Shown piece by piece: positions 1 to 64,000 of a stretch of DNA of 64,000 nt (position 1 is the first letter of the stretch; every line of letters begins with the position of its first letter). Made by a program: the position numbers and the translations under genes. The notes under the pieces are model-generated. The model worked only from the letters and a program-made list of their open reading frames with translations. It was not told the origin of the DNA and did no database searches. The stretch is from Candidatus Bathyarchaeota archaeon (GTDB lineage Archaea > Thermoproteota > Bathyarchaeia > Bathyarchaeales > Bathycorpusculaceae), in the NCBI GenBank assembly GCA_963715865.1, contig OY970280.1, positions 1,152,001-1,216,000 of the forward strand, in the 5' to 3' direction.

Positions 1-1083
1 GCTGCTTTTCACCGTTGGACTAAACTTTTCGAGGAAATCGGCGTGGCTTCGTAGTTTTTTGAGTGCTGAAAGCAACGCTGGATGACCATGAACTCGCATT
101 TCCGTGTGCTCCCACAACCTGCCTTCCCTTATGGCTTGCTTTATGCGTTTTAACTCCGCTACGCAAACGTAAAGGTTGTGCTCAGCCAAGAAAACTTCGC
201 GTTCTTTTTTCGCTTTCCTTTCCAGTCCCCTCGGCGTTTCAGATGCGCATCTGGGGCAACTGCATGGGAAATAATCCAGCTCCTCAAGCCGCCACGTACC
301 GTTCTCAGTCATGTAACGGTTTTCTCGAGCGTACAAGGCGTAAGCGGCTGAATCGAAAAGGTCGCATCCCAGCGCCACTGCCAACGAGAACATGGCTGGG
401 TGCCCCGCACCAAACAGATGCAGCGGACGCTCGAGGGGTAAGCCTTTTTTCGCTGTCAGTATCATGTCAGCTAAAACGTCGTAGCGGTAGCTTTCCATCA
501 CTTCAGTTGGGCTTCCAAGCGCGTGGATTTGGAAGGGCAGCTTTCCCATTTCAACCGCTGAGTTAGCGACGAGGTCAAGGTGTCTTCCGCCTTGCACTGG
601 CCCCACCCACAAGATGTCGTCTCGCGTTTTGGTTTTGAAAAAGTCTTTTGCTCTCCGCAGGGTTTCAGCCACGGTTTTTTCGGCTTGTTCTTTGGTTACT
701 TTCCAGCCTGTTGGAATATCAAGCATGGTGGCGATGTCGCTGCCGATGCCTTCTTGGTAGGCCACGATTTCTTTTTGGCTAACATCCACCTCGCCGTAAA
801 CGAGGATTTGGTAGGCTCCTGAATCAGTCATCACGGCGCCATCGAAATCAAGAAATTTATGCAAGCCCTCATCTATTGGCTTGTTTTGGTAGCGTTTTTT
901 TAGTATGTAAGCGTTAGTTATGATTGCTTCAAAACCGAACGTTTCCTTGAGCTTTCTCGGCGGAACAGGCTGAATGCTGGGGTTAATTACTGGGAATAAG
1001 AGTGGAGTTTCCACTGTTCCGCTTTTAGTTTTTAGTTTGCCTATTCTGCCTAGTAGGTCTTTTTCTTTTATTTCGAAACTCAA
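1..1083 (-). CDS. tgtA: Archaeosine tRNA-guanine transglycosylase (7-cyano-7-deazaguanine tRNA-ribosyltransferase); 3' end runs off the window
   Basis: Not in ORF track; hand translation from TTG at 1083: MSFEIKEKDLLGRIGKLKT..TPLLFPVINP..MTDSGAYQ..GPVQGG..HLFGAGHP..GCDLFDSAAY..CSCPRC; open to position 1. Confidence 0.95.
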   Translation of the reverse strand, partial: MSFEIKEKDLLGRIGKLKTKSGTVETPLLFPVINPSIQPVPPRKLKETFGFEAIITNAYILKKRYQNKPIDEGLHKFLDFDGAVMTDSGAYQILVYGEVDVSQKEIVAYQEGIGSDIATMLDIPTGWKVTKEQAEKTVAETLRRAKDFFKTKTRDDILWVGPVQGGRHLDLVANSAVEMGKLPFQIHALGSPTEVMESYRYDVLADMILTAKKGLPLERPLHLFGAGHPAMFSLAVALGCDLFDSAAYALYARENRYMTENGTWRLEELDYFPCSCPRCASETPRGLERKAKKEREVFLAEHNLYVCVAELKRIKQAIREGRLWEHTEMRVHGHPALLSALKKLRSHADFLEKFSPTVKSS

Positions 1084-1250
1084 CGCTGAAGCCTAAACAA
1101 GAATCGTTACTCGCTTATAAAAAAGATAAGGTAAATTTTTTTAAATCAAAAACATTCTTGTCAGCTCGCAAGTGAAACGCGATTGCCATTTGGATTAGAC
1201 ATCCTTATATCGCATAATTTGTCTAATACCGAGAAGAGAGATGCGAAAAC

Positions 1251-2003
1251 ATGGTTTGCTCAATAGACATAAGCGAAAAACCAAAACTAAACGACCCAAT
1301 CCTAATTGAAGGGTTGCCCGGCATAGGGTTTGTAGCTAATATTGCAGCGTTACATTTGATAAAAGAGTTAAAAGCTAAACGGTTCGTCCAAATATTTTCC
1401 TCGTCATTTCAGGATTTTGCAGTAACAACCGAAAATGGTGGAACGCTTTCGCCTATAAATGAACTCTATTATGCTAAGCGAGAGGATGGTGGACGCGACT
1501 TGATTATTTGGTATGGGAACACTCAGGCGCTGACAACTGTTGGGCAATACGAGCTATGCGGCAAAGTGCTTGATTTAGCGCAGGAGCTTGGCTGCCGCTT
1601 AGTAATATCTATCGGCGGCTTCAAAAAAGACGAAGCTCAACCTGTACCAGCAATTTACAGCACAGCCACGGATTTGGACACAATGAAAGAGGCGCTTGAT
1701 TTAGGAACTAAAGTGATGGTTGGACATGTTTTTGGCATTGCTGGTTTATCCATTGGATTAGCAAGGATTAGAGATTTGAAGGGTTTCTCTCTTTTGGTAG
1801 ATACGCCGGGAATGAATCCTGACGTGAACGCTGCGCGGTTCGCATTGACTACAGTTGGTAAATACTTGAACCTTAACATTGACTTATCAAAACTTGAAGC
1901 CAGCAGTGGCGAGATTAAGAAAATTTTAGAATCCTTTGGCATTATTAGAAGCATAACAGAAGAAAAGAAGAAAGAGGAAGAACAACTGCGCTGGTTTATT
2001 TAG
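1251..2003 (+). CDS. PAC2-family proteasome assembly chaperone-like protein
   Basis: PILIEGLPGIGFVANIAA, GNTQ, ISIGG motifs typical of the archaeal PAC2/PbaB family. Confidence 0.85.
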   Translation: MVCSIDISEKPKLNDPILIEGLPGIGFVANIAALHLIKELKAKRFVQIFSSSFQDFAVTTENGGTLSPINELYYAKREDGGRDLIIWYGNTQALTTVGQYELCGKVLDLAQELGCRLVISIGGFKKDEAQPVPAIYSTATDLDTMKEALDLGTKVMVGHVFGIAGLSIGLARIRDLKGFSLLVDTPGMNPDVNAARFALTTVGKYLNLNIDLSKLEASSGEIKKILESFGIIRSITEEKKKEEEQLRWFI

Positions 2004-2422
2004 GGTTTAACTTCGCTCATGAATTGTTCGTATACTTTTTGCACTCGGTCGGCAGCTGGACCTGAGCCTTCAACAACGCCTTTTTCTGTTAATTTCACTT
2101 TGTCCATGACCCAGATGAAGCCCTTGTCTTCGTATAGTTTAACCATGGTTGGGAAGACTTTTTCAAGTCTTGAGGCTAAGGCTTTGAGGTCGAAGGGTTT
2201 TTCTGCGCTTGATATTTGAGCAACCACGTTCCCGTTTAAGAATACTCGGTGAAGTAAGTTTCCAGATTCGTCTTTTGCATCGGCTATGCAAAGACTCATA
2301 TTGTCAGGGTTAATGCCGATGAGTGTACCTTTGAATGTTTTTCCAGTAGTTGTCACTACAGACACGGTTTTATCTGCTAACGCCGCGATTTCAGTGAAAT
2401 ACTTTCTTTGCACTACAGACAA
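2000..2422 (-). CDS. Sm-like archaeal protein with C-terminal extension (SmAP3/Lsm type)
   Basis: Sm1 motif (V.TTTGKTFKGTLIGINPDNMSLCIADA) plus C-terminal domain; TTG at 2422 follows GGAG (ORF track starts 2461). Confidence 0.8.
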   Translation of the reverse strand: MSVVQRKYFTEIAALADKTVSVVTTTGKTFKGTLIGINPDNMSLCIADAKDESGNLLHRVFLNGNVVAQISSAEKPFDLKALASRLEKVFPTMVKLYEDKGFIWVMDKVKLTEKGVVEGSGPAADRVQKVYEQFMSEVKP

Positions 2423-2662
2423 GTTTATTTCTCCTTTAAAGTAACGAGATTGCACTACCACTATTTATCTTTGATTTATATAGCATACTAGAAAACGGTC
2501 GGCGGCTTGATTTTTCATGCGACAGCTTTGAAAATTGGTTGCTATCTGCACTTTAGTTGGTAATTGCTAATCTGCAAGTTCAAAGTTTATTAGGCTTTAA
2601 GTCATAGTGCTCTTTCGCAAAAGTAATATTCTTAGTAAGAAATAGTATTGTTGCTGGTTTAA

Positions 2663-3082
2663 ATGCCCGTTAACGTGAGCCAAATTAAGCAGAGGATAAC
2701 TGAAGTTTTAGATGCAAAGGCAGAGTTAAATAGGTTGACTTTAAAGCCTTACGCTGAACTGAACGTGGAAGAGAAATACGCCATCAGGTACCACATCATA
2801 GTCATTGCAGAAGCTTTGGGAAGCGTATGCCTGCACATAGCTAAAGAAGACCTTCAACAAGAACCTTTATCGTACTCTGAATGCTTTAGACTTCTCGATG
2901 AAGAAGGCATAAGTGACAACTGTGCCAAAGAGTTAACTGTATTAGTGAGGCTTAGGAACTTACTAACCCACCGATACTGGATAATAGATGATAGTCAAGT
3001 TTACAACTCAATTAAAAACGACTTTAAAAGCGTCAATAAATTTTTAAAGAGTGTGCAGGAAAAATATGCAATCGACTTATGA
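2663..3082 (+). CDS. HEPN/DUF86 (HepT-like) RNase toxin
   Basis: R-x4-H motif RNLLTHRY, 139 aa, overlaps MNT gene. Confidence 0.85.
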   Translation: MPVNVSQIKQRITEVLDAKAELNRLTLKPYAELNVEEKYAIRYHIIVIAEALGSVCLHIAKEDLQQEPLSYSECFRLLDEEGISDNCAKELTVLVRLRNLLTHRYWIIDDSQVYNSIKNDFKSVNKFLKSVQEKYAIDL

Positions 3083-3416
3083 CAGAATACAGTATTACAG
3101 GATAGGGCAGAAAGAAAAGGAAGGCATTATCAGGAAACTTAAGGCTTTACTTGCCAAGGAGAACCAAGTTAAGCTTGCTTGGCTTTTTGGTAGCTTTTGC
3201 CGGCGAGACAGTATAAGAGACATAGACTTAGCCATCCACTCGGAACCAGAACTTTCTTTCAAAGAACTCCTTAACTTAAACGCGCAAATAGAGCTGGAGT
3301 TGAGCTTGCCTGTGGATATGGTAGAGATAGCGAGAGTTCCCAAAGTTCTTAAAGAAAAAATTTACACAAGCGGCGTTCTCATTAAGGGAACCAAAAAGGC
3401 TCCAGCATTAGGTTAA
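3066..3416 (+). CDS. Minimal nucleotidyltransferase (MNT/MntA-like antitoxin)
   Basis: AWLFGS..RDIDLAI and VDMVEI motifs; ATG at 3066 overlaps HEPN stop. Confidence 0.85.
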   Translation: MQSTYDRIQYYRIGQKEKEGIIRKLKALLAKENQVKLAWLFGSFCRRDSIRDIDLAIHSEPELSFKELLNLNAQIELELSLPVDMVEIARVPKVLKEKIYTSGVLIKGTKKAPALG

Positions 3417-3503
3417 AAGGAAAATCGCGCAAGCTTCAATTTTTCAACGCTTCACAGGGGTATGCGTTTTTGGGCTATTTTTATACAGAACAACTAAACG
3501 TTT

Positions 3504-4784
3504 TCAGGTTTTCTTTTCTTGTATTTCGCAGTTCTGCTTAAGGAACGCAACCGAGTTTGCAGGCAAATCGCGCTCAACCATTAAGTTTGGTCCCACCCAA
3601 CTGTTTACGCCTACCTTTACTCCGGGCATAAACAGCGACTTAATCCCTGTTTTCACGTTGTCGCCAAGGACAGCGCCGAGTTTTCTTCTGCCAGTATCAA
3701 CCAGCTGGTCTTTTACCATCATTTTGATTGGCCCAGCGTCTAAACGGTAATTAGCCGTGACGGTACCCGCGCCCAGGTTGCAGTGCTCGCCAAGGATGCT
3801 GTCGCCAACGTAAGACAAGTGCCCCACATGCGTGTAATCCATGATGATGCTGTTTTTGATTTCGCAAGCGTTGCCTACACGCACTTTTCTGCCTAAACTC
3901 GTGCCCGCTCGAATGTAACAGTTAGGTCCCACATCGCATTCTTCGTCGATAAAGCAGGGTCCTTCAATGTAGGCGCCTGAGCGGATGCGTGCTGATTCTG
4001 CAACTGAAACTGGACCGATAAGGTGGGCTCCTTGCTCTATCGTGCCTAAAAGTTGGTGCTCAATGCGTTTTAAAGCCCAATTGTTAGCATCCAGCAAATC
4101 CCAAGGCCTCCCCACGTCAAACCAGTCATCCTTCGAAATCTCGGCAGCCAAAACCGTTTTGCCTTCTTTAGCCAACAACGTTACGGCATCGGTGAGCTCC
4201 CATTCATTGCGGACGGAAGCTTTTGTTTGCTTTATTTTATTAAAAATCTCACGGGAAAACACGTACACTCCTGCATTAGCCAAGTTTGACGGCGCTTTCC
4301 CAGTAGCAGGCTTCTCCACGATGCGCTTAACCTTTTTCTCCTTGTCTAACTCGATTATTCCGTAGCTTTCAGGCTTCTCCACGGGCACGACACCCATGAC
4401 GGCAGCGGTTTTTCCGCGCTTGTACGACTGCAAGACGTTTTTTACGGCGTCTGGACCGAACAATAAATCTCCGTAAACAAGAATAAAATCATCGTCAACA
4501 TAGGGTTCAGCCACGCTGGCGGCGTTTCCTGTGCCAAGCGCTGCTTTTTGCTCAACATAAATGATGCGTAAGCCAAGTTTTTCGCCGTCTCCGAAGTATT
4601 GGTGAATCGCGTCACCCATGTAATGCGTAACAATTATTGCCTCGGTTATTCCAGCGTTTTTTACCGCTTCCAAGCAGAACTGCAAGATTGGTTTTCCGCC
4701 AACCTTAATCAAATGCTTAGGACGCGTCGCCGTTATCGGCAAAAGCCTAACGCCTTCCCCAGCCGCTAACAATACAGCCTTCAT
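3504..4784 (-). CDS. glmU: Bifunctional sugar-1-phosphate nucleotidylyltransferase/acetyltransferase (archaeal GlmU-like)
   Basis: LAAGEGVRLLPITATRPK motif, C-terminal hexapeptide repeats, HLSYVGDS; adjacent to glmM. Confidence 0.9.
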   Translation of the reverse strand: MKAVLLAAGEGVRLLPITATRPKHLIKVGGKPILQFCLEAVKNAGITEAIIVTHYMGDAIHQYFGDGEKLGLRIIYVEQKAALGTGNAASVAEPYVDDDFILVYGDLLFGPDAVKNVLQSYKRGKTAAVMGVVPVEKPESYGIIELDKEKKVKRIVEKPATGKAPSNLANAGVYVFSREIFNKIKQTKASVRNEWELTDAVTLLAKEGKTVLAAEISKDDWFDVGRPWDLLDANNWALKRIEHQLLGTIEQGAHLIGPVSVAESARIRSGAYIEGPCFIDEECDVGPNCYIRAGTSLGRKVRVGNACEIKNSIIMDYTHVGHLSYVGDSILGEHCNLGAGTVTANYRLDAGPIKMMVKDQLVDTGRRKLGAVLGDNVKTGIKSLFMPGVKVGVNSWVGPNLMVERDLPANSVAFLKQNCEIQEKKT

Positions 4785-6146
4785 TTCATTTCAGCCTCAA
4801 TTTGCTTCTTTATTAGTGCTGTTGCCTTTTCGGTTATATCATTTGCCACTGCTAATGATTCTCCTTCAACAGTTAAGCGGATAAGCGGTTCCGTTCCAGA
4901 AGCCCTAACCAGCAACCAACCGTCTTTTAGCGCTAACCGGACGCCGTCAACCGTGGAGAAATCAGTGTAATCTGGAAACGCCGTTTTTAGGGTAGCCCCA
5001 ATTTTTGCCACCGCCTTGTACTTTAACTCCTTTTTGCAAGTAACGTTTTCCCGCAGCGTAATGTACTCGGGAACCGCACCGACAAACTCAGATACACTTT
5101 TGCCTTCATCTTCCAAAGCTTTCAAGAACAACGCTGCAGACAACGGCCCATCAGGACAATAATGAAGCTGCGGATGCACCCAAGCGCCGCATGGCTCCCC
5201 TCCGAAAACAGCACCCGACGCGCTTGATGGCTTCTGAAATGTAAATGTCCCCAACTTTAGAGCGAATGACTCTGCCGCCCTGCGTTTGCGCCATCGTTTC
5301 AACACACATTGACGCTTCAACATTTGTTACCACTGTTCCACCGCCACTCCGCTTAAGCGCATAAGCAGCATACGCAGCCAGTGAACGGTCAAAGTTGACA
5401 AAAGCGCCTTTCTCATCTATGAAGGCTACACGGTCGCCATCGCCATCAAAAGCAATGCCTGCATCAGCGCCAAGCGTTTTGACAACCTTTGCCAAATCCT
5501 TGAGCGATTCAGCGGTCGGCTCAGATTTTCGGGCTGGGAAATACCCGTCTGGGTGAGCGTTAAGAGCAGTTACCTTGCAGCCCATGGCTTTCAACATTGC
5601 AGGGGCCACGTCGAAGGTGGCGCCGCATCCTGGATCAACAACAATCTGCCATCGCTTGCGGAGTGCAACAGCTTTCAGCGCCATTTCCATGTAAACTTGG
5701 CTTGCATCGATGGGGGTGGTTTTGCCGAGGCTGCGCCAATCTGCCAACGCAAAAGTCTCCTCAGCCACTTTTTTCTCCACTGCGTTTTGGTCCTCGTCGG
5801 TATAAGATAAGCTATCGCCATTGAAGACTTTTATTCCGTTATACTGTGGTGGATTATGCGAGGCAGTAAGCATGAATCCTGCATCCGCCCCAAACGCTTT
5901 AGTGGCATAAGCTAGAGCAGGCGTGGGAACTATGCCAGCCAAAAGAACTTCGGTGCCACTTGATAGCAAACCAGAAACCAAGGCATCCTCAAGCATGCTG
6001 CCGCTAACTCGCGTGTCACGGGCTACAACTGCTTTTTTGGCTTTTGCATATGTAGCCACCGCTAAACCAACCTTGCAAGCTAGCAATGGTGTTAAGTCAA
6101 CGTTTGCTAAGCCTCTTACGCCTGAGCTTCCAAACAGTTTAGCCAT
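4781..6146 (-). pseudogene. glmM: Phosphoglucosamine mutase, split by a +1 frameshift at 5214-5216 (probably intact gene plus indel error)
   Basis: LFGSSGVRG, TASHNP, DGDGDR in one frame; GAVFGGEPCG..RASGTEPLIR in the next; removing one G from CGC GTC GGG TGC joins them. Confidence 0.9.
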
Positions 6147-6220
6147 CTGTGCCCACTCTTGACAGGTAATCGTTACTGCATGGTTAAGGATAGTTGCTTA
6201 AAATAATTTGGCTACAAGCC

Positions 6221-7306
6221 TTAAGCGTTATCCCTAAGGAACATGGAAAGTTTACTCTTGGTGGGATGCTTGCCTTCGGGGTCTGAGAGGTAGCAGGCTG
6301 AAACCGCGTTTGCCAGCATTAAACGGCACTCGTCTGAAAGACCGTTTCTATCGCCTAAGATGTTTCCTGCGTTCCAAGCGTCACCCGCGCCAGTTGCCCG
6401 TAAAACCTTAACCTTAAAGGTAGGGACCACAACCTCTGTTTTGCCCTTTAAAGTGGCGGAGAAAACCGTGGTATGCAAGTCAATTCTTGCTGGTAGGTGC
6501 TTTGCTAAAATTCGTGCGGCTTCCATTGCTAACTCCGCAAACCCTAAATGCTCTTTTTTATCATTCAAAGTCTTATCAAGCAAAGCGGCGTAAATGATTG
6601 CTTCGTTCTCGTTCAGGCTTAAAATGTCCACTTGATTAGATTTCAGAACCATTTCCATCAATTCAGCGATTGCGCCGCTGTTAGGCGTGGGGTCTGCCGT
6701 GTCATAGTAAGTTTTGCCTTTGCCCTTCGTTTTTGCTCTGCCGAAAACCGCTTGAGCTAGCGCCGTGCCGAATTTTAATGTGCCAGCCCAGTTAAAGAGG
6801 CACGTGTAATCCGCATCCTCTATCAACGCGTAATCGCTCTCGTTGAGGCTTGCTGGACCAAAATCTGCTAGTGCACCTAAGTCTCTGAGCATAACGTTTG
6901 TTTTCTCATTTTTGTTTTTGAACTCTAAAGCAGTTGTTATTGAAGCTTTATCATGGATTTTTATGTGCGAAGTGTCGATTGGAGTGTCTTTGAAGTGGTA
7001 TTTTATTTGTTGTAAACCGAACTCGCTTGTGCAAACAATCGGTGTAACCTTGGCGCCTAGGTTGGCTAGGGCTGATGCCACGTTGATGGCGTTTCCTCCG
7101 CGGATGTCAGTTTGGTGGATGCCGTCGATGCTGCCACCTTTCCGTTTAGCCACATCTGCAATTAGCCCTGAAAACTCTGAGGCGTTCCAGTTCAGGTTTA
7201 TGAGTCTGTCAAGGAAGAAATCAGGCAAAACGACGACTTTGCATTCTTTGGGCTTTTCCTGTTCTAGAAAGTTTTTCAGTTCTTTTTTGCACTGCGCCAT
7301 GGACAT
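6221..7306 (-). CDS. PfkB/ribokinase-family carbohydrate kinase
   Basis: GGNAINVASALANLG and ATGAGDAWNAG PfkB signatures. Confidence 0.85.
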   Translation of the reverse strand: MSMAQCKKELKNFLEQEKPKECKVVVLPDFFLDRLINLNWNASEFSGLIADVAKRKGGSIDGIHQTDIRGGNAINVASALANLGAKVTPIVCTSEFGLQQIKYHFKDTPIDTSHIKIHDKASITTALEFKNKNEKTNVMLRDLGALADFGPASLNESDYALIEDADYTCLFNWAGTLKFGTALAQAVFGRAKTKGKGKTYYDTADPTPNSGAIAELMEMVLKSNQVDILSLNENEAIIYAALLDKTLNDKKEHLGFAELAMEAARILAKHLPARIDLHTTVFSATLKGKTEVVVPTFKVKVLRATGAGDAWNAGNILGDRNGLSDECRLMLANAVSACYLSDPEGKHPTKSKLSMFLRDNA

Positions 7307-7399
7307 TGAGAGGCTCCTATTAGTGTATTTCCAAAAAGCTAAAATACCTTTTGATTTAATGTTGTCTAAAGGGTATCTTGGAAGAGGGAGAAGAGCAGT

Positions 7400-7618
7400 T
7401 TGCAGTTTAAAACTGAAGTTTGCCTACTAGCCTTGGCAATTACATTGTTTGTGGTAAGCGCTTTCTTCTTTTCGTATCAAACTGGCAGCGCAACTTTTAA
7501 TCTAAATTGGTCTTATCCATACCGTGGATACGCCCTCGCGTTTGTCGGTTTTGGCTCAGTTCTTATGGTCACTGCATCCGTCTCTTATTCAAAACGCAGC
7601 AAAAGCATACTTCAATAA
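7400..7618 (+). CDS. Small two-TM membrane protein, unknown function
   Basis: 72 aa, two hydrophobic segments, fills gap between flanking genes. Confidence 0.55.
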   Translation: MQFKTEVCLLALAITLFVVSAFFFSYQTGSATFNLNWSYPYRGYALAFVGFGSVLMVTASVSYSKRSKSILQ

Positions 7619-7630
7619 TCTTTTTGGTTT

Positions 7631-8452
7631 TTAGCCGAGGATGAATCGAACAAGCAACCAGACCATATCGCCAAACAGTAAGGCGACAATTAAACCTAAA
7701 GTTATGAATATTAGCATGGGTAAACCAGGCGTTGCCCACACATAGGCATCGATTTTTCCTGCCTGAGCTGCGTTAGATAAGCGTTCAACAATTTTATCTC
7801 GCCCCTCATCACGTGGAACAACTACTAGTTTTCGTTTTAAAGCGTTCTCGCCGTCATCTTCCACATCTTCCATAGGAAAAACGTGCCATTTCTCCTTTAA
7901 CTTGGCAACAGTCACTTTGTAACCAGTTATCAAGATAACCACTTTTTTCCATAGTGATTCATGTGCGAGTGTTCCTGCGAACATTTTTTTGCCAGTTTTT
8001 TTGTGCCAAACCAAATTGCGCAGAATCATGTATATGCCGCTGGCTGCTGCGAACAAGACGGCGTTGCTGAATATGGTTAACGGGAATATGAACTGTGAGA
8101 TGGGTGATAAGCTTCCACCTCCCAAGATGGGGGAGAATAGGTTTTCAGGAGCGAAGGGCAAGGCAAAGGCGATGCACATGAGGGCTTTTGAGTCAGCGCC
8201 GCCAAACGCACCCGAATAGAACAACAAAAACGCCAACCCGACGGTAAAGCCTACGCTAATGCCGAAAAGGGCAAGTTTTGAGGAGTCATAGAGGAGTAAC
8301 TCTGCAAGTGAAAGCGCGACTGCAATAGGTGCATAGATTGCCCAGACGCGGTTGCTTACTTCTCGGGTTTTGTAGTCGCTCCATGATGCATAAATGAGGA
8401 AGGCTGCTGTAACTGACACCCTTGCCGCAGTGAAGATTACTTGGAAGGTCAA
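7631..8452 (-). CDS. pibD: Prepilin/class III signal peptidase (A24, PibD/FlaK family)
   Basis: Catalytic aspartates in ASWSDYKTREV and FGGADSKAL; C-terminal WATPGLPMLIFIT; ends the pilus operon. Confidence 0.9.
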   Translation of the reverse strand: MTFQVIFTAARVSVTAAFLIYASWSDYKTREVSNRVWAIYAPIAVALSLAELLLYDSSKLALFGISVGFTVGLAFLLFYSGAFGGADSKALMCIAFALPFAPENLFSPILGGGSLSPISQFIFPLTIFSNAVLFAAASGIYMILRNLVWHKKTGKKMFAGTLAHESLWKKVVILITGYKVTVAKLKEKWHVFPMEDVEDDGENALKRKLVVVPRDEGRDKIVERLSNAAQAGKIDAYVWATPGLPMLIFITLGLIVALLFGDMVWLLVRFILG

Positions 8453-8563
8453 TCTAATCCCTTGCTGTTATTTCTTTTGACTTACCCATTTTAAAAAACC
8501 GTCTGCTTAATATTTATTATATGAAAGGTAAATACTTAGCAAAAATAAGTATTGAAAATGTGG

Positions 8564-11500
8564 CTAGTTTTCAATGTCTATAGTTATTGTTGGCGGCAGC
8601 TCAGCCAGTATCCAGAGTCCAGGTTGACCGTATCCGCTATAAATTGGGGGAGCGGAACCATCAAAAGTTGCCACTGCACCATACCAAGTCACATCCAAGG
8701 CAGTTTGGAATGAAACGGGGCTAAGCGTCACGGGAAGCAACGAGATTGTTTGAGCTGAGGAGTCCGCTTTAATTGCTCCTGTAGCATTTGCGAGAGACAT
8801 GGCGTCAAAGACGTAAAGCATTTGGTTAGCTTGGTCAGTGAACATTATGCCTGCACCTTTTGTGCTGTCGGTGAATTGGCTCCAGTGATGCACCGAAGTT
8901 CCTGTGGAGTTGCTGAATGTTTGTGTGCCGCTTGCAACAACCGGGTCGCCGTTCAAAGTCCCGTTTTCAGTTTGCAATTGTCCTACATTTGAAGTCATGT
9001 TAATTGGGCATAGGTCGGTTATTGTGCGGGTTTGCGTTGAATTGATAAACATGAGACTAAGTTGATAAGTGTAGTAGGTTGCGTTAGCAGGTAAAGTGAG
9101 CACCATGTCAGCGTAGAGGTTTGGACAATTATTAACTCCGTTGTTCCATTCGGCTTCCTGTTGCACTATGTCTCGAACTACGCCGTTGTATATGACATAG
9201 TCTATTCCAGATCCGTAAGTGCTATCTTGATTGTTTATTCGCATGAAACTTGCCGTGCTCGAGGTGCTGGTACCAACAACTGTTGAAGTTACGATGAAAC
9301 CGCCGCTGAATTGGAGACTTAACTTCCCATTGCTAAGCAAGTTGCCACTTGGATTGTCGCTAGTAAAGTACGTGTTCGTATAAGCCAAGGGAGTTTGTGC
9401 TGCTTGGTCGCTGCCGTTCCACCACACAGTGAAATCTGAAACGTGAGTGTTTACAAGAAAAACAATCATTTGCCTGTTACCAAAAACCGTTGTGTTATCT
9501 GTTAATCCTAACGGAACAGTGTAGGAAGATGCCCAGTCTTCAATTTGGAAGGGCACTTGTTGATTGACGCCGTCTATGGTTTCGTTAACGTGAATGGCTT
9601 TCACGGGAACAGGCGGAACAGGAACAGTTTGAGTCGTATTTTGCAGGTTTTGACCTAACCAGATCATAGTTCCATTTTGAAGGAGCTCGACGGCAACTGT
9701 TGCTGCTGGATTTTGTAGTGACAAGAATAGGTCTTGATCAGACTGTGGTCTAAGAAGAGCCGCATCTATCTGCCACCCTTTCGGTATTATAGTGTTGCTG
9801 GCGCTGAATCTGATTGTAAAATTAGGCGAGGTTAAATATGAACTGATGGAAAGGTTGTTCCAGCCGCTAACTAAAGAATTTGAGATAGGCTGCCATGCGC
9901 CACCGTTCCAAGCGTCAACCGCCAATCCTGCAGGTGAAGATGCACCTGTGTTGATGCAGAGGACTGGGTGAGAATTAAAGTAGGTTGCATTCACGTCTGT
10001 CCATTGTTCTTGGAGGTTAAGCATGTAGCTAGGAACATCTGGACTATACTGCACCATGTCCAGATTCAGGTTAAACTGCGTCGTAGTTGATTTAGTGGCT
10101 GTAATCATGACTTTCCAGTATCCGCTACTGTTCAAAAAGCTAGTCGGGATAGCAGTGATTGTTTGAGTATTTAATGAATCGCTGGTTCCGATTGTAGCAG
10201 TCATGAATCCGTCACCGCTGTTTGGGTACAGCCCTGTGCCCCAGTTGTAAAGCTGGAAAGTGGCAGTTACGCCGCTGATAGAAGCTAAGCTGTCTATTGT
10301 CCAAATAAGGTCATTCCAAGGGGTAGACGCGCTTGATTGCCCAGTGAACTCAACCTGTGCAGTGTATTGGTTTGCTGTTGAGTAAGTGCAGTAGATGCTA
10401 TACGCTCGTTGGTTACCTTGACCTTGATCACTAAGAGATGTTGGCCAAGTTGGGTAGCTTGCAGAACCTCTGAAGTACTCAGCCGTGCCCGAATCGTAGT
10501 ATATGTTGACGCTTGTATCCGAGGCTTCAACCGCCAAAACATAGTTTGTGGATGCCATCAAATTTAGTTGAGATATAAAGTTGAATGTAACCCAACCATT
10601 CACAGTGGTTAATACATTTTCTTGAGTACTTGCGATTAGTGTACTGCCATCACCAGAATAGATGCCAGCCTGCGCTTTGAACGCGGTGAGATAGTTGCAT
10701 CGAATGGAGTATTGATTGGAATTCGATGAAAAACTTGGGGAGGATGGCCAGTTGCTGCCATAAGTTGATGAGACGTACCGGCCACTACCGCCAGAAGAAG
10801 AACGATAAAGGAGTGCGTCGCCACCAGTTCCAGAGTCAGACCAAACAACCAGTATGTAATTCGTATTTGCCGTTAAGGTTGGTTTAGGATCATTGAAGAC
10901 AAAATTTTGTGAGCCAGTGCCTACCGAAATTAACTTTTCTTGCGTTGCACCAATAAAATTGCCGTTTGAGTCGTAAATAGCTGCTTTGATGTGCTTTGCG
11001 CTCACTGTGACAGATATGTAGGCGTCTATGCTTTGAGCGAGGGCGAGAGTTGCTCCAGATGTAAATGATCCGGAGTTAAATATGCTGCCTCTAAGGGTGT
11101 TAAGGAGAGTTGGAGTTCCCGATGAACCGCCGCCTGTGTTGGTTGTTCCAAAATTGTTTGATGATGACGTAAATGTTAGATACGCGCTTATGCTGTTGGC
11201 TAGACCCGCTTGGGTTATTGTAAAGCTGGAACCCCTAACATAGTTAAAGCCGCTTGGAGATTTGCCATTGGTGACATAGCCGAAAGTGTTGGATGCCCCC
11301 GAAAAATTAGACCCGTAAGAGTGGAAACTCATGTACACGCCGTTGCAACTTTGCAGGTCATTTGTTGTACCACTAGCCCAAGTTGTTGAACCTATCGGGT
11401 TCCAGTATATGGGGTAGCTTGGTTGTGGCACTGTTCCGGAGGTTGCTTCTGTCATGGTGTCATATATAGCGTCTGGACCTTGCTGTTGTGCTGTAAAGTT

Positions 11501-12325
11501 GCTGTGGGCACCTTGATCGGGAATAGAATCTATGCTTGAGTTATATTGGTCTACGTAATCTCCGCCGCTCACTACACTGCTGTTGAATATTAGGCTTCCA
11601 GTGTAGTGGCTAAATGAGGAAGCTGCAACCGTGATGCCGCGGGTGTCTTGCACCTGAATGGCGAAGCCCTGTGGGTTTATTCCAGACGGGATATCAATAA
11701 TGTAGGTACCGTTGCTGGAAGAGGCGGGCTCATCGGGCGGGTTCGCCATTGCCCAGGACAAGTTATTATATTCATAAAGATAAAATTTGAAACTTGACAT
11801 GCTTAAACCGACTACAGGCGTATTTTCGTCTTTGACAACGGTTAGGGAAACTTGATTGTTGGAGGAAGAGGGATTAATCTGGACATCTAGTCGGCAGGAT
11901 GCTGTGTATGCTATGCCACAGATGCCTAGCCCTGTTAGGTCGTATGTGACGTTTAGGTTTGCTTGGCTATAGCTTGCGTTCGTAAACCAGTTAGTGCCTA
12001 GCGACAGGTTAGCGACGTTGAAGGAGGCGCCCCACTCGGGTTTTATGTCAGCCACGTTTTCTAAACCGCTGTCCAAGTATTTTGTGGCAAGCGTTTGGGC
12101 ATATGACGAGTTACCTGTAACTTGCATAACGGAGCCGTAGTAGCCTACGGTGAAGCCTAAAATTTGTTTCAGCGCCAAGTTAGTTTCATCTATGGCGCTT
12201 AAGATTTGGGGTTGATCTTGAATTGGGCTATAGCGTATTGCAGCGTAGGTTGCCGTGACTGAAGCTACTAGAACTATTGCAACCAGCAAAGCGGCAATAA
12301 TTGAAAACTGTCCCTTATTGTTCAA
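8564..12325 (-). CDS. Giant (~1250 aa) pilin-like surface protein/adhesin with class III signal peptide
   Basis: TTG at 12325 directly after upstream stop gives MNNKG|QFSIIAALLVAIVLV; S/T/N/G-rich beta-sandwich modules; ORF track start 12349. Confidence 0.8.
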   Translation of the reverse strand: MNNKGQFSIIAALLVAIVLVASVTATYAAIRYSPIQDQPQILSAIDETNLALKQILGFTVGYYGSVMQVTGNSSYAQTLATKYLDSGLENVADIKPEWGASFNVANLSLGTNWFTNASYSQANLNVTYDLTGLGICGIAYTASCRLDVQINPSSSNNQVSLTVVKDENTPVVGLSMSSFKFYLYEYNNLSWAMANPPDEPASSSNGTYIIDIPSGINPQGFAIQVQDTRGITVAASSFSHYTGSLIFNSSVVSGGDYVDQYNSSIDSIPDQGAHSNFTAQQQGPDAIYDTMTEATSGTVPQPSYPIYWNPIGSTTWASGTTNDLQSCNGVYMSFHSYGSNFSGASNTFGYVTNGKSPSGFNYVRGSSFTITQAGLANSISAYLTFTSSSNNFGTTNTGGGSSGTPTLLNTLRGSIFNSGSFTSGATLALAQSIDAYISVTVSAKHIKAAIYDSNGNFIGATQEKLISVGTGSQNFVFNDPKPTLTANTNYILVVWSDSGTGGDALLYRSSSGGSGRYVSSTYGSNWPSSPSFSSNSNQYSIRCNYLTAFKAQAGIYSGDGSTLIASTQENVLTTVNGWVTFNFISQLNLMASTNYVLAVEASDTSVNIYYDSGTAEYFRGSASYPTWPTSLSDQGQGNQRAYSIYCTYSTANQYTAQVEFTGQSSASTPWNDLIWTIDSLASISGVTATFQLYNWGTGLYPNSGDGFMTATIGTSDSLNTQTITAIPTSFLNSSGYWKVMITATKSTTTQFNLNLDMVQYSPDVPSYMLNLQEQWTDVNATYFNSHPVLCINTGASSPAGLAVDAWNGGAWQPISNSLVSGWNNLSISSYLTSPNFTIRFSASNTIIPKGWQIDAALLRPQSDQDLFLSLQNPAATVAVELLQNGTMIWLGQNLQNTTQTVPVPPVPVKAIHVNETIDGVNQQVPFQIEDWASSYTVPLGLTDNTTVFGNRQMIVFLVNTHVSDFTVWWNGSDQAAQTPLAYTNTYFTSDNPSGNLLSNGKLSLQFSGGFIVTSTVVGTSTSSTASFMRINNQDSTYGSGIDYVIYNGVVRDIVQQEAEWNNGVNNCPNLYADMVLTLPANATYYTYQLSLMFINSTQTRTITDLCPINMTSNVGQLQTENGTLNGDPVVASGTQTFSNSTGTSVHHWSQFTDSTKGAGIMFTDQANQMLYVFDAMSLANATGAIKADSSAQTISLLPVTLSPVSFQTALDVTWYGAVATFDGSAPPIYSGYGQPGLWILAELPPTITIDIEN

Positions 12326-12326
12326 T

Positions 12327-13670
12327 TTAGGCGCCTCCAGCCAGTCCAAGTTGTAAAACTACCAGTCGGGAAGTTCCTGATGCTGTATATTCCGAAGGGT
12401 AGAGACTAGGTTGATAATCGGACAATAAGCCCAGTGCTGTGAGTCTGATGTCTGGAGTTCGCGTTAAACCTAAAGCGTAGAATCCACCTTGGTATTGTGA
12501 TGTCTGGTTAACCGTAATAAAGTGCCGATAAATCGCGCCTGGGTTCCAACTGCCCACAGTGTTAAAAACGTAAGTTGTCACATTTAGGTGATAACTGTTT
12601 AGAATAGAGGTTGGTAATGCTCTCGTCGAAGTCTGAGTTTGTGATGGATAAATACCATAATAGTTGCAGCTTCCCAAGGCTTTATTGGACAGATTTACTA
12701 AGCCAGGACTGCCAGTAGTGCTATCACCATATGAATAGGTCTGATTGTCTATCCCTTGAAGGAAGGCGGTTAATCCTGCTGCACCGTCACCACCGTTCTT
12801 GCCGATCATATTCATACCATATATGCCCCAAGTGTTCTGGCTGTTGGAAAACAAAGCAACATTTGACACGTAATAGAATGGCCACCCAACTATGCTGGCC
12901 CATGTCCAATTGTACTGCAAAACTCTCTGACCTATTGTATAAGCATAGCGTGTATAGGAACTGCTGGCAGAATCATAACCGACTCCTGTGCTCTGGTAAT
13001 AACCAGACGGAATAGGCACTGCTTCTCCGCATGTGTTAATGATTACGGCGTTCTGAACTGCTTCGCCTTGCAGTGCTGTCCCGTTTAGTATCTGTGCAAG
13101 CTGTGCAGTATTCTGCACCATTATTGTGTTAACAAAATACGGCGATAATAGATTGTACAAGTCTTGAGCTAAACTTTGCGCGGTATAACCGGTAATCCAC
13201 CAGCCGTTTGCATCACTGCAATTCAAAATGTATAGTGTTCCGCCGTTGCCGTTCTCACCTATTTTCTGCGGTGTAAAATTAAAAGTCACGTTTGAAGAAG
13301 CTACTGTGTACGTTGAAACATCGGAGGTTGCACCTAGAGTCTCAGCGTTTGAAATAGAAGTTACATCACTGTAAAGTGGCACTCCGCCAGCGTTTACATC
13401 ATAGACTGTTAGATTGTATATGATGTTCGGTGGCAGTGAAGCTGAAAGAGCAACTTGTAGCCCACCCCAAAGCGTTGAATTATCCGTTTCAAACGCTGCT
13501 TTACTTAAATCATAATCAGAATCAAGCAGTTGCAAAGTCGTTAAAGACAGGCGGTTAAGATTTATTGGCGAAACCTGTCTTGGCGCCGGCAAAACAGCAA
13601 AGTAGGAAGCTCCTATGAATGCGCCAGCGAGAATTATTATTACGAATAACACTTCGATTGTGCGAATCAT
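12327..13670 (-). CDS. Pilin-like protein (N-terminal RTIE + hydrophobic helix), 447 aa
   Basis: MIRTIEVLFVIIILAGAFIG; operon position. Confidence 0.7.
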   Translation of the reverse strand: MIRTIEVLFVIIILAGAFIGASYFAVLPAPRQVSPINLNRLSLTTLQLLDSDYDLSKAAFETDNSTLWGGLQVALSASLPPNIIYNLTVYDVNAGGVPLYSDVTSISNAETLGATSDVSTYTVASSNVTFNFTPQKIGENGNGGTLYILNCSDANGWWITGYTAQSLAQDLYNLLSPYFVNTIMVQNTAQLAQILNGTALQGEAVQNAVIINTCGEAVPIPSGYYQSTGVGYDSASSSYTRYAYTIGQRVLQYNWTWASIVGWPFYYVSNVALFSNSQNTWGIYGMNMIGKNGGDGAAGLTAFLQGIDNQTYSYGDSTTGSPGLVNLSNKALGSCNYYGIYPSQTQTSTRALPTSILNSYHLNVTTYVFNTVGSWNPGAIYRHFITVNQTSQYQGGFYALGLTRTPDIRLTALGLLSDYQPSLYPSEYTASGTSRLVVLQLGLAGGA

Positions 13671-14919
13671 TTAGCCAGCCACCTGTACGCCTTGATTCCA
13701 CAATTCAAGTTTTGCTTGGTAGGCGATGCCGCCGATTGTTACTTGACGTATGTCAGTTGCAACCCACTCTTGCCCCTGAGGATTGCCCCCGAACGTTACT
13801 GGAAAAGCTAGAGAACTGATGCCCCAAGGCATCATTACTACGCCGCCTTGAGTGGAGCCCTCTTGTTGGTAGGTAACTATCAAAATGCCGGTTGTACATG
13901 TTGGCAAGGTAATAGAGTGATATGGGTTGCCAGGGCCAGAAATACTATAGTTCGCTATATCTGGATTGTTGGAACCTTCAAGAGACAACTCGCTAAGTGT
14001 ATAATCTTCTTTTAAGATAACAAAAGTGGCGTTATACTTTAGGGTACTTCCCTGTTGACCTGAATTGTTTAGGTCATAATTATGCGCCAATACAACTGTT
14101 TGCGAGCCCATATCCTGTACGATAGGAACGATGTATTGGTCGGTAGCTGAGACACGCGTGTGGTAGCCTACTCCTACAATGCCATCCAGATGTGCGTAGG
14201 CAATGAATGCATAATTTTGGTTTACATCTGTTACAGTTGGGAATAGTACGTTAGCCATACCTATGCTGATTAGTGGTGATGGCACTAGTTTGTATGGTGT
14301 AGGATGGATAGTCGGCGTCAGTTTGAGCCATTGTAACTAGGATGAGGCAGTAGTTTATGGTTGCACCGGCAAATGGAAAGCCTGTTCCACTTGCGCTTAT
14401 TAATAGATTTAACGGTGAGCCAAGGACGTTCGTTTGATTTACGGATACAGTAATGTCTGGAGTGAGTGTTAATTGGAAGCCGTATGTATTGTTTATTCCA
14501 AGCAGTGTCAACGCTGTGGAATAGTTAAGTGCTTGAGCGTTTGGCGTTAGCAGAGAGGCGCCAAATCCTAAACTTGCGTTGTTATAGTATATGCTGGGGC
14601 TGGTTTTGTCATATTCAACCATGTTTCCTGTTGAAGAACCCAGCCGCATAAGTGAAAAGGGACTTAGTTGATACTGGGTAAACTCTGGGTCCTGCAATCC
14701 GAAACCTGATGGTATACTACCATCGGTTCCCCAAGTGGCGTTTATGCCTGGATTCAAAAGTATGGTATCTAAAAGGTCGCTAGTTTTTGTTGACAACGAG
14801 CTGTGGCTTTCGTAAACAATTGCGGTTTGAATGGGTTGACTGAAAAGCCCGATAAAAATCAGGATAGCAGCGATGAACACTATGAGCGATACCATGTGGT
14901 CCAATGTTGCACTTGCCAT
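13671..14919 (-). pseudogene. Pilin-like protein split by a frameshift near 14265 (joins ORFs 14251-14925 and 13671-14285)
   Basis: MASATLDHMVSLIVFIAAILIF N-terminus; removing one base in AAT CAG C ATA GGT gives ..TTNQIGMANVLF.. continuous to 13671. Confidence 0.7.
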
Positions 14920-14921
14920 AC

Positions 14922-15410
14922 TCAAGTGCCTCCTTGAAAAGACAGCGAAATGATACCTGACGCTTTAGTGGCGCTTATGAGCGAAATATTGTTACTTTTA
15001 AATGTTGAATTGTTTTGCCAATAAGCATTTTGCCCCAAGGTAACGAGTGTTGAAGCTTTACCGCTGGCACCTATGAGGCTAAGAGTTAGGTTCATAACCT
15101 CAACCTTACTATTGAGATTTGTAGCATTGCTCAAAGTTATCATGTAATTGTAACCGTTATTACCATCTTCTATTGTAGTCGGCACGTCCAACTTGGCGGT
15201 AAGTGCACCGCTAGAAATCGACGCATGATTCATAGTGTAATAAAGCTGCTGGATAGAACTGCCTAAATGCCCCGATACCTCTTGAAGTTCCAATGTCATC
15301 CGTGAATTAGACCAAGCACCCATAATTGTTGTGGCAGCGATTGGAAAAAGGAAAATTTGCAGAATCAAAATCGGAACCATAATCATGTATTCAATAGTTA
15401 CCTGCGGCAA
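14922..15410 (-). CDS. Minor pilin/TadE-like protein
   Basis: MP|QVTIEYMIMVPILIL, Glu at +5; RBS GGAGGGTG upstream. Confidence 0.75.
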   Translation of the reverse strand: MPQVTIEYMIMVPILILQIFLFPIAATTIMGAWSNSRMTLELQEVSGHLGSSIQQLYYTMNHASISSGALTAKLDVPTTIEDGNNGYNYMITLSNATNLNSKVEVMNLTLSLIGASGKASTLVTLGQNAYWQNNSTFKSNNISLISATKASGIISLSFQGGT

Positions 15411-15427
15411 TTTTCACCCTCCATGTA

Positions 15428-16280
15428 CTATACTTGCCCTTCAGCAACTTGCACCTCACCGAAGTAAAATTCAACAACCGAATTAGAAATGTTGAGTGTT
15501 ACAGTGTTGCTAGCAAAATTGAAAAAGGAAGCGTCAAATCCAGAGTTTGCGTTTGGACTAACACTAATAATTACTTTATTGACGCCAGTTTCAGTAATTT
15601 TTGTGACGTTTTCTCCAGTCAACGTTACAGATGGGGAACTAGAAAATGTTGTGCCACCCTTGGTCAAATATGGTATATAAAACTTGAAGTAACTTGTTGG
15701 CTGGGCACCCGTAATTGTAGAATTAAGCACTCTTATGGTAGGCACTAGGACTATTCGGGTATAGCTTGTGGCATTCGTGGATAGTTTTTCCTCGCAAAAT
15801 ACTTGACTTACTGGCGCTGAAGAACCACTTTGCAAAAATGAGCCGTTGGCAGAAATGGGAACTCGTTCAAAGTAATTGTTGCCTACTGAATATGAACTTA
15901 CAGGCATATTGTATAGAATGATTCCTGTTTCAGGCGCGGTGAAATTTACCCATCCTGAACTGCTGGTGTAAAGTTGAAAGGTGTAATTTAGCACTGATTC
16001 ATTAAAATTTAGGACTCCGTACTTGCTTGAGTAGGTAACCGTCTGTGTTCGACCAATCGTCCAAGCTATGTCGTCTATTTGCTGTCCAGTCGTTTGCATG
16101 AATTGTTGGTTAGTGCTGAATTCGTTCTGAGCCATCTGTATATTCAAGGTATTATACGCGTAACTCATGGCTACTAAAATCATGACGATGCCAGCAGCAG
16201 TAAGTATAACGGTTGAAATGGCGGGACTAATTGCTCTCTTGTCCTTTCGTAAACTTCGGTGACAATTTCTCGTATTTCAC
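15428..16280 (-). pseudogene. Type IV pilin-like protein with canonical class III signal, +1 frameshift at 16251-16253
   Basis: GTG at 16280 after GGAGAG; deleting one T gives MKYEKLSPKLRKDKRA|ISPAISTVILTAAGIVMILV continuous with ORF 15428-16183. Confidence 0.75.
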
Positions 16281-16286
16281 TCTCTC

Positions 16287-18020
16287 CTATCCGAGTTTTA
16301 CGAATTGTGGAATTAGCTTTGCTGCTATTACTGAAATAAGTACTAGAATGGCTGCATGCTTGAAACCGGCTCCGATAGACTCTTCACTTATTTTTCCGCC
16401 AACAATTCCTATAAGGTAACTGTTGAAGATAACTGCTGTCATGAATATCGTTTGCATCAAGCCTTTGCTCTGGGATGCTGTTTGCGTAACTCCCGCAGTT
16501 GTTGCGCCAAACCCTGTAGTAAAACTCATCATCATAACAGTTGTTGCAACAAGAAGGATCGATGCTAGATACGGCATCATAACGTATGGTCGCACTGACA
16601 TCTTCTTTTCCTTCTCTACATCTTGAGTAAGATTGTTAAAGCTGGCAAGAGATTCAATCATGGCGATGGTGCCGCCGCCCACATCTATGGTTTCAACTAG
16701 GAGAAACATTACTATTTGCACCATCCAACTGCGCGTACGGTGAAGAAAATCCATCATTACCCTTTTGATTGGGATACCCCACGAAATCTCAGAGCTAATT
16801 TTGCGAAGTTCTTTGCTAAAGGTGCCATAGTCACGTTTTGATAGGCTTTCGATGCATTTTTCAGGCGATAAACCTGTTTTTCGTACTTCCGTGAGGTCTC
16901 TGAGAAAACTTGTGACGCCCTGCTCCATGCTGTTCTTGGTTTTTGACAATCTTATATGCACGATGGCTGCTGGCGCAGTAGAAATAAACAAGGCAACAGA
17001 TATTGCTATGGGCAAATCAACACCCCACGCTTGCAAGGTGCTGAAAAAGGGAAGCTGAGTAGCGCCCATGAAGTTTGTTAGCAGTAAGAAGACGATTATG
17101 CCTATTACGCTACAGACGCCGAACACTTTGTAGGGGCGCATTTCCACCATCGGCGTTTTCGGCTGCATGCTGTGAGCTAGATATATGAAGAGCATTGAAA
17201 GCATTGGAGTGAAGAGGAAAGTGTACATGAGTATACCTGAGTAAGAGGATAAGTCGGTGCCGGTAGTAGTGTTGGTTCCAGTCTGGATTTGCTGTACGGC
17301 GAAAAGTATGTAAAAACAAAGAGACATCATCACCATGACAATGATGAATGTTTCAAGTAACATTCCAAGGCGTTCGGCAGCCGCTTTAAAGCGTAAAGCG
17401 CGGGTTTTGAATATGTCTTCAGCTTTCCGCTCAAGGAAGTGCCCGATGTCGCCGCCGATGATTACGGTTGAAGCGTAACCGCCTAAGAAGTCTTTGAACA
17501 TGTCCAGCGGCGTCTTTTTTGCAGCTCCTTCTAGGGCTGACAGCGGGTCAACGCCGAAGACTTCAACGTCCTTCATTATGTCTCTGGCTTCTTTACGCAT
17601 TGCTGGCATGAGGTCTACTTCTGATAGGCGTTTGAAGCTAGTGTATGGCGCTATGCCTCCGGATGCCATGACGCTGATGTATGCTGCTGCAAAAGGCATT
17701 TCGCGCTCCAAGTTTGATGATCTGTCGCTGGCATTTGACATTGGCACAACTAAGAAGCCGCCGACTACAAAAAGCGGAACTGGTACCAAAATAAGCAGGG
17801 GTATAAAATGGAAGAGCAAAACCATCACTATAGCCAGCACTGATACTGGAAGAGTTAGCATAGCAGTGAAGAACATTAGCGAAATGTAGGTGTCAGGGTA
17901 AATTTTTACCCGTCCCTTTTCCAAGGAACCTTTAACGTGGAAGACATTTTTCTGAAAGTATGGCGCTATGCGTCCGAAGAGGCGAAAGGACAGGGCTTCA
18001 AATTTCTCTAGAAACGGCAA
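16287..18020 (-). CDS. Type II secretion system F family membrane platform protein (TadC/ArlJ-like, two T2SSF domains)
   Basis: Multi-TM; REMPFAAAYISVMASGG, FLRDLTEVRKTG, IDVGGG; overlaps ATPase stop. Confidence 0.9.
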   Translation of the reverse strand: MPFLEKFEALSFRLFGRIAPYFQKNVFHVKGSLEKGRVKIYPDTYISLMFFTAMLTLPVSVLAIVMVLLFHFIPLLILVPVPLFVVGGFLVVPMSNASDRSSNLEREMPFAAAYISVMASGGIAPYTSFKRLSEVDLMPAMRKEARDIMKDVEVFGVDPLSALEGAAKKTPLDMFKDFLGGYASTVIIGGDIGHFLERKAEDIFKTRALRFKAAAERLGMLLETFIIVMVMMSLCFYILFAVQQIQTGTNTTTGTDLSSYSGILMYTFLFTPMLSMLFIYLAHSMQPKTPMVEMRPYKVFGVCSVIGIIVFLLLTNFMGATQLPFFSTLQAWGVDLPIAISVALFISTAPAAIVHIRLSKTKNSMEQGVTSFLRDLTEVRKTGLSPEKCIESLSKRDYGTFSKELRKISSEISWGIPIKRVMMDFLHRTRSWMVQIVMFLLVETIDVGGGTIAMIESLASFNNLTQDVEKEKKMSVRPYVMMPYLASILLVATTVMMMSFTTGFGATTAGVTQTASQSKGLMQTIFMTAVIFNSYLIGIVGGKISEESIGAGFKHAAILVLISVIAAKLIPQFVKLG

Positions 18021-19725
18021 CTGGCTTTACCTCCTCACCTGCAAGGATTTTTTGATAGAATTCTTTTGGCCTTGCGTAGTATTCTGCGATTATTGAGGCT
18101 ACTTCTTTGTAGCTTCTGATTTTTTGTTCTCGCATCCAGTGCAGGACGTCGCTGCGTCTTTTCATTTCGTCAAGTAAATCCTGTGTGGTTATGCCTAACC
18201 GTTTAGAAAATGATGATAACAATGCGCTGTTGTCGACGGCAATTATTTGCTCATCTTTGAGTGGATCCCATCGGAAAGGATTTAAATAGTTTTCATAGCC
18301 AACGATTTCGTTAACGGAAAGTATGCGCCTGTAAGCTTTCTTTACGCCGTTCTTAACTAAATGGACGCGCTGCACGGATATGACGAGATTCATTAATGGA
18401 ATATATGCTGGAGAAATTTCCATGGGTTTCTGGGTTAACCGTTTTACGGCTGAATCCAAGTTTTCAGCGTGCATGGTGCACATGCCACCGTGACCAGTGG
18501 CTAAGGCCTGGAAGAGAACGTATGCTTCTTGACCTCGCACCTCGCCTACAATTAACATGTCAGGGCGGTGACGCATGGAAGTTTTTACTAGGTCAAAGAG
18601 GGCTACCTCGCCAACGCTGTTTCCGCCTAAACCGTAACTTTGCCTTGCGATAAGTGAAACCCAATTTTCATGGGACAAGTTTAGCTCTGCGGTTTCTTCT
18701 ATAGTGATGATTTTGTTGCCTGGCTTGATGAGGCATCCTAATGCGTTTAGTGCAGTTGTTTTACCTGCGGCTGTTCCACCGAGAATCATGATGGAAGCAC
18801 GATTTTCTAGGCAAATCCATAAGTAAGCAGCCATTTCTTCCGTGAATGTGCCTGTGTTGATTAAATCTATTATTGAGTAGGGGTCATCTCTGAATTTTCT
18901 GATTGTGAATGCTGTTCCGAAAGGCGTGATTTCTCGCCTGTAACATACGGCTAACCTGTGTTTTCCCGGAAGGGAAGCGTCAACTATTGGGAAGGCAGAA
19001 CTGACGTGTTTTCCAGCCATGTGAACAAGTTTAACGACCATGTTATCGAGGATTTCGTCGTTTTCAAATTGCACATTGGTTTCTATGCTTTCGAAGGTTC
19101 GATGCCAAATGTAAACTGACTTGTTTACTCCGTCGCATGAAATGTCTTCTATGTTTGGGTCGCGCATTAATGAATCGATTTTGCCAAAGCCGACAAGGTC
19201 ACGTTCTGCGTGGTAGAGGATTTTGTACCATGAAACATCGGGTAACCAGCCTAAGCTGATTCGGTATTTGTCTACTATTTTTTTGGCTTCTTGGGCGAAG
19301 AATTTTCTTGGGTCTGTTATTTCTTCTTTTGGTGATTCTATTTCTGCCAGCAAGATTTCAAGGATGTGATTGTATATTCCTCGTTCCAGTGGGTCAAGTT
19401 GAAGTTCGTCTAGTATGTATTTGTATTCGCCTGTTTTGGGGTCTTGAACTATTGCAACTTGGGAAAATGGCTCGTATAAGGGGTATTTTTCAACTATTTT
19501 AATTCCTTTTGGTAAGGATTTGGATGCTAAGGGAATTGCTGGTTCAGGCGTTTTCTTTTTAAAACTTAGGTTGATTTTTGGCAATTTTATAGAGACACCT
19601 TTTTTGCCTGAGCTTTTTTTGCTTTTTGTTGGTGTTTTGAAGCGTGATTTGATTGCGTTCCCAGCTAGGCGTAGCTTGGCAATAGATTCTTTGAGCGATT
19701 GCTTGAAGCGAGGTAGCTTTGGCAT
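17998..19725 (-). CDS. Type II/IV secretion system ATPase (TadA/ArlI/VirB11 family)
   Basis: Walker A GGTAAGKTT, Asp box IEETAE, RHRPDMLIVGEVRG, His box TGHGGMCTMHA; Lys-rich N-terminal extension. Confidence 0.95.
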   Translation of the reverse strand: MPKLPRFKQSLKESIAKLRLAGNAIKSRFKTPTKSKKSSGKKGVSIKLPKINLSFKKKTPEPAIPLASKSLPKGIKIVEKYPLYEPFSQVAIVQDPKTGEYKYILDELQLDPLERGIYNHILEILLAEIESPKEEITDPRKFFAQEAKKIVDKYRISLGWLPDVSWYKILYHAERDLVGFGKIDSLMRDPNIEDISCDGVNKSVYIWHRTFESIETNVQFENDEILDNMVVKLVHMAGKHVSSAFPIVDASLPGKHRLAVCYRREITPFGTAFTIRKFRDDPYSIIDLINTGTFTEEMAAYLWICLENRASIMILGGTAAGKTTALNALGCLIKPGNKIITIEETAELNLSHENWVSLIARQSYGLGGNSVGEVALFDLVKTSMRHRPDMLIVGEVRGQEAYVLFQALATGHGGMCTMHAENLDSAVKRLTQKPMEISPAYIPLMNLVISVQRVHLVKNGVKKAYRRILSVNEIVGYENYLNPFRWDPLKDEQIIAVDNSALLSSFSKRLGITTQDLLDEMKRRSDVLHWMREQKIRSYKEVASIIAEYYARPKEFYQKILAGEEVKPVAVSREI

Positions 19726-19916
19726 TGTTGGTCAGTTTAGGTATTTGCGTTGAACGCTTATTAAATATTACGTCTCACTATACGATAATGCTGAAGTGTT
19801 GAACAACACTACAACAAGCAAGCAACAAACATACGCCAAAAACCGTTGGCTCATCAAAACAATTTTAAACCAATAAACCATGTCATACTCAAACACGTTA
19901 ATGGAAGTATTGTAAC

Positions 19917-20612
19917 TTGAACCAAACCTCAAAAATCATCAGCCAAGCCAAAAAAGAAGGCAGAAAAGCCCTTCTGGAAACCGAAGCCAAAACCATCTGC
20001 ATGGAATACGGCATTCCAGTCACCAAATTCAAATTAGCATTAAACGAGAAAGAAACGGCAAAACACGCCGATGAAATCGGGTACCCCGTTGTTCTAAAGA
20101 TTGTTTCGCCAGACATAATCCACAAATCAGACGCGGGAGGCGTCATGGTTAACCTGAAAAACCCAGCCGAAGTCACCAACGCCTACAAAAAAATCATAGA
20201 AAACGTAAAAAAATACAATGCAAAAGCAAAAATCGTCGGCGTTTTAGTGCAGGAAATGGCGCCTCAATCAACCGAAGTCATCGTGGGAGCAATCAAAGAC
20301 CCCCAGTTTGGGCAGACAATCATGTTCGGGTTAGGCGGAATATTTGTTGAAATCCTCAAAGACGTAAACTTCAGAATTGCACCCTTAACCCTAGACGATG
20401 CAAAGGAAATGATTACAGAGCTTAAAGCCTATCCTCTTCTGAAGGGTTACAGAAACACGCCGCCCGCAGACATCGATGCCATAGTAAACATATTATGCAA
20501 CACTTCACGCCTTGTAATGGATAATCCAGAAATCAAGGAACTAGACCTGAATCCAGTAATGGCTTACCAGAAAGGCGCAAAAACAGTCGACGCAAGAATA
20601 ATACTCGAATAA
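19917..20612 (+). CDS. acdB: ADP-forming acetate/acyl-CoA ligase beta subunit (ATP-grasp)
   Basis: GYPVVLKIVSPDIIHKSDAGGV, FGLGGIFVE, ELDLNP. Confidence 0.9.
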   Translation: MNQTSKIISQAKKEGRKALLETEAKTICMEYGIPVTKFKLALNEKETAKHADEIGYPVVLKIVSPDIIHKSDAGGVMVNLKNPAEVTNAYKKIIENVKKYNAKAKIVGVLVQEMAPQSTEVIVGAIKDPQFGQTIMFGLGGIFVEILKDVNFRIAPLTLDDAKEMITELKAYPLLKGYRNTPPADIDAIVNILCNTSRLVMDNPEIKELDLNPVMAYQKGAKTVDARIILE

Positions 20613-20724
20613 TCAGTATCCTCTCTCTTTTATATTGCAAAAAGTCAACAAAATACGTCTCGTTATTATAAGCAAAATGCATAACTTTAATAATTTTGCT
20701 CTCTTTCTCTCGAAATGATAAAAA

Positions 20725-21828
20725 ATGAGCGAAACTCCCCAATCTGATGCCAATTTAAACTTAAACATTAATAAAATAGTCAACGATGCCTTAAGAGTCT
20801 TCTTCAAAGATGCCGTGAGAATTGCCCTCACCAGCCCATCTCAGTCGGTTTTCTTTTTGCGAACGCTCAGGTGGCAAAATAAAGCAGCTAAAACAAGGCA
20901 GAAGCTGGAAGGCGAAGGGCTACATGTTCCACCAGTCTTAGTTATAAGCGTAACCAGCAAATGTAACCTGCATTGTGAAGGCTGCTACCATCAAGCATTA
21001 AGAAGCAAATCTGATGCTGAAATGAGTGATGAACGCATCGAAAAATTAGTGGATGAGGCAAGGGAACTCGGCATTTCTTTTATTGTGCTTGCAGGCGGAG
21101 AACCCCTCATGCGCGCAAACATACTGGACATCTCTAAGAAAACCCCAGAGATAATGTTTATGATGTTCACAAACGGATTACTGCTCAACGACCAAGTGCT
21201 CGAGCAAATAGCCGCAAACAAAAACATCGTTCCACTACTAAGCCTTGAAGGTTACGAAATTGATACTGACGGCAGACGCGGCACAGGAGTATATAACCAA
21301 CTGCTCAAATCGATAAGCAAGCTAAAAAACAAAGGCTTATTCTGGGGAGCATCCCTGACCATGACAAGAACTAACTTTGAAGAAGTAACCGATGAAGCCT
21401 TCATCAAGCAACTCGTGGATTCAGGATGCAAACTCTTCATGCTTGTCGAGTACACGCCGGTAATTGCTGGAACCGAAGATTGGGTCCTCACGGAAGAACA
21501 AAAATCAAAAGTAATACCCACCCGAAACAGCTTCCGCAAAAAATTTCCAGCTATGTTCATCGCTTTGCCTTGGGATGAAGACGAAATAGGCGGATGCCTC
21601 TCAGCTGGACGCGGCTTCGTACATGTTAGCGCGGAAGGAAACGTTGAACCATGCCCATTCATCGCTTACTCAGACACTAACCTAAAAAACATGCCACTTA
21701 AGGAAGCGTTGCAGTCAAAAATGCTCAAAACCATACGGGAAAACCATGCGGAACTGAAAGAAATACAGGGCTGTGCTCTTTGGGAAAAACGCGAATGGGT
21801 TCAATCACTCGCCACAAACAAGCAGTAA
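20725..21828 (+). CDS. Radical SAM/SPASM-domain protein
   Basis: CNLHCEGC, GGEP, FTNG, CLSAGRG..VEPCPF. Confidence 0.9.
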   Translation: MSETPQSDANLNLNINKIVNDALRVFFKDAVRIALTSPSQSVFFLRTLRWQNKAAKTRQKLEGEGLHVPPVLVISVTSKCNLHCEGCYHQALRSKSDAEMSDERIEKLVDEARELGISFIVLAGGEPLMRANILDISKKTPEIMFMMFTNGLLLNDQVLEQIAANKNIVPLLSLEGYEIDTDGRRGTGVYNQLLKSISKLKNKGLFWGASLTMTRTNFEEVTDEAFIKQLVDSGCKLFMLVEYTPVIAGTEDWVLTEEQKSKVIPTRNSFRKKFPAMFIALPWDEDEIGGCLSAGRGFVHVSAEGNVEPCPFIAYSDTNLKNMPLKEALQSKMLKTIRENHAELKEIQGCALWEKREWVQSLATNKQ

Positions 21829-21870
21829 AATACCGACAAAAAATGAAAAGTAGCTGTTGATGCCTATCGC

Positions 21871-22092
21871 TTAGTTTTGCCTGATGTGAGCTCTGCGATT
21901 AACTGACTTGCGGGTTCGTATGTTATGTCTAAAGCTCAAGTTATACCGCCTAGTCCTTATAGTTTCTGAAAAGAAGAACAATAGTTCATCATCATCAACA
22001 ACAAGCACATATTGTGTACTGCCCCTTAGACTTGTGATTTCTATGGAAACGCTAGTATCATCAACATCATCAACAACAATTTGAAGAAGCAA
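21871..22092 (-). pseudogene. Possible remnant of a response-regulator receiver (REC) domain
   Basis: YVLVVDDDELLFFFSETI..RYNL resembles the first REC strand-helix; remainder missing. Confidence 0.3.
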
Positions 22093-23111
22093 CCGCTAAG
22101 TTGTTGGGGAAAAGAAAAACATCTAAAGCTTAACACGTACATAATTTTTACATGACAGCTTAGACGCGCTTAGCTTGCTCTTTACCTTAAGAGGGGATGT
22201 GTGTGCGCAAGCCGCTTCCTTGGTCAAGCTTTGAAGCTGTTAGATGCGCCTCTGAAGACCTATAGACGTTAGTTCGTTGCCGAAAACGCATTGTTCAAAC
22301 AATACACCTGCCTGATTAATGCTTGCTCTCTACTTGTAAAGTAGGTTGTTTTTATGAGTCCCCGGCATAGATTACCAAACTAGAGTTTACCTGAACCTCG
22401 CCGAATAAGTGAGCAACCAAACCCAACGCCCCACCTCGTTAAATCAACAAAATAAGCGGTTTTTTGGTCTCTGTGTGCGCAACAACCTACCCCCGGTCTA
22501 CTAGATGCTTCTAATAGGCTCCAAATATGATTCAACATAGTGTGCATAGAATTGAGGGCGCGCACTTTGCATGTAGAATTGCGTGCAAATTTGTTAACTT
22601 AACATCCTTGCCTATAAAATTGGGTCAGCGATGATTGACGATTGCTCACAGCTTAGGGCTCGAAGCCGTCGCCTCATATCATCCCAGTACCTAATTGGGT
22701 TTTGGGAGATTTATTTATTTTGATATTCAAAAATCAAAATGGTACTAAACCACTAAAAAAGCATTATGAAATTTGATGGCTTTCCGGGGGAAAAGACAAT
22801 CTTATCCTTCAAGCTGGCAAATGGTGTAGTCTGGTTAACCACTCACCGCCTCATCATCCAACAAGAGACGCATAACCCGCGCTTTAACATCGCGCACGCT
22901 GGCTTGTCCCGAAAATGAGTTAATGTTTACTGTTTTTGGACCTGTTAATCGTGGTATAACTTTATGTTCCCTTAAATTTTGCTTGAGTAAGGTCAAATCA
23001 CGAGTTAACTGGGAAAGAAATTGGAACTAACCTTGGAAAATGTTTACTAAAGGGGCTTACTCTCTCCCTCAATATTGCAATATTGATAATTAAAAGGATG
23101 GAGGTGAACAA

Positions 23112-23729
23112 ATGAAAATGAAAACTGCCATTCCAATAGCAATCATGGTAACTCTACTTCTATGTCTCGCAGCCATGGCTAACGTATCTGCGACTCCAAC
23201 ACTTACGGCAGCTCCAAGCAACAGCAACATATTCCAAATTGCTGGAGCAGGATTCACAGCTAATGAAATCGTAAACCTGACACTGTACAATGGAACTGCA
23301 ATCGTATTTAACTTCAACAATCTCACAGCGGATTCTACCGGCTCAATCAATGGAATAGAAATAATCCCAACAAGCATAGCGGGAGCGAACTACAACATTA
23401 CTGCAATAGGGTTAACAAGCAATGTTGCTGCTACAGTCGTAAACTACGCAGTACCCAACCTCATCGGAGCTACAGGTGCTACTGGAGCAAAAGGAGCAAC
23501 AGGAGCAACTGGTGCAACAGGACAAACAGGAGCAACAGGACAAACAGGAGCCACAGGAGCAACTGGTGCAACAGGAGCAACTGGACAAGCAACTAACATG
23601 ACTACCTCTTACATTGCCCTATTTCTTAGCTTCATAGCTATTGTCATAGCTGTCATCACAGCTGTCATCACAGTGATAAAAAGAAAAGCGCGCGCGCCCC
23701 CACCCCCACCCCCACCACCAATGCCCTAA
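23112..23729 (+). CDS. Secreted, C-terminally anchored protein with Ig-like domain and collagen-like G-X-Y stalk
   Basis: Signal peptide, [22 protein letters not shown] beta domain, 14 G-X-Y triplets, TM helix, KRKAR and poly-Pro tail; RBS GGAGGTG. Confidence 0.85.
23466..23591 (+). repeat. 9-bp coding tandem repeat (GGA GCA ACA-like x14) encoding collagen triplets
   Basis: [42 protein letters not shown]. Confidence 0.9.
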
Positions 23730-24065
23730 CAGCTTCCAAATCCATTCCTTTTTCTTTTCACATCACATTCCAGTTTTCAAGAAGCTCTAATAATTAGGCG
23801 AATTCATATGCCAGAAATGCGATTGCAATTGAGAGCATACTTAGGGATCTCACAGAATCCAAGTATCGACGAAGTTTTGACCAATACGGCCCACCCGCGC
23901 CCTAACATCATGGAGAGACAAGACACCGAAATGCACCTTTTACGCGATTTTGAGAAAGCCGAAATAAAAGGATGAAAAGAAGCTTCCTTTCAGCTAGTTT
24001 TTTAAACCTTAGGAGGTTGGTTAACTTTGAGGCTGCCAAAACAGAAGCATAGGAGATAAAAAAAA

Positions 24066-25337
24066 TTATTGTTTTTTGGTTAATTCTTCAAGAATCTCTT
24101 TGGCTCTGTCCACTCGGACTTTTCGTTCCTTAACCATTCGTTCAGCCACCAAATCAACCAGTTCATCCTTTGCGCCCGCGGTAATTGCTATGTTTCTTGC
24201 ATGCAAGGACATGTGACCACGCTGAATTCCCTCATTCGCCAACGCTCGCAAGGCGCCGAGGTTTTGGGCTAAGCCGACAGCTGCTAAAACTTCGGCAAAC
24301 TCGTTGGCTGATTTGACGTTTAAGATTTTCATGGCAATCCTAGCTATAGGGTGAGTTTTCACTGCGCCACCGATTAAGCCTACAGCCATGGGTAGCTCGA
24401 TTGAGCCTTCTAAGTCGCCGTTCGCATTTTTGGTCCATTTAGATATGGAAGTGTATGGTCCTTTTAACGCAGCGTAAGCGTGAGCTCCAGCCTCAATAGC
24501 ACGATGGTCATTGCCAGTAGCTAAGATAACCGCGATAATCCCGTTCAAAGAGCCTTTATTGTGTGTGGCAGCACGGTAAGGGTCAGCAGCCGCAAAAGCC
24601 GACGCGTAAGCAATGCCGTCCACGACTGCTTCACCGCCCAGTGATTCCTTGGGCACGGTACACCATGCTTTCGCCAATCGTTTAGTCGCTAAGTTAGAGA
24701 TAATTCGCAGGTAAACATGACCGCCCGTAAGCTGCTCAATTAGCGGAGCCACTGCTTCAGCCATAGTGTTAACTGCGTTCGCGCCCATGGCATCTCGGCA
24801 ATCAACGTACAACTCCACAATCAACATTTGCCCCAATGATGTGTCGATGATTTTGGCGTCCATGTCTTTTGCTCCGCCGCCAAAAGAGTTTAGAACTGGG
24901 TCTTGGTCATTCGCCTTCTTGAGAATATCCGCTTTAGCATCTAAGACCTGCTTTTTAGCAATTTTAGCGTCTTTGATGCCGACGACTTGGATTTGCCCAA
25001 TCATAATTGGCGCAGTACTGCTGGTGTGGAACCCGCCACCGTCACGAACCATTTTAGCCGCATAACTGGCAGCCGCAATCACGCTTGGCTCCTCCGTAGC
25101 CATCGGAATCAAATAGTCTTTACCGTTAACTTTGAAGTTAACTGCAACGCCTAATGGTTCAGGGAAAACGCCGATAACGTTTTCCACCATGTGGTCAGCC
25201 ACGTCAATGGGCAAAGAGCCGGTGTTCTCGAGTAAACGAGTTTCCTCGTCGGTTAAGCCTGCAAAATCTTTAACAATTGCTAACCGCTCTTTCGGCGAAA
25301 GCTTATAGAAGCCTGAAATAACAGATGATTTGCTCAT
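24066..25337 (-). CDS. mvaA: Hydroxymethylglutaryl-CoA reductase, class II (degradative/bacterial type)
   Basis: ENVIG, MATEEPSVIAAAS, DAMGANAVNT, RAATHNKG, EGIQRGHMSLH. Confidence 0.95.
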   Translation of the reverse strand: MSKSSVISGFYKLSPKERLAIVKDFAGLTDEETRLLENTGSLPIDVADHMVENVIGVFPEPLGVAVNFKVNGKDYLIPMATEEPSVIAAASYAAKMVRDGGGFHTSSTAPIMIGQIQVVGIKDAKIAKKQVLDAKADILKKANDQDPVLNSFGGGAKDMDAKIIDTSLGQMLIVELYVDCRDAMGANAVNTMAEAVAPLIEQLTGGHVYLRIISNLATKRLAKAWCTVPKESLGGEAVVDGIAYASAFAAADPYRAATHNKGSLNGIIAVILATGNDHRAIEAGAHAYAALKGPYTSISKWTKNANGDLEGSIELPMAVGLIGGAVKTHPIARIAMKILNVKSANEFAEVLAAVGLAQNLGALRALANEGIQRGHMSLHARNIAITAGAKDELVDLVAERMVKERKVRVDRAKEILEELTKKQ

Positions 25338-25427
25338 TCTTTCATTCCTTTGCTATCTTGTAAGTTGAAAGAGTAGTTTGATTTTTCGCTTTTAAGCTTT
25401 AACTAACCTTAGCCGAAAATCTAATGC

Positions 25428-26447
25428 TTACAGTGTAGTTTGACCTGGAGTTCTTGGCATGGCAACAGCGGAAACACCTAAACGCTTGCGGATTTCTTTA
25501 GCCAAAACTGCACCGTGGCTTACTCGGTAATTATCAGTGATAACCTGTTTTGCCCTTGAACGCTTCACGTATTCGATTAAACCGTCGAAATCCGAATGGT
25601 CACTTAACGCAACTAAATGTTCCCTATCACCAATCTGCCTGCAAGGCGAATGAAACTCCCAACCGCTAACGCAGATGCGCGAATTTTTCAAGCCGACATA
25701 CTGACGAGAATTCATGTGATAAAACGCCACGCATGGAAGGTTACCATCCAAAAGTTCATGCCCTTCCTTTTCAGTGGAAAGCGACAGGCAACCCAGCCGC
25801 ATACCATGCTGCTCGCAAACTTTAGTAACCTGATAAACTCTTTCAGGCATAACAAACGGCACGGACACATCTGCATTTCTTAGAAGTTGCATGATTTCTT
25901 GCAGTTTGCCATGGTAACCAAAAACGTAGACAGCGCCGCCGCGCAAGCGTTTCTCAATCATAGAAACCAAAAGCTCACGTACATCCACACCAAAGGAACG
26001 CCTGCATGATGGACTTCCATATGTTGCCTCAACAACCAAAACGTCACATTCTATAACTGGTGTGTCGTCAATCCTGAAGTCGCCAGTATAAGCAATCCGT
26101 ATTCCGCCAGCATCCTCAACCAGCACCTGCGCCGCACCCAAAATATGATCCGCCTTAACAAGCGTGACCTGTTCGTCACCGTACCTGATGGCTTTGCCAT
26201 ACGCGATAGTTTCTATTGGAGAATCCCTAAGTTTAAGCGAATCATTGAGTGCCTCTGCAATGTCTCTTGTAGCTTCAGTCATCAAAACCTTCTCACAGCA
26301 CCTCAAGCTTTTTCGTAAGCCGCCAAGATGGTCTGCGTGCGCATGAGTTACAATCCGCAAAGGCATAGACTCATCAAAAGCGTCACAGGCAACGCTGTCA
26401 CCTAACAGAACTGCGCCATTTTTAGTTACTTGAGCCCGTGCAGACAA
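25428..26447 (-). CDS. Metallo-beta-lactamase/beta-CASP-type nuclease-like protein
   Basis: THAHADH, ADHILGA, YTGD, EATYG, LSDHSD. Confidence 0.85.
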   Translation of the reverse strand: MSARAQVTKNGAVLLGDSVACDAFDESMPLRIVTHAHADHLGGLRKSLRCCEKVLMTEATRDIAEALNDSLKLRDSPIETIAYGKAIRYGDEQVTLVKADHILGAAQVLVEDAGGIRIAYTGDFRIDDTPVIECDVLVVEATYGSPSCRRSFGVDVRELLVSMIEKRLRGGAVYVFGYHGKLQEIMQLLRNADVSVPFVMPERVYQVTKVCEQHGMRLGCLSLSTEKEGHELLDGNLPCVAFYHMNSRQYVGLKNSRICVSGWEFHSPCRQIGDREHLVALSDHSDFDGLIEYVKRSRAKQVITDNYRVSHGAVLAKEIRKRLGVSAVAMPRTPGQTTL

Positions 26448-26450
26448 TCT

Positions 26451-26864
26451 TTATCCTTCTCGGCTAACGGTTTTTTCTGCAAGCCACTCGATGAGCTGCC
26501 TTGGATTATCAGTTTCAATCGTTACTCGTATGGGACCTAGTGGTGATTCCGCTGTTTCCTCAGAAAAGGAAATGTGCCCTGCAAACGCTACTTGCTTGTT
26601 TAAGCAAAAACTAATAGTATTTCCTCTTGTGCTATGAAACAGTGCTTTTCTGGCAGCATCACGAATTCTATCATTGCGCAGTAAATTGCGAAGTTTAACA
26701 AGAGAATCCTGCCCCTTTGCATCAGCGTTCAATATGCTTCCCTTATGGGCGGGCTTGATTGTTATGGAAGCGTTGCCTAAAACATTAGTTACTGCCGTTT
26801 TTACCTTATCCTCGCTTTCCGTTGGGTTAATTTCAGCTTCAACGTGAACAGTTACTTCATCCAT
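26451..26864 (-). CDS. DUF54/UPF0201 putative RNA-binding protein
   Basis: EAEINPTESEDKV, IRDAAR, LNKQVAFAG, PLGPI. Confidence 0.85.
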   Translation of the reverse strand: MDEVTVHVEAEINPTESEDKVKTAVTNVLGNASITIKPAHKGSILNADAKGQDSLVKLRNLLRNDRIRDAARKALFHSTRGNTISFCLNKQVAFAGHISFSEETAESPLGPIRVTIETDNPRQLIEWLAEKTVSREG

Positions 26865-27418
26865 TTTTCCTCAATCCTCTGCAAAGTCTCCAAAACTTTA
26901 GCTTTAACCTGCTCCATACTGTTATCGTTCACTATTATCTGCTCAGCCATCGCTATAACATTTCCCACGCCAACGCTAAGCTCACGCATATCCCGGTCAT
27001 GGAAAACTTCCCATACGGTTGGATCATCGCTTCTGCGTCGATTGAAAAGGCGTTTAAACCTTGTTTCGGGAGAAGCATGCACAGCTACAAGGGTAAACTT
27101 GGCAAAATGTATTTTGAAAGCATCAGCTTCAAACGGGCTTCTTAAACCATCAACAAGAACTTTAGTGCTATTTTGTTGTTCTATTTTGGGAATGCATTTC
27201 TGAGCGATTATGCTGTTTCCGCCCGCTTCTCGTAATTGAAGCATGACTTTTCCTACGTTCTGTGGAGTTAATTCTAAGCCGCGCTTTGCTGTTTCCTCTC
27301 TAATCACGTCGCCCATACCTACAATGGCGTAACCTAGTTCCTGTGCAGTTTCAACAACCAAGGATTTGCCTGACCCAGGCATTCCTGCTAAACCAACAAC
27401 TATCTTGTCAGCGTTCAT
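26852..27418 (-). CDS. UPF0200 nucleoside-monophosphate/dephospho-CoA kinase-like P-loop protein
   Basis: GMPGSGKS, MGDVIRE, VDGLRS, RDMRELSVG. Confidence 0.85.
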   Translation of the reverse strand: MNADKIVVGLAGMPGSGKSLVVETAQELGYAIVGMGDVIREETAKRGLELTPQNVGKVMLQLREAGGNSIIAQKCIPKIEQQNSTKVLVDGLRSPFEADAFKIHFAKFTLVAVHASPETRFKRLFNRRRSDDPTVWEVFHDRDMRELSVGVGNVIAMAEQIIVNDNSMEQVKAKVLETLQRIEEKWMK

Positions 27419-27510
27419 GACTTACCCTTTTATGGTTCATATTAGCAAGCGTTTCCATTAAAAAGCATTTATGAAAGATAATTGTTAAAACTATTCTGAA
27501 GGAACCTAAA

Positions 27511-28077
27511 ATGTCAGAGTCGATAAGAAGCTTCATTGCCTTCGACTTGGAAAACGAGCAGGTACTAAACAGGCTCTCAGCAGTGCAGAAACTTTTGGTT
27601 GAAACAGGCGCAGACCTCAAAATTGTACAGCCGCAAAACATCCACATAACCCTCCGTTTTCTCGGCGACATAAGCCCCATTATGGTAGAGAAAGTGTTTG
27701 AAGCGATGAAGAAAGTTCAGTTTACTCCTTTCAACATTCAAATTCGCGGTCTAGGAGTTTTTCCCAGCCTGAATTATCCGAGAGTTGTTTGGGCTGGAAT
27801 GACCGATGGTGTAGAACAACTCAAAAGCATTTTCAGCCAGCTAGAACCTCAGATACGTGCGTTAGGATTTGAGTCAGATGCTTACGGTTTCAGCCCACAT
27901 TTAACCATTGCACGTGTAAGATCCGGCGCAAATAAACAGCGCCTAGCTGAATTGGTAACAAAAAAAGCCGATTACGATTTTGGCTCAATTAAAGCCGACT
28001 GCCTGCGGCTTAAAAAAAGCCAACTGTCACCTAAAGGTCCAACTTACTCAACGCTTAAAGAATTCTGCCCAATATAG
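27511..28077 (+). CDS. thpR: RNA 2',3'-cyclic phosphodiesterase (2'-5' RNA ligase family)
   Basis: Two HxT motifs (HITL, HLTI), PRVVWAG. Confidence 0.92.
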   Translation: MSESIRSFIAFDLENEQVLNRLSAVQKLLVETGADLKIVQPQNIHITLRFLGDISPIMVEKVFEAMKKVQFTPFNIQIRGLGVFPSLNYPRVVWAGMTDGVEQLKSIFSQLEPQIRALGFESDAYGFSPHLTIARVRSGANKQRLAELVTKKADYDFGSIKADCLRLKKSQLSPKGPTYSTLKEFCPI

Positions 28078-28085
28078 TAACAAGA

Positions 28086-29516
28086 ATGATAGCTATGCAA
28101 GAAATAGATGTATTAACCAAACAAGTGCTGGAAAAAATTTCTCCAAAGAAAGAAGACTACGCAAAAGTCGATGCGTTAACCTGCGAGTTAGAGAAGAAAA
28201 TAACGTTAGCATGCCAGGAACAAGGCGTACCAGCAATTGTACGGGTTGAAGGCTCAGTTGCAAAGGACACATGGCTTAGGGAAAACCCTGATATTGACAT
28301 TTTCATGCGTTTACCAACGTCGATACCGAGAAAAAATCTTGGTGATATAGGCTTAAAAATAGCTAAAAAAGCAGCTGGCGCCTATGAGCAGATTGAACGT
28401 TTCGCTGAGCATCCTTACCTTGAAATTTTCGTTGAAGGTTACCGAGTGGATATTGTTCCTTGTTATGATGCTAAGCCTGGTGAATGGCAAAGCGCCACTG
28501 ACCGGACACCCTACCACACAGACTACATAAAAAAACGTTTAAGCAAGGACTTGCGTGGAGAGGTTCGGCTTCTTAAAAAATTCATGCAGGGCATAGGCGT
28601 TTATGGTGCGGAAATAAAAGTTGGCGGATTCAGCGGTTACCTATGCGAACTATTGATAATGAAATACTGCTCGTTCGCTGAAACAGTACGAGCTTTTGCA
28701 CAGTACAATCAACGAGTAGTAATAGACATCGAAAACTATTACGCAAACAGGGAAAACGAGCTTTCCCTGCTCTTTCCTGAACCTTTAGTGATTGTTGACC
28801 CTGTGGATAAGGGAAGAAACGTGGCTTCAGCTGTGCAACCACAAAAACTTTACAGTTTTGTTGGCGCAGCCAGAGCCTTTCTAAAAAAGCCAGATGCAGC
28901 CTTCTTTTATCCGCCTAAACCTCAAGCTTTACCAGTTGCTTCCTTGAAAAGTCAGCTTGAGAATCGCGGCTCGTCCATTGTATTTCTGGTTATAGATCAG
29001 TTAGACGCAGTTCCAGATGTTTTATGGGGGCAACTCTACAGAACAAAGCGTTCATTACATAAACTAATAGCGTTAAACGATTACAAAGTCCTCAAAGACG
29101 CAGTTTGGAGCAACGAAAAAAACCTCAGCATCTTCATATTTGAGCTTGAACAGCAAGTTTTGCCAAACATCAAAAAGCACCTTGGCCCACCGCTTGAGCG
29201 AGAAGTTGAAAGCGAGAATTTCTTAGCTAAATACGCTAATAATAAAAGCGTAATTTCTGGACCTTACATTGAAGATGGTCGCTGGATTGTTGAGGTGCCA
29301 CGCAAAACAACAGATGCAGTTGCGCTCTTAAAAGAGAAGCTTGCGGATGGAGGCAAAAATGCTGGTGTCGCTGAACTGATTGCGAAATCAATCCATAAAA
29401 ACCTCACGGTTCTGGTTAAGGACGAGATAGCTGCAGTGTATAAAGAAAATCATGATTTCGCTGAGTTCTTAACGGATTTTCTCTCTGGCAAACCCTTTTG
29501 GCTAAAAGTGGAATAA
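28086..29516 (+). CDS. cca: Archaeal CCA-adding enzyme
   Basis: GSVAKDTWL..DIDIF, AEHPY, VDIVPCY, DRTPYHT, GGFSGYLCELL. Confidence 0.95.
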   Translation: MIAMQEIDVLTKQVLEKISPKKEDYAKVDALTCELEKKITLACQEQGVPAIVRVEGSVAKDTWLRENPDIDIFMRLPTSIPRKNLGDIGLKIAKKAAGAYEQIERFAEHPYLEIFVEGYRVDIVPCYDAKPGEWQSATDRTPYHTDYIKKRLSKDLRGEVRLLKKFMQGIGVYGAEIKVGGFSGYLCELLIMKYCSFAETVRAFAQYNQRVVIDIENYYANRENELSLLFPEPLVIVDPVDKGRNVASAVQPQKLYSFVGAARAFLKKPDAAFFYPPKPQALPVASLKSQLENRGSSIVFLVIDQLDAVPDVLWGQLYRTKRSLHKLIALNDYKVLKDAVWSNEKNLSIFIFELEQQVLPNIKKHLGPPLEREVESENFLAKYANNKSVISGPYIEDGRWIVEVPRKTTDAVALLKEKLADGGKNAGVAELIAKSIHKNLTVLVKDEIAAVYKENHDFAEFLTDFLSGKPFWLKVE

Positions 29517-29781
29517 TGCCTTGCATTATCCGCTTAGTAGTGTTTCTTTGCATCTTTTTCTTTTGAATTACTTAACAAAAGATAGTGAGGGGAGGGAGGG
29601 TCAATTTTGTTTGTGAATTTGTCTATCAAAATTGAGGCAAGTAGGGTACTTTTTTCCTAGTGAAAATAGGTCTAAAAAGTAGGTAGGGTAGGCGCATTTT
29701 GTTTGGGCATTTGAGTAACAAAATAAGGGGAGAGGTAGGGGGTCCGCCAGCTTCTCAAAGAAGCCTTTGTATGATATTTTT

Positions 29782-30947
29782 TTATTGCGTTACGGAGTGG
29801 TACCAGCTGATTATGTATTCAGGAAGGTTCAGTCCTCTTTCTCTAAGGCGTTCAGCCAATTTAACTGGCAATGGACTTAAAACGTAAGCCGCTCTAGTAT
29901 AGAAGCGTCGCGGCGTGCTTGGTTTCACTTCTTCCGGCAGGATGAGTTTTAGGTCTGCTTTTTTTGCTAGGGTTGAGTCTTTTACGCCTGTAATTGCAAA
30001 TACTGTTCCAGCGAACTTTTTGATTACATCAGCCCAGATGATGACGGGTCTCGTTTCGCCTGAGAATGATAATAGGATTTCGAGGTCTCCTGCTCTCGGG
30101 TGAGGAGTGTTAACGCCTCTTGTTATGTAGACATTGTCGCCTAGGAAACTTTTGATGTGGAAGAGTCTTACGCCAGTCATTTTGGCGATTTCGTTAGCGG
30201 TGCCTTTTCCGCCTAAGAACACGTTTGTCCGTTTTTCGAGCAAATCGACGAGTTGTGTGTATGTTTCAGAGTTAACGTTAGAGTCTATCATGTCGCCGAT
30301 CTTTTCGAATTCTTCAACGCAAAGCCGAAACACATCGTCAACCTCAAGGTTTCGGAAGATAGCTTCAATCATACTGTTTAACAGTTCAAGAGTGCCTAAC
30401 TCGAATATGTCGCCCATCATGCCTGTTTCACTATACTCAAAGGATGGCTTGGATTTGCCGCGTCCTTTAAGCTGGACCACTTGACCATGCTTGCTTACTA
30501 TCTCCGCTAAAGGTGACCCATAAGCTGATGTTAAAAGACCCATTGAGAACTTGTTTGTTTTCTTTTCTTCGATATATTTGACTAGGTCCTGCGCCATAAC
30601 TAATGGGTCATCAGAATAACCGCTACCAGAATTTATCAAAAGCAAGGTTTTCTTGTAACGCCTTTCAAGGTCGGCTGCAGCATCATACATGCTTTTGCCC
30701 GGAAACCCCGGGTCATCAGGAGTTAAGACAACTTTGTTTCTCCAGCCAGCTTGGCTGAGGGCAATTTGACTCATGGCAGCGTTTAACGAATAAAGGGATC
30801 TGCCTGACCCTCCGCAGATAACGCAGTCAGCCGCTTTTAACTCATCGTATAATTGTGCGAGTTCTTTTCGTTTGATGCTTAGAATGTTTTCTTGGATTTT
30901 GTTGACGTATCCTATACTGCTGATTTTGCTTTTGATAGCAACGGCAC
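29782..30947 (-). pseudogene. Tandem double-SIS-domain protein (6-phospho-3-hexuloisomerase-like); 5' end out of frame by one base
   Basis: Frame of ORF 29782-30774 stays open upstream (KIQENILSI..VICGGSGRSLYSLNAAMSQ) with no start; GTG/TTG at 30947/30941 is one base out of frame next to A4 runs; second SIS has LSFSGET..AITG..STLAKKAD. Confidence 0.7.
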
Positions 30948-31126
30948 CTCAGTTCAAACATGATTTAATGAATCTCTATATTATCCTTGTGCTTGCTAGT
31001 TTAAAATGTTGTCAACTATTCCATTACTGCTTAGCACTGAACGCTTTTTAACAAAAATTTCTCAACATATTTGCTAAATGTTTATATCAAAAGAAACCAT
31101 CACGCAAGCAGAACAGTGAGAAATAA

Positions 31127-31763
31127 ATGTCAACTCAAACAGGCGCAGAGAAATTTGAGTTCCTAGCCAAGTTAGCTTTGGATAATGGTGCTGCCGACGC
31201 CAAAATCATCCCTGCAGAACAAAGTAGTCGTTGAAGACCGAGTCGTGCTCAAGTGCAAGGTAGGCTGCACCCATTATGGAAAAACGTTGGCTTGTCCACC
31301 GTACACGCCCTCAGCTGAGGAATTTAGAAAAATCGTTAGCGAGTACAGTTACGCTTTGTTTATGAAGTTTAAGTCGAAGGCAGAAGCCGACCCTGAAGTG
31401 TTAAAGAAGCTTATGGTGGCTGAAACCGACCCGTCCGTTCCGAAAGAAGTTAAGGAGAAAGCGGCAAAGTTTTGGGCAGACTGGAAAGATGACAAGCGAA
31501 AAATGCTTCAAAGCGTGGTTGATTTGGAGAAGGCAGCGATGAGCAAAGGCTACTCCCTAGCAATAGCGTTTGTTTCTGGGCATTGCCAACTCTGCGAAAA
31601 ATGCAACACAGAAACGCGGATTTGCGTGCATCCAAATTTGGCGCGTTGGTCTGAAGATGCCGTTGGAGTGAACGTGAGAAAAACTGCTAATAACGCTGGT
31701 ATTCAGGTTAGTTTTCCGTTTGCGAAGAATCCTGAGTCTTTCGCTTTGCTCCTCATAGATTAA
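31127..31763 (+). pseudogene. DUF2284-like metal-binding protein, +1 frameshift near 31218
   Basis: MSTQTGAEKFEFLAKLALDNGAADAKIIPA then KVVVEDRVVLKCKVGC..TLACPP..CQLCEKC in the next frame. Confidence 0.75.
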
Positions 31764-31826
31764 GACGCTTGTGCCTAAAGGGAAAGTCTAAATAACTTAA
31801 ACAGTAAAAATGAAAACGGAAGTTCC

Positions 31827-32093
31827 ATGAAGATTCTGTTAGACGAAATGTACGCTGGCTTAAAAGAATATTTTGAAACCTTGGGTTACGAAGTGTTAAC
31901 TGCGCAGGAAGCAGGTTTAAAGAGCGCTAAAGACCGAGACATTGTGGATTACGCGGGCAAGCATAACTTGATTCTTGTAACTCAGGATCAAAAGCCTGCT
32001 GAATTAGCGGAGTTAACTGGTGTCAAATGCGTTTTTATTTCTAATTTGATGATTGCTAAATTGGTTGATGAAAAAATCAAACAGCTGCTTTAG
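31827..32093 (+). CDS. DUF5615-like PIN-domain protein
   Basis: MKILLDEM, AKDRDIVDYA, LVTQD. Confidence 0.75.
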   Translation: MKILLDEMYAGLKEYFETLGYEVLTAQEAGLKSAKDRDIVDYAGKHNLILVTQDQKPAELAELTGVKCVFISNLMIAKLVDEKIKQLL

Positions 32094-32644
32094 ATGCGGA
32101 TGTTTCTCAAGTACTTATTCCACAGATATGATGCTGCATAACCAGCCACTGCGCCGGTAACTGGACCCATGAATAATACAAGCGCATCAAGCATAGTGCT
32201 TCTTTGAACAAATAAACCGACGCCTGGAAACTCTTTCGCTAAAGGAACGAACTGCGGAAAAAGAGCAAATGCTGAGTAGCTTATTATTCCAATCAACATT
32301 GTGCTAAAAGCCATCGCAGCCATCAGCCTGTTACGGTTTACGCCTTGGGGGGAAGCAGTGATTCTGAAAATAAACAAGAAGCCGTCGACTAAAACTCCGA
32401 AGAGAAAAGCAAACAAAAAAGTAAATGGACCCAAAGCAGGACTTCCCAGCGCTGTTAAGAGACCTCCAACTGCACCCACATAGGTAGCGCCTAGTTTTCT
32501 GATGAATAATCCGCTCAAAGCAAGAAGAACAGCTTGGACCACGATTAGGAGGTAGTTTATTGGGGGCGGCAAAAAAACGTTTACCACAAAGATTATTGAG
32601 CCGAAGAGCGCCGTTATGAATAATCGTTTAGCCTTCTGCGTCAT
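32090..32644 (-). CDS. Multi-pass membrane protein, ECF S-component-like
   Basis: 5-6 hydrophobic segments, GATYVGAVGGLL motif. Confidence 0.6.
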   Translation of the reverse strand: MTQKAKRLFITALFGSIIFVVNVFLPPPINYLLIVVQAVLLALSGLFIRKLGATYVGAVGGLLTALGSPALGPFTFLFAFLFGVLVDGFLFIFRITASPQGVNRNRLMAAMAFSTMLIGIISYSAFALFPQFVPLAKEFPGVGLFVQRSTMLDALVLFMGPVTGAVAGYAASYLWNKYLRNIRI

Positions 32645-32852
32645 ATACCCCCTTTTGATATTAGCAGTTCACGTTACCATCTAAAAAAGTTTTAATGGGG
32701 ATAGGGGTAAAATGGTTGAGCAAACATCTTGCAATGTTTCTCGCACTACATTCATTTGCTTTTTAACGGAAGATATAAATTGGCAAGCTACAATAATAAT
32801 TAAATGTTATAATATTTGACGCATAAATGTATAAAAGGGAGCAAAGGGAAAA

Positions 32853-33605
32853 TTGAGCACTCACGCAGAAGATTTGAAACTTCGCTTAATGACAATCGAG
32901 CTGTTAAGAACAGCGAAATATAAGCGAAATATTACTTACCGCGAACTAGCCTCAAAAACAGGCTTACCAGTCACCGTTTTAAGCCGCTACGCAAAAGGAC
33001 ATGTGCTACCAAACACTACAAGAGCCAAGCAACTGTGGCGAGTGCTGACCAAGATTGTTGGTTTAGAAGCAGAATTGCGTAGCAGAATAAAATTTGACGA
33101 AATCGGCTATTTTGACAATACCGAAATTGTAGGTGACTATAACATTCTTTCGCAAGCTGCAAATCACGCACTTGCAAATTTTGCTGGAAAACGAGTTACA
33201 AAAGTCTTAACCGCAGCCGTTGATGGGATTCCCTTAGCTACCATGGTTGCTAACGCATTGGGAGTTAACCTTATTGTGGCGAAGCGGAACAAGGAAGTCG
33301 GCGTTAAAGCCTTCCTTGACGAAACATACATTTTAGGGAGAGATTCAGGCGTAACCGTTACACTCTACATTCCCAAAGAAGCCATCAAGAAACGCGACAG
33401 CGTACTAATCGTAGATGACATGATTAAAAGCGGCGAAACACAGGAAGCGCTCGTAACCCTTGTAAAGAAGTCGAAAGCTGAAGTTTCAGGCATTTTCTCG
33501 CTTATCGCTGTCGGAGAGGAATGGAAGAAACGATTGAAATCAGGTGAAGACTCTCCAGTTGAAGTTGTCACTTACCTGAAATCGCCCTTTGACAACGCAA
33601 CATAA
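32853..33605 (+). CDS. HTH + phosphoribosyltransferase (PurR/Apt-like) protein
   Basis: N-terminal TYRELASKTGLPVTVLSRY helix-turn-helix; PRPP motif VLIVDDMIKSGET. Confidence 0.85.
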   Translation: MSTHAEDLKLRLMTIELLRTAKYKRNITYRELASKTGLPVTVLSRYAKGHVLPNTTRAKQLWRVLTKIVGLEAELRSRIKFDEIGYFDNTEIVGDYNILSQAANHALANFAGKRVTKVLTAAVDGIPLATMVANALGVNLIVAKRNKEVGVKAFLDETYILGRDSGVTVTLYIPKEAIKKRDSVLIVDDMIKSGETQEALVTLVKKSKAEVSGIFSLIAVGEEWKKRLKSGEDSPVEVVTYLKSPFDNAT

Positions 33606-33657
33606 GCACAAGCTTAGGCTAACATTTTTCTTTCCAATTCCATTTAACCATTAGGAA

Positions 33658-34050
33658 GTGAAAATGTTGAAGATAGGTCATATAACTCTCCTCGTCAAAG
33701 ACCAAGATGAAGCAGCAAAATTTTACGTGGAAAAACTTGGATTCCAAAAACGACAAGACACTGTCTTTTGGGAGAATATGCGGTGGGTTACTGTTTCATC
33801 AAAAGACCAACCGGACCTTGAGTTAACATTTGTCAAAGCAGACAGCGAAAACAAGCTTAAAGCGTTGGGAAAGCAGGCAGGAGACCATGTCTTTCTCACT
33901 TTAGAAACAGATGATTGCCGCAGAGACTACAATGCAATGAAGGCTAAAGGAGTGAAATTCTATGGAGAGCCAACGGAGCAGGCTTGGGGGATTGAGGTTG
34001 TTTTTGAGGACCTTTACGGCAACCTATTCGACTTAGTGCAAAGGTTTTAA
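33658..34050 (+). CDS. VOC/glyoxalase family protein
   Basis: HITLLVKDQDEAAKFY..LGF, WG..FEDLYGNLF. Confidence 0.9.
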   Translation: MKMLKIGHITLLVKDQDEAAKFYVEKLGFQKRQDTVFWENMRWVTVSSKDQPDLELTFVKADSENKLKALGKQAGDHVFLTLETDDCRRDYNAMKAKGVKFYGEPTEQAWGIEVVFEDLYGNLFDLVQRF

Positions 34051-34128
34051 GCAATAGTTATCGAAAATCTTTAACAGAACCCTTCCTAACTAAGCATTAT
34101 AACAATCGTATTTGGGGGTACATGAAAA

Positions 34129-35160
34129 ATGCGGATGATACAGTGGCAAAACGGAACAGTCATTACTCCAGACCAGACTAAACTGCCCCTTCAAGAAGTC
34201 ACATTAGAAATTAAAACAGTTGAGCAAATGGCTGAAGCCATAAAAACCCTGCGTGTTCGAGGCGCTCCATTGCTGGGCGCGGCTGCAGCGTTCGGCATTG
34301 CATTGGCAGCTTACCATTCAAAAGCACATAGTAAAGAAAAATTGTTGGTTGAGCTGGAGGATGCAGGCGCAATTATCAAACGCCAGCGCCCAACAGCCGT
34401 GAACCTTTTTTGGGGCGTAGACCGAGTCTTAAACAAAGCACGAAGCTTTTCAGGAAACATTGAAGAACTGAAAGCAGCAGTCATCGAAGAAGCACAAAAA
34501 ATAGCAGATGAAGATGCACAGCAGAACCATGCAATCGGCAAAAACGGCGCAGTACTCATCAAGGACGGAGACACCATTTTGACCCATTGCAACGCGGGCG
34601 AGTTGGCGACTGTTGAGTATGGCACCGCGTTGGGTGTTATTCGTGCGGCTTGGGAGCAAGGCAAAAAAATTAAAGTTATCGTTGATGAAACGCGGCCACT
34701 GTTGCAGGGTGCTAGGCTTACGGCTTATGAGCTTAAGCGTGATGGGATACCTGTTACTTTGATAACGGATAACATGGCAGGTTACGTCATGAGCAAGGGT
34801 CTTGTTAACAAGGTTATTGTTGGCGCCGACCGCATTGTTCAGGACGCTGTGGTTAACAAGATTGGCACTTTTTCGGTGGCAGTGTTAGCGCATGAGCATG
34901 GCATACCGTTTTATGTTGCTGCGCCAAAATCCACCTTCGACTTGGCACACAAAGCGTCTGACGTGATTATTGAGGAGCGCAAACCTGAGGAAGTCACGCA
35001 TATCGGTTCTCACCAAATCGCTCCGGAAGGCGTCAACGTTATGAACCCAGCCTTCGACATTACGCCGCTTAAATATGTGTCAGCGATTATATGCGAGAGC
35101 CAAGTGTACTATAGCAAAGATTTTGGCAAGTTCAAGGATGAAGGAAAAAGAGCAAAATGA
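34129..35160 (+). CDS. mtnA: S-methyl-5-thioribose-1-phosphate isomerase
   Basis: RVRGAP, RPTAVNL, THCNAGELAT..GTAL, ETRPLLQGARLT, NKIGT, NPAFDIT. Confidence 0.9.
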   Translation: MRMIQWQNGTVITPDQTKLPLQEVTLEIKTVEQMAEAIKTLRVRGAPLLGAAAAFGIALAAYHSKAHSKEKLLVELEDAGAIIKRQRPTAVNLFWGVDRVLNKARSFSGNIEELKAAVIEEAQKIADEDAQQNHAIGKNGAVLIKDGDTILTHCNAGELATVEYGTALGVIRAAWEQGKKIKVIVDETRPLLQGARLTAYELKRDGIPVTLITDNMAGYVMSKGLVNKVIVGADRIVQDAVVNKIGTFSVAVLAHEHGIPFYVAAPKSTFDLAHKASDVIIEERKPEEVTHIGSHQIAPEGVNVMNPAFDITPLKYVSAIICESQVYYSKDFGKFKDEGKRAK

Positions 35161-35708
35161 GCGAAACCAAAAAAACTCAGCCCCCAGAATTCAGAACAAG
35201 CGGCACGCTTGCAAAAAAAGGCGTTATAGTAGCTGAGAAAAGCAGCATCGACGCGCTCTCTTCCCGCGGATACGGCACGTTAGAAAATGAGGTTTTCACG
35301 CTTAACTTCTATGAGGCACTGTACCTTGTCGATAAGGGAATGCTTGAAGTCAAAGATGAAAAAGGCAAAGCAGTGGATTTCCAAAGCCTTCTCCACTGTT
35401 ACGAGGCGGTTAATGAGAATGCATGGGTTAGCTATCTGGTTTACCGTGACCTAAGAAGCCGAGGTTACGTTGCACGAGAAGGGTTCGGTGCTGGAATTGA
35501 CTTTCGCGTTTATGAACGAGGGGCGTACGGCAAGGACACTGCGCCTTACTTGGTTTTAAGCACTCAAGAAGGAAAACCATTAAGCATAGATGAATTAGCT
35601 AGCGCATTACAGCAGTGTCAGAGCCAAAAGAAGGAGTTAATCTTGGCAGTTATGAATCGCCGAGGCGAAATTGTTTACTATTCAGTCTCGCAATTAACGT
35701 TCAAATAA
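35157..35708 (+). CDS. endA: tRNA-splicing endonuclease subunit, probably non-catalytic (beta) subunit
   Basis: EALYL, YLVYRDLRSRGY, DFRVY, GEIVYY; catalytic Tyr and His positions replaced (GFGAG, DTAPY). Confidence 0.8.
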   Translation: MSETKKTQPPEFRTSGTLAKKGVIVAEKSSIDALSSRGYGTLENEVFTLNFYEALYLVDKGMLEVKDEKGKAVDFQSLLHCYEAVNENAWVSYLVYRDLRSRGYVAREGFGAGIDFRVYERGAYGKDTAPYLVLSTQEGKPLSIDELASALQQCQSQKKELILAVMNRRGEIVYYSVSQLTFK

Positions 35709-35721
35709 GCCCCGTGGAAGC

Positions 35722-36525
35722 ATGGCAAACTCAAACAGTTATAATTGGAACGCTCAAGATTACGCCAAAAACTCCGCAAACCAGTTCCAATGGGCAAAAG
35801 AGCTTATTCCAAAACTAAAACTCCATGAAAACGAAGCATTACTCGACATCGGCTGCGGCGACGGAAAAATCACAGCAGAACTGGCAAACTGCCTACCACG
35901 CGGCAGAGCAGTCGGCATCGACAGCTCTAGTGAAATGATAAATTTGGCACAAAAAACTTTTCCAAGCAAGGATTATCCGAACCTTTCTTTTCAATTAATG
36001 GATGCTCGTAAGCTGATTTTCCAATCGGAATTTGACAGGATATTTTCTAACGCTGCACTACATTGGATTGTTGACCAAAAAGCTGTTCTGAGCGGTGTTC
36101 AAAGAAGCTTAAAAGCTAAAGGGCGGCTCTTGTTTCAGATGGCTGGAAAAGGCAACGCCAAAGATATACTCAGTCTTATAGATGAACTGTCAGTTGTGAA
36201 ACCTTGGAAACAGTTTTTCACCAACTTCACATTTCCTTATGGCTTCTACGACCCAGAAGAGTACAAATCGTTCTTGTATGAAGCAGGTTTGGTGCCTGAA
36301 CGACTTGAACTGTTCCCTAAAGACATGAAGCTTAATGGAGCGGAAGGGTTGGCTGGGTGGATACGGACAACGTGGTTGCCTTTTACTGAAAAGACGCCAG
36401 TTGAACTTAGGGCAAAATTCGTTGAAGAGATCGTTAACCGCTACGTTGAAGAGCACCCTGTTGATGGCGCTGGCATGGTTCATGTTGGAATGATGCGGTT
36501 AGAAGTAGAAGCATACAAGTCGTGA
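35722..36525 (+). CDS. Class I SAM-dependent methyltransferase (Tam-like)
   Basis: LLDIGCGDG, GIDSS, FSNAALHW. Confidence 0.9.
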   Translation: MANSNSYNWNAQDYAKNSANQFQWAKELIPKLKLHENEALLDIGCGDGKITAELANCLPRGRAVGIDSSSEMINLAQKTFPSKDYPNLSFQLMDARKLIFQSEFDRIFSNAALHWIVDQKAVLSGVQRSLKAKGRLLFQMAGKGNAKDILSLIDELSVVKPWKQFFTNFTFPYGFYDPEEYKSFLYEAGLVPERLELFPKDMKLNGAEGLAGWIRTTWLPFTEKTPVELRAKFVEEIVNRYVEEHPVDGAGMVHVGMMRLEVEAYKS

Positions 36526-36592
36526 GCGAGAGTTTAAAAGATAAATTATACCTTCTTAATTGCAAAGCTTAACAGACAAAGGAGAGAACAAC

Positions 36593-37867
36593 ATGCCCAC
36601 TTTCCAAACCGTTCGTGGAATGAGAGACCTACTCGATGAGGAAGCGGAAACCTTAACTTACATTATCAGTAAGGCTCGTGAAATAGCGGTGCTTTACGGT
36701 TATAAGGAAGTTATTACGCCTGTAGTGGAGCCATTTGAACTATTAAGTGCTAAATCTGGGGAAGAGATTCGCCAGCGCATGTTCATTTTCAAAGACCTCG
36801 GCGACCGCAACGTGGCTTTACGTCCAGAATTCACCGCCTCAATCGCAAGGTTAGCTACAACAGCCCTGAAAAACGAGCCTAAACCGTTAAGGCTGTTTTC
36901 TGTAGGCAGTGTTTACCGTTATGATGAACCCCAACGCGGGCGCTACAGAGAGTTTTGGCAGTCAAACTTTGAGTTATTGGGCTCTAGCAGGCCAGAGGCA
37001 GATGCAGAAATAGTCTTGTTAACAAATAGTTTATTGAAAACGTTGGGTTTGCAGGGTTATGCCTTCAAAATAGGCCATATAGGCGTAGTACGGGGCATTC
37101 TCAGCCAAGAAAACGTTGACGAGAAAACTCAGAACGCGGTTCTTCAGCGCATGGACAAGAAAGAGTACGAGGAAGCATTCAAGCTTGTGCAATCGGATAA
37201 GTGCAAAAGCATGCTTGAAGGACTGCTACAGCTTAAAGGCAAGGATTGGCGTGAAACAGTTGAAAAAATAAAGGTTTACGTGGCTGGTTACGAGAAAGCT
37301 AAAGCTGCCGCAGAAAACCTCCAAGACGTGCTTAAGCTTATAGTTGAAAGCGGGTGCCCTGTTGAAGCTGTAGAGCCAGCATTCGCCCGAGGCTTGGAAT
37401 ATTACACGGGAATGATTTTTGAAGTGTATATTCCACAGTTAGACATTGCCTTAGGGGGCGGAGGCAGATACGATAGGCTTATTGAAGTATTTGGCGGTGA
37501 ACCAACACCTGCAGTGGGCGTCGCACACGGGATTGATCGGATTGCGCTTGCGATGCAAATGCAGAAAACAGTTCTTGCGACTAAACGTGGAAAAAGAGTT
37601 CTTGTGCTTTCGGTGAATGATTCGTTAAAGGTTGAGGCGTTAAAAATTGCTCAGATGCTCAGAGATGCTGGGATTATTGTGGAGTTTGAGGTTATGGGTC
37701 GGAAGATGGCTAAGGCATTGGAGGATGCTGACAAGCGGAAAGTTGATTATGCAGTGATTGTTGGCGAACGCGAGTTGAAGGAAGGCGCTGTGGTGCTTAG
37801 GAATTTAGCGAAGCGTGAGCAAACTATCGTTGTGATTAAAGAGTTAGTTGAGAAGATTAAGAGTTAA
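36593..37867 (+). CDS. hisS: Histidine--tRNA ligase
   Basis: RGMRD, LRPEFTAS, YRYDEPQRGRYREF, RGLEYYTG, GGGRYD; ATG 36593 after GGAGAG. Confidence 0.97.
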   Translation: MPTFQTVRGMRDLLDEEAETLTYIISKAREIAVLYGYKEVITPVVEPFELLSAKSGEEIRQRMFIFKDLGDRNVALRPEFTASIARLATTALKNEPKPLRLFSVGSVYRYDEPQRGRYREFWQSNFELLGSSRPEADAEIVLLTNSLLKTLGLQGYAFKIGHIGVVRGILSQENVDEKTQNAVLQRMDKKEYEEAFKLVQSDKCKSMLEGLLQLKGKDWRETVEKIKVYVAGYEKAKAAAENLQDVLKLIVESGCPVEAVEPAFARGLEYYTGMIFEVYIPQLDIALGGGGRYDRLIEVFGGEPTPAVGVAHGIDRIALAMQMQKTVLATKRGKRVLVLSVNDSLKVEALKIAQMLRDAGIIVEFEVMGRKMAKALEDADKRKVDYAVIVGERELKEGAVVLRNLAKREQTIVVIKELVEKIKS

Positions 37868-37901
37868 AAAACAAGAAAGGATGGTAAGCCTACTCTTAGG
37901 C

Positions 37902-39266
37902 TTAGAGTCGTTTGATGTAGCGGTTGACTTCCCACTCCGTTACTTGCGTGCGGTATAGGTCCCATTCTTTGCGTTTTTCACGTAGGAAGTTTTCGAATGC
38001 AGTCTCGCCGAGTGTTTCACGCATTAAATCGCTGGTTTCCAGTTCATCAAGGGCTTCTTGTAGAGATTCTGGCAGGGAAACGATGTTTCGGGCTTTGCGT
38101 TCTTCGTACGTCATGTGGTAAACGTTTAATTCCACTGGATCGCCTGGATCAATCCTGTTCTTGATACCATCCAAACCAGTTGCTAGGAGCACTGCGAATT
38201 GCAGGTATGGGTTTCCTGCTCCATCTGGGCAGCGGATTTCGCATCTGGCAGCGTTTTTCCTGCCACCAAAGTTTGGCACACGGATGAGCGGTGAGCGGTT
38301 CTTGTGCGCCCAAGCAAGATATACTGGTGCTTCGTAGCCGGGAACTAATCGTTTGAAACTGTTTGGCCATGAATCAAGAATTGCACACATTTTGCGTCCG
38401 TGAGCTAGTTGTCCGCCGATGAAGTTTCTAGCTAAGTCTGATAAGTAACCGTTCTTTTCATCATCTGCGTAGAAGAGGTTTTGCGTTACAGTTTTGTTCC
38501 ATAGACTTTGGTGAGTATGCATTCCTGAACCATTTATGCCGGCGAATGGTTTAGGCATGTACGTGGTGACGTAACCGTTTCGTGCAGCGACTACTTTTCC
38601 GCACATTTTCATTGTTATTGTTCTGTCCGCGGTTTTTAGCGCTTCATCATACTTGAAATCGATTTCGTTTTGTCCTAAGGCAACTTCGTGGTGGGATATT
38701 TCTATTTCTATGCCGAAGGCTTCAGCCGTATCAGCTATTTCTCGTCTCAGGTCGTCGGTTAAGTCGCCAGGGTGAAAATCGAAGTAGCCTGCCATGTCTA
38801 TTGGTGTTGGCAAGCCTCCATTTTCGCCTTCTTTAACTATGAAGAATTCTAGTTCAGGAGCGCAAACGTACGTATAGCCTGCTTTGGCAGCTTTTTCGAT
38901 GACTCGTTCAAGAACGTATCGTGGGTCTCCTTCAAAGCGTTTATTCTGTGGAGTATAAATATCGCAGATAAGTCTGCAGGATGATTTTTCTTTTGGACGC
39001 CAAGGTAGAACTGCGAAGGTGGTTGGATCTGGGTATAGTACCATGTCTGATTCTTCGATAGGCCTGTAGCCAGTTATGGATGATCCGTCGAAAGGTTGGC
39101 CGTTTTCAAACACTGATTCAATGTTTTTTGAGCTTACAGCTAAATTCTTTAGCATGCCGTTTATGTCAGTGAATTGAAGTCTAATGAATTTAATCTCTTG
39201 TTCTTGTATTTGTTGAATTACTTTTGTTACATTTTCCTTCCATTTTGAATCTTTGAAATTTTTCAT
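37902..39266 (-). CDS. glnA: Glutamine synthetase type I (GSI-alpha-like)
   Basis: FDGSS..ESD, APELEF, HHEVA, NGSGMH, RLVPGYEAP, NRSPLIR, EIRCPD. Confidence 0.95.
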   Translation of the reverse strand: MKNFKDSKWKENVTKVIQQIQEQEIKFIRLQFTDINGMLKNLAVSSKNIESVFENGQPFDGSSITGYRPIEESDMVLYPDPTTFAVLPWRPKEKSSCRLICDIYTPQNKRFEGDPRYVLERVIEKAAKAGYTYVCAPELEFFIVKEGENGGLPTPIDMAGYFDFHPGDLTDDLRREIADTAEAFGIEIEISHHEVALGQNEIDFKYDEALKTADRTITMKMCGKVVAARNGYVTTYMPKPFAGINGSGMHTHQSLWNKTVTQNLFYADDEKNGYLSDLARNFIGGQLAHGRKMCAILDSWPNSFKRLVPGYEAPVYLAWAHKNRSPLIRVPNFGGRKNAARCEIRCPDGAGNPYLQFAVLLATGLDGIKNRIDPGDPVELNVYHMTYEERKARNIVSLPESLQEALDELETSDLMRETLGETAFENFLREKRKEWDLYRTQVTEWEVNRYIKRL

Positions 39267-39330
39267 TTTTTATCTTTCACCTATTGTCAGCGTTTGATCT
39301 TATTGTTATTTGGATAATTAAGCATAAAAA

Positions 39331-39345
39331 CGTATATAAGGTTTA
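39331..39345 (-). promoter_or_regulatory. Putative BRE-TATA promoter of glnA copy 1
   Basis: Minus strand AAACCTTATATACG ~70 nt upstream of ATG; similar element upstream of glnA copy 2. Confidence 0.45.
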
Positions 39346-39541
39346 GAAAACTGCATAATTATTCATAATTTTAAGTAAAAATTGAAAAATTGAACATGCA
39401 CAAGCTCTTTTGTTAACAAAATTTAAAGAATATGAATCTTTAATGAAAAATTGAAATTAAAAAAATTTAGTGCAAGATTGAGGTTTACTCAAATTCTTGC
39501 CAGATTTTAAGGTTTTACGGTAATTTGCTTTGTTGCTTGTT

Positions 39542-41002
39542 TTAGTAGTCTAAGTATTTCATTATTTCCCAAGGCGAAACGTACAGGCAGTATTGGTTCC
39601 AATCGTTTGTTTTCAGTTCAATGAACGCGTCGAAAACATGGCTGCCGAGGGTTTCTTTTATGACGTCGTCGCTCTTCATCTCTTCTAGGGCATCCTTTAA
39701 GTGTGGTTGGCAGTTCTTTTATGCCTAGCTCCTTGCGTTTAGCAGCAGATAATTTGTACACATCTTCGTCAACTGGATCGCCCGGTTCAATCTTCTTTTT
39801 TATTCCCTCAAGGCCAGCCATCATTATGCAGGAGAATGCCAGATACGAGTTGCAGGATGGGTCAACGCCTCGGTATTCAACACGTTTCTGTGCTGCATGT
39901 GAAGGACCTTTATAGTACATGGGAATGCGTGCAAGTGCAGACCTATTGCTCTGGACCACATGACGTATATTGGAGCTTCGAAGCCTGGAACGAGGCGTTT
40001 GTAGCTGCTTACGGTTGGGCAGCAGACCGCGGTTAGGGCTTTGGCGTGGGCGAGAATGCCTCCGACGTAGTACCTGCCGATTTGGCTGAGTTCTGCGTAG
40101 TCATCTTCTCCGTCATACATGGCGTTTTTGCCGTCTTTCCACAATGAGGAGTGGACGTGCATTCCGCTTGCGTTATCAAGGTAGATGGGTTTAGGCATGA
40201 ATGTGGCGATTAAACCGTGTTTTTTTGCGATGTTTTTGGCGACAAACTTGTAGTAGATCGCTCTGTCGGCTGTGTCTAGGAGTTCTCCGTATTTGTAGTC
40301 GATTTCTACTTGACCGACTGTGGCTACCTCATGGTGATGTTTCTCAATTGTTAAGCCGAAGTTGTCTTCCAGTACTTGTGAGACTTCATTTCTGTATGAG
40401 ACGGTGGTATCTTCGGGCGGGCTTCGGTAGTAGGCTTCTTTGGGTCTCAGAATGAAACCACCGTTGTTAATTTCTTCGGAATTAGGCACAACACGTGGCG
40501 CACCCCATGAATCTCCTTCACCGCCTTTCGGGCTAACCCATAGGTCCCAAGTTAACTTAGTCGGGTCGATTGAGGAGAAGACAAAGTGTTCAAGTTCAGG
40601 AGCGAAAATTCCAGTGTATCCCATGTCCTTAGCTGCTTTTACAGCTCTTTTCGCTACGTAGCCTCTTGGGCAGGCAACAGAAGGCTCTTTGCCGCCGAAA
40701 GCTTCCAAGGCATCGCCGAGTATGATTGCGCTTTTTTGTAGTTCATCAGTTACCCACGGCATGATGGCGAGTGTTTTTGCGTCCGGCATGAAAATCATGT
40801 CTGATTCTTCGATTGATTTGAAGCCGCGCACTGAGGATCCGTCGAAGCCTATGCCTTCTGTAAAGGCTGCGCCGCTTAGATATTCTCTGGCTGGGAGAAC
40901 CATGTCTTGGAGTATGCCTCTAACATCGACAAATGCTGAATGCACCCATCGAATATTATTTGCTTTGAGGGTTTCAATTGCTTTCTTTATTTGTTCATCC
41001 AT
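39542..41002 (-). pseudogene. glnA: Second glutamine synthetase type I with GSI-beta-like insertion; -1 indel near 39951 and +1 indel at 39696-39698
   Basis: Three reading segments join to ..[46 protein letters not shown]; total length is a multiple of 3; ATG 41002 after GGTGA (ORF track 41014). Confidence 0.9.
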
Positions 41003-41052
41003 GACTTTCACCATATTAAATCATATGTTTTGGAATTCACTTAAAACATAAA

Positions 41053-41066
41053 CATATATAAGCTTA
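41053..41066 (-). promoter_or_regulatory. Putative BRE-TATA promoter of glnA copy 2
   Basis: Minus strand AAGCTTATATATG ~55 nt upstream of ATG. Confidence 0.45.
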
Positions 41067-41163
41067 TCCCTAAAATGTTTGAATAAACGTTCACTAAAAA
41101 AGGCGAAATGCTAAGTCAAATTAAAGCGGTTAAAGCAAAAGAATGGTTAATTACAATTTTAGG

Positions 41164-41637
41164 CTAAAACTTACTTTTCGTTTCTCTACGCAAAAAATCC
41201 CCAACATCTAGTATGTTCTTAACCGCAACCTTACCCTCAGACCCATCTATGCCATCCATTATCTTGCCGAAACCAAGGCACTCACCGAACTCATTAAGCA
41301 CCAAAGTGGCATCACCCTTCCGCTTTGACCCCATTACCTTCAATATTCCTGTTCGAAAAACGTCTCTTCCGCAGATGAAAAGCCAAGCTACCTTCCTGTC
41401 AACCACCACCTTGTTCGCTGCCACATTCACAAGCATGTTTAACAGGTTGAAGCTTGGAAAGAAAATGCCATTCTTCACCTTGCCAAGATACAAACCAGCA
41501 TAGTAAAAGTCGCCTTGCAGCATGCTTTTCAGGCGAGGGTTCAAGAGATAATAACGTTGACCCTTTTCAATGACGAATTCTGGATTAAAGCTGATTTTGC
41601 TGCCGAAACGAGATGCAAAGACTTCAATCGGCTTCAT
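41164..41637 (-). CDS. Nip7-like PUA-domain ribosome biogenesis protein
   Basis: AGLYLGK..FFPS, AWLFICGRD, VLNEFGECLGFG, DVGDFLRRE; TAATG coupling to RsmB gene. Confidence 0.8.
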   Translation of the reverse strand: MKPIEVFASRFGSKISFNPEFVIEKGQRYYLLNPRLKSMLQGDFYYAGLYLGKVKNGIFFPSFNLLNMLVNVAANKVVVDRKVAWLFICGRDVFRTGILKVMGSKRKGDATLVLNEFGECLGFGKIMDGIDGSEGKVAVKNILDVGDFLRRETKSKF

Positions 41638-42524
41638 TACGCCCCAACCTTCTTTAGTTTGCATACAAAGAAACCCTGTGTTTCCCCTGGCCAGATTCTT
41701 TTGCAATGTGCCACTGAAGGGTCAAGTTTTCTGCCGAAAACCTCAGTCAACCCGTTCTCGCCTGGACAAGCTATTTCCTGAGTCTGCAGTCCCAAGTTTT
41801 TGACTGACCAGTCCATGTTTAACTCGTCTTCCTCAGGCTCCAACGAGCAGGTGGAATAAAGGATTTCACCATCCGAGGCTAGACACTTTACAGCTTCAGC
41901 TAAAATTTCCTTTTGCACTTGCGCGTTCCGCTCCACATCGGCGAAGGTTCTTCGATTGAACCATTCTTTGTCAGAAGCGAAGTTGCCTGAGCAAGGAACA
42001 TCCAACAGTATGCGGTCAAACGTGCGGTTCAGCTTTGTAGCTTGCCGAGCATCGAGATTGTAGACGATTGTGTTGCTGATGTGGCAGCGCTCTAAATGGT
42101 TCGCCATCGCGGCTAACCGTTTCTTGTTAATGTCTAATGCTGTTATGGTGCCGCTGTTTGCCATGAGGTCAGCAAGTTGAACGGTTTTTCCTCCGGGCGC
42201 TGCACAGGCATCAAGCACCGTTTTGCCTTTCAAGGCGGTGAAGAGCGTGGCTGGGATTTGGGCTGCTGCTTCCTGAATTGAGTACATGCCAAGCAGGTAT
42301 TCGGCTGTGGCACCCACTGAAAATTTTGATTTGGTTATCCAGTATCCTGCTGGCAAAAAAGGCACTTTCTCAAGATCAACGCCTGAACTGCGGAGTCTTT
42401 CTGGGAGGTTTTTGCCTTTAGCGTTGGTTTGGTTTATCCGAATTGATTGTCTGAGCTTGGTTTCCTTAAATTTCCAGCCGAGTTGTGCGTAGCGGTTTAT
42501 GAAAAATTGTTTGCCAGACATCAA
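41637..42524 (-). CDS. RsmB/NOP family RNA m5C methyltransferase
   Basis: IQEAAAQIP, VLDACAAPGGKT, ILLDVPCSG, YSTCSL. Confidence 0.92.
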   Translation of the reverse strand: MMSGKQFFINRYAQLGWKFKETKLRQSIRINQTNAKGKNLPERLRSSGVDLEKVPFLPAGYWITKSKFSVGATAEYLLGMYSIQEAAAQIPATLFTALKGKTVLDACAAPGGKTVQLADLMANSGTITALDINKKRLAAMANHLERCHISNTIVYNLDARQATKLNRTFDRILLDVPCSGNFASDKEWFNRRTFADVERNAQVQKEILAEAVKCLASDGEILYSTCSLEPEEDELNMDWSVKNLGLQTQEIACPGENGLTEVFGRKLDPSVAHCKRIWPGETQGFFVCKLKKVGA

Positions 42525-42580
42525 CTCTACATTGGACTAACCAAATAAAAAGCTTTCAAGAATTGCCAAGAGATGCCCGG

Positions 42581-45349
42581 TTAAGTGTGGTCATGCACCT
42601 TAAGCGCTTCTGCACTGGTTTTTGTGAATTTTCGGCTGAAGAACTTTCGGATTTCCTCAGCGAAAACCACGATCACAGCCAGCGACAGCAGAAATGCCCA
42701 GTCACTTAGGTTGAGCGCTGTTGTTGTGAAGATGCCTTGCATTACTGGAACGTATATTAGTAGTGAAAGGATTCCGATTTGCGAGATGATGCCGAAGATT
42801 ATCCACTTGTTAGTTTTCAAGCTTGTTCTAAAGATTGACTGCTTGCTGGTTCGACATGCCAAGACGTTACCTGCTTGAGCCACCACAATGCCGGCAAAAG
42901 TCATAGTCACACCTTTGGCGTAAACTTGGCTATCAGCAGCCAACTGCATTCCAAAATGCCATCCGCCTGCAGCCCAAGCGTTAAGGCACCCAATCATAGC
43001 TCCCGTAGCAATTATGACTCCGATGAATACTGACCGTAGCAGAACCTTACGGGTAAACAGTCTCTCCTTGATGCTTCTGGGTGGCTCCTGCATGATCCCT
43101 GCTTCAGGAGGTTCACGGCTTAAAGCCAACGAAGGAATAACGTCGATGGCGAGGTCTATGGCTAACACTTGCGGTACAAGCAGCGGCAAAGGAATGCCTA
43201 ACACGGCGTACAGTATGAACGGAATCAGTTCAGCCCAGTTGTGCGAAAACACGTAAACAATAAACTTGCGGATATTTTCGTAAATTGCTCTGCCAGACTC
43301 AATGGCTTTCACGATGGACGCAAAACTGTCGTTCAGCAAAACGATGTCTGCAGCTTCACGGGCTACATCAGTGCCTGTCGCACCCATAGCAACGCCTATG
43401 TCCGCTTCCTTAAGCGAAGGTGCATCATTGGCTCCGTCACCAGTGACAGCCACCACTTCAGCACTTTGCTTGAGAACCGTAACGATTCGAAGCTTTTGCT
43501 CAGGTGAAACACGCGCAAAAATCACGTTCCCTCTTCGCACTTGGTCAATAATTGCTTGGTCGCTTAAATTTTCCAAGTCTACGCCGCGAACTATCTGGCA
43601 ACACTGCCGCTCAACAATCCCAACTTCCTGAGCAATAGCCTGCGCAGTCGGACCATAGTCCCCCGTGATTATGATGGTTTTCACTCCTGCTTGCTTTGCC
43701 TTCAAAACGGCGTCTTTAACTTCTGTTCTTGGAGGATCACGCATTGCAGCCAAACCGACGAAAATTAGGTCTTTTTCGACCTCGACGCCTTTAGTGTACT
43801 CGTTTTTGGGCAGCCTCTTGTAGGCTACAGCTATGACACGTAAGCCTTCGTTGGCGAACTCATGGATTTGCGATTCTATAAGCATCATGTTTTCTTCGTT
43901 TAACTCTTCAACTTTGCCGTCAACAAGCACTTTACTGCAAACATCCAAGGTGTTCCTTGGAGCACCTTTCGTGTAAATGTAAACGTCACCGTTCAAACTG
44001 TGAACGGTAGTCATGCGTTTCCGCTCAAAACTGAAGGGCAAGACATGCACAATCGGTTTCTCATCCAAAGCATTCTGAACGTTCACGCTTGATTTAAGTG
44101 CGGCAACAAGCAAAGCGCCGTCAGTTGGGTCACCTATCACACTCCAATTTCTGTTTCTATCCGAAGGAGGATCAAGCTTCGCTCCGTTGCAGAGTGAAGC
44201 AATCTCAAGAAGCTTCTCCAGAGAACCTCTTTGCCCTTCCTGTAGTGGCTGACCGTTTATGGTAAAATCGCCTTCAGGCTTATAGCCTAAGCCGGAGACA
44301 TCCACAACGTAGTCGTAAACCCACAGCTTGTTTACAGTCATTTCGCCTTTGGTTATTGTGCCTGTTTTATCGGTGCAAATGACGGTTACACTGCCTAAAG
44401 TTTGCACAGCAGATAACCGCTTTACCAAAACGTTCTGCTTCACCATTTTCAAAACGTTGATGGCTAAGGCGCTGGAAACGGTTACTTGCAAGCCTTCAGG
44501 AACACAGCAGACCATTACACCGATCATGAAAAAAATGCTTGTGGCAAGAGAGGCATGCAAGAAAAGAAAACTAGCAGCAAAGAAAACTGTGCCTACAGCA
44601 ACAGCAATTATGAAATCGTATTTTGCTGTAAACGCGATTTCTTTCTGAAGTGGGCTTTCCTCTTCACGGATTGTCTGAGTTAAATTAGCAATTTTCCCAA
44701 ACTGAGTATCCATGCCAGTTGAATAAACAACAGCTTTTCCTTGACCTTTCGCGACGCTGGTACTCATGAAAACGAGGTTAGTTGCATACACGTAGGCTTT
44801 CTCAACCGTTTTCACTGCTTCAGCAACGCGTGGTTGCGGTTCAGATTCACCTGTTAACGGAACGTTATTAGTCCATAAATCAAAAGCTTCAATCAATCGC
44901 GCATCCGCTGGTACACGGTCACCCTCGTCCAAAGATATGATGTCTCCAGGAACAATTTCTCTAACTGAGATTTTTTTGAGTTCTCCATCACGAATTACCT
45001 TTGCAAACTCAGGCATCCAGCTTTTCAAGGTTGCCATAGCTTTTTCTGCACGCGACTCTTGGAACATGCTCACAAAAATGTTTACAAAAACAACTGCAAG
45101 TATGATTAAGGCAAGGTCTGGATTGCCACTTATGTAAGATAAAATGCTTGCAACGAGCAGTAAGATGCCAAATAAGTCTCGAAGATGCCTAATAAATTTG
45201 TGAATAAAAGGAATTTGCCTTTTTTCAGAAAGTTTGTTGTAGCCGTATTTTTTTAGTCGAAGTTTAGCCTCTTCGCTCGTTAATCCGTTCGGATTAGTCT
45301 TCAGGTCGTCGAAGACTTCATTAATAGGCATAGAAGCAGCTTTTTCCAA
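42581..45349 (-). CDS. P-type cation-transporting ATPase (type II)
   Basis: TGES, VPEGL, DKTGT, KGAP, TGD, GDGAND. Confidence 0.95.
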   Translation of the reverse strand: MEKAASMPINEVFDDLKTNPNGLTSEEAKLRLKKYGYNKLSEKRQIPFIHKFIRHLRDLFGILLLVASILSYISGNPDLALIILAVVFVNIFVSMFQESRAEKAMATLKSWMPEFAKVIRDGELKKISVREIVPGDIISLDEGDRVPADARLIEAFDLWTNNVPLTGESEPQPRVAEAVKTVEKAYVYATNLVFMSTSVAKGQGKAVVYSTGMDTQFGKIANLTQTIREEESPLQKEIAFTAKYDFIIAVAVGTVFFAASFLFLHASLATSIFFMIGVMVCCVPEGLQVTVSSALAINVLKMVKQNVLVKRLSAVQTLGSVTVICTDKTGTITKGEMTVNKLWVYDYVVDVSGLGYKPEGDFTINGQPLQEGQRGSLEKLLEIASLCNGAKLDPPSDRNRNWSVIGDPTDGALLVAALKSSVNVQNALDEKPIVHVLPFSFERKRMTTVHSLNGDVYIYTKGAPRNTLDVCSKVLVDGKVEELNEENMMLIESQIHEFANEGLRVIAVAYKRLPKNEYTKGVEVEKDLIFVGLAAMRDPPRTEVKDAVLKAKQAGVKTIIITGDYGPTAQAIAQEVGIVERQCCQIVRGVDLENLSDQAIIDQVRRGNVIFARVSPEQKLRIVTVLKQSAEVVAVTGDGANDAPSLKEADIGVAMGATGTDVAREAADIVLLNDSFASIVKAIESGRAIYENIRKFIVYVFSHNWAELIPFILYAVLGIPLPLLVPQVLAIDLAIDVIPSLALSREPPEAGIMQEPPRSIKERLFTRKVLLRSVFIGVIIATGAMIGCLNAWAAGGWHFGMQLAADSQVYAKGVTMTFAGIVVAQAGNVLACRTSKQSIFRTSLKTNKWIIFGIISQIGILSLLIYVPVMQGIFTTTALNLSDWAFLLSLAVIVVFAEEIRKFFSRKFTKTSAEALKVHDHT

Positions 45350-45813
45350 ATAAACTCCGCCAAAACCTCAGTGAAACAAGTAAGTTATGAACAACCCCAA
45401 CAATAAGAGAACACTGTTGACGCTAAGGAAACGTTCAATGAATTATATCCTTGAGCCGAAATGGATTGAAAGCACATTCATATCCTCAGCGTTTAACTTA
45501 ATCACATAGGCATTTTTAAAGACTATTTTTGGCTTTATTGTTGCTTGTTGAATTTAAACTAATCGGAGGCATAGTTGATTTAAATCGTGAATTATCAATA
45601 GTTTTTCTATTCATTTATTCTTTTTTCTCCTTTGAAATTTATTTTTCACTATAGGAAAATTTAGTTCTTTTATGCTTTTTTGCGAATTAGGCTTAACCAA
45701 CTTGCGAATTAAGCAACCGCTTACTTGTTAGCAAGAGGAATGTACTCGGTGAATTTTGAGCTTTAGATTAAGCTAAACTTAGAATTTCTGATAAGGAATT
45801 ACCGAGAATTGGT

Positions 45814-45850
45814 TACTACGTACATTATAGCCCTTAGCATGTACGTAGTA
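45814..45850. repeat. Perfect 12-bp inverted repeat TACTACGTACAT / ATGTACGTAGTA with 13-nt spacer
   Basis: Read directly; the left arm recurs downstream of EF-2. Confidence 0.85.
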
Positions 45851-46104
45851 GAAATAATTTTGACCTTACTTTTATCAAGAATTGCTCGAAATACCTAAAT
45901 TGTTTGAAGAAAAAAATATTTTGCGGTTGATTGCGCATGCGTGAATTATCAGAGCGTTTCAAAAAAGGATGCCATAAAGTTAATAGGTTGCAAATTCCCT
46001 TTCCATGTAGCTTATCAATTTCGAGAGATTACTAAAATGCCGCATATAATTAAAAAACAAGCCTTTCATGTGATAAATGCAATCAAAATGGAGACTGCAT
46101 AATT

Positions 46105-48321
46105 ATGGCACGTTACAGGCAAACAGAAGAAATCGTTAAACTGATGAACAACCCAGAAATCATTCGCAACACTAGCATTATCGCCCATGTAGACCACGGA
46201 AAAACCACTCTCTCAGACAGCCTTTTAGCTGCAGCAGGCATTATCAGCACGCAAACCGCTGGACAGAAACTGTTCCTTGACTCATGGGATCTTGAGCAGA
46301 AACGTCAAATGACCGTTTTCGCCTCAAATGTCAGCCTGGTCCACACTTACAATCGCCAAGATTACCTCATCAACCTCATCGATACACCTGGTCACATTGA
46401 CTTCTCTGGTGCAGTAACAAGAAGCCTCAGAGCAGTCGACGGTGCACTTGTGGTTGTGGATGCCGTTGAAGGACCCATGACTCAAACAGAAACTGTCTTG
46501 ATGCAGGCTTTGCGCGAACGTGTAAAACCAATTCTTTTCATAAACAAGGTTGATAGACTCATAAAAGAAATCAAGCTTACACCTCAGGAGATTCAAAGAA
46601 AATTCGCTAAGATTCTCCTAAGAGTAAACAATTTAATTGAGAAGTATGCACCTGCAGAGCACAAGAAAGATTGGCAGGTCACGGTTGAAGATGGTCGTGT
46701 GGCTTTTGGTTCAGCGCTTCATAAATGGGGTTTGAACATTGACCACATGAAACTAAAGAAAGTTACCTTCCAAGACATCATTGACGCTTACAGTGGTGCA
46801 CCTGAAGATGTTGGGAGAAAAGTCGATGAATTAAGCAAGAGAGCACCGTTGCACGAACCAGTCCTAGATATGTTCTGCAAACACTTACCTAATCCTTTTC
46901 AAGCGCAACCGTACAGACAACCTCAGATTTGGCCAGGAGATGTCAACAGTCCAACAGGTCAAGGCATGGCGAAAGTGGACCCTAATGCTCCTTTGCTTAT
47001 GTGTATATCCACCATTGAAGTTGATCAACACAGCGGAACAGTTGCAATTGGCAGAATTTTCAGTGGTTCGGTTACTAGAGGTAAAGTGGTCCAGCTTGTA
47101 AGCAGTAGCCAGAAGGGCACTGTACAGCAGGTTTTCATGAGTATGGCGACAGACCGTGTTATCATTGACCGTGTTCCAGCAGGCAACATTGGAGCGATCT
47201 CAGGTTTACCATCCATACATGTCGGTGAAACTATTGCTGAAGATGGTGTAGAAGTGCACTCGTTTGAAGGGTTAAGATATGTTACAGACCCGGTTGTAAC
47301 CGTGGCTGTTGAGCCAGAAGACGTCAAAGACCTGCCATTGTTTGATAAAGTCATGCACAAACTCACTACAGAAGATCCTAACCTGCACTTTATTATGAAC
47401 CAAGAAAGCGGCGAATTCCTTCTGTCGGGTATGGGTGAACTTCACCTTGAAATCACGGCTTACCGCATGCAGGAAGCAGGCTTGAAAGTTAAACTAAGCA
47501 AACCAATTGTTATCTACCGAGAAACCATAAGTCACGATTATCGTGGTCCAGCAATAATGGGTAAAAGCCCAAACAAACACAATAAGCTCTGGATAACCAT
47601 CGAAAAATTATCTGACGATGTGATTGAAGCGATAAAGTCTGAAAAAATTAGTGATATGCAAAGCAGAGACGAGAGAACCAAAGTTCTTAGAAGCTTAGGT
47701 TGGGCACCAGATGATGCTAAGGGCGTAGTAGCTGTTGAAGAAGACAACGTCCTTTGTAATCGTATTAGAGGAAGACAATACGTTGATGAAATCATTGATC
47801 ATATTAAAATTGGATTCCGCGAAGCAGTGCATACTTCACCTTTAGCTAAGGAACCAGCATATGGCTTGAAAATCAACCTTGAAGACATTACGGTCCACGA
47901 AGACCCAGTTCACAGAGGTCCAGCACAAGCTATCCCGATGACTTGGAGACCAATATATTGCGCTATATTATTGAGTGATCCAAAACTGCTTGAGCCGCTC
48001 TTAAGTTTTGAATGCAAAGTTCCAAGTGAATTCGTCAGTTCCGTTATCACTTTACTTAACAAGCGACGCGGCAAAATCTTAGACATGCCTTCTGAAGAAG
48101 ATATGATTACTGTTAAAGCTGAGATGCCAGTTTCTGAAAGCTTCGGAATAGCTGATGAATTACGCAGTTCCACACAGGGCAGGGCTTTCTGGGCGACTCA
48201 GTTTAGCCGTTGGGCGCCAGTTCCAGAGCAGTTGCAAGCTGACACAATAAAGAAGATTCGTGAACGTAGAGGTTTGCCGCCGGTTCCGCCGAAACCGGAA
48301 GAGTACTTTGAGTCGGAGTAA
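46105..48321 (+). CDS. fusA: Elongation factor EF-2, stand-alone, probable paralog
   Basis: AHVDHGKTT, DTPGH, NKVD, SGMGELHLE, HEDPVHRG; switch I reads EQKRQMTV instead of RGITI. Confidence 0.92.
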   Translation: MARYRQTEEIVKLMNNPEIIRNTSIIAHVDHGKTTLSDSLLAAAGIISTQTAGQKLFLDSWDLEQKRQMTVFASNVSLVHTYNRQDYLINLIDTPGHIDFSGAVTRSLRAVDGALVVVDAVEGPMTQTETVLMQALRERVKPILFINKVDRLIKEIKLTPQEIQRKFAKILLRVNNLIEKYAPAEHKKDWQVTVEDGRVAFGSALHKWGLNIDHMKLKKVTFQDIIDAYSGAPEDVGRKVDELSKRAPLHEPVLDMFCKHLPNPFQAQPYRQPQIWPGDVNSPTGQGMAKVDPNAPLLMCISTIEVDQHSGTVAIGRIFSGSVTRGKVVQLVSSSQKGTVQQVFMSMATDRVIIDRVPAGNIGAISGLPSIHVGETIAEDGVEVHSFEGLRYVTDPVVTVAVEPEDVKDLPLFDKVMHKLTTEDPNLHFIMNQESGEFLLSGMGELHLEITAYRMQEAGLKVKLSKPIVIYRETISHDYRGPAIMGKSPNKHNKLWITIEKLSDDVIEAIKSEKISDMQSRDERTKVLRSLGWAPDDAKGVVAVEEDNVLCNRIRGRQYVDEIIDHIKIGFREAVHTSPLAKEPAYGLKINLEDITVHEDPVHRGPAQAIPMTWRPIYCAILLSDPKLLEPLLSFECKVPSEFVSSVITLLNKRRGKILDMPSEEDMITVKAEMPVSESFGIADELRSSTQGRAFWATQFSRWAPVPEQLQADTIKKIRERRGLPPVPPKPEEYFESE

Positions 48322-48364
48322 TTGACCGCTTAATCTTCTTTTCTTTTCATTTTGTTAGCAAAAA

Positions 48365-48379
48365 GGTTACTACGTACAT
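48365..48379 (+). repeat. 15-bp direct repeat GGTTACTACGTACAT, identical to 45811-45825
   Basis: Exact match on both sides of the EF-2 gene. Confidence 0.85.
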
Positions 48380-48555
48380 ACAGCATCTTACATACGAATT
48401 CTATTGAGCTATTGGAAAGCAGTTTAGCCTAGATTTTTTAGTTGCAACTAATCGCGGCGCAATAGTCGCAACTATTGAGCCTGCTTCTGGCGCATTTATG
48501 ATAAAGACAGCTTCCCTTGGAGAACGGTTGGTAGAGATTCAAAGGATAGGGACAT

Positions 48556-48765
48556 TTGTTCGAGCTCGTAAAAGTTTTGTTCAAACAATCCAGCTGGCAG
48601 TTCTACAGTAGTATAGTCAAAGTCAAGCCCAGCGCCAAAGTTATAACTATTGAGCCAGCTATAGGCAGGCAAACCTGTTGTAGTATAGTGATAGTGAAGC
48701 CCGACGCCAAAGTGATGACTATTAAGCGCTCTGTAAGACGCTTTGAGCATGGAGGAGGATGTTAG
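48556..48765 (+). other. Short ORF or remnant with a 72-nt (24-aa) internal duplication
   Basis: SIVKVKPSAKVITIE / SIVIVKPDAKVMTIK; differences mostly at third codon positions in the + frame. Confidence 0.35.
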
Positions 48766-48925
48766 GAATTATGCATTCATCCTGTCGCTTTAACCAGCTT
48801 CATGTCTGACGCTTGGGCGACACAAAAGAAGAAATAAGCATTGAATTATAAGTGCTGTGTGAAATATTGTGTTCGGGCGAGGTCTAAGCGATTTAAGAGT
48901 CTAGTAGAGATAGGAAAGAGTCTGC

Positions 48926-49693
48926 ATGAAAAAAAGAAGTGAAAAACCAAAGTATGGTTTGTATGCAATTAAGATAATTGCAATTCTTTTTTCTGTTATA
49001 GAAATCATTGGGTTGCTCTTGCTTTCAGCAGGTTACTTTGTTTTCAGCAACACATATCTAACAATTGGTGGCGGGATAATTGTTGCCTTTGGAATTTACA
49101 TGATTGTTGCCCATTTTCTTTCTTTATACGTCTTCACCGGGTTTGGCATGAGCCTTGATTGGGTCGCAAAACTCCTGGAATTAAAAGGAAACGAGTATGT
49201 GCTGGATGTGGGAAGTGGCACTGGAAGAACGTCGGTGCGGATAGCGAAAAGGCTTACTACTGGAAGGCTTGTTGGGATCGACATTTGGGACACAATGGAA
49301 CTCAGCGGTAACTCGCCAGAAAGAGCGTACAAGAATGCGGAAATCGAAGGCGTGAAGGCTAAAGTTGATTTCAAATTTGGAAACGTCTTGGAGATACCTT
49401 TCAATGATGATATTTTTGACATCGTCACATGCAGTAGCGTCTTAAATAACCTTCCTGGAGAAAAGAACAGAATCAAAGCCCTGAAGGAAATCTTTCGAGT
49501 CTTGAAACCCGGAGGAAAATGCATGCTACTTGAACCTCTCAGGAACCTAAGAATGTTTTTCGCTTTCACACCCTTCGCGTTTTTCCAGTTAGGAAAAAGC
49601 GAACACTGGGAAAAGTACGCCAAGACTGCGGGCTTTTCAAAAGTGAGATTCCACGATAAAAAAGGCAGTGGCATTTTTATCCTAGAGAAATAA
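48926..49693 (+). CDS. Class I SAM-dependent methyltransferase with N-terminal TM helices
   Basis: VLDVGSGTG, GIDIWD, FDIVTCS, LKPGG. Confidence 0.9.
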   Translation: MKKRSEKPKYGLYAIKIIAILFSVIEIIGLLLLSAGYFVFSNTYLTIGGGIIVAFGIYMIVAHFLSLYVFTGFGMSLDWVAKLLELKGNEYVLDVGSGTGRTSVRIAKRLTTGRLVGIDIWDTMELSGNSPERAYKNAEIEGVKAKVDFKFGNVLEIPFNDDIFDIVTCSSVLNNLPGEKNRIKALKEIFRVLKPGGKCMLLEPLRNLRMFFAFTPFAFFQLGKSEHWEKYAKTAGFSKVRFHDKKGSGIFILEK

Positions 49694-49824
49694 AGAAACG
49701 CTGCTAATTTTTCCGCTAACTGCTTAGTCTTTCCGTGTACTTTTTGTGTAATGAAGCTTATGCTTTTGGCGTATTCGCGCGGGTATACTGGTCTAAAATC
49801 CATTATTCATTAAAGCTGAACCTT

Positions 49825-50034
49825 TTAGAGAAGCTTTAACTTTCTTTCTATGAGTATAAATATAACGTATGTGAAGAACCCTAGAACCAATAAGATTACA
49901 CCTAGAAGTATGGATATCTCGAATATCGAGTATACTCCAAAAGCAAGAAGGATTAGCCCTATGATACCCATGATTCCAAGAAGGATTAGCCCTTTTCTGC
50001 TAACAACTTTCTTTTGACTCGTTTGTTTAGTCAT
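49825..50034 (-). CDS. Small two-TM membrane protein
   Basis: 69 aa, basic N-terminus, two hydrophobic helices. Confidence 0.55.
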   Translation of the reverse strand: MTKQTSQKKVVSRKGLILLGIMGIIGLILLAFGVYSIFEISILLGVILLVLGFFTYVIFILIERKLKLL

Positions 50035-50269
50035 TTTTTAACTCTTCTCTCAGCACCTTTTTTGAATCAATGCGAATATAAACTAATAATGGTTTTGGGC
50101 TTGGAGTTAAATTTTAACCAAAAGGTTCACCTCCACAACGGAAAAAACATGTAATCAATAGCTATGGAATAACAAAAATTGTGTGTGATTGTCAAAGTGT
50201 TATAACTTGCCGTTTTCAGGTGCACGCGCTTGGAGTAAGGCTTTAATGTAAATTGACAGTTAACGTTTA

Positions 50270-50866
50270 GTGAAGCTTATGATAGTTGGAATTTGCGGAA
50301 GCCCAAGAGAGCAAGCCACTGATTATGTTTTGAAAGAAGCCCTGCGAATGCTCAGCGAGAAAGGGTTTGAAACTCGTTTTTGGACCGTTAGAGGGAAGCA
50401 TGTTGGATTCTGTACGCACTGTGATTTCTGCCTGAAAAACAAGGAATGCGCATTCAAAGATGACATGCAAGAAGTCTACGCGCTCTTGAAAGATGCAAAG
50501 GGCATAATTTTTGCTACGCCTGTTTATAATGGCGGAGTCAGTGCACAAACCAAAACAGTAATGGACCGTTGCAGAGCTGCTGTGGCAGGTGACCCTGACT
50601 TTTTCAGGGGCAAAATCGGCATGGGAATTGCTTTAGGCGGAGACAGGGCGGGGGGGCAAGAGAACGCGTTGATGCAGATTTTAACGTTTTACATTCTTAA
50701 TGGCGCGGTTCCTGTTAGCGGCGGGTTTTTTGGCGCTAATTTAGGGGCAACTTTCTGGACTAAGGACACACTGGAGGGCGTCAAGCTTGATAAGGAAGGT
50801 TTTAGGAGTTTGAGGAAGACTGTGAAGCGGTTTGCAGTTTTCGTTGAGAAGTATGGAGAAAAATAA
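50270..50866 (+). CDS. Iron-sulfur flavoprotein (Isf)/flavodoxin-like protein
   Basis: GSPR, CTHCDFC..C cluster motif, ATPVYNG, GGDRAGGQE. Confidence 0.9.
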   Translation: MKLMIVGICGSPREQATDYVLKEALRMLSEKGFETRFWTVRGKHVGFCTHCDFCLKNKECAFKDDMQEVYALLKDAKGIIFATPVYNGGVSAQTKTVMDRCRAAVAGDPDFFRGKIGMGIALGGDRAGGQENALMQILTFYILNGAVPVSGGFFGANLGATFWTKDTLEGVKLDKEGFRSLRKTVKRFAVFVEKYGEK

Positions 50867-50879
50867 CAAGGCGAGCGTT

Positions 50880-51467
50880 ATGGGTGAAAGCGTTAAAGTC
50901 AAGAAGCGTAAGGTTGCTTGGGGAATCACTGGCGGTGGTGACAAAATAGCTGAGATAATTGATGTTATGAAAGATTTAAGGAAGCAGTCGGAAGATGTTG
51001 TCGAGATTCAGGTTTTTCTTTCCAAAGCTGCTGATATTGTGTTAAAATATTATAAGCTTGAGGATGATTTAAAGCAGAATTTTCAAAAAGTGCAGCTTGA
51101 AATTAATTCTAATTCTCCTTTTCTTGCCGCTTGGATGCAAATGCGCAAGTATGAGTTTTTGCTGATTGCTCCTGCGTCATCGAACACGGTTGCTAAAATC
51201 GCCAATGGCATAGGTGACACGTTGCTATCGAATGCGGCGATTATGAGTTTGAAAGCCTTTGTGCCCGTTTACATACTGCCAACAGATTACAGGGAAAGCA
51301 CAGTTTACACTAAACTTCCAAACGGCAAAGAAATGAAGCTGAGAGTACGCAAGGAAGAAGCTGACCAAGTCCGAAAACTCGAAAAAATGGAAGATGTGCA
51401 TGTGCTGGAGAGCCCTCAAAAAATGAGGGAAGCTTTTTGGGAATGGATAAAAACAATAAAATCCTAA
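50880..51467 (+). CDS. afpA: Archaeoflavoprotein AfpA
   Basis: VAWGITGGG, IAPASSNTVAKIANGIGDTL, PVYILPTD. Confidence 0.85.
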   Translation: MGESVKVKKRKVAWGITGGGDKIAEIIDVMKDLRKQSEDVVEIQVFLSKAADIVLKYYKLEDDLKQNFQKVQLEINSNSPFLAAWMQMRKYEFLLIAPASSNTVAKIANGIGDTLLSNAAIMSLKAFVPVYILPTDYRESTVYTKLPNGKEMKLRVRKEEADQVRKLEKMEDVHVLESPQKMREAFWEWIKTIKS

Positions 51468-51514
51468 TTCTTTCTGCGGTAAACATCGCAAGGTTCTGTT
51501 AAAACAAGCATAAC

Positions 51515-51733
51515 TCATTTACTTAGGGCTTTATTGACAAGTGACTCTTCAGTGATCGCCTTTTCCATGAGACTTTTTACGGCTTCATTCAGGTTGCCCT
51601 TGAAGTAGGGCTTAACAATTTTTAAGGCAAACTCTTTCAGTAAACTTGCTGAAAAACCATGAAAAGTCAAGTCCACTAACAAATCTTCCTCGGTTAAAAC
51701 TGAATACTTCTCAATCACATATTCCAACTCCAA
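51515..51733 (-). CDS. Small hypothetical protein
   Basis: 72-aa ORF with natural helical composition, GGAG upstream. Confidence 0.5.
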   Translation of the reverse strand: MELEYVIEKYSVLTEEDLLVDLTFHGFSASLLKEFALKIVKPYFKGNLNEAVKSLMEKAITEESLVNKALSK

Positions 51734-51883
51734 AAGCTGGATATGCGAAAAAAGCTAAGAATATGTGTGCGCATGGAGAAAATCAGACACACGGTAATAA
51801 ATGCTTCAAGTAAAAAAATGATTTTCACAGTTACTTGATAATTGGGTTTTTCTTCGCTCGGGATTATAGAATCTTTTTTCTTC

Positions 51884-52084
51884 TTACGCTTCTACTTCGT
51901 TTTTCAATTTGGGAATTACATTCCGTACCCATTCTATTTTAGTATTGTAAGCTTCATGCATTTGTGGCTGAGTATAATAGATTCTTTCTTTAGCCGCTGC
52001 AGCCATTCGACTTTCTAATCCAGTAATCTTGCTTATCCGTTTGGGCTGCCCTTTCCTTTTCGATTTATAACTTTCACGGTTCAT
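51884..52084 (-). CDS. Small basic hypothetical protein
   Basis: 66-aa ORF with GGAG upstream; no recognisable motif. Confidence 0.35.
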   Translation of the reverse strand: MNRESYKSKRKGQPKRISKITGLESRMAAAAKERIYYTQPQMHEAYNTKIEWVRNVIPKLKNEVEA

Positions 52085-52510
52085 ATTGATCTCCGCTAGT
52101 TCAAGCTCAAATACCTAACATATAGAAGTTTCGTAATCTTTTTGATTAAGTGCGCACCTGTCTGAGAATTAGAAAAATATGAAAATAAGTTTCGTTGCCG
52201 TTTTGCTTTAACAAGTCTAACTTTTAAGAGGTTCCGAGTGCTCGCGTTGCCGCTTTTCTTCTTCAACTTCCTTTTCTAGTTCGTTAAGTTCAGCCTCGAA
52301 CTTTTTGCGCCCCGAGCCGTAATGGAAAACATGAGCGGTGGCGTATATCTTCATGTAAGCGAAAATGGGGTTATAGATGTTCTTTCAGAAGATGAGCCGA
52401 TTAAGCATCCCGACATCACTATAGCGAGTATTTGATTGGCAAAGCAGCGTTAGGGTTTGGGTTTTACAAATGTGTGTTGCACAATAATGTAAAACAAAAA
52501 TAAACATTTA

Positions 52511-52687
52511 ATGTGCTGCAATTCAGCATCTTCGATTCAGAAATTTGAATTAGCGTCAGCCTCACATGTCACAAGAGCCATCAAAAGCATGCTGGAAGAC
52601 GAAACGCTTGAAAAGATAAACGGCACCTACGCGCTTACAGACATTCTCTTCAAAGAATGGATAAAACGACAAAGTAACAAGCCCTAA
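52511..52687 (+). pseudogene. C-terminal winged-helix remnant of an archaeal AAA-ATPase-like gene
   Basis: IQKFELASASHVTRAIKSMLEDETLEKINGTYALTDILFKEWIKR*; no ATPase domain upstream. Confidence 0.45.
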
Positions 52688-52696
52688 ATCCAAAGG

Positions 52697-52813
52697 AAGG
52701 AGAAAACTAACCAAGTTCGAAAACTCGAAAGCATGGAAGACATGCACGTCCTTGAAAACCCGCAAAAGTTACGAGAGGTTTTTCTAGAATGGCTAAAAAC
52801 TATAAAACCTTAA
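52697..52813 (+). pseudogene. Diverged copy of the last 38 codons of afpA
   Basis: KEKTNQVRKLESMEDMHVLENPQKLREVFLEWLKTIKP* vs AfpA KEEADQVRKLEKMEDVHVLESPQKMREAFWEWIKTIKS*. Confidence 0.8.
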
Positions 52814-53311
52814 AATCACTTTAAACTTTAGTGCTCCCAGCGAGTGCCTGCTGAACCTAATGGTGTTTTGACTCTCCTATTCCGCCGAACACTAGTCTTT
52901 GCTTGAAGGCTCATTCCATGAAATGAAAGAAGACGCTAGGATAGTCAATTGGGAAAAAATAGTGCGGCTCCACCAACTAATGAAGGAAGCACACCAGATA
53001 AGGTCAGAAACCAGACTCTAGCGTCCTTTGTTTTTTTTATTTTCCTATTTTAGTAGATTCGGTTTTTTTATTCGAGTTCGCAGTGGTTCTTATTTTAACC
53101 AAGCATTCTTTGGCTTGATTTAGAAACATTACTGCTTCATCTTTTTGTTTCTTCTCTACGTACAAAATGCTATTTAGCCCAGGGTGAAGGAGTTCATTTC
53201 GATTCCCTGCCTGAATTGCCGTAGGGTGGAAGTTCAACCCCCAACTTCAAGACAATTAGCGCGTGCTAATCTTTTTATGAGTAAATTGTTAAGAGAGCGT
53301 TAGGGATTGGT

Positions 53312-53650
53312 TTGAGAAGGGAAGAAGCAATATCGGTCCTAAAGGAACTCCTTGATAACTGTACAGGTCTTGATGGGCATTATTTGGAATTAGCACCACC
53401 CAGCACTCCTACGTCAACTAACGAGGGGTATCAAATTATTATTAGAACCGCTCTTGATCAAGAAACAGAAAAATGCATACAGGACATACTGATAAAACAT
53501 AAACTTACCTATCAAATTGGAAGCATGTGGAAAACAAAGCGGTCAATAAATAAAACAGACCTGGATACATTCATAATCTACAAACCTATACCCAAGCCAA
53601 ATTTAAACCAAAAACATAACGAACGTCTTGGAAAACCTTCCTTTAATTAA
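53312..53650 (+). CDS. Hypothetical protein
   Basis: 112-aa ORF, globular composition (REEAISVLKEL..GYQIII..FIIYKP). Confidence 0.65.
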   Translation: MRREEAISVLKELLDNCTGLDGHYLELAPPSTPTSTNEGYQIIIRTALDQETEKCIQDILIKHKLTYQIGSMWKTKRSINKTDLDTFIIYKPIPKPNLNQKHNERLGKPSFN

Positions 53651-53919
53651 AAAAGGGAAAGCGGGTGAGATCTCCACCTGGTCTGGGGTTCAAATCCACC
53701 CAACGCTAAAAATAAGCTTCTTGTATTCATCAAAACTTCGAGAAATGAACGGTATCATAAGCTTTGATTAAGGTTTGCTGAGGCCTTGGAACAAATTTAA
53801 GGAGAAAAGCAAACGCATATTCTTAACTATGACTGTTCAACCAGAGCCTTCTCAGCCCCTTTTCTCCATTGCTTTTTGAGACTAAAAAAGGGGAAAGTGA
53901 ATTTTTGTTTGTGCTATTT

Positions 53920-56496
53920 TTACGCGTGTTTCCTGAGTATAAGCAATCCGACTATGGCTATTGCAATGATTATAGCGATTACTGAAGCGACCATGTACGT
54001 CATTAGGTCTGTTGTTGTTGCTAGGTTTGCTTGAGGTACAACGGTTGGTGCTGCTGTTGGTGCTGGGTCAACTGCGAAGCTGGTTTCCGCATACGAGCCA
54101 TAATAAGCTTTGGAGCCGCCGAACGTAGTGTATACAGTATACTTGCCTGAGATGTCAGGGGACCATTGGAAACTGTAGAAGCCGTCTGCATCGCTTGTGG
54201 TATTGCCGATTTGCCTGTAGTTGCCGTTTGAATCTAGAACGTAGATTGAAACAGGAACACCTGTTGCGTTCGCCGGACGCTCGAACTGCTTGTAAACGTA
54301 CAGCATCCAGTCGCTCATGCCCTCGTCAGATACCGCTGGAACACCATTCGGGAATCGGGCTGTCAAAGCGTATTTCTCTGTGCCGGGTGATATGTCAGTC
54401 ACGTAGCCTTCTACCAATACGCTGCTAGAGAGCGTGGTAACTTTTGGTGATGCAGTGACTGTTGTTTCACTTGGACCTTTTCCGATGGCGTATACACGTT
54501 GGTCATAGGTGTCCATGGTGGCGATTATGCTGTCACCGATGATTCCGTTGCCACCCCATCGGGTTTCACGGAACATGCCGTTTACTCTCCAAATAACGTC
54601 TCCTGTCGTTGCGTTAAGGCAGATATATGGTCCACCGCGTGGTATTGGTTGCTCGGCTGAGTGTTCTAATGTGCCGACATAGACTTTTCCATCAACAATC
54701 AGATCTATCCAGCCCCACCAGTTATTGCCAGTTACAGGTTCGTTGTATGGGTCTGACATTGTATAATTCCACGTTGTTTTCCCTGTCGCGAGGTCATAAG
54801 CATAGACTATACCGCCGATGCCAGTTGAATAGAGCTTTCCGTAGGCGAAGTACCAAGTGTGCTCTGCATTACCCCATCCGTAAGCATCTTGCCAAGCTTC
54901 AGGAGCAGTTTGCCACAGATAGTCTCCGGTTTCTGTACTAAACGCATAGTGTGTCCTTAGTTCTTTGTCCCATAATGCAATGACGCCGTTTTTAACTTCG
55001 CTAGTTGCACCGACATAGTTTAGAGTATTAGAGCCAGCTAGCCATTCGGCTGGTGCTGACCAAGTTTTGTCGAATAGCAATTGTCCTCTCGTTCCTAGTG
55101 CTGTACTTACCGCCCATACTCTTACCTGTGTTTGGTTGAAGGCCATAGACATTACTCTGTCCGGATAAACCTTCAATATTGGTGCAAAGAATGAAGTGCT
55201 GACTGTTAATCCTGCGGGGATTGATACGTTCCATGTGTAGCATCTTGGGTTTGCTCCATCCAATCCTGGTCCCAATGCGTTTCCATGAGCTGAGTTGCCC
55301 CAACTGCCATAGTCGGGAGTGCCAATAACTGCGTTCTGTAGTCCGCAATCGGTTGAGTTCCAAAGAGCCATCCATTTATTAGCGTAGTCTATTTGGTAAA
55401 TGAGGATTTCGCCGCTTGGACCGTATGCTCTAACGCCTGAAGGTACGTTTTTGATCCGCATCTGCTGGTTGCCAGTGAAGGGGTCGTATGCAATATAAGT
55501 ATTATTACTGGTAAAATCTGGATTGGTCGTGGTCTTTACTTCCCAGATGTAGGTGAATACGCCGTCAAAGTTGTAGCTGTTGAAATAAAAGACCTCTCCA
55601 AATGATAGTACAGTATTGTTTCTAAACATCCATTCTTCTCCAGTGTGCAAGTCTACTGCTATGATTGCTGGCGCCATTTCTGCTCTAGTATCTGTTCTTT
55701 GGTAGTAGAGGATTCCGTTCAATATTATTGAACCAGGGAATTTACCTTCGTATGCGTCGCCTGATTCAGAGGCTGCTGGAACTTGTCCGTCGCCCCACAG
55801 GCCACCGGTTAAGCCTCCAGTAGTCATATCGTTTGCCCATAGTACGTGAGCAGTTTCTGGTGCATCGTCGTTGTAGAGTCCATCAGTTACCCAATAATTA
55901 TTGTTAGCGTCGGGTATACCAACCCAGTTTCCTGAGATTGAATACCATTCTCTGAGCTGTGAATCTATAGGGCGAGTCCAGTATTCTGTTGGAAGTGGTT
56001 CGCCTGGTCGGATTGCGCGTGGTTCTGATGTTACAGTAAGGCTGAATGCGTCGCTAGTGCTTGCCTGCAATACGGTACCTTCCAAAATCAAGACGTTTGC
56101 TTCATAGCTGAAGAAGGTTGTTGGAACTGTTTGTTCAGGGAAGTTTGTCGTAAATTTGTATGTGCCAACTTGGGTGGGAGTGTATGATGTAATGGATGAG
56201 CCTGTTGAGTCTGTCGTGAATGGTCCTAGAGTTTCGGTTGTGTTGTCAGGTTTAACTACTGTTACTGTCACACCTGTCCAACCTTGCAGTACGGCGCCTG
56301 CCTGCTGCAAAATTCCGAATCGTACCAACACTGACTGTCCGACGCCTGTTGGATTGGGTAAAACATCGATGAGGGGATAGGTTTTCACTGAGAGTGCTGC
56401 TGTTTGTGCCTTAACGGGTACGGTAAAAGCGATAATTGGTAGAGCCATTAGTGCAATAATTAGAATAGCCGCTATTGTAGTCTTATTTTTAGTCAT
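53920..56496 (-). CDS. Secreted, C-terminally anchored PQQ-type beta-propeller protein with flanking Ig-like domains
   Basis: Signal peptide; Trp-ended blades (AVDLHTGEEW, AFSTETGDYLW, AYDLATGKTTW, CLNATTGDVIW); C-terminal TM + RKH; ATG 56496 after AGGAGAGAGG. Confidence 0.88.
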   Translation of the reverse strand: MTKNKTTIAAILIIALMALPIIAFTVPVKAQTAALSVKTYPLIDVLPNPTGVGQSVLVRFGILQQAGAVLQGWTGVTVTVVKPDNTTETLGPFTTDSTGSSITSYTPTQVGTYKFTTNFPEQTVPTTFFSYEANVLILEGTVLQASTSDAFSLTVTSEPRAIRPGEPLPTEYWTRPIDSQLREWYSISGNWVGIPDANNNYWVTDGLYNDDAPETAHVLWANDMTTGGLTGGLWGDGQVPAASESGDAYEGKFPGSIILNGILYYQRTDTRAEMAPAIIAVDLHTGEEWMFRNNTVLSFGEVFYFNSYNFDGVFTYIWEVKTTTNPDFTSNNTYIAYDPFTGNQQMRIKNVPSGVRAYGPSGEILIYQIDYANKWMALWNSTDCGLQNAVIGTPDYGSWGNSAHGNALGPGLDGANPRCYTWNVSIPAGLTVSTSFFAPILKVYPDRVMSMAFNQTQVRVWAVSTALGTRGQLLFDKTWSAPAEWLAGSNTLNYVGATSEVKNGVIALWDKELRTHYAFSTETGDYLWQTAPEAWQDAYGWGNAEHTWYFAYGKLYSTGIGGIVYAYDLATGKTTWNYTMSDPYNEPVTGNNWWGWIDLIVDGKVYVGTLEHSAEQPIPRGGPYICLNATTGDVIWRVNGMFRETRWGGNGIIGDSIIATMDTYDQRVYAIGKGPSETTVTASPKVTTLSSSVLVEGYVTDISPGTEKYALTARFPNGVPAVSDEGMSDWMLYVYKQFERPANATGVPVSIYVLDSNGNYRQIGNTTSDADGFYSFQWSPDISGKYTVYTTFGGSKAYYGSYAETSFAVDPAPTAAPTVVPQANLATTTDLMTYMVASVIAIIIAIAIVGLLILRKHA

Positions 56497-56553
56497 TTTC
56501 CTCTCTCCTAAATTATAACACATTTTTCAATGTGCGATTCAATTAAGAGATGC

Positions 56554-56588
56554 GAATAATATTTATTCTGAACTCACGATACGTGAGT
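56554..56588. promoter_or_regulatory. Two adjacent perfect palindromes (GAATAA-TAT-TTATTC; ACTCACG-ATA-CGTGAGT) in a divergent promoter
   Basis: Read directly at 56554-56568 and 56572-56588; operator role is inferred. Confidence 0.55.
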
Positions 56589-56631
56589 GTCTAATGAAAG
56601 AAAGATAAAGAATTGAAACGGAGATAAACGC

Positions 56632-57297
56632 ATGGACAATACTGCTTTGATCATAGTTGAAGTTGTTTCGGCAATAGTCTGCTTCGTTCTAGTGTGGTTT
56701 ATGGTAAAACCCTACCGCACAACAGGGGAGAGTCGATACCTTGGTTTGCCACTGGGATTTGCTTTTTTGGGCGTATCATACGTCCTAATGGGCACCGCAT
56801 ATTTTGAGTCGTTTCGCTTTGTCCAAGAAACTAAATGGCTACAGCTTTTCACACAAACCTATGCATTCACCTTTCTCGCCGCAACATACTTTTTTTCGAA
56901 GAAGCCTACCAAACATTCACGTTTGTGGTTGGATCTTACTTACGCAGTGTTAGTTTTGGTTGCCATCATTTCATATTTGGCTGCTGTCGAACCATTAATT
57001 TTCGGGTTGCCCAGCTACAAAAGAGCAAACGAATACTTACTGCTCTTCAACATCATTTGCCTCGCATACATCTCTATCCACACATTAAGAAGTCATGCGT
57101 CAAAGCCTGATCCTAAAACAATTTGGACTCCTCTCAGCTATATTTTGCTTAGTTTCGGTCAGTACTCTCTATTTATTTGGTCTGTTGATTCAAGCTTCGC
57201 GGCATACGTTGGCGCGCAATTCCTCAGATTGTCAGGATTGCTGATTTTGCTATTTGTGACCTACCAAGCTTTTCACGCTCTGCATGAAACGCCCTAA
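56632..57297 (+). CDS. Seven-TM membrane protein with no soluble domain (putative sensor)
   Basis: About 7 hydrophobic helices in 221 aa; overlaps wHTH gene. Confidence 0.7.
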   Translation: MDNTALIIVEVVSAIVCFVLVWFMVKPYRTTGESRYLGLPLGFAFLGVSYVLMGTAYFESFRFVQETKWLQLFTQTYAFTFLAATYFFSKKPTKHSRLWLDLTYAVLVLVAIISYLAAVEPLIFGLPSYKRANEYLLLFNIICLAYISIHTLRSHASKPDPKTIWTPLSYILLSFGQYSLFIWSVDSSFAAYVGAQFLRLSGLLILLFVTYQAFHALHETP

Positions 57298-57589
57298 AAA
57301 GAAGGTATCCATAATGAGGAAGCTTCAGCGTAGAGACAGATTAAAGATTTATGGGGACTTGCTTTTTATTCTAAACAGTGAATCGAAGAAAGAGAAAGTT
57401 GTTCTAACTCATGTTCAGCTAAAAATAAACGTTCCTTTTGACCGTCTGAAAACCTACATCGATGAACTCAGAGAACTAGGCTTGATTTTGGAAAATCCCT
57501 CATTAAAGTTGACAGAAAAGGGTAAACTGTACCTAAGAGAGTACGAGATGGTTCTTGATTTTGTGAAGCGCATGGGTTTAACTTATTAA
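57284..57589 (+). CDS. Winged helix-turn-helix transcription regulator
   Basis: RRDRLKIYGDLL..LTHVQLKINVPFDRLKTYIDELRELGLI..LTEKG. Confidence 0.85.
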   Translation: MKRPKKKVSIMRKLQRRDRLKIYGDLLFILNSESKKEKVVLTHVQLKINVPFDRLKTYIDELRELGLILENPSLKLTEKGKLYLREYEMVLDFVKRMGLTY

Positions 57590-57962
57590 TGGGACAATAT
57601 TGGCTTAGCGCGCGCGATCAAAAAAATAGAAATAATTTGAATTAATTAACTCCGAATAATTTAAGAAAATGGACGAAAACAAAGAGTACGCTTTTTAGGA
57701 AAAGATGTAGACTCCAACCTTTGGGAACAAAAACAGGCGAAGCGACAAAAACAAAAAGACCCTGGTGAAAATAGCGAAATTGGCAGGCACTTGCTGTTTG
57801 ACAATATTTGATTTTTTCCTGTTCTGGTCTACAGTCACGTTTGGTGATGCTCAATGGCCCATTTTAGTGGAAGCAATCTGGTGGAAGCGTTCGCGCTTCA
57901 AATGCAAGATTTTCTGAAAAACTAGAGACCACACTTTATTCTAGAAAAAGAGGGAAGAGGAC

Positions 57963-58087
57963 GCGGGAGACATCGCCACTTAGGGTATGTTCCGCCGAAC
58001 AGTAGTATTTTTGGAAGAATCACTGAAAAACAAGAAAATAATCTGACAAAAGAAAAAGGGTAAAGATTGCGGGAGACATCTCCATCT
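57963..58087 (+). repeat. Two copies of GCGGGAGACATC(G/T)CCA 106 nt apart; third variant at 53661-53679
   Basis: 15/16 identity between copies at 57963 and 58069; each preceded by A-rich AGGG. Confidence 0.65.
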
Positions 58088-58212
58088 AACCCTAAATTCA
58101 AAAGAACTATTTTTGCCTCCGGTAAATAGAGTGGATACTATGCTTTCTTTTAGTTAGAAAGCTTTTTGTGTGTTCTAAAGGTTAATATTGTCTTTGTCCT
58201 TAGGGTGGAAGT

Positions 58213-58701
58213 ATGTCTTTTCATGTTCGACGTAAAGACCGAGAAATAACAGACCCCGACGAGTTGCGGCAGGTGCTAAAGGCTACTAAGTATGTTACTG
58301 TTGCCCTCTGCATGGAGGATGAGCCTTACCTTGTTTCGCTCAGCCATGGTTATGATGAAGCTAAGAACTGCCTGTATTTTCACTGTGCGCCTGAGGGCAA
58401 AAAACTCGTTTACCAAAAAGCGAACAGTAAGGTGTGGGGGCAGGCAGTGCTGGATTTCGGCGTTACCGACGAGTGCGACTACGCTTACACTTCTGTCCAT
58501 TTCTCAGGCAAAATGCACCTAATCAGCGATTTAAGCGAGAAGCAGCATGCAATAGAAGTGCTGGTGCGGCAGGTTTCACTTAACCCCGAGGCGAAACTCT
58601 CGAAGATTAAGCCTGAAAAACTCAGTAAAACAACGATGGGCAGAATCGACATCGATTACATGACAGGGAAAAAGCATCAAAGCCCAAAAAGCAAAAACTA
58701 A
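58213..58701 (+). CDS. Pyridoxamine 5'-phosphate oxidase-like/NimA flavin-binding protein
   Basis: RRKDREI, PYLVSLSHG, LYFHCAPEGKK, YTSVHFSG. Confidence 0.88.
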   Translation: MSFHVRRKDREITDPDELRQVLKATKYVTVALCMEDEPYLVSLSHGYDEAKNCLYFHCAPEGKKLVYQKANSKVWGQAVLDFGVTDECDYAYTSVHFSGKMHLISDLSEKQHAIEVLVRQVSLNPEAKLSKIKPEKLSKTTMGRIDIDYMTGKKHQSPKSKN

Positions 58702-58707
58702 TTTCGG

Positions 58708-58761
58708 CTACTTTATGAGTTTAATTGACGCCCTATTGTCTATTGCCAATTTTCCTTTCAA
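58708..58761 (-). pseudogene. 17-codon stub resembling the start of a VapC/PIN toxin
   Basis: MKGKLAIDNRASIKLIK* overlapping the antitoxin 3' end. Confidence 0.35.
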
Positions 58762-58993
58762 GTCGAGTTTCGTCATGTTTTCGCTCCGTTTGCAACTCTT
58801 CAAGCGCTTCTTTAGCTCCGATTATTGGTTTACACGCTTCTTCAAGCAACTGAACGTTTTTTTCTCGCTGATCAATTAAGAAACTTAAAGCTTCGTTAAG
58901 ATCCACTCGACGGCCTAGCTTAAGTTGAAGTTCAGAAGCTATCTTCCGCAACTTTTGTTTCACGTCTTCGGTAACTGATATAGTTGTTGTCAT
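58733..58993 (-). CDS. Ribbon-helix-helix VapB-like antitoxin (orphan)
   Basis: MTTTISVTEDVKQKL..RRVDLNEAL..EELQTER. Confidence 0.7.
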   Translation of the reverse strand: MTTTISVTEDVKQKLRKIASELQLKLGRRVDLNEALSFLIDQREKNVQLLEEACKPIIGAKEALEELQTERKHDETRLERKIGNRQ

Positions 58994-59083
58994 AAACACT
59001 GACAAATATAATTACTATAACATATTATAGTTTTTCAATGCAGTTGCTAGAAATAAAACAAGAGACATTTGTTGGTTAAGCTC

Positions 59084-60979
59084 TTAAGTGCCACTCTGAG
59101 CCATGTCAACTTGGTATATTCTTAAGTTTTGGTCGGTGTAAACTGGCTTCAACCAGCCTATGCTATCAAAATGCGCTGTGCAATTTGGGTAATTGCTTAG
59201 CTCGTCATAGCCCACGTACACGTATGAGACATTGTACGTAGTAACAACCTGCTTTAAGTCAGTTGCATTGCCAGTGTACGCTCTATCGATATCGCTTTCT
59301 CTCTTCAAAATATTATCAAGCGGTACTCCCCACCCATAGGGCCAATTCACGTAAGATGAAACGGTCAGCCTTCCGCCGATAAACGCTGGCGGGCACTGAA
59401 TAGAATAATACGTTAAAAAGACAGAACGCTCAGGCGTATTGTTCCGCACCCAAAGCCCAAGCTGATACTCATTCCAGTTTGCAGCTGTATAGTTTGTTCC
59501 AACATTGTAGATGATGACGCTTGCTGAAGTCAGAATCGAAAGCAAAACCAACGTTACAATGACGATTTTTCTTGTTTTAGCTAAAACAACGCCACTTAGC
59601 ACTGCTATTGGAATCCAAGCGAAAATGAAGAACTTGTACATGTCCCATGGCCAAGGTGTTAATAGAAGAATGTTTGGAAGTAGGAATAGTAAGAGGAAGG
59701 TTCCTTTCAGAAGTTCATTTCCAGCCCTCGCAAAAGAAACAATAGCTATCACAAACGGGATGCCGAGATTCAAAAAGTAATAAACAAACGGGTTCTGCGC
59801 AAAATTAGCAATCCAAACAGTGCTTAACGCAAATGTCAGTGGAGGCCCGTTATGAATAATAAACGGCAATGCCAAAACGCTTGGCGCCAAAAAGTACAGG
59901 TAACTAATATTGAAGCGTTTAAAGTTAAACAGAACGGCGACAACGAAGGCGACATAGCAACAGAAGAATGCCACATTATGGAACTGGAACACTAAACCAG
60001 TGATGACGCCAGCTAAAAGTATTCTTTTTTTGTCATCCATGTCACGGAGCAAAGCCAAAACCAACGCGAAAGCGGGCAAACCAATCAACAGCGGTCTCTG
60101 CTGCAGCAAATTATCAAAAATCGACGGCAAACCAAACGTTTGGCCATACTGGTAAATATAATTTTGCGACGCACTAAACGACCCGCCAATCAATGCTGAA
60201 AAAAGCCCAAAGTAACTCAAACCCCAACCGAACGTAGCTATAACGGTTGCAATGATTGCGGCGCGTCTTCCATTCGGTCTTGCCAAAGCGTAAATTGCGA
60301 GTGCGAAGACAAGGATGAAAACAGCGTTTAAAACAGGCAAAAGCGTCGGCAAATAGCCGTAGACTTTCTCGATTATGGCTGTGTGAAAATCAACAAAGTA
60401 ATGATAAGTCAGTGGCGTCCCTGCATAATTGGGCATTTGCGGCGGGAAGTTACCGTTGTTTATGCTTTCAATTATCTCATAATGCAAGGGCGTATCTTGC
60501 CAGTTTGAACCCGTCAAAACTATTCCAAACTGGTTTCCAAACCACACACTCCTGCACAAAACAACAAGGGAAATGAGGAAAATTACAGCGAAAACCAAAA
60601 TGCTTGTTTTCTTAACCTGCCCAAGCCTGAGAAATTTTGGGGGCTTTAATGGTTCGCCTTTCTTGTAAACTACCAGTGTGTAGATTGCCGTTAAAGCGAG
60701 AAAGCTGAAGAGTATTGTTTCCCGTGAGTAGCCAAACGCCAACGATAGGTAATAGATTAATTGGACGGAGAATAAAACGCTGAAAACAGGCACAAAAGCC
60801 CATACTTCATGAGATTTTAACGAGAAAAACCGGTAGAAAATCAAGCCAGGAACCAAAAACGTGAAGACCAACGCGGTAAAAAGAGCAATGTAACCTGAGG
60901 CAAACGACGCTAAAGCCAGCAGCAACAGCAAGATGGAGAGCCAGTATTTTTGCAGAACCGCTGAGTACGCAGTGTTCAT
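59084..60979 (-). CDS. Polytopic membrane protein, GT-C-fold glycosyltransferase-like
   Basis: More than 12 TM helices; loop NWQDTPLH..PPQMPNYAG.PLTYHYF; C-terminal soluble domain with YVYVG. Confidence 0.65.
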   Translation of the reverse strand: MNTAYSAVLQKYWLSILLLLLALASFASGYIALFTALVFTFLVPGLIFYRFFSLKSHEVWAFVPVFSVLFSVQLIYYLSLAFGYSRETILFSFLALTAIYTLVVYKKGEPLKPPKFLRLGQVKKTSILVFAVIFLISLVVLCRSVWFGNQFGIVLTGSNWQDTPLHYEIIESINNGNFPPQMPNYAGTPLTYHYFVDFHTAIIEKVYGYLPTLLPVLNAVFILVFALAIYALARPNGRRAAIIATVIATFGWGLSYFGLFSALIGGSFSASQNYIYQYGQTFGLPSIFDNLLQQRPLLIGLPAFALVLALLRDMDDKKRILLAGVITGLVFQFHNVAFFCCYVAFVVAVLFNFKRFNISYLYFLAPSVLALPFIIHNGPPLTFALSTVWIANFAQNPFVYYFLNLGIPFVIAIVSFARAGNELLKGTFLLLFLLPNILLLTPWPWDMYKFFIFAWIPIAVLSGVVLAKTRKIVIVTLVLLSILTSASVIIYNVGTNYTAANWNEYQLGLWVRNNTPERSVFLTYYSIQCPPAFIGGRLTVSSYVNWPYGWGVPLDNILKRESDIDRAYTGNATDLKQVVTTYNVSYVYVGYDELSNYPNCTAHFDSIGWLKPVYTDQNLRIYQVDMAQSGT

Positions 60980-61163
60980 AATGATTTTTCGCCCACCTAA
61001 AGGATTAATTGTGTGTAAATATTTCGATAAAGTATTAAAATTGTCGCTTAATCACGTTTTAAAAACAGCAAGCAGTAAGAGACCGGTTTTCTAACAAACC
61101 GTTCAATGCCGATTGCAAGAAAAGTTAATTAGCTAAAGCAATTAGTATTCTTGCGGCGCTTAA

Positions 61164-61270
61164 GCCCAGGTAGTATAGTCCGGTCTCAGCACGAATTCTT
61201 TCATGTTGCCGGAATAGTATATGCGGCTGTCGCCCGTAGGACCCGGGTCCGAATCCCGGCCTGGGCGCCA
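61164..61270 (+). tRNA. tRNA-Asp(GTC) with 29-nt D-loop intron (61186-61214), CCA encoded
   Basis: Acceptor GCCCAGG/CCTGGGC, anticodon arm TGCGG-CTGTCGC-CCGTA, T arm CCGGG-TCCGAAT-CCCGG; bulge-helix-bulge CCGG-TCT / CCGG-AAT with CAGCA/TGTTG helix. Confidence 0.93.
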
Positions 61271-61313
61271 CTATTCCACCTCAAGAACTCTTAACAAATA
61301 AAGAAGAAATTGA

Positions 61314-61487
61314 ATAGTTATATCCCATAAACGCGAGAAAAATAAACGTGAAGCCTCATCAAAAAATCGTTAAGATTGAAAAAGACGGCGTTATTCACTG
61401 ATTCCTCAAAAACCGATAAGAGAAATGAGAGGATTCATAAAAGGAATGGACACAAGTCAACTTAGAGACGAACAGGACCGTTGGTAA
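61314..61487 (+). pseudogene. Decayed AbrB/MazE-like antitoxin
   Basis: IVI..REK-INVKPHQKIVKIEKDGVIH-LIPQKPIREMRGFIKGMDTSQLRDEQDRW* across two frameshifts, N-terminus absent. Confidence 0.6.
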
Positions 61488-61570
61488 AACTCATAGAATG
61501 CAACTCAGAGATTATAACAAGCGATAAACATTTGAAAGACCTAAAAAACGTCAAATTCATTAATAAATAA
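61481..61570 (+). pseudogene. Internally deleted VapC/PIN toxin
   Basis: MVKLIE joined to CNSEIITSDKHLKDLKNVKFINK*, resembling the PIN C-terminal T-x-D-x-H segment. Confidence 0.55.
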
Positions 61571-61709
61571 CAGTTTGCAGGCGTAGAGTTTCAATTTGTC
61601 GTGAACGCTATAGAGCTGTGTTGCTCAGGATTTCGAATACAAAGGGCTGCTCAAGATTTTCTTTTCATAACCGATAAATCAAGATTAGCCTAAACGCATA
61701 AACGAGTGA

Positions 61710-61910
61710 ATGATTGTCATGGAACACGAAGAGCAAATTCCCTGCGCTGACTGCCGTTTATGGAATTCAAAAGAGAAAAAATTCTCCTGCAAGCCCAAAG
61801 ACTGCAAGGAACTCTCCGCGTGGCTTCTTCAATATGCACCTCAACTTAGCGCAGAAAAAGCACAAATGCAAGTGCAGCTTCCAGAAATCGCAATCCAATA
61901 CGTAGTCTAG
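61710..61910 (+). CDS. Small Cys-rich (CxxC..C..C) hypothetical protein
   Basis: IPCADCRLW..FSCKPKDC. Confidence 0.55.
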   Translation: MIVMEHEEQIPCADCRLWNSKEKKFSCKPKDCKELSAWLLQYAPQLSAEKAQMQVQLPEIAIQYVV

Positions 61911-62132
61911 AAATTAAAACTGACACTCCAAGCTGAAAAGAAAGGATCAGGAAGAAAGAAGTTCTGATTTCAAATGAGTTCTTTATGTAAGCCAACTTAG
62001 AGATGAAGAGGACCGTTTTTGATACTTGTAGATTCATACGGTTGGATAGAATCGAACAAAGAAATAAAAAGTTACTAAAGAATCTTTTTACATTTTATTG
62101 TGCGGAAAACATATCAAGCCGATGCAATCATC

Positions 62133-63488
62133 ATGCAAATGGCAATGACAGTTACATCAAAACCACCGCAAAGCGTTCGTGCTTCAGATAATTGGTTAAA
62201 AGACCTTCTAAAAAGCAGTAACAGCTTCGCGGATGATAGCCAAATTGTTGCCCGAGCCCGACAGGACAGCTTATGCGTACTGTGCAAGGGCGCAAGGTTT
62301 CTCTGCGGCAAAACCCGTTGCCCAATAATGGTTAAAGTTAACTATTTCCTCAAAAGCGTGCCGCTGATGGCAAGTGAAGACATCAATGGCATGTCTCCGC
62401 CAAGCGTTTTCATCGGTCGAATCGGCTACCCGAACGTTTATGCCGGACCGCTTGTGCCGCCTGTGCATGAGGATACGAGCATTTACGATTTGCCTGAACG
62501 TTGGTTTGGGAAATCAATGGATGAAATTGTGGGTTTCCGAAGCCTACTTGTACGTGGTAAACACAGGGTAAACGTGCAAAAATTCATGGACGCAGGCAAA
62601 ATACTGGACCAAACACGCGAGCTAGCCCTTGCAGACAGCAGCGTAGACACCGAATTGAACCTTACAAAAAAGCCGCGGGGCTCAATATTTCTCGATGACA
62701 ATGTTCAACCGTTTGGTCCTTCAGCGCCCATCCGAGACCTGCACGTCGGCAACGCACGGTACGATGATAAGATTGAGAAAGCGTATTATGATACGGATTT
62801 GCGAGCTACACAGGCGGTGCGTGAACTTTACAGTCGAGGCGTCATGGTCTCAAAGATTCAGAAAGCATTCAGCGTCGGCGCTTTTGGAGTTGAAAAGAAC
62901 AGGCGCCTGGTCCCTACACGATGGAGCATAACAGCCGTCGACGACATTATCTCAAAAAATCTCATGGAAAACGTAAAAACTTTTCCTGAAATCAACGAAT
63001 ACAGGGTTTACGAGTCAACCTACTTGGATAATGTTTTTGAGATTTTGATGATTCCTGCACAGTGGAGTTACGAGTCAATGGAAGCCTGGTACCCAGGCAC
63101 CGTTTGGAACCCGAATGGAAACAGCATCGCGATTTTCTCTGATTGGGAAGGCAACAGTGGACGAACCACTTACGCTCAGATAGGCGGCTGCTACTACTCC
63201 GCTCGCTTGGCAGTTTGTGAGCAATTAGCCAAAGAACGGCGCCAAGCCACCGTAATTGTGCTCAGAGAAGCAAGACCAGGCTACATCATGCCCATCGGCG
63301 TCTGGCAAGTACGCGAAAACGTGAGGAACGCCATGCGTCAAAAGCCGCACCTTTTCAAAAGTCTCGCTGAATCCATGCAGTTTATCGGTGGCAAATTCGA
63401 GATCCCAATTCAACGGTGGATTCTGCAAAGTGAACTGTTAAAGAAAGCACTGTTCCAGAAAAAAATAACCGACTTCTTTTCGCCCTAA
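62133..63488 (+). CDS. nreA: Nre-family archaeal DNA repair protein
   Basis: CVLCKG..LCG..RCP Zn finger, SPPSVFIGR.GYP, RRLVPTRWSITAVD, GGCYY, C-terminal PIP box QKKITDFF; start uncertain (62100-62145). Confidence 0.9.
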   Translation: MQMAMTVTSKPPQSVRASDNWLKDLLKSSNSFADDSQIVARARQDSLCVLCKGARFLCGKTRCPIMVKVNYFLKSVPLMASEDINGMSPPSVFIGRIGYPNVYAGPLVPPVHEDTSIYDLPERWFGKSMDEIVGFRSLLVRGKHRVNVQKFMDAGKILDQTRELALADSSVDTELNLTKKPRGSIFLDDNVQPFGPSAPIRDLHVGNARYDDKIEKAYYDTDLRATQAVRELYSRGVMVSKIQKAFSVGAFGVEKNRRLVPTRWSITAVDDIISKNLMENVKTFPEINEYRVYESTYLDNVFEILMIPAQWSYESMEAWYPGTVWNPNGNSIAIFSDWEGNSGRTTYAQIGGCYYSARLAVCEQLAKERRQATVIVLREARPGYIMPIGVWQVRENVRNAMRQKPHLFKSLAESMQFIGGKFEIPIQRWILQSELLKKALFQKKITDFFSP

Positions 63489-63559
63489 ATAGCAACTTTT
63501 TCAACAAGGGCGCAATTATAATATATAACGTGCTGTCTCTTCAGAAACTGGAGAAACTT

Positions 63560-64000
63560 ATGCCATATACAATTTGTTATCATTTTAGTCAGAGTTTTGC
63601 TGTTTCCGCTCGTAAGGCATACCTGTGGTGCACTGACTTTACTCCTGAAGACCATGCCCTCATGGGTGAAGACAACGTTGAACGCCAAGTGATGCACCTT
63701 ACAGATAGTACCGTAGTTTTGAAGGAAATTTTTCACACAAGCAACGGTGATATTGAGAAGCAAAAGCTTGTGCAGTTCTATCCAGACCGACTATCTTGGG
63801 TCTCGACACATTTAACAGGTCCAAACAAATATTCCCAGTTCATTTATGAGGTCTCAGCAGAAGGCAATAATGCTTCACGTCTGAATTTTACTGCACTCCA
63901 TATAGAGCATGAAAAAGAAATCATGACCAAGACGGATATCAAGTTGCTTGCAGGTAAATTGTGTAAATATGATTCAAAAGCATGGAAGCTTTTAGCTAAA
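63560..64000 (+). CDS. Hypothetical protein, SRPBCC/START-like; runs off the window
   Basis: Open from ATG 63560 (after GGAG) to the edge: MPYTICYHFSQSF..AYLWCTDFTPED.. Confidence 0.6.
   Translation, partial: MPYTICYHFSQSFAVSARKAYLWCTDFTPEDHALMGEDNVERQVMHLTDSTVVLKEIFHTSNGDIEKQKLVQFYPDRLSWVSTHLTGPNKYSQFIYEVSAEGNNASRLNFTALHIEHEKEIMTKTDIKLLAGKLCKYDSKAWKLLAK

Follow-up and report, generated by a model that had tools for sequence, protein, structure and literature searches.

Domains nested within copies of themselves are already known. In the flagellin of Geovibrio thiophilus, domain D5 is a duplicate of D4 and is placed in a D4 loop (PMC11532411). In cyanobacterial RNA polymerase, the Si3 region of the beta' subunit consists of eight SBHMs that are nested six levels deep and form an elongated arm of ~150 A (PMC10895346, PMC13114784). 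Most insertions are simpler than this, and the majority of those in a survey of 48,551 are single-level (PMC13114784). The precedents found for self-nesting are either single structures or confined to one lineage.

The giant pilin-like protein described here (P0001) is encoded within a 64,000-nucleotide stretch of Candidatus Bathyarchaeota DNA, the whole of which is called the window below. It resembles the Geovibrio flagellin (PMC11532411) in having a self-nested domain, and Si3 (PMC10895346, PMC13114784) in the recursive nesting of homologous modules. The Geovibrio protein, however, is a bacterial flagellin with a FliD-related domain for which one level has been described, whereas the P0001 family consists of type IV pilins with a jelly-roll domain, a series of one, two, and three copies at one site, and extra nested shells. 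Similarly, Si3 is cytoplasmic and has branched nesting, with 8-10 domains among the representatives compared, whereas the nesting in the P0001 family is extracellular, strictly linear, furnished with exchangeable cargo, and common to different pilin genes. What distinguishes this system is a clean 1-2-3 series that has grown from its center, together with the linear nesting of four to six levels and the exchangeable tip. No description of this architecture was found in the part of the literature covered, which concerned DUF4082, the pilins of Bathyarchaeia, and recursive insertion within pilins.

The open reading frame for P0001 spans 8564-12349 on the minus strand and encodes 1261 amino acids from the TTG at 12349; the database gene call, of 1253 aa, begins at the TTG at 12325. 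Within this frame, a 156-aa module interrupts a homologous module, giving the following arrangement.

11168..11290, minus strand, aa 354-394: outer DUF4082-like jelly-roll, N half (from alignment, half profiles, and pairing tests)
10691..11158, minus strand, aa 398-553: inner (tip) DUF4082-like jelly-roll, contiguous (from alignment, model, and PDB jelly-roll matches)
10382..10684, minus strand, aa 556-656: outer DUF4082-like jelly-roll, C half (from alignment, half profiles, and pairing tests)

The joints between the inner module and the outer halves comprise just 3 and 2 residues. A first-pass annotation of this DNA had proposed a module order of A1-B-A2, with an inner module of 161 aa at 11167-10685. 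The order is confirmed, and every motif named in that annotation lies in both copies where it had been placed. The inner module is likewise correctly positioned, but its extent is better given as 156 aa (11158-10691) plus the 3+2 linker residues. When the inner module is excised and the flanking halves are rejoined, the outer copy can be aligned with the inner copy from end to end, with 58 identities in 162 columns of a global alignment. The alignment scores 139, against an average of 5.7 (sd 11.9) for shuffled sequences (z=11.2; 0 of 2000 shuffles). Taken separately, the outer N half matches the inner copy with z=4.8 (1 of 2000 shuffles) and the outer C half with z=10.8, whereas the N half compared to the C half yields z=0.7. 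Thus, the two halves are not copies of one another. Furthermore, the rejoined outer copy is identical to the uninterrupted domain of the ortholog P0056 at 91 of 142 positions (64%), and therefore the rejoined domain occurs naturally.

Default BLASTP of P0001 against itself reveals no internal repeat, and proteins of this kind can easily be mistaken for tandem repeats or overlooked by BLAST self-comparison. A blastn search gave no DNA match of more than 14 exact bases, and the matches obtained do not pair the copies. An assembly artefact or a recent duplication is ruled out by this lack of DNA similarity between the copies together with the existence of many homologs. The order of two N halves followed by two C halves (NNCC) is common to approximately 50 homologs, and the nesting of homologous modules in P0001 can be regarded as very highly probable.

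A total of 244 proteins, with P0001 counted twice, were parsed with one profile for the N half and another for the C half. The homologs carry one, two, or three copies at one site (NC, 138 proteins; NNCC, 54; NNNCCC, 20), and these counts are not independent trials because the homologs are related. Median lengths in the big-pilin family for these three architectures are 1093, 1244, and 1397 aa. Each DUF4082-like copy is inserted in one loop of the preceding copy, near position 39-40 of the Pfam profile. Plain tandem order (NCNC) was found solely outside the big-pilin family, and its detection in those other proteins demonstrates that the half profiles can distinguish tandem from nested order.

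The NNCC order alone cannot separate nesting from a history in which the N and C halves were duplicated separately in tandem and pair in an interleaved manner (N1 with the first C), or in which they are independent small repeats. The parse also contains two rows of order NNC and one of order NNNCCNC, which speak for such alternatives, but these three odd rows look truncated or misassembled. Both NNC rows stop either where the next C half begins or just beyond that point, and in P0099, one of the odd rows, an apparently out-of-frame tail follows. When each half is compared by its similarity profile to 135 single-domain proteins, 51 of 52 two-copy proteins favor nested pairing, and 18 of 20 three-copy proteins favor the fully nested permutation out of six that are possible, although these related sequences again do not represent independent trials. 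In the comparison of two-copy with three-copy proteins, 2N1 is nearest 3N1 in 47/48 cases, 2N2 is nearest 3N2 in 46/48, the last C is nearest the last C in 46/48, and 2C1 is nearest 3C2 in 42/48. Therefore, both extra halves in three-copy proteins are the innermost ones. Pairing statistics, positional orthology, and the two structural models described below all favor nesting, and separately duplicated or interleaved halves are extremely improbable. A natural graded series with 0, 1, 2, and 3 copies, grown from the center at one site, makes the origin of self-nested domains directly studiable.

The same domain also expands in the ordinary manner, as in P0114, where four near-identical module copies stand in tandem with Pro/Thr linkers between them. 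In one three-copy group (P0040, P0049-P0054), the C half of the outer copy and that of the middle copy show unusual similarity, up to 72% within a protein, which suggests homogenization by gene conversion.

AlphaFold2 models were obtained for the two-copy region of P0001 (pLDDT 92.7, pTM 0.86) and for a three-copy homolog (pLDDT 92.5, pTM 0.75). In both, the innermost N and C halves form one contiguous jelly-roll, and the inner module of P0001 is predicted to fold contiguously inside a discontinuous host rather than as one of two ordinary tandem domains. Solved PDB jelly-rolls align over residues 46-207 of the two-copy model (aa 395-556), which cover the inner N and C halves only, and over residues 90-243 of the three-copy model, again the innermost pair. 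Some weak matches span model residues 1-313 with ~105 residues aligned, as is expected for a split outer domain. A Foldseek search of the two-domain model against PDB and BFVD returned single-domain, low-TM matches only, and no solved nested pair was found among them. The linker-free junction anticipated in the first-pass annotation is visible in the two-copy model as a single predicted strand (residues 200-216) that passes from the inner into the outer domain. From this continuous strand we infer that the nested domains would stack coaxially, and an insertion-tolerant loop of this type could offer a ready scaffold for linker-free domain stacking.

The models and their jelly-roll matches also bear out the beta-sandwich fold that had been proposed. 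The best structural match is Cwp84's lectin-like domain (PF18560; 4ci7), with Z scores of 14.1 and 14.3 for the two- and three-copy models, an rmsd of ~2.5, and ~139 residues aligned. Domains from phage tails and capsid-associated domains score about as well as this match, and PHR domains and many CBMs come next. In the predicted models, the inner module has the jelly-roll beta-sandwich fold of Lectin_like (PF18560)/CBM domains, and its atlas feature score to a PF18560 cluster is 0.91, but identity to the Cwp84 domain is only 9-13%. Searches with hmmscan gave no match to PF18560 or CBM profiles, and a PDB sequence search with P0001 gave no significant match.

At the sequence level, the suspected kinship to DUF4082 (PF13313) holds for the homologs of P0001 (E 1e-9). 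Three-copy homologs reach 38-39 bits summed and pass the gathering cut-off of 28.4 bits, with the C-half match beginning at profile position 39-40, whereas single domains score 21.6-24.7 bits and a Pfam scan of P0001 yielded neither a DUF4082 match nor any other significant match. The nested modules are thus best considered relatives of DUF4082 with borderline membership as judged by profile scores. In the excerpts of the literature that mention DUF4082, nesting is not the subject.

The first-pass annotation had further envisaged a domain duplicated into its own loop, and this part of the proposal is not supported. The inner copy shares 82 of 156 residues with the single domain of P0075 and 77 of 156 with that of P0086, two other pilins, compared to 58 of 162 with the outer copy of its own host and 59 of 156 with P0056, the closest single-copy relative of the host. 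Since its host is thus a more distant match to the inner copy than the single domains found in other pilins, this copy was probably imported from a paralog rather than duplicated in place. An in-place duplication followed by long divergence would be the simplest single event and has been reported for D5 within D4 of the Geovibrio flagellin (PMC11532411). An old event combined with a fast-evolving outer copy could mask such kinship, and singles of the P0056 type could have lost the inner copy at a later stage. Against this scenario, the closest relatives of the inner halves are single domains from other pilins (P0075-77, P0086, P0094), those of the outer halves are single-copy orthologs (P0056, P0063-66), and a C-half tree (FastTree, 105 columns, weakly resolved) places inner and outer copies in different groups. 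Duplication in place therefore seems quite improbable, and import from a paralog is the preferred reading. Among other proteins encoded in the same genome but outside the window, one pilin (G000:C1 1068484-1070238, minus strand) has the split shell X, described below, with a diverged module copy as its cargo, and a further protein (G000:C1 923258-925858, plus strand) has this shell around other cargo.

The nested pair is itself enclosed by further split shells, here called X and Y, that were overlooked when the pair was first noticed. These shells and the pilin core that carries them are arranged as follows.

11600..12325, minus strand, aa 9-250: pilin core, N part (joined directly to the C part in insert-less orthologs)
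11444..11566, minus strand, aa 262-302: shell X, N half (palindromic co-occurrence with its own C half)
11315..11422, minus strand, aa 310-345: shell Y, N half (half co-occurrence in orthologs)
10040..10372, minus strand, aa 660-770: shell Y, C half (half co-occurrence in orthologs)
9743..10033, minus strand, aa 773-869: shell X, C half (half co-occurrence in orthologs)
8567..9724, minus strand, aa 876-1261: pilin core, C part (conserved across the order, in 36/61 related genomes)

In insert-less orthologs (L067-L069, L071, L075), the two core parts are separated by 6-17 residues. Shell halves are gained and lost in pairs, yielding orders such as Xn-N-C-Xc and Yn-N-C-Yc, and P0037 and P0049 reach up to six nested levels with the order Yn-Xn-Yn-NNN-CCC-Yc-Xc-Yc. 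From this paired presence we infer that both X and Y represent split domains. Comparisons with hhalign found no homology between X and Y, or between either shell and the DUF4082-like module (probability <10%), an atlas search with the X and Y C halves gave leads below 0.9 only, and the sets searched contained neither shell as an uninterrupted domain. The nested stack is also common to different pilin backbones, with 69% identity over ~765 aa between P0037 and P0045.

Relatives in the same genus carry other cargo in the slot inside Y. In four of these loci (L064, L073, L074, L080), an unrelated domain holds a third unrelated domain ~40-60 residues in, which constitutes heterologous nesting. The host family of this pair occurs alone in L066, L052, and L057, the inner domain occurs alone in L063, L076, L077, and L081, and no Pfam match was obtained for the Y-slot domains of the four loci. 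In L072 (open reading frame 150-4319, minus strand), the slot is filled at aa ~346-774 by a repeat-rich domain of ~430 aa that looks like a beta-propeller in sequence and has no Pfam match. In L070 (open reading frame 371-3406, minus strand), shell X surrounds a CBM-like domain (weak Reelin subrepeat B match, E 8e-4) without shell Y. Where the core is uninterrupted, as in L067, L068, L069, and L071, the open frames are 1021-1575 aa and have long C-terminal extensions, which may be an alternative route to add cargo.

The gene for P0001 lies at the end of an operon for a type IV pilus, whose other components are listed here.

7631..8452, minus strand: prepilin peptidase (PF06847 and PF01478 above cut-off)
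12327..16183, minus strand: five co-oriented open reading frames upstream of P0001, mostly with hydrophobic pilin-like N-termini (from reading of the frames; a 204-aa frame is without such an N-terminus)
16287..18020, minus strand: TadC/FlaJ-type platform protein (PF00482, E 2e-25)
17998..19725, minus strand: type IV pilus assembly ATPase, PilB3-like (PF00437, E 3e-36; PF23989 weak)

This order of ATPase, TadC, pilin-like frames, and prepilin peptidase genes is kept in L085. The N-terminus of P0001, as read from its sequence, has a class III-type signal (KG|QF followed by a hydrophobic stretch), and a Pfam scan of the protein gave no match to a pilin family. All named homologs of P0001 are from Bathyarchaeia. 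For archaeal type IV pilus loci, Makarova 2016 hypothesizes that large members are tip adhesins (PMC4858521). The loci presented there resemble the P0001 operon in that a single operon combines genes for an ATPase and TadC with those for a peptidase and several class III-type proteins (PMC4858521). The paper does not mention Bathyarchaeia and predicts DUF2341 adhesins, and no nested architecture was found in its passages on these loci (PMC4858521).

Potential N-glycosylation sites are distributed unevenly in this protein family. P0001 has 25 N-x-S/T sequons, of which none is in the nested pair (7 expected). Across 81 orthologs, the stack has 110 sequons versus 389 expected, compared to 1848 versus 1175 for the remainder of the proteins, and the stack falls below expectation in 81 of 81 proteins. 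On this sequence evidence, the nested domains appear to avoid N-glycans, which fits either binding surfaces or buried contacts.

Taken together, these features point with moderate confidence to a predicted function for P0001 as a type IV pilus protein with a linker-free, sequon-poor adhesin arm that is resized by recombination. P0001 would be a large minor pilin or adhesin of the Bathyarchaeia type IV pilus operon, with a telescoping arm on its core in which X encloses Y, Y encloses the outer jelly-roll, and the outer jelly-roll encloses the inner one. The chain would run out and back through every domain to produce a stiff, linker-free arm with a single domain at its tip, and this arm might bind surfaces, glycans, or partner cells. 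Such a design suggests a second route, beside tandem repeats, to a rigid surface stalk with a swappable tip. Bathyarchaeia are abundant sediment archaea, most of them uncultured, and such an arm would also bear on their attachment to surfaces or partners.

Alternatively, the arm, although truly nested, may have a structural role alone. It would then act as a spacer or provide a surface for contacts among pilins or to the S-layer without binding any external ligand, and sequons would be avoided because the surfaces are buried. Jelly-rolls also have structural roles, for example in capsids, baseplates, and PHR domains, and the top fold matches of the nested modules include capsid and baseplate structural domains. 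The scarcity of sequons suits buried surfaces equally well, and the whole arm is absent from many orthologs. Even the Cwp84 lectin-like domain is without proven carbohydrate binding and without the usual binding region (PMC4089489). A purely structural arm nevertheless seems unlikely, because the content of the slot varies greatly within one genus and includes at least four unrelated cargo types, as would be the case for a selected interaction tip. Furthermore, the same domain caps the C-terminus of stalk proteins with PKD and InlB repeats (P0043, P0086, P0055), which is a typical adhesin position.

The copy number and cargo of the arm may change when alleles or paralogous pilin genes recombine, with the split halves acting as homology arms on the left and right sides. 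Where two levels are already present, a misaligned double crossover could add or remove one level while keeping the palindromic order, and events of this type, if they occur, would account for the paired gains and losses as well as for cargo exchange. As a tentative extension drawn from sequence comparisons, the nested split domains of Bathyarchaeia could be recombination cassettes, such that double crossovers between paralogous pilin genes lengthen, shorten, or re-tip pilus arms. If true, this would represent an adhesin-diversifying mechanism based on a Russian-doll architecture.

Reading frames that may be interrupted occur at other places in the window. Among the pilin-like frames of the operon, overlapping frames of 224 and 204 aa at 13671-14925 (minus strand) may be one frameshifted pilin-like gene; L083 has a 403-aa gene at this location, and L085 has fragments. 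At 4781-6146 (minus strand), a phosphohexomutase-like gene is seemingly split, whether through a frameshift, an assembly error, or a genuine division, over two overlapping frames of 331 and 180 aa, and its counterpart in L085 is likewise called as two open reading frames, of 346 and 89 aa.
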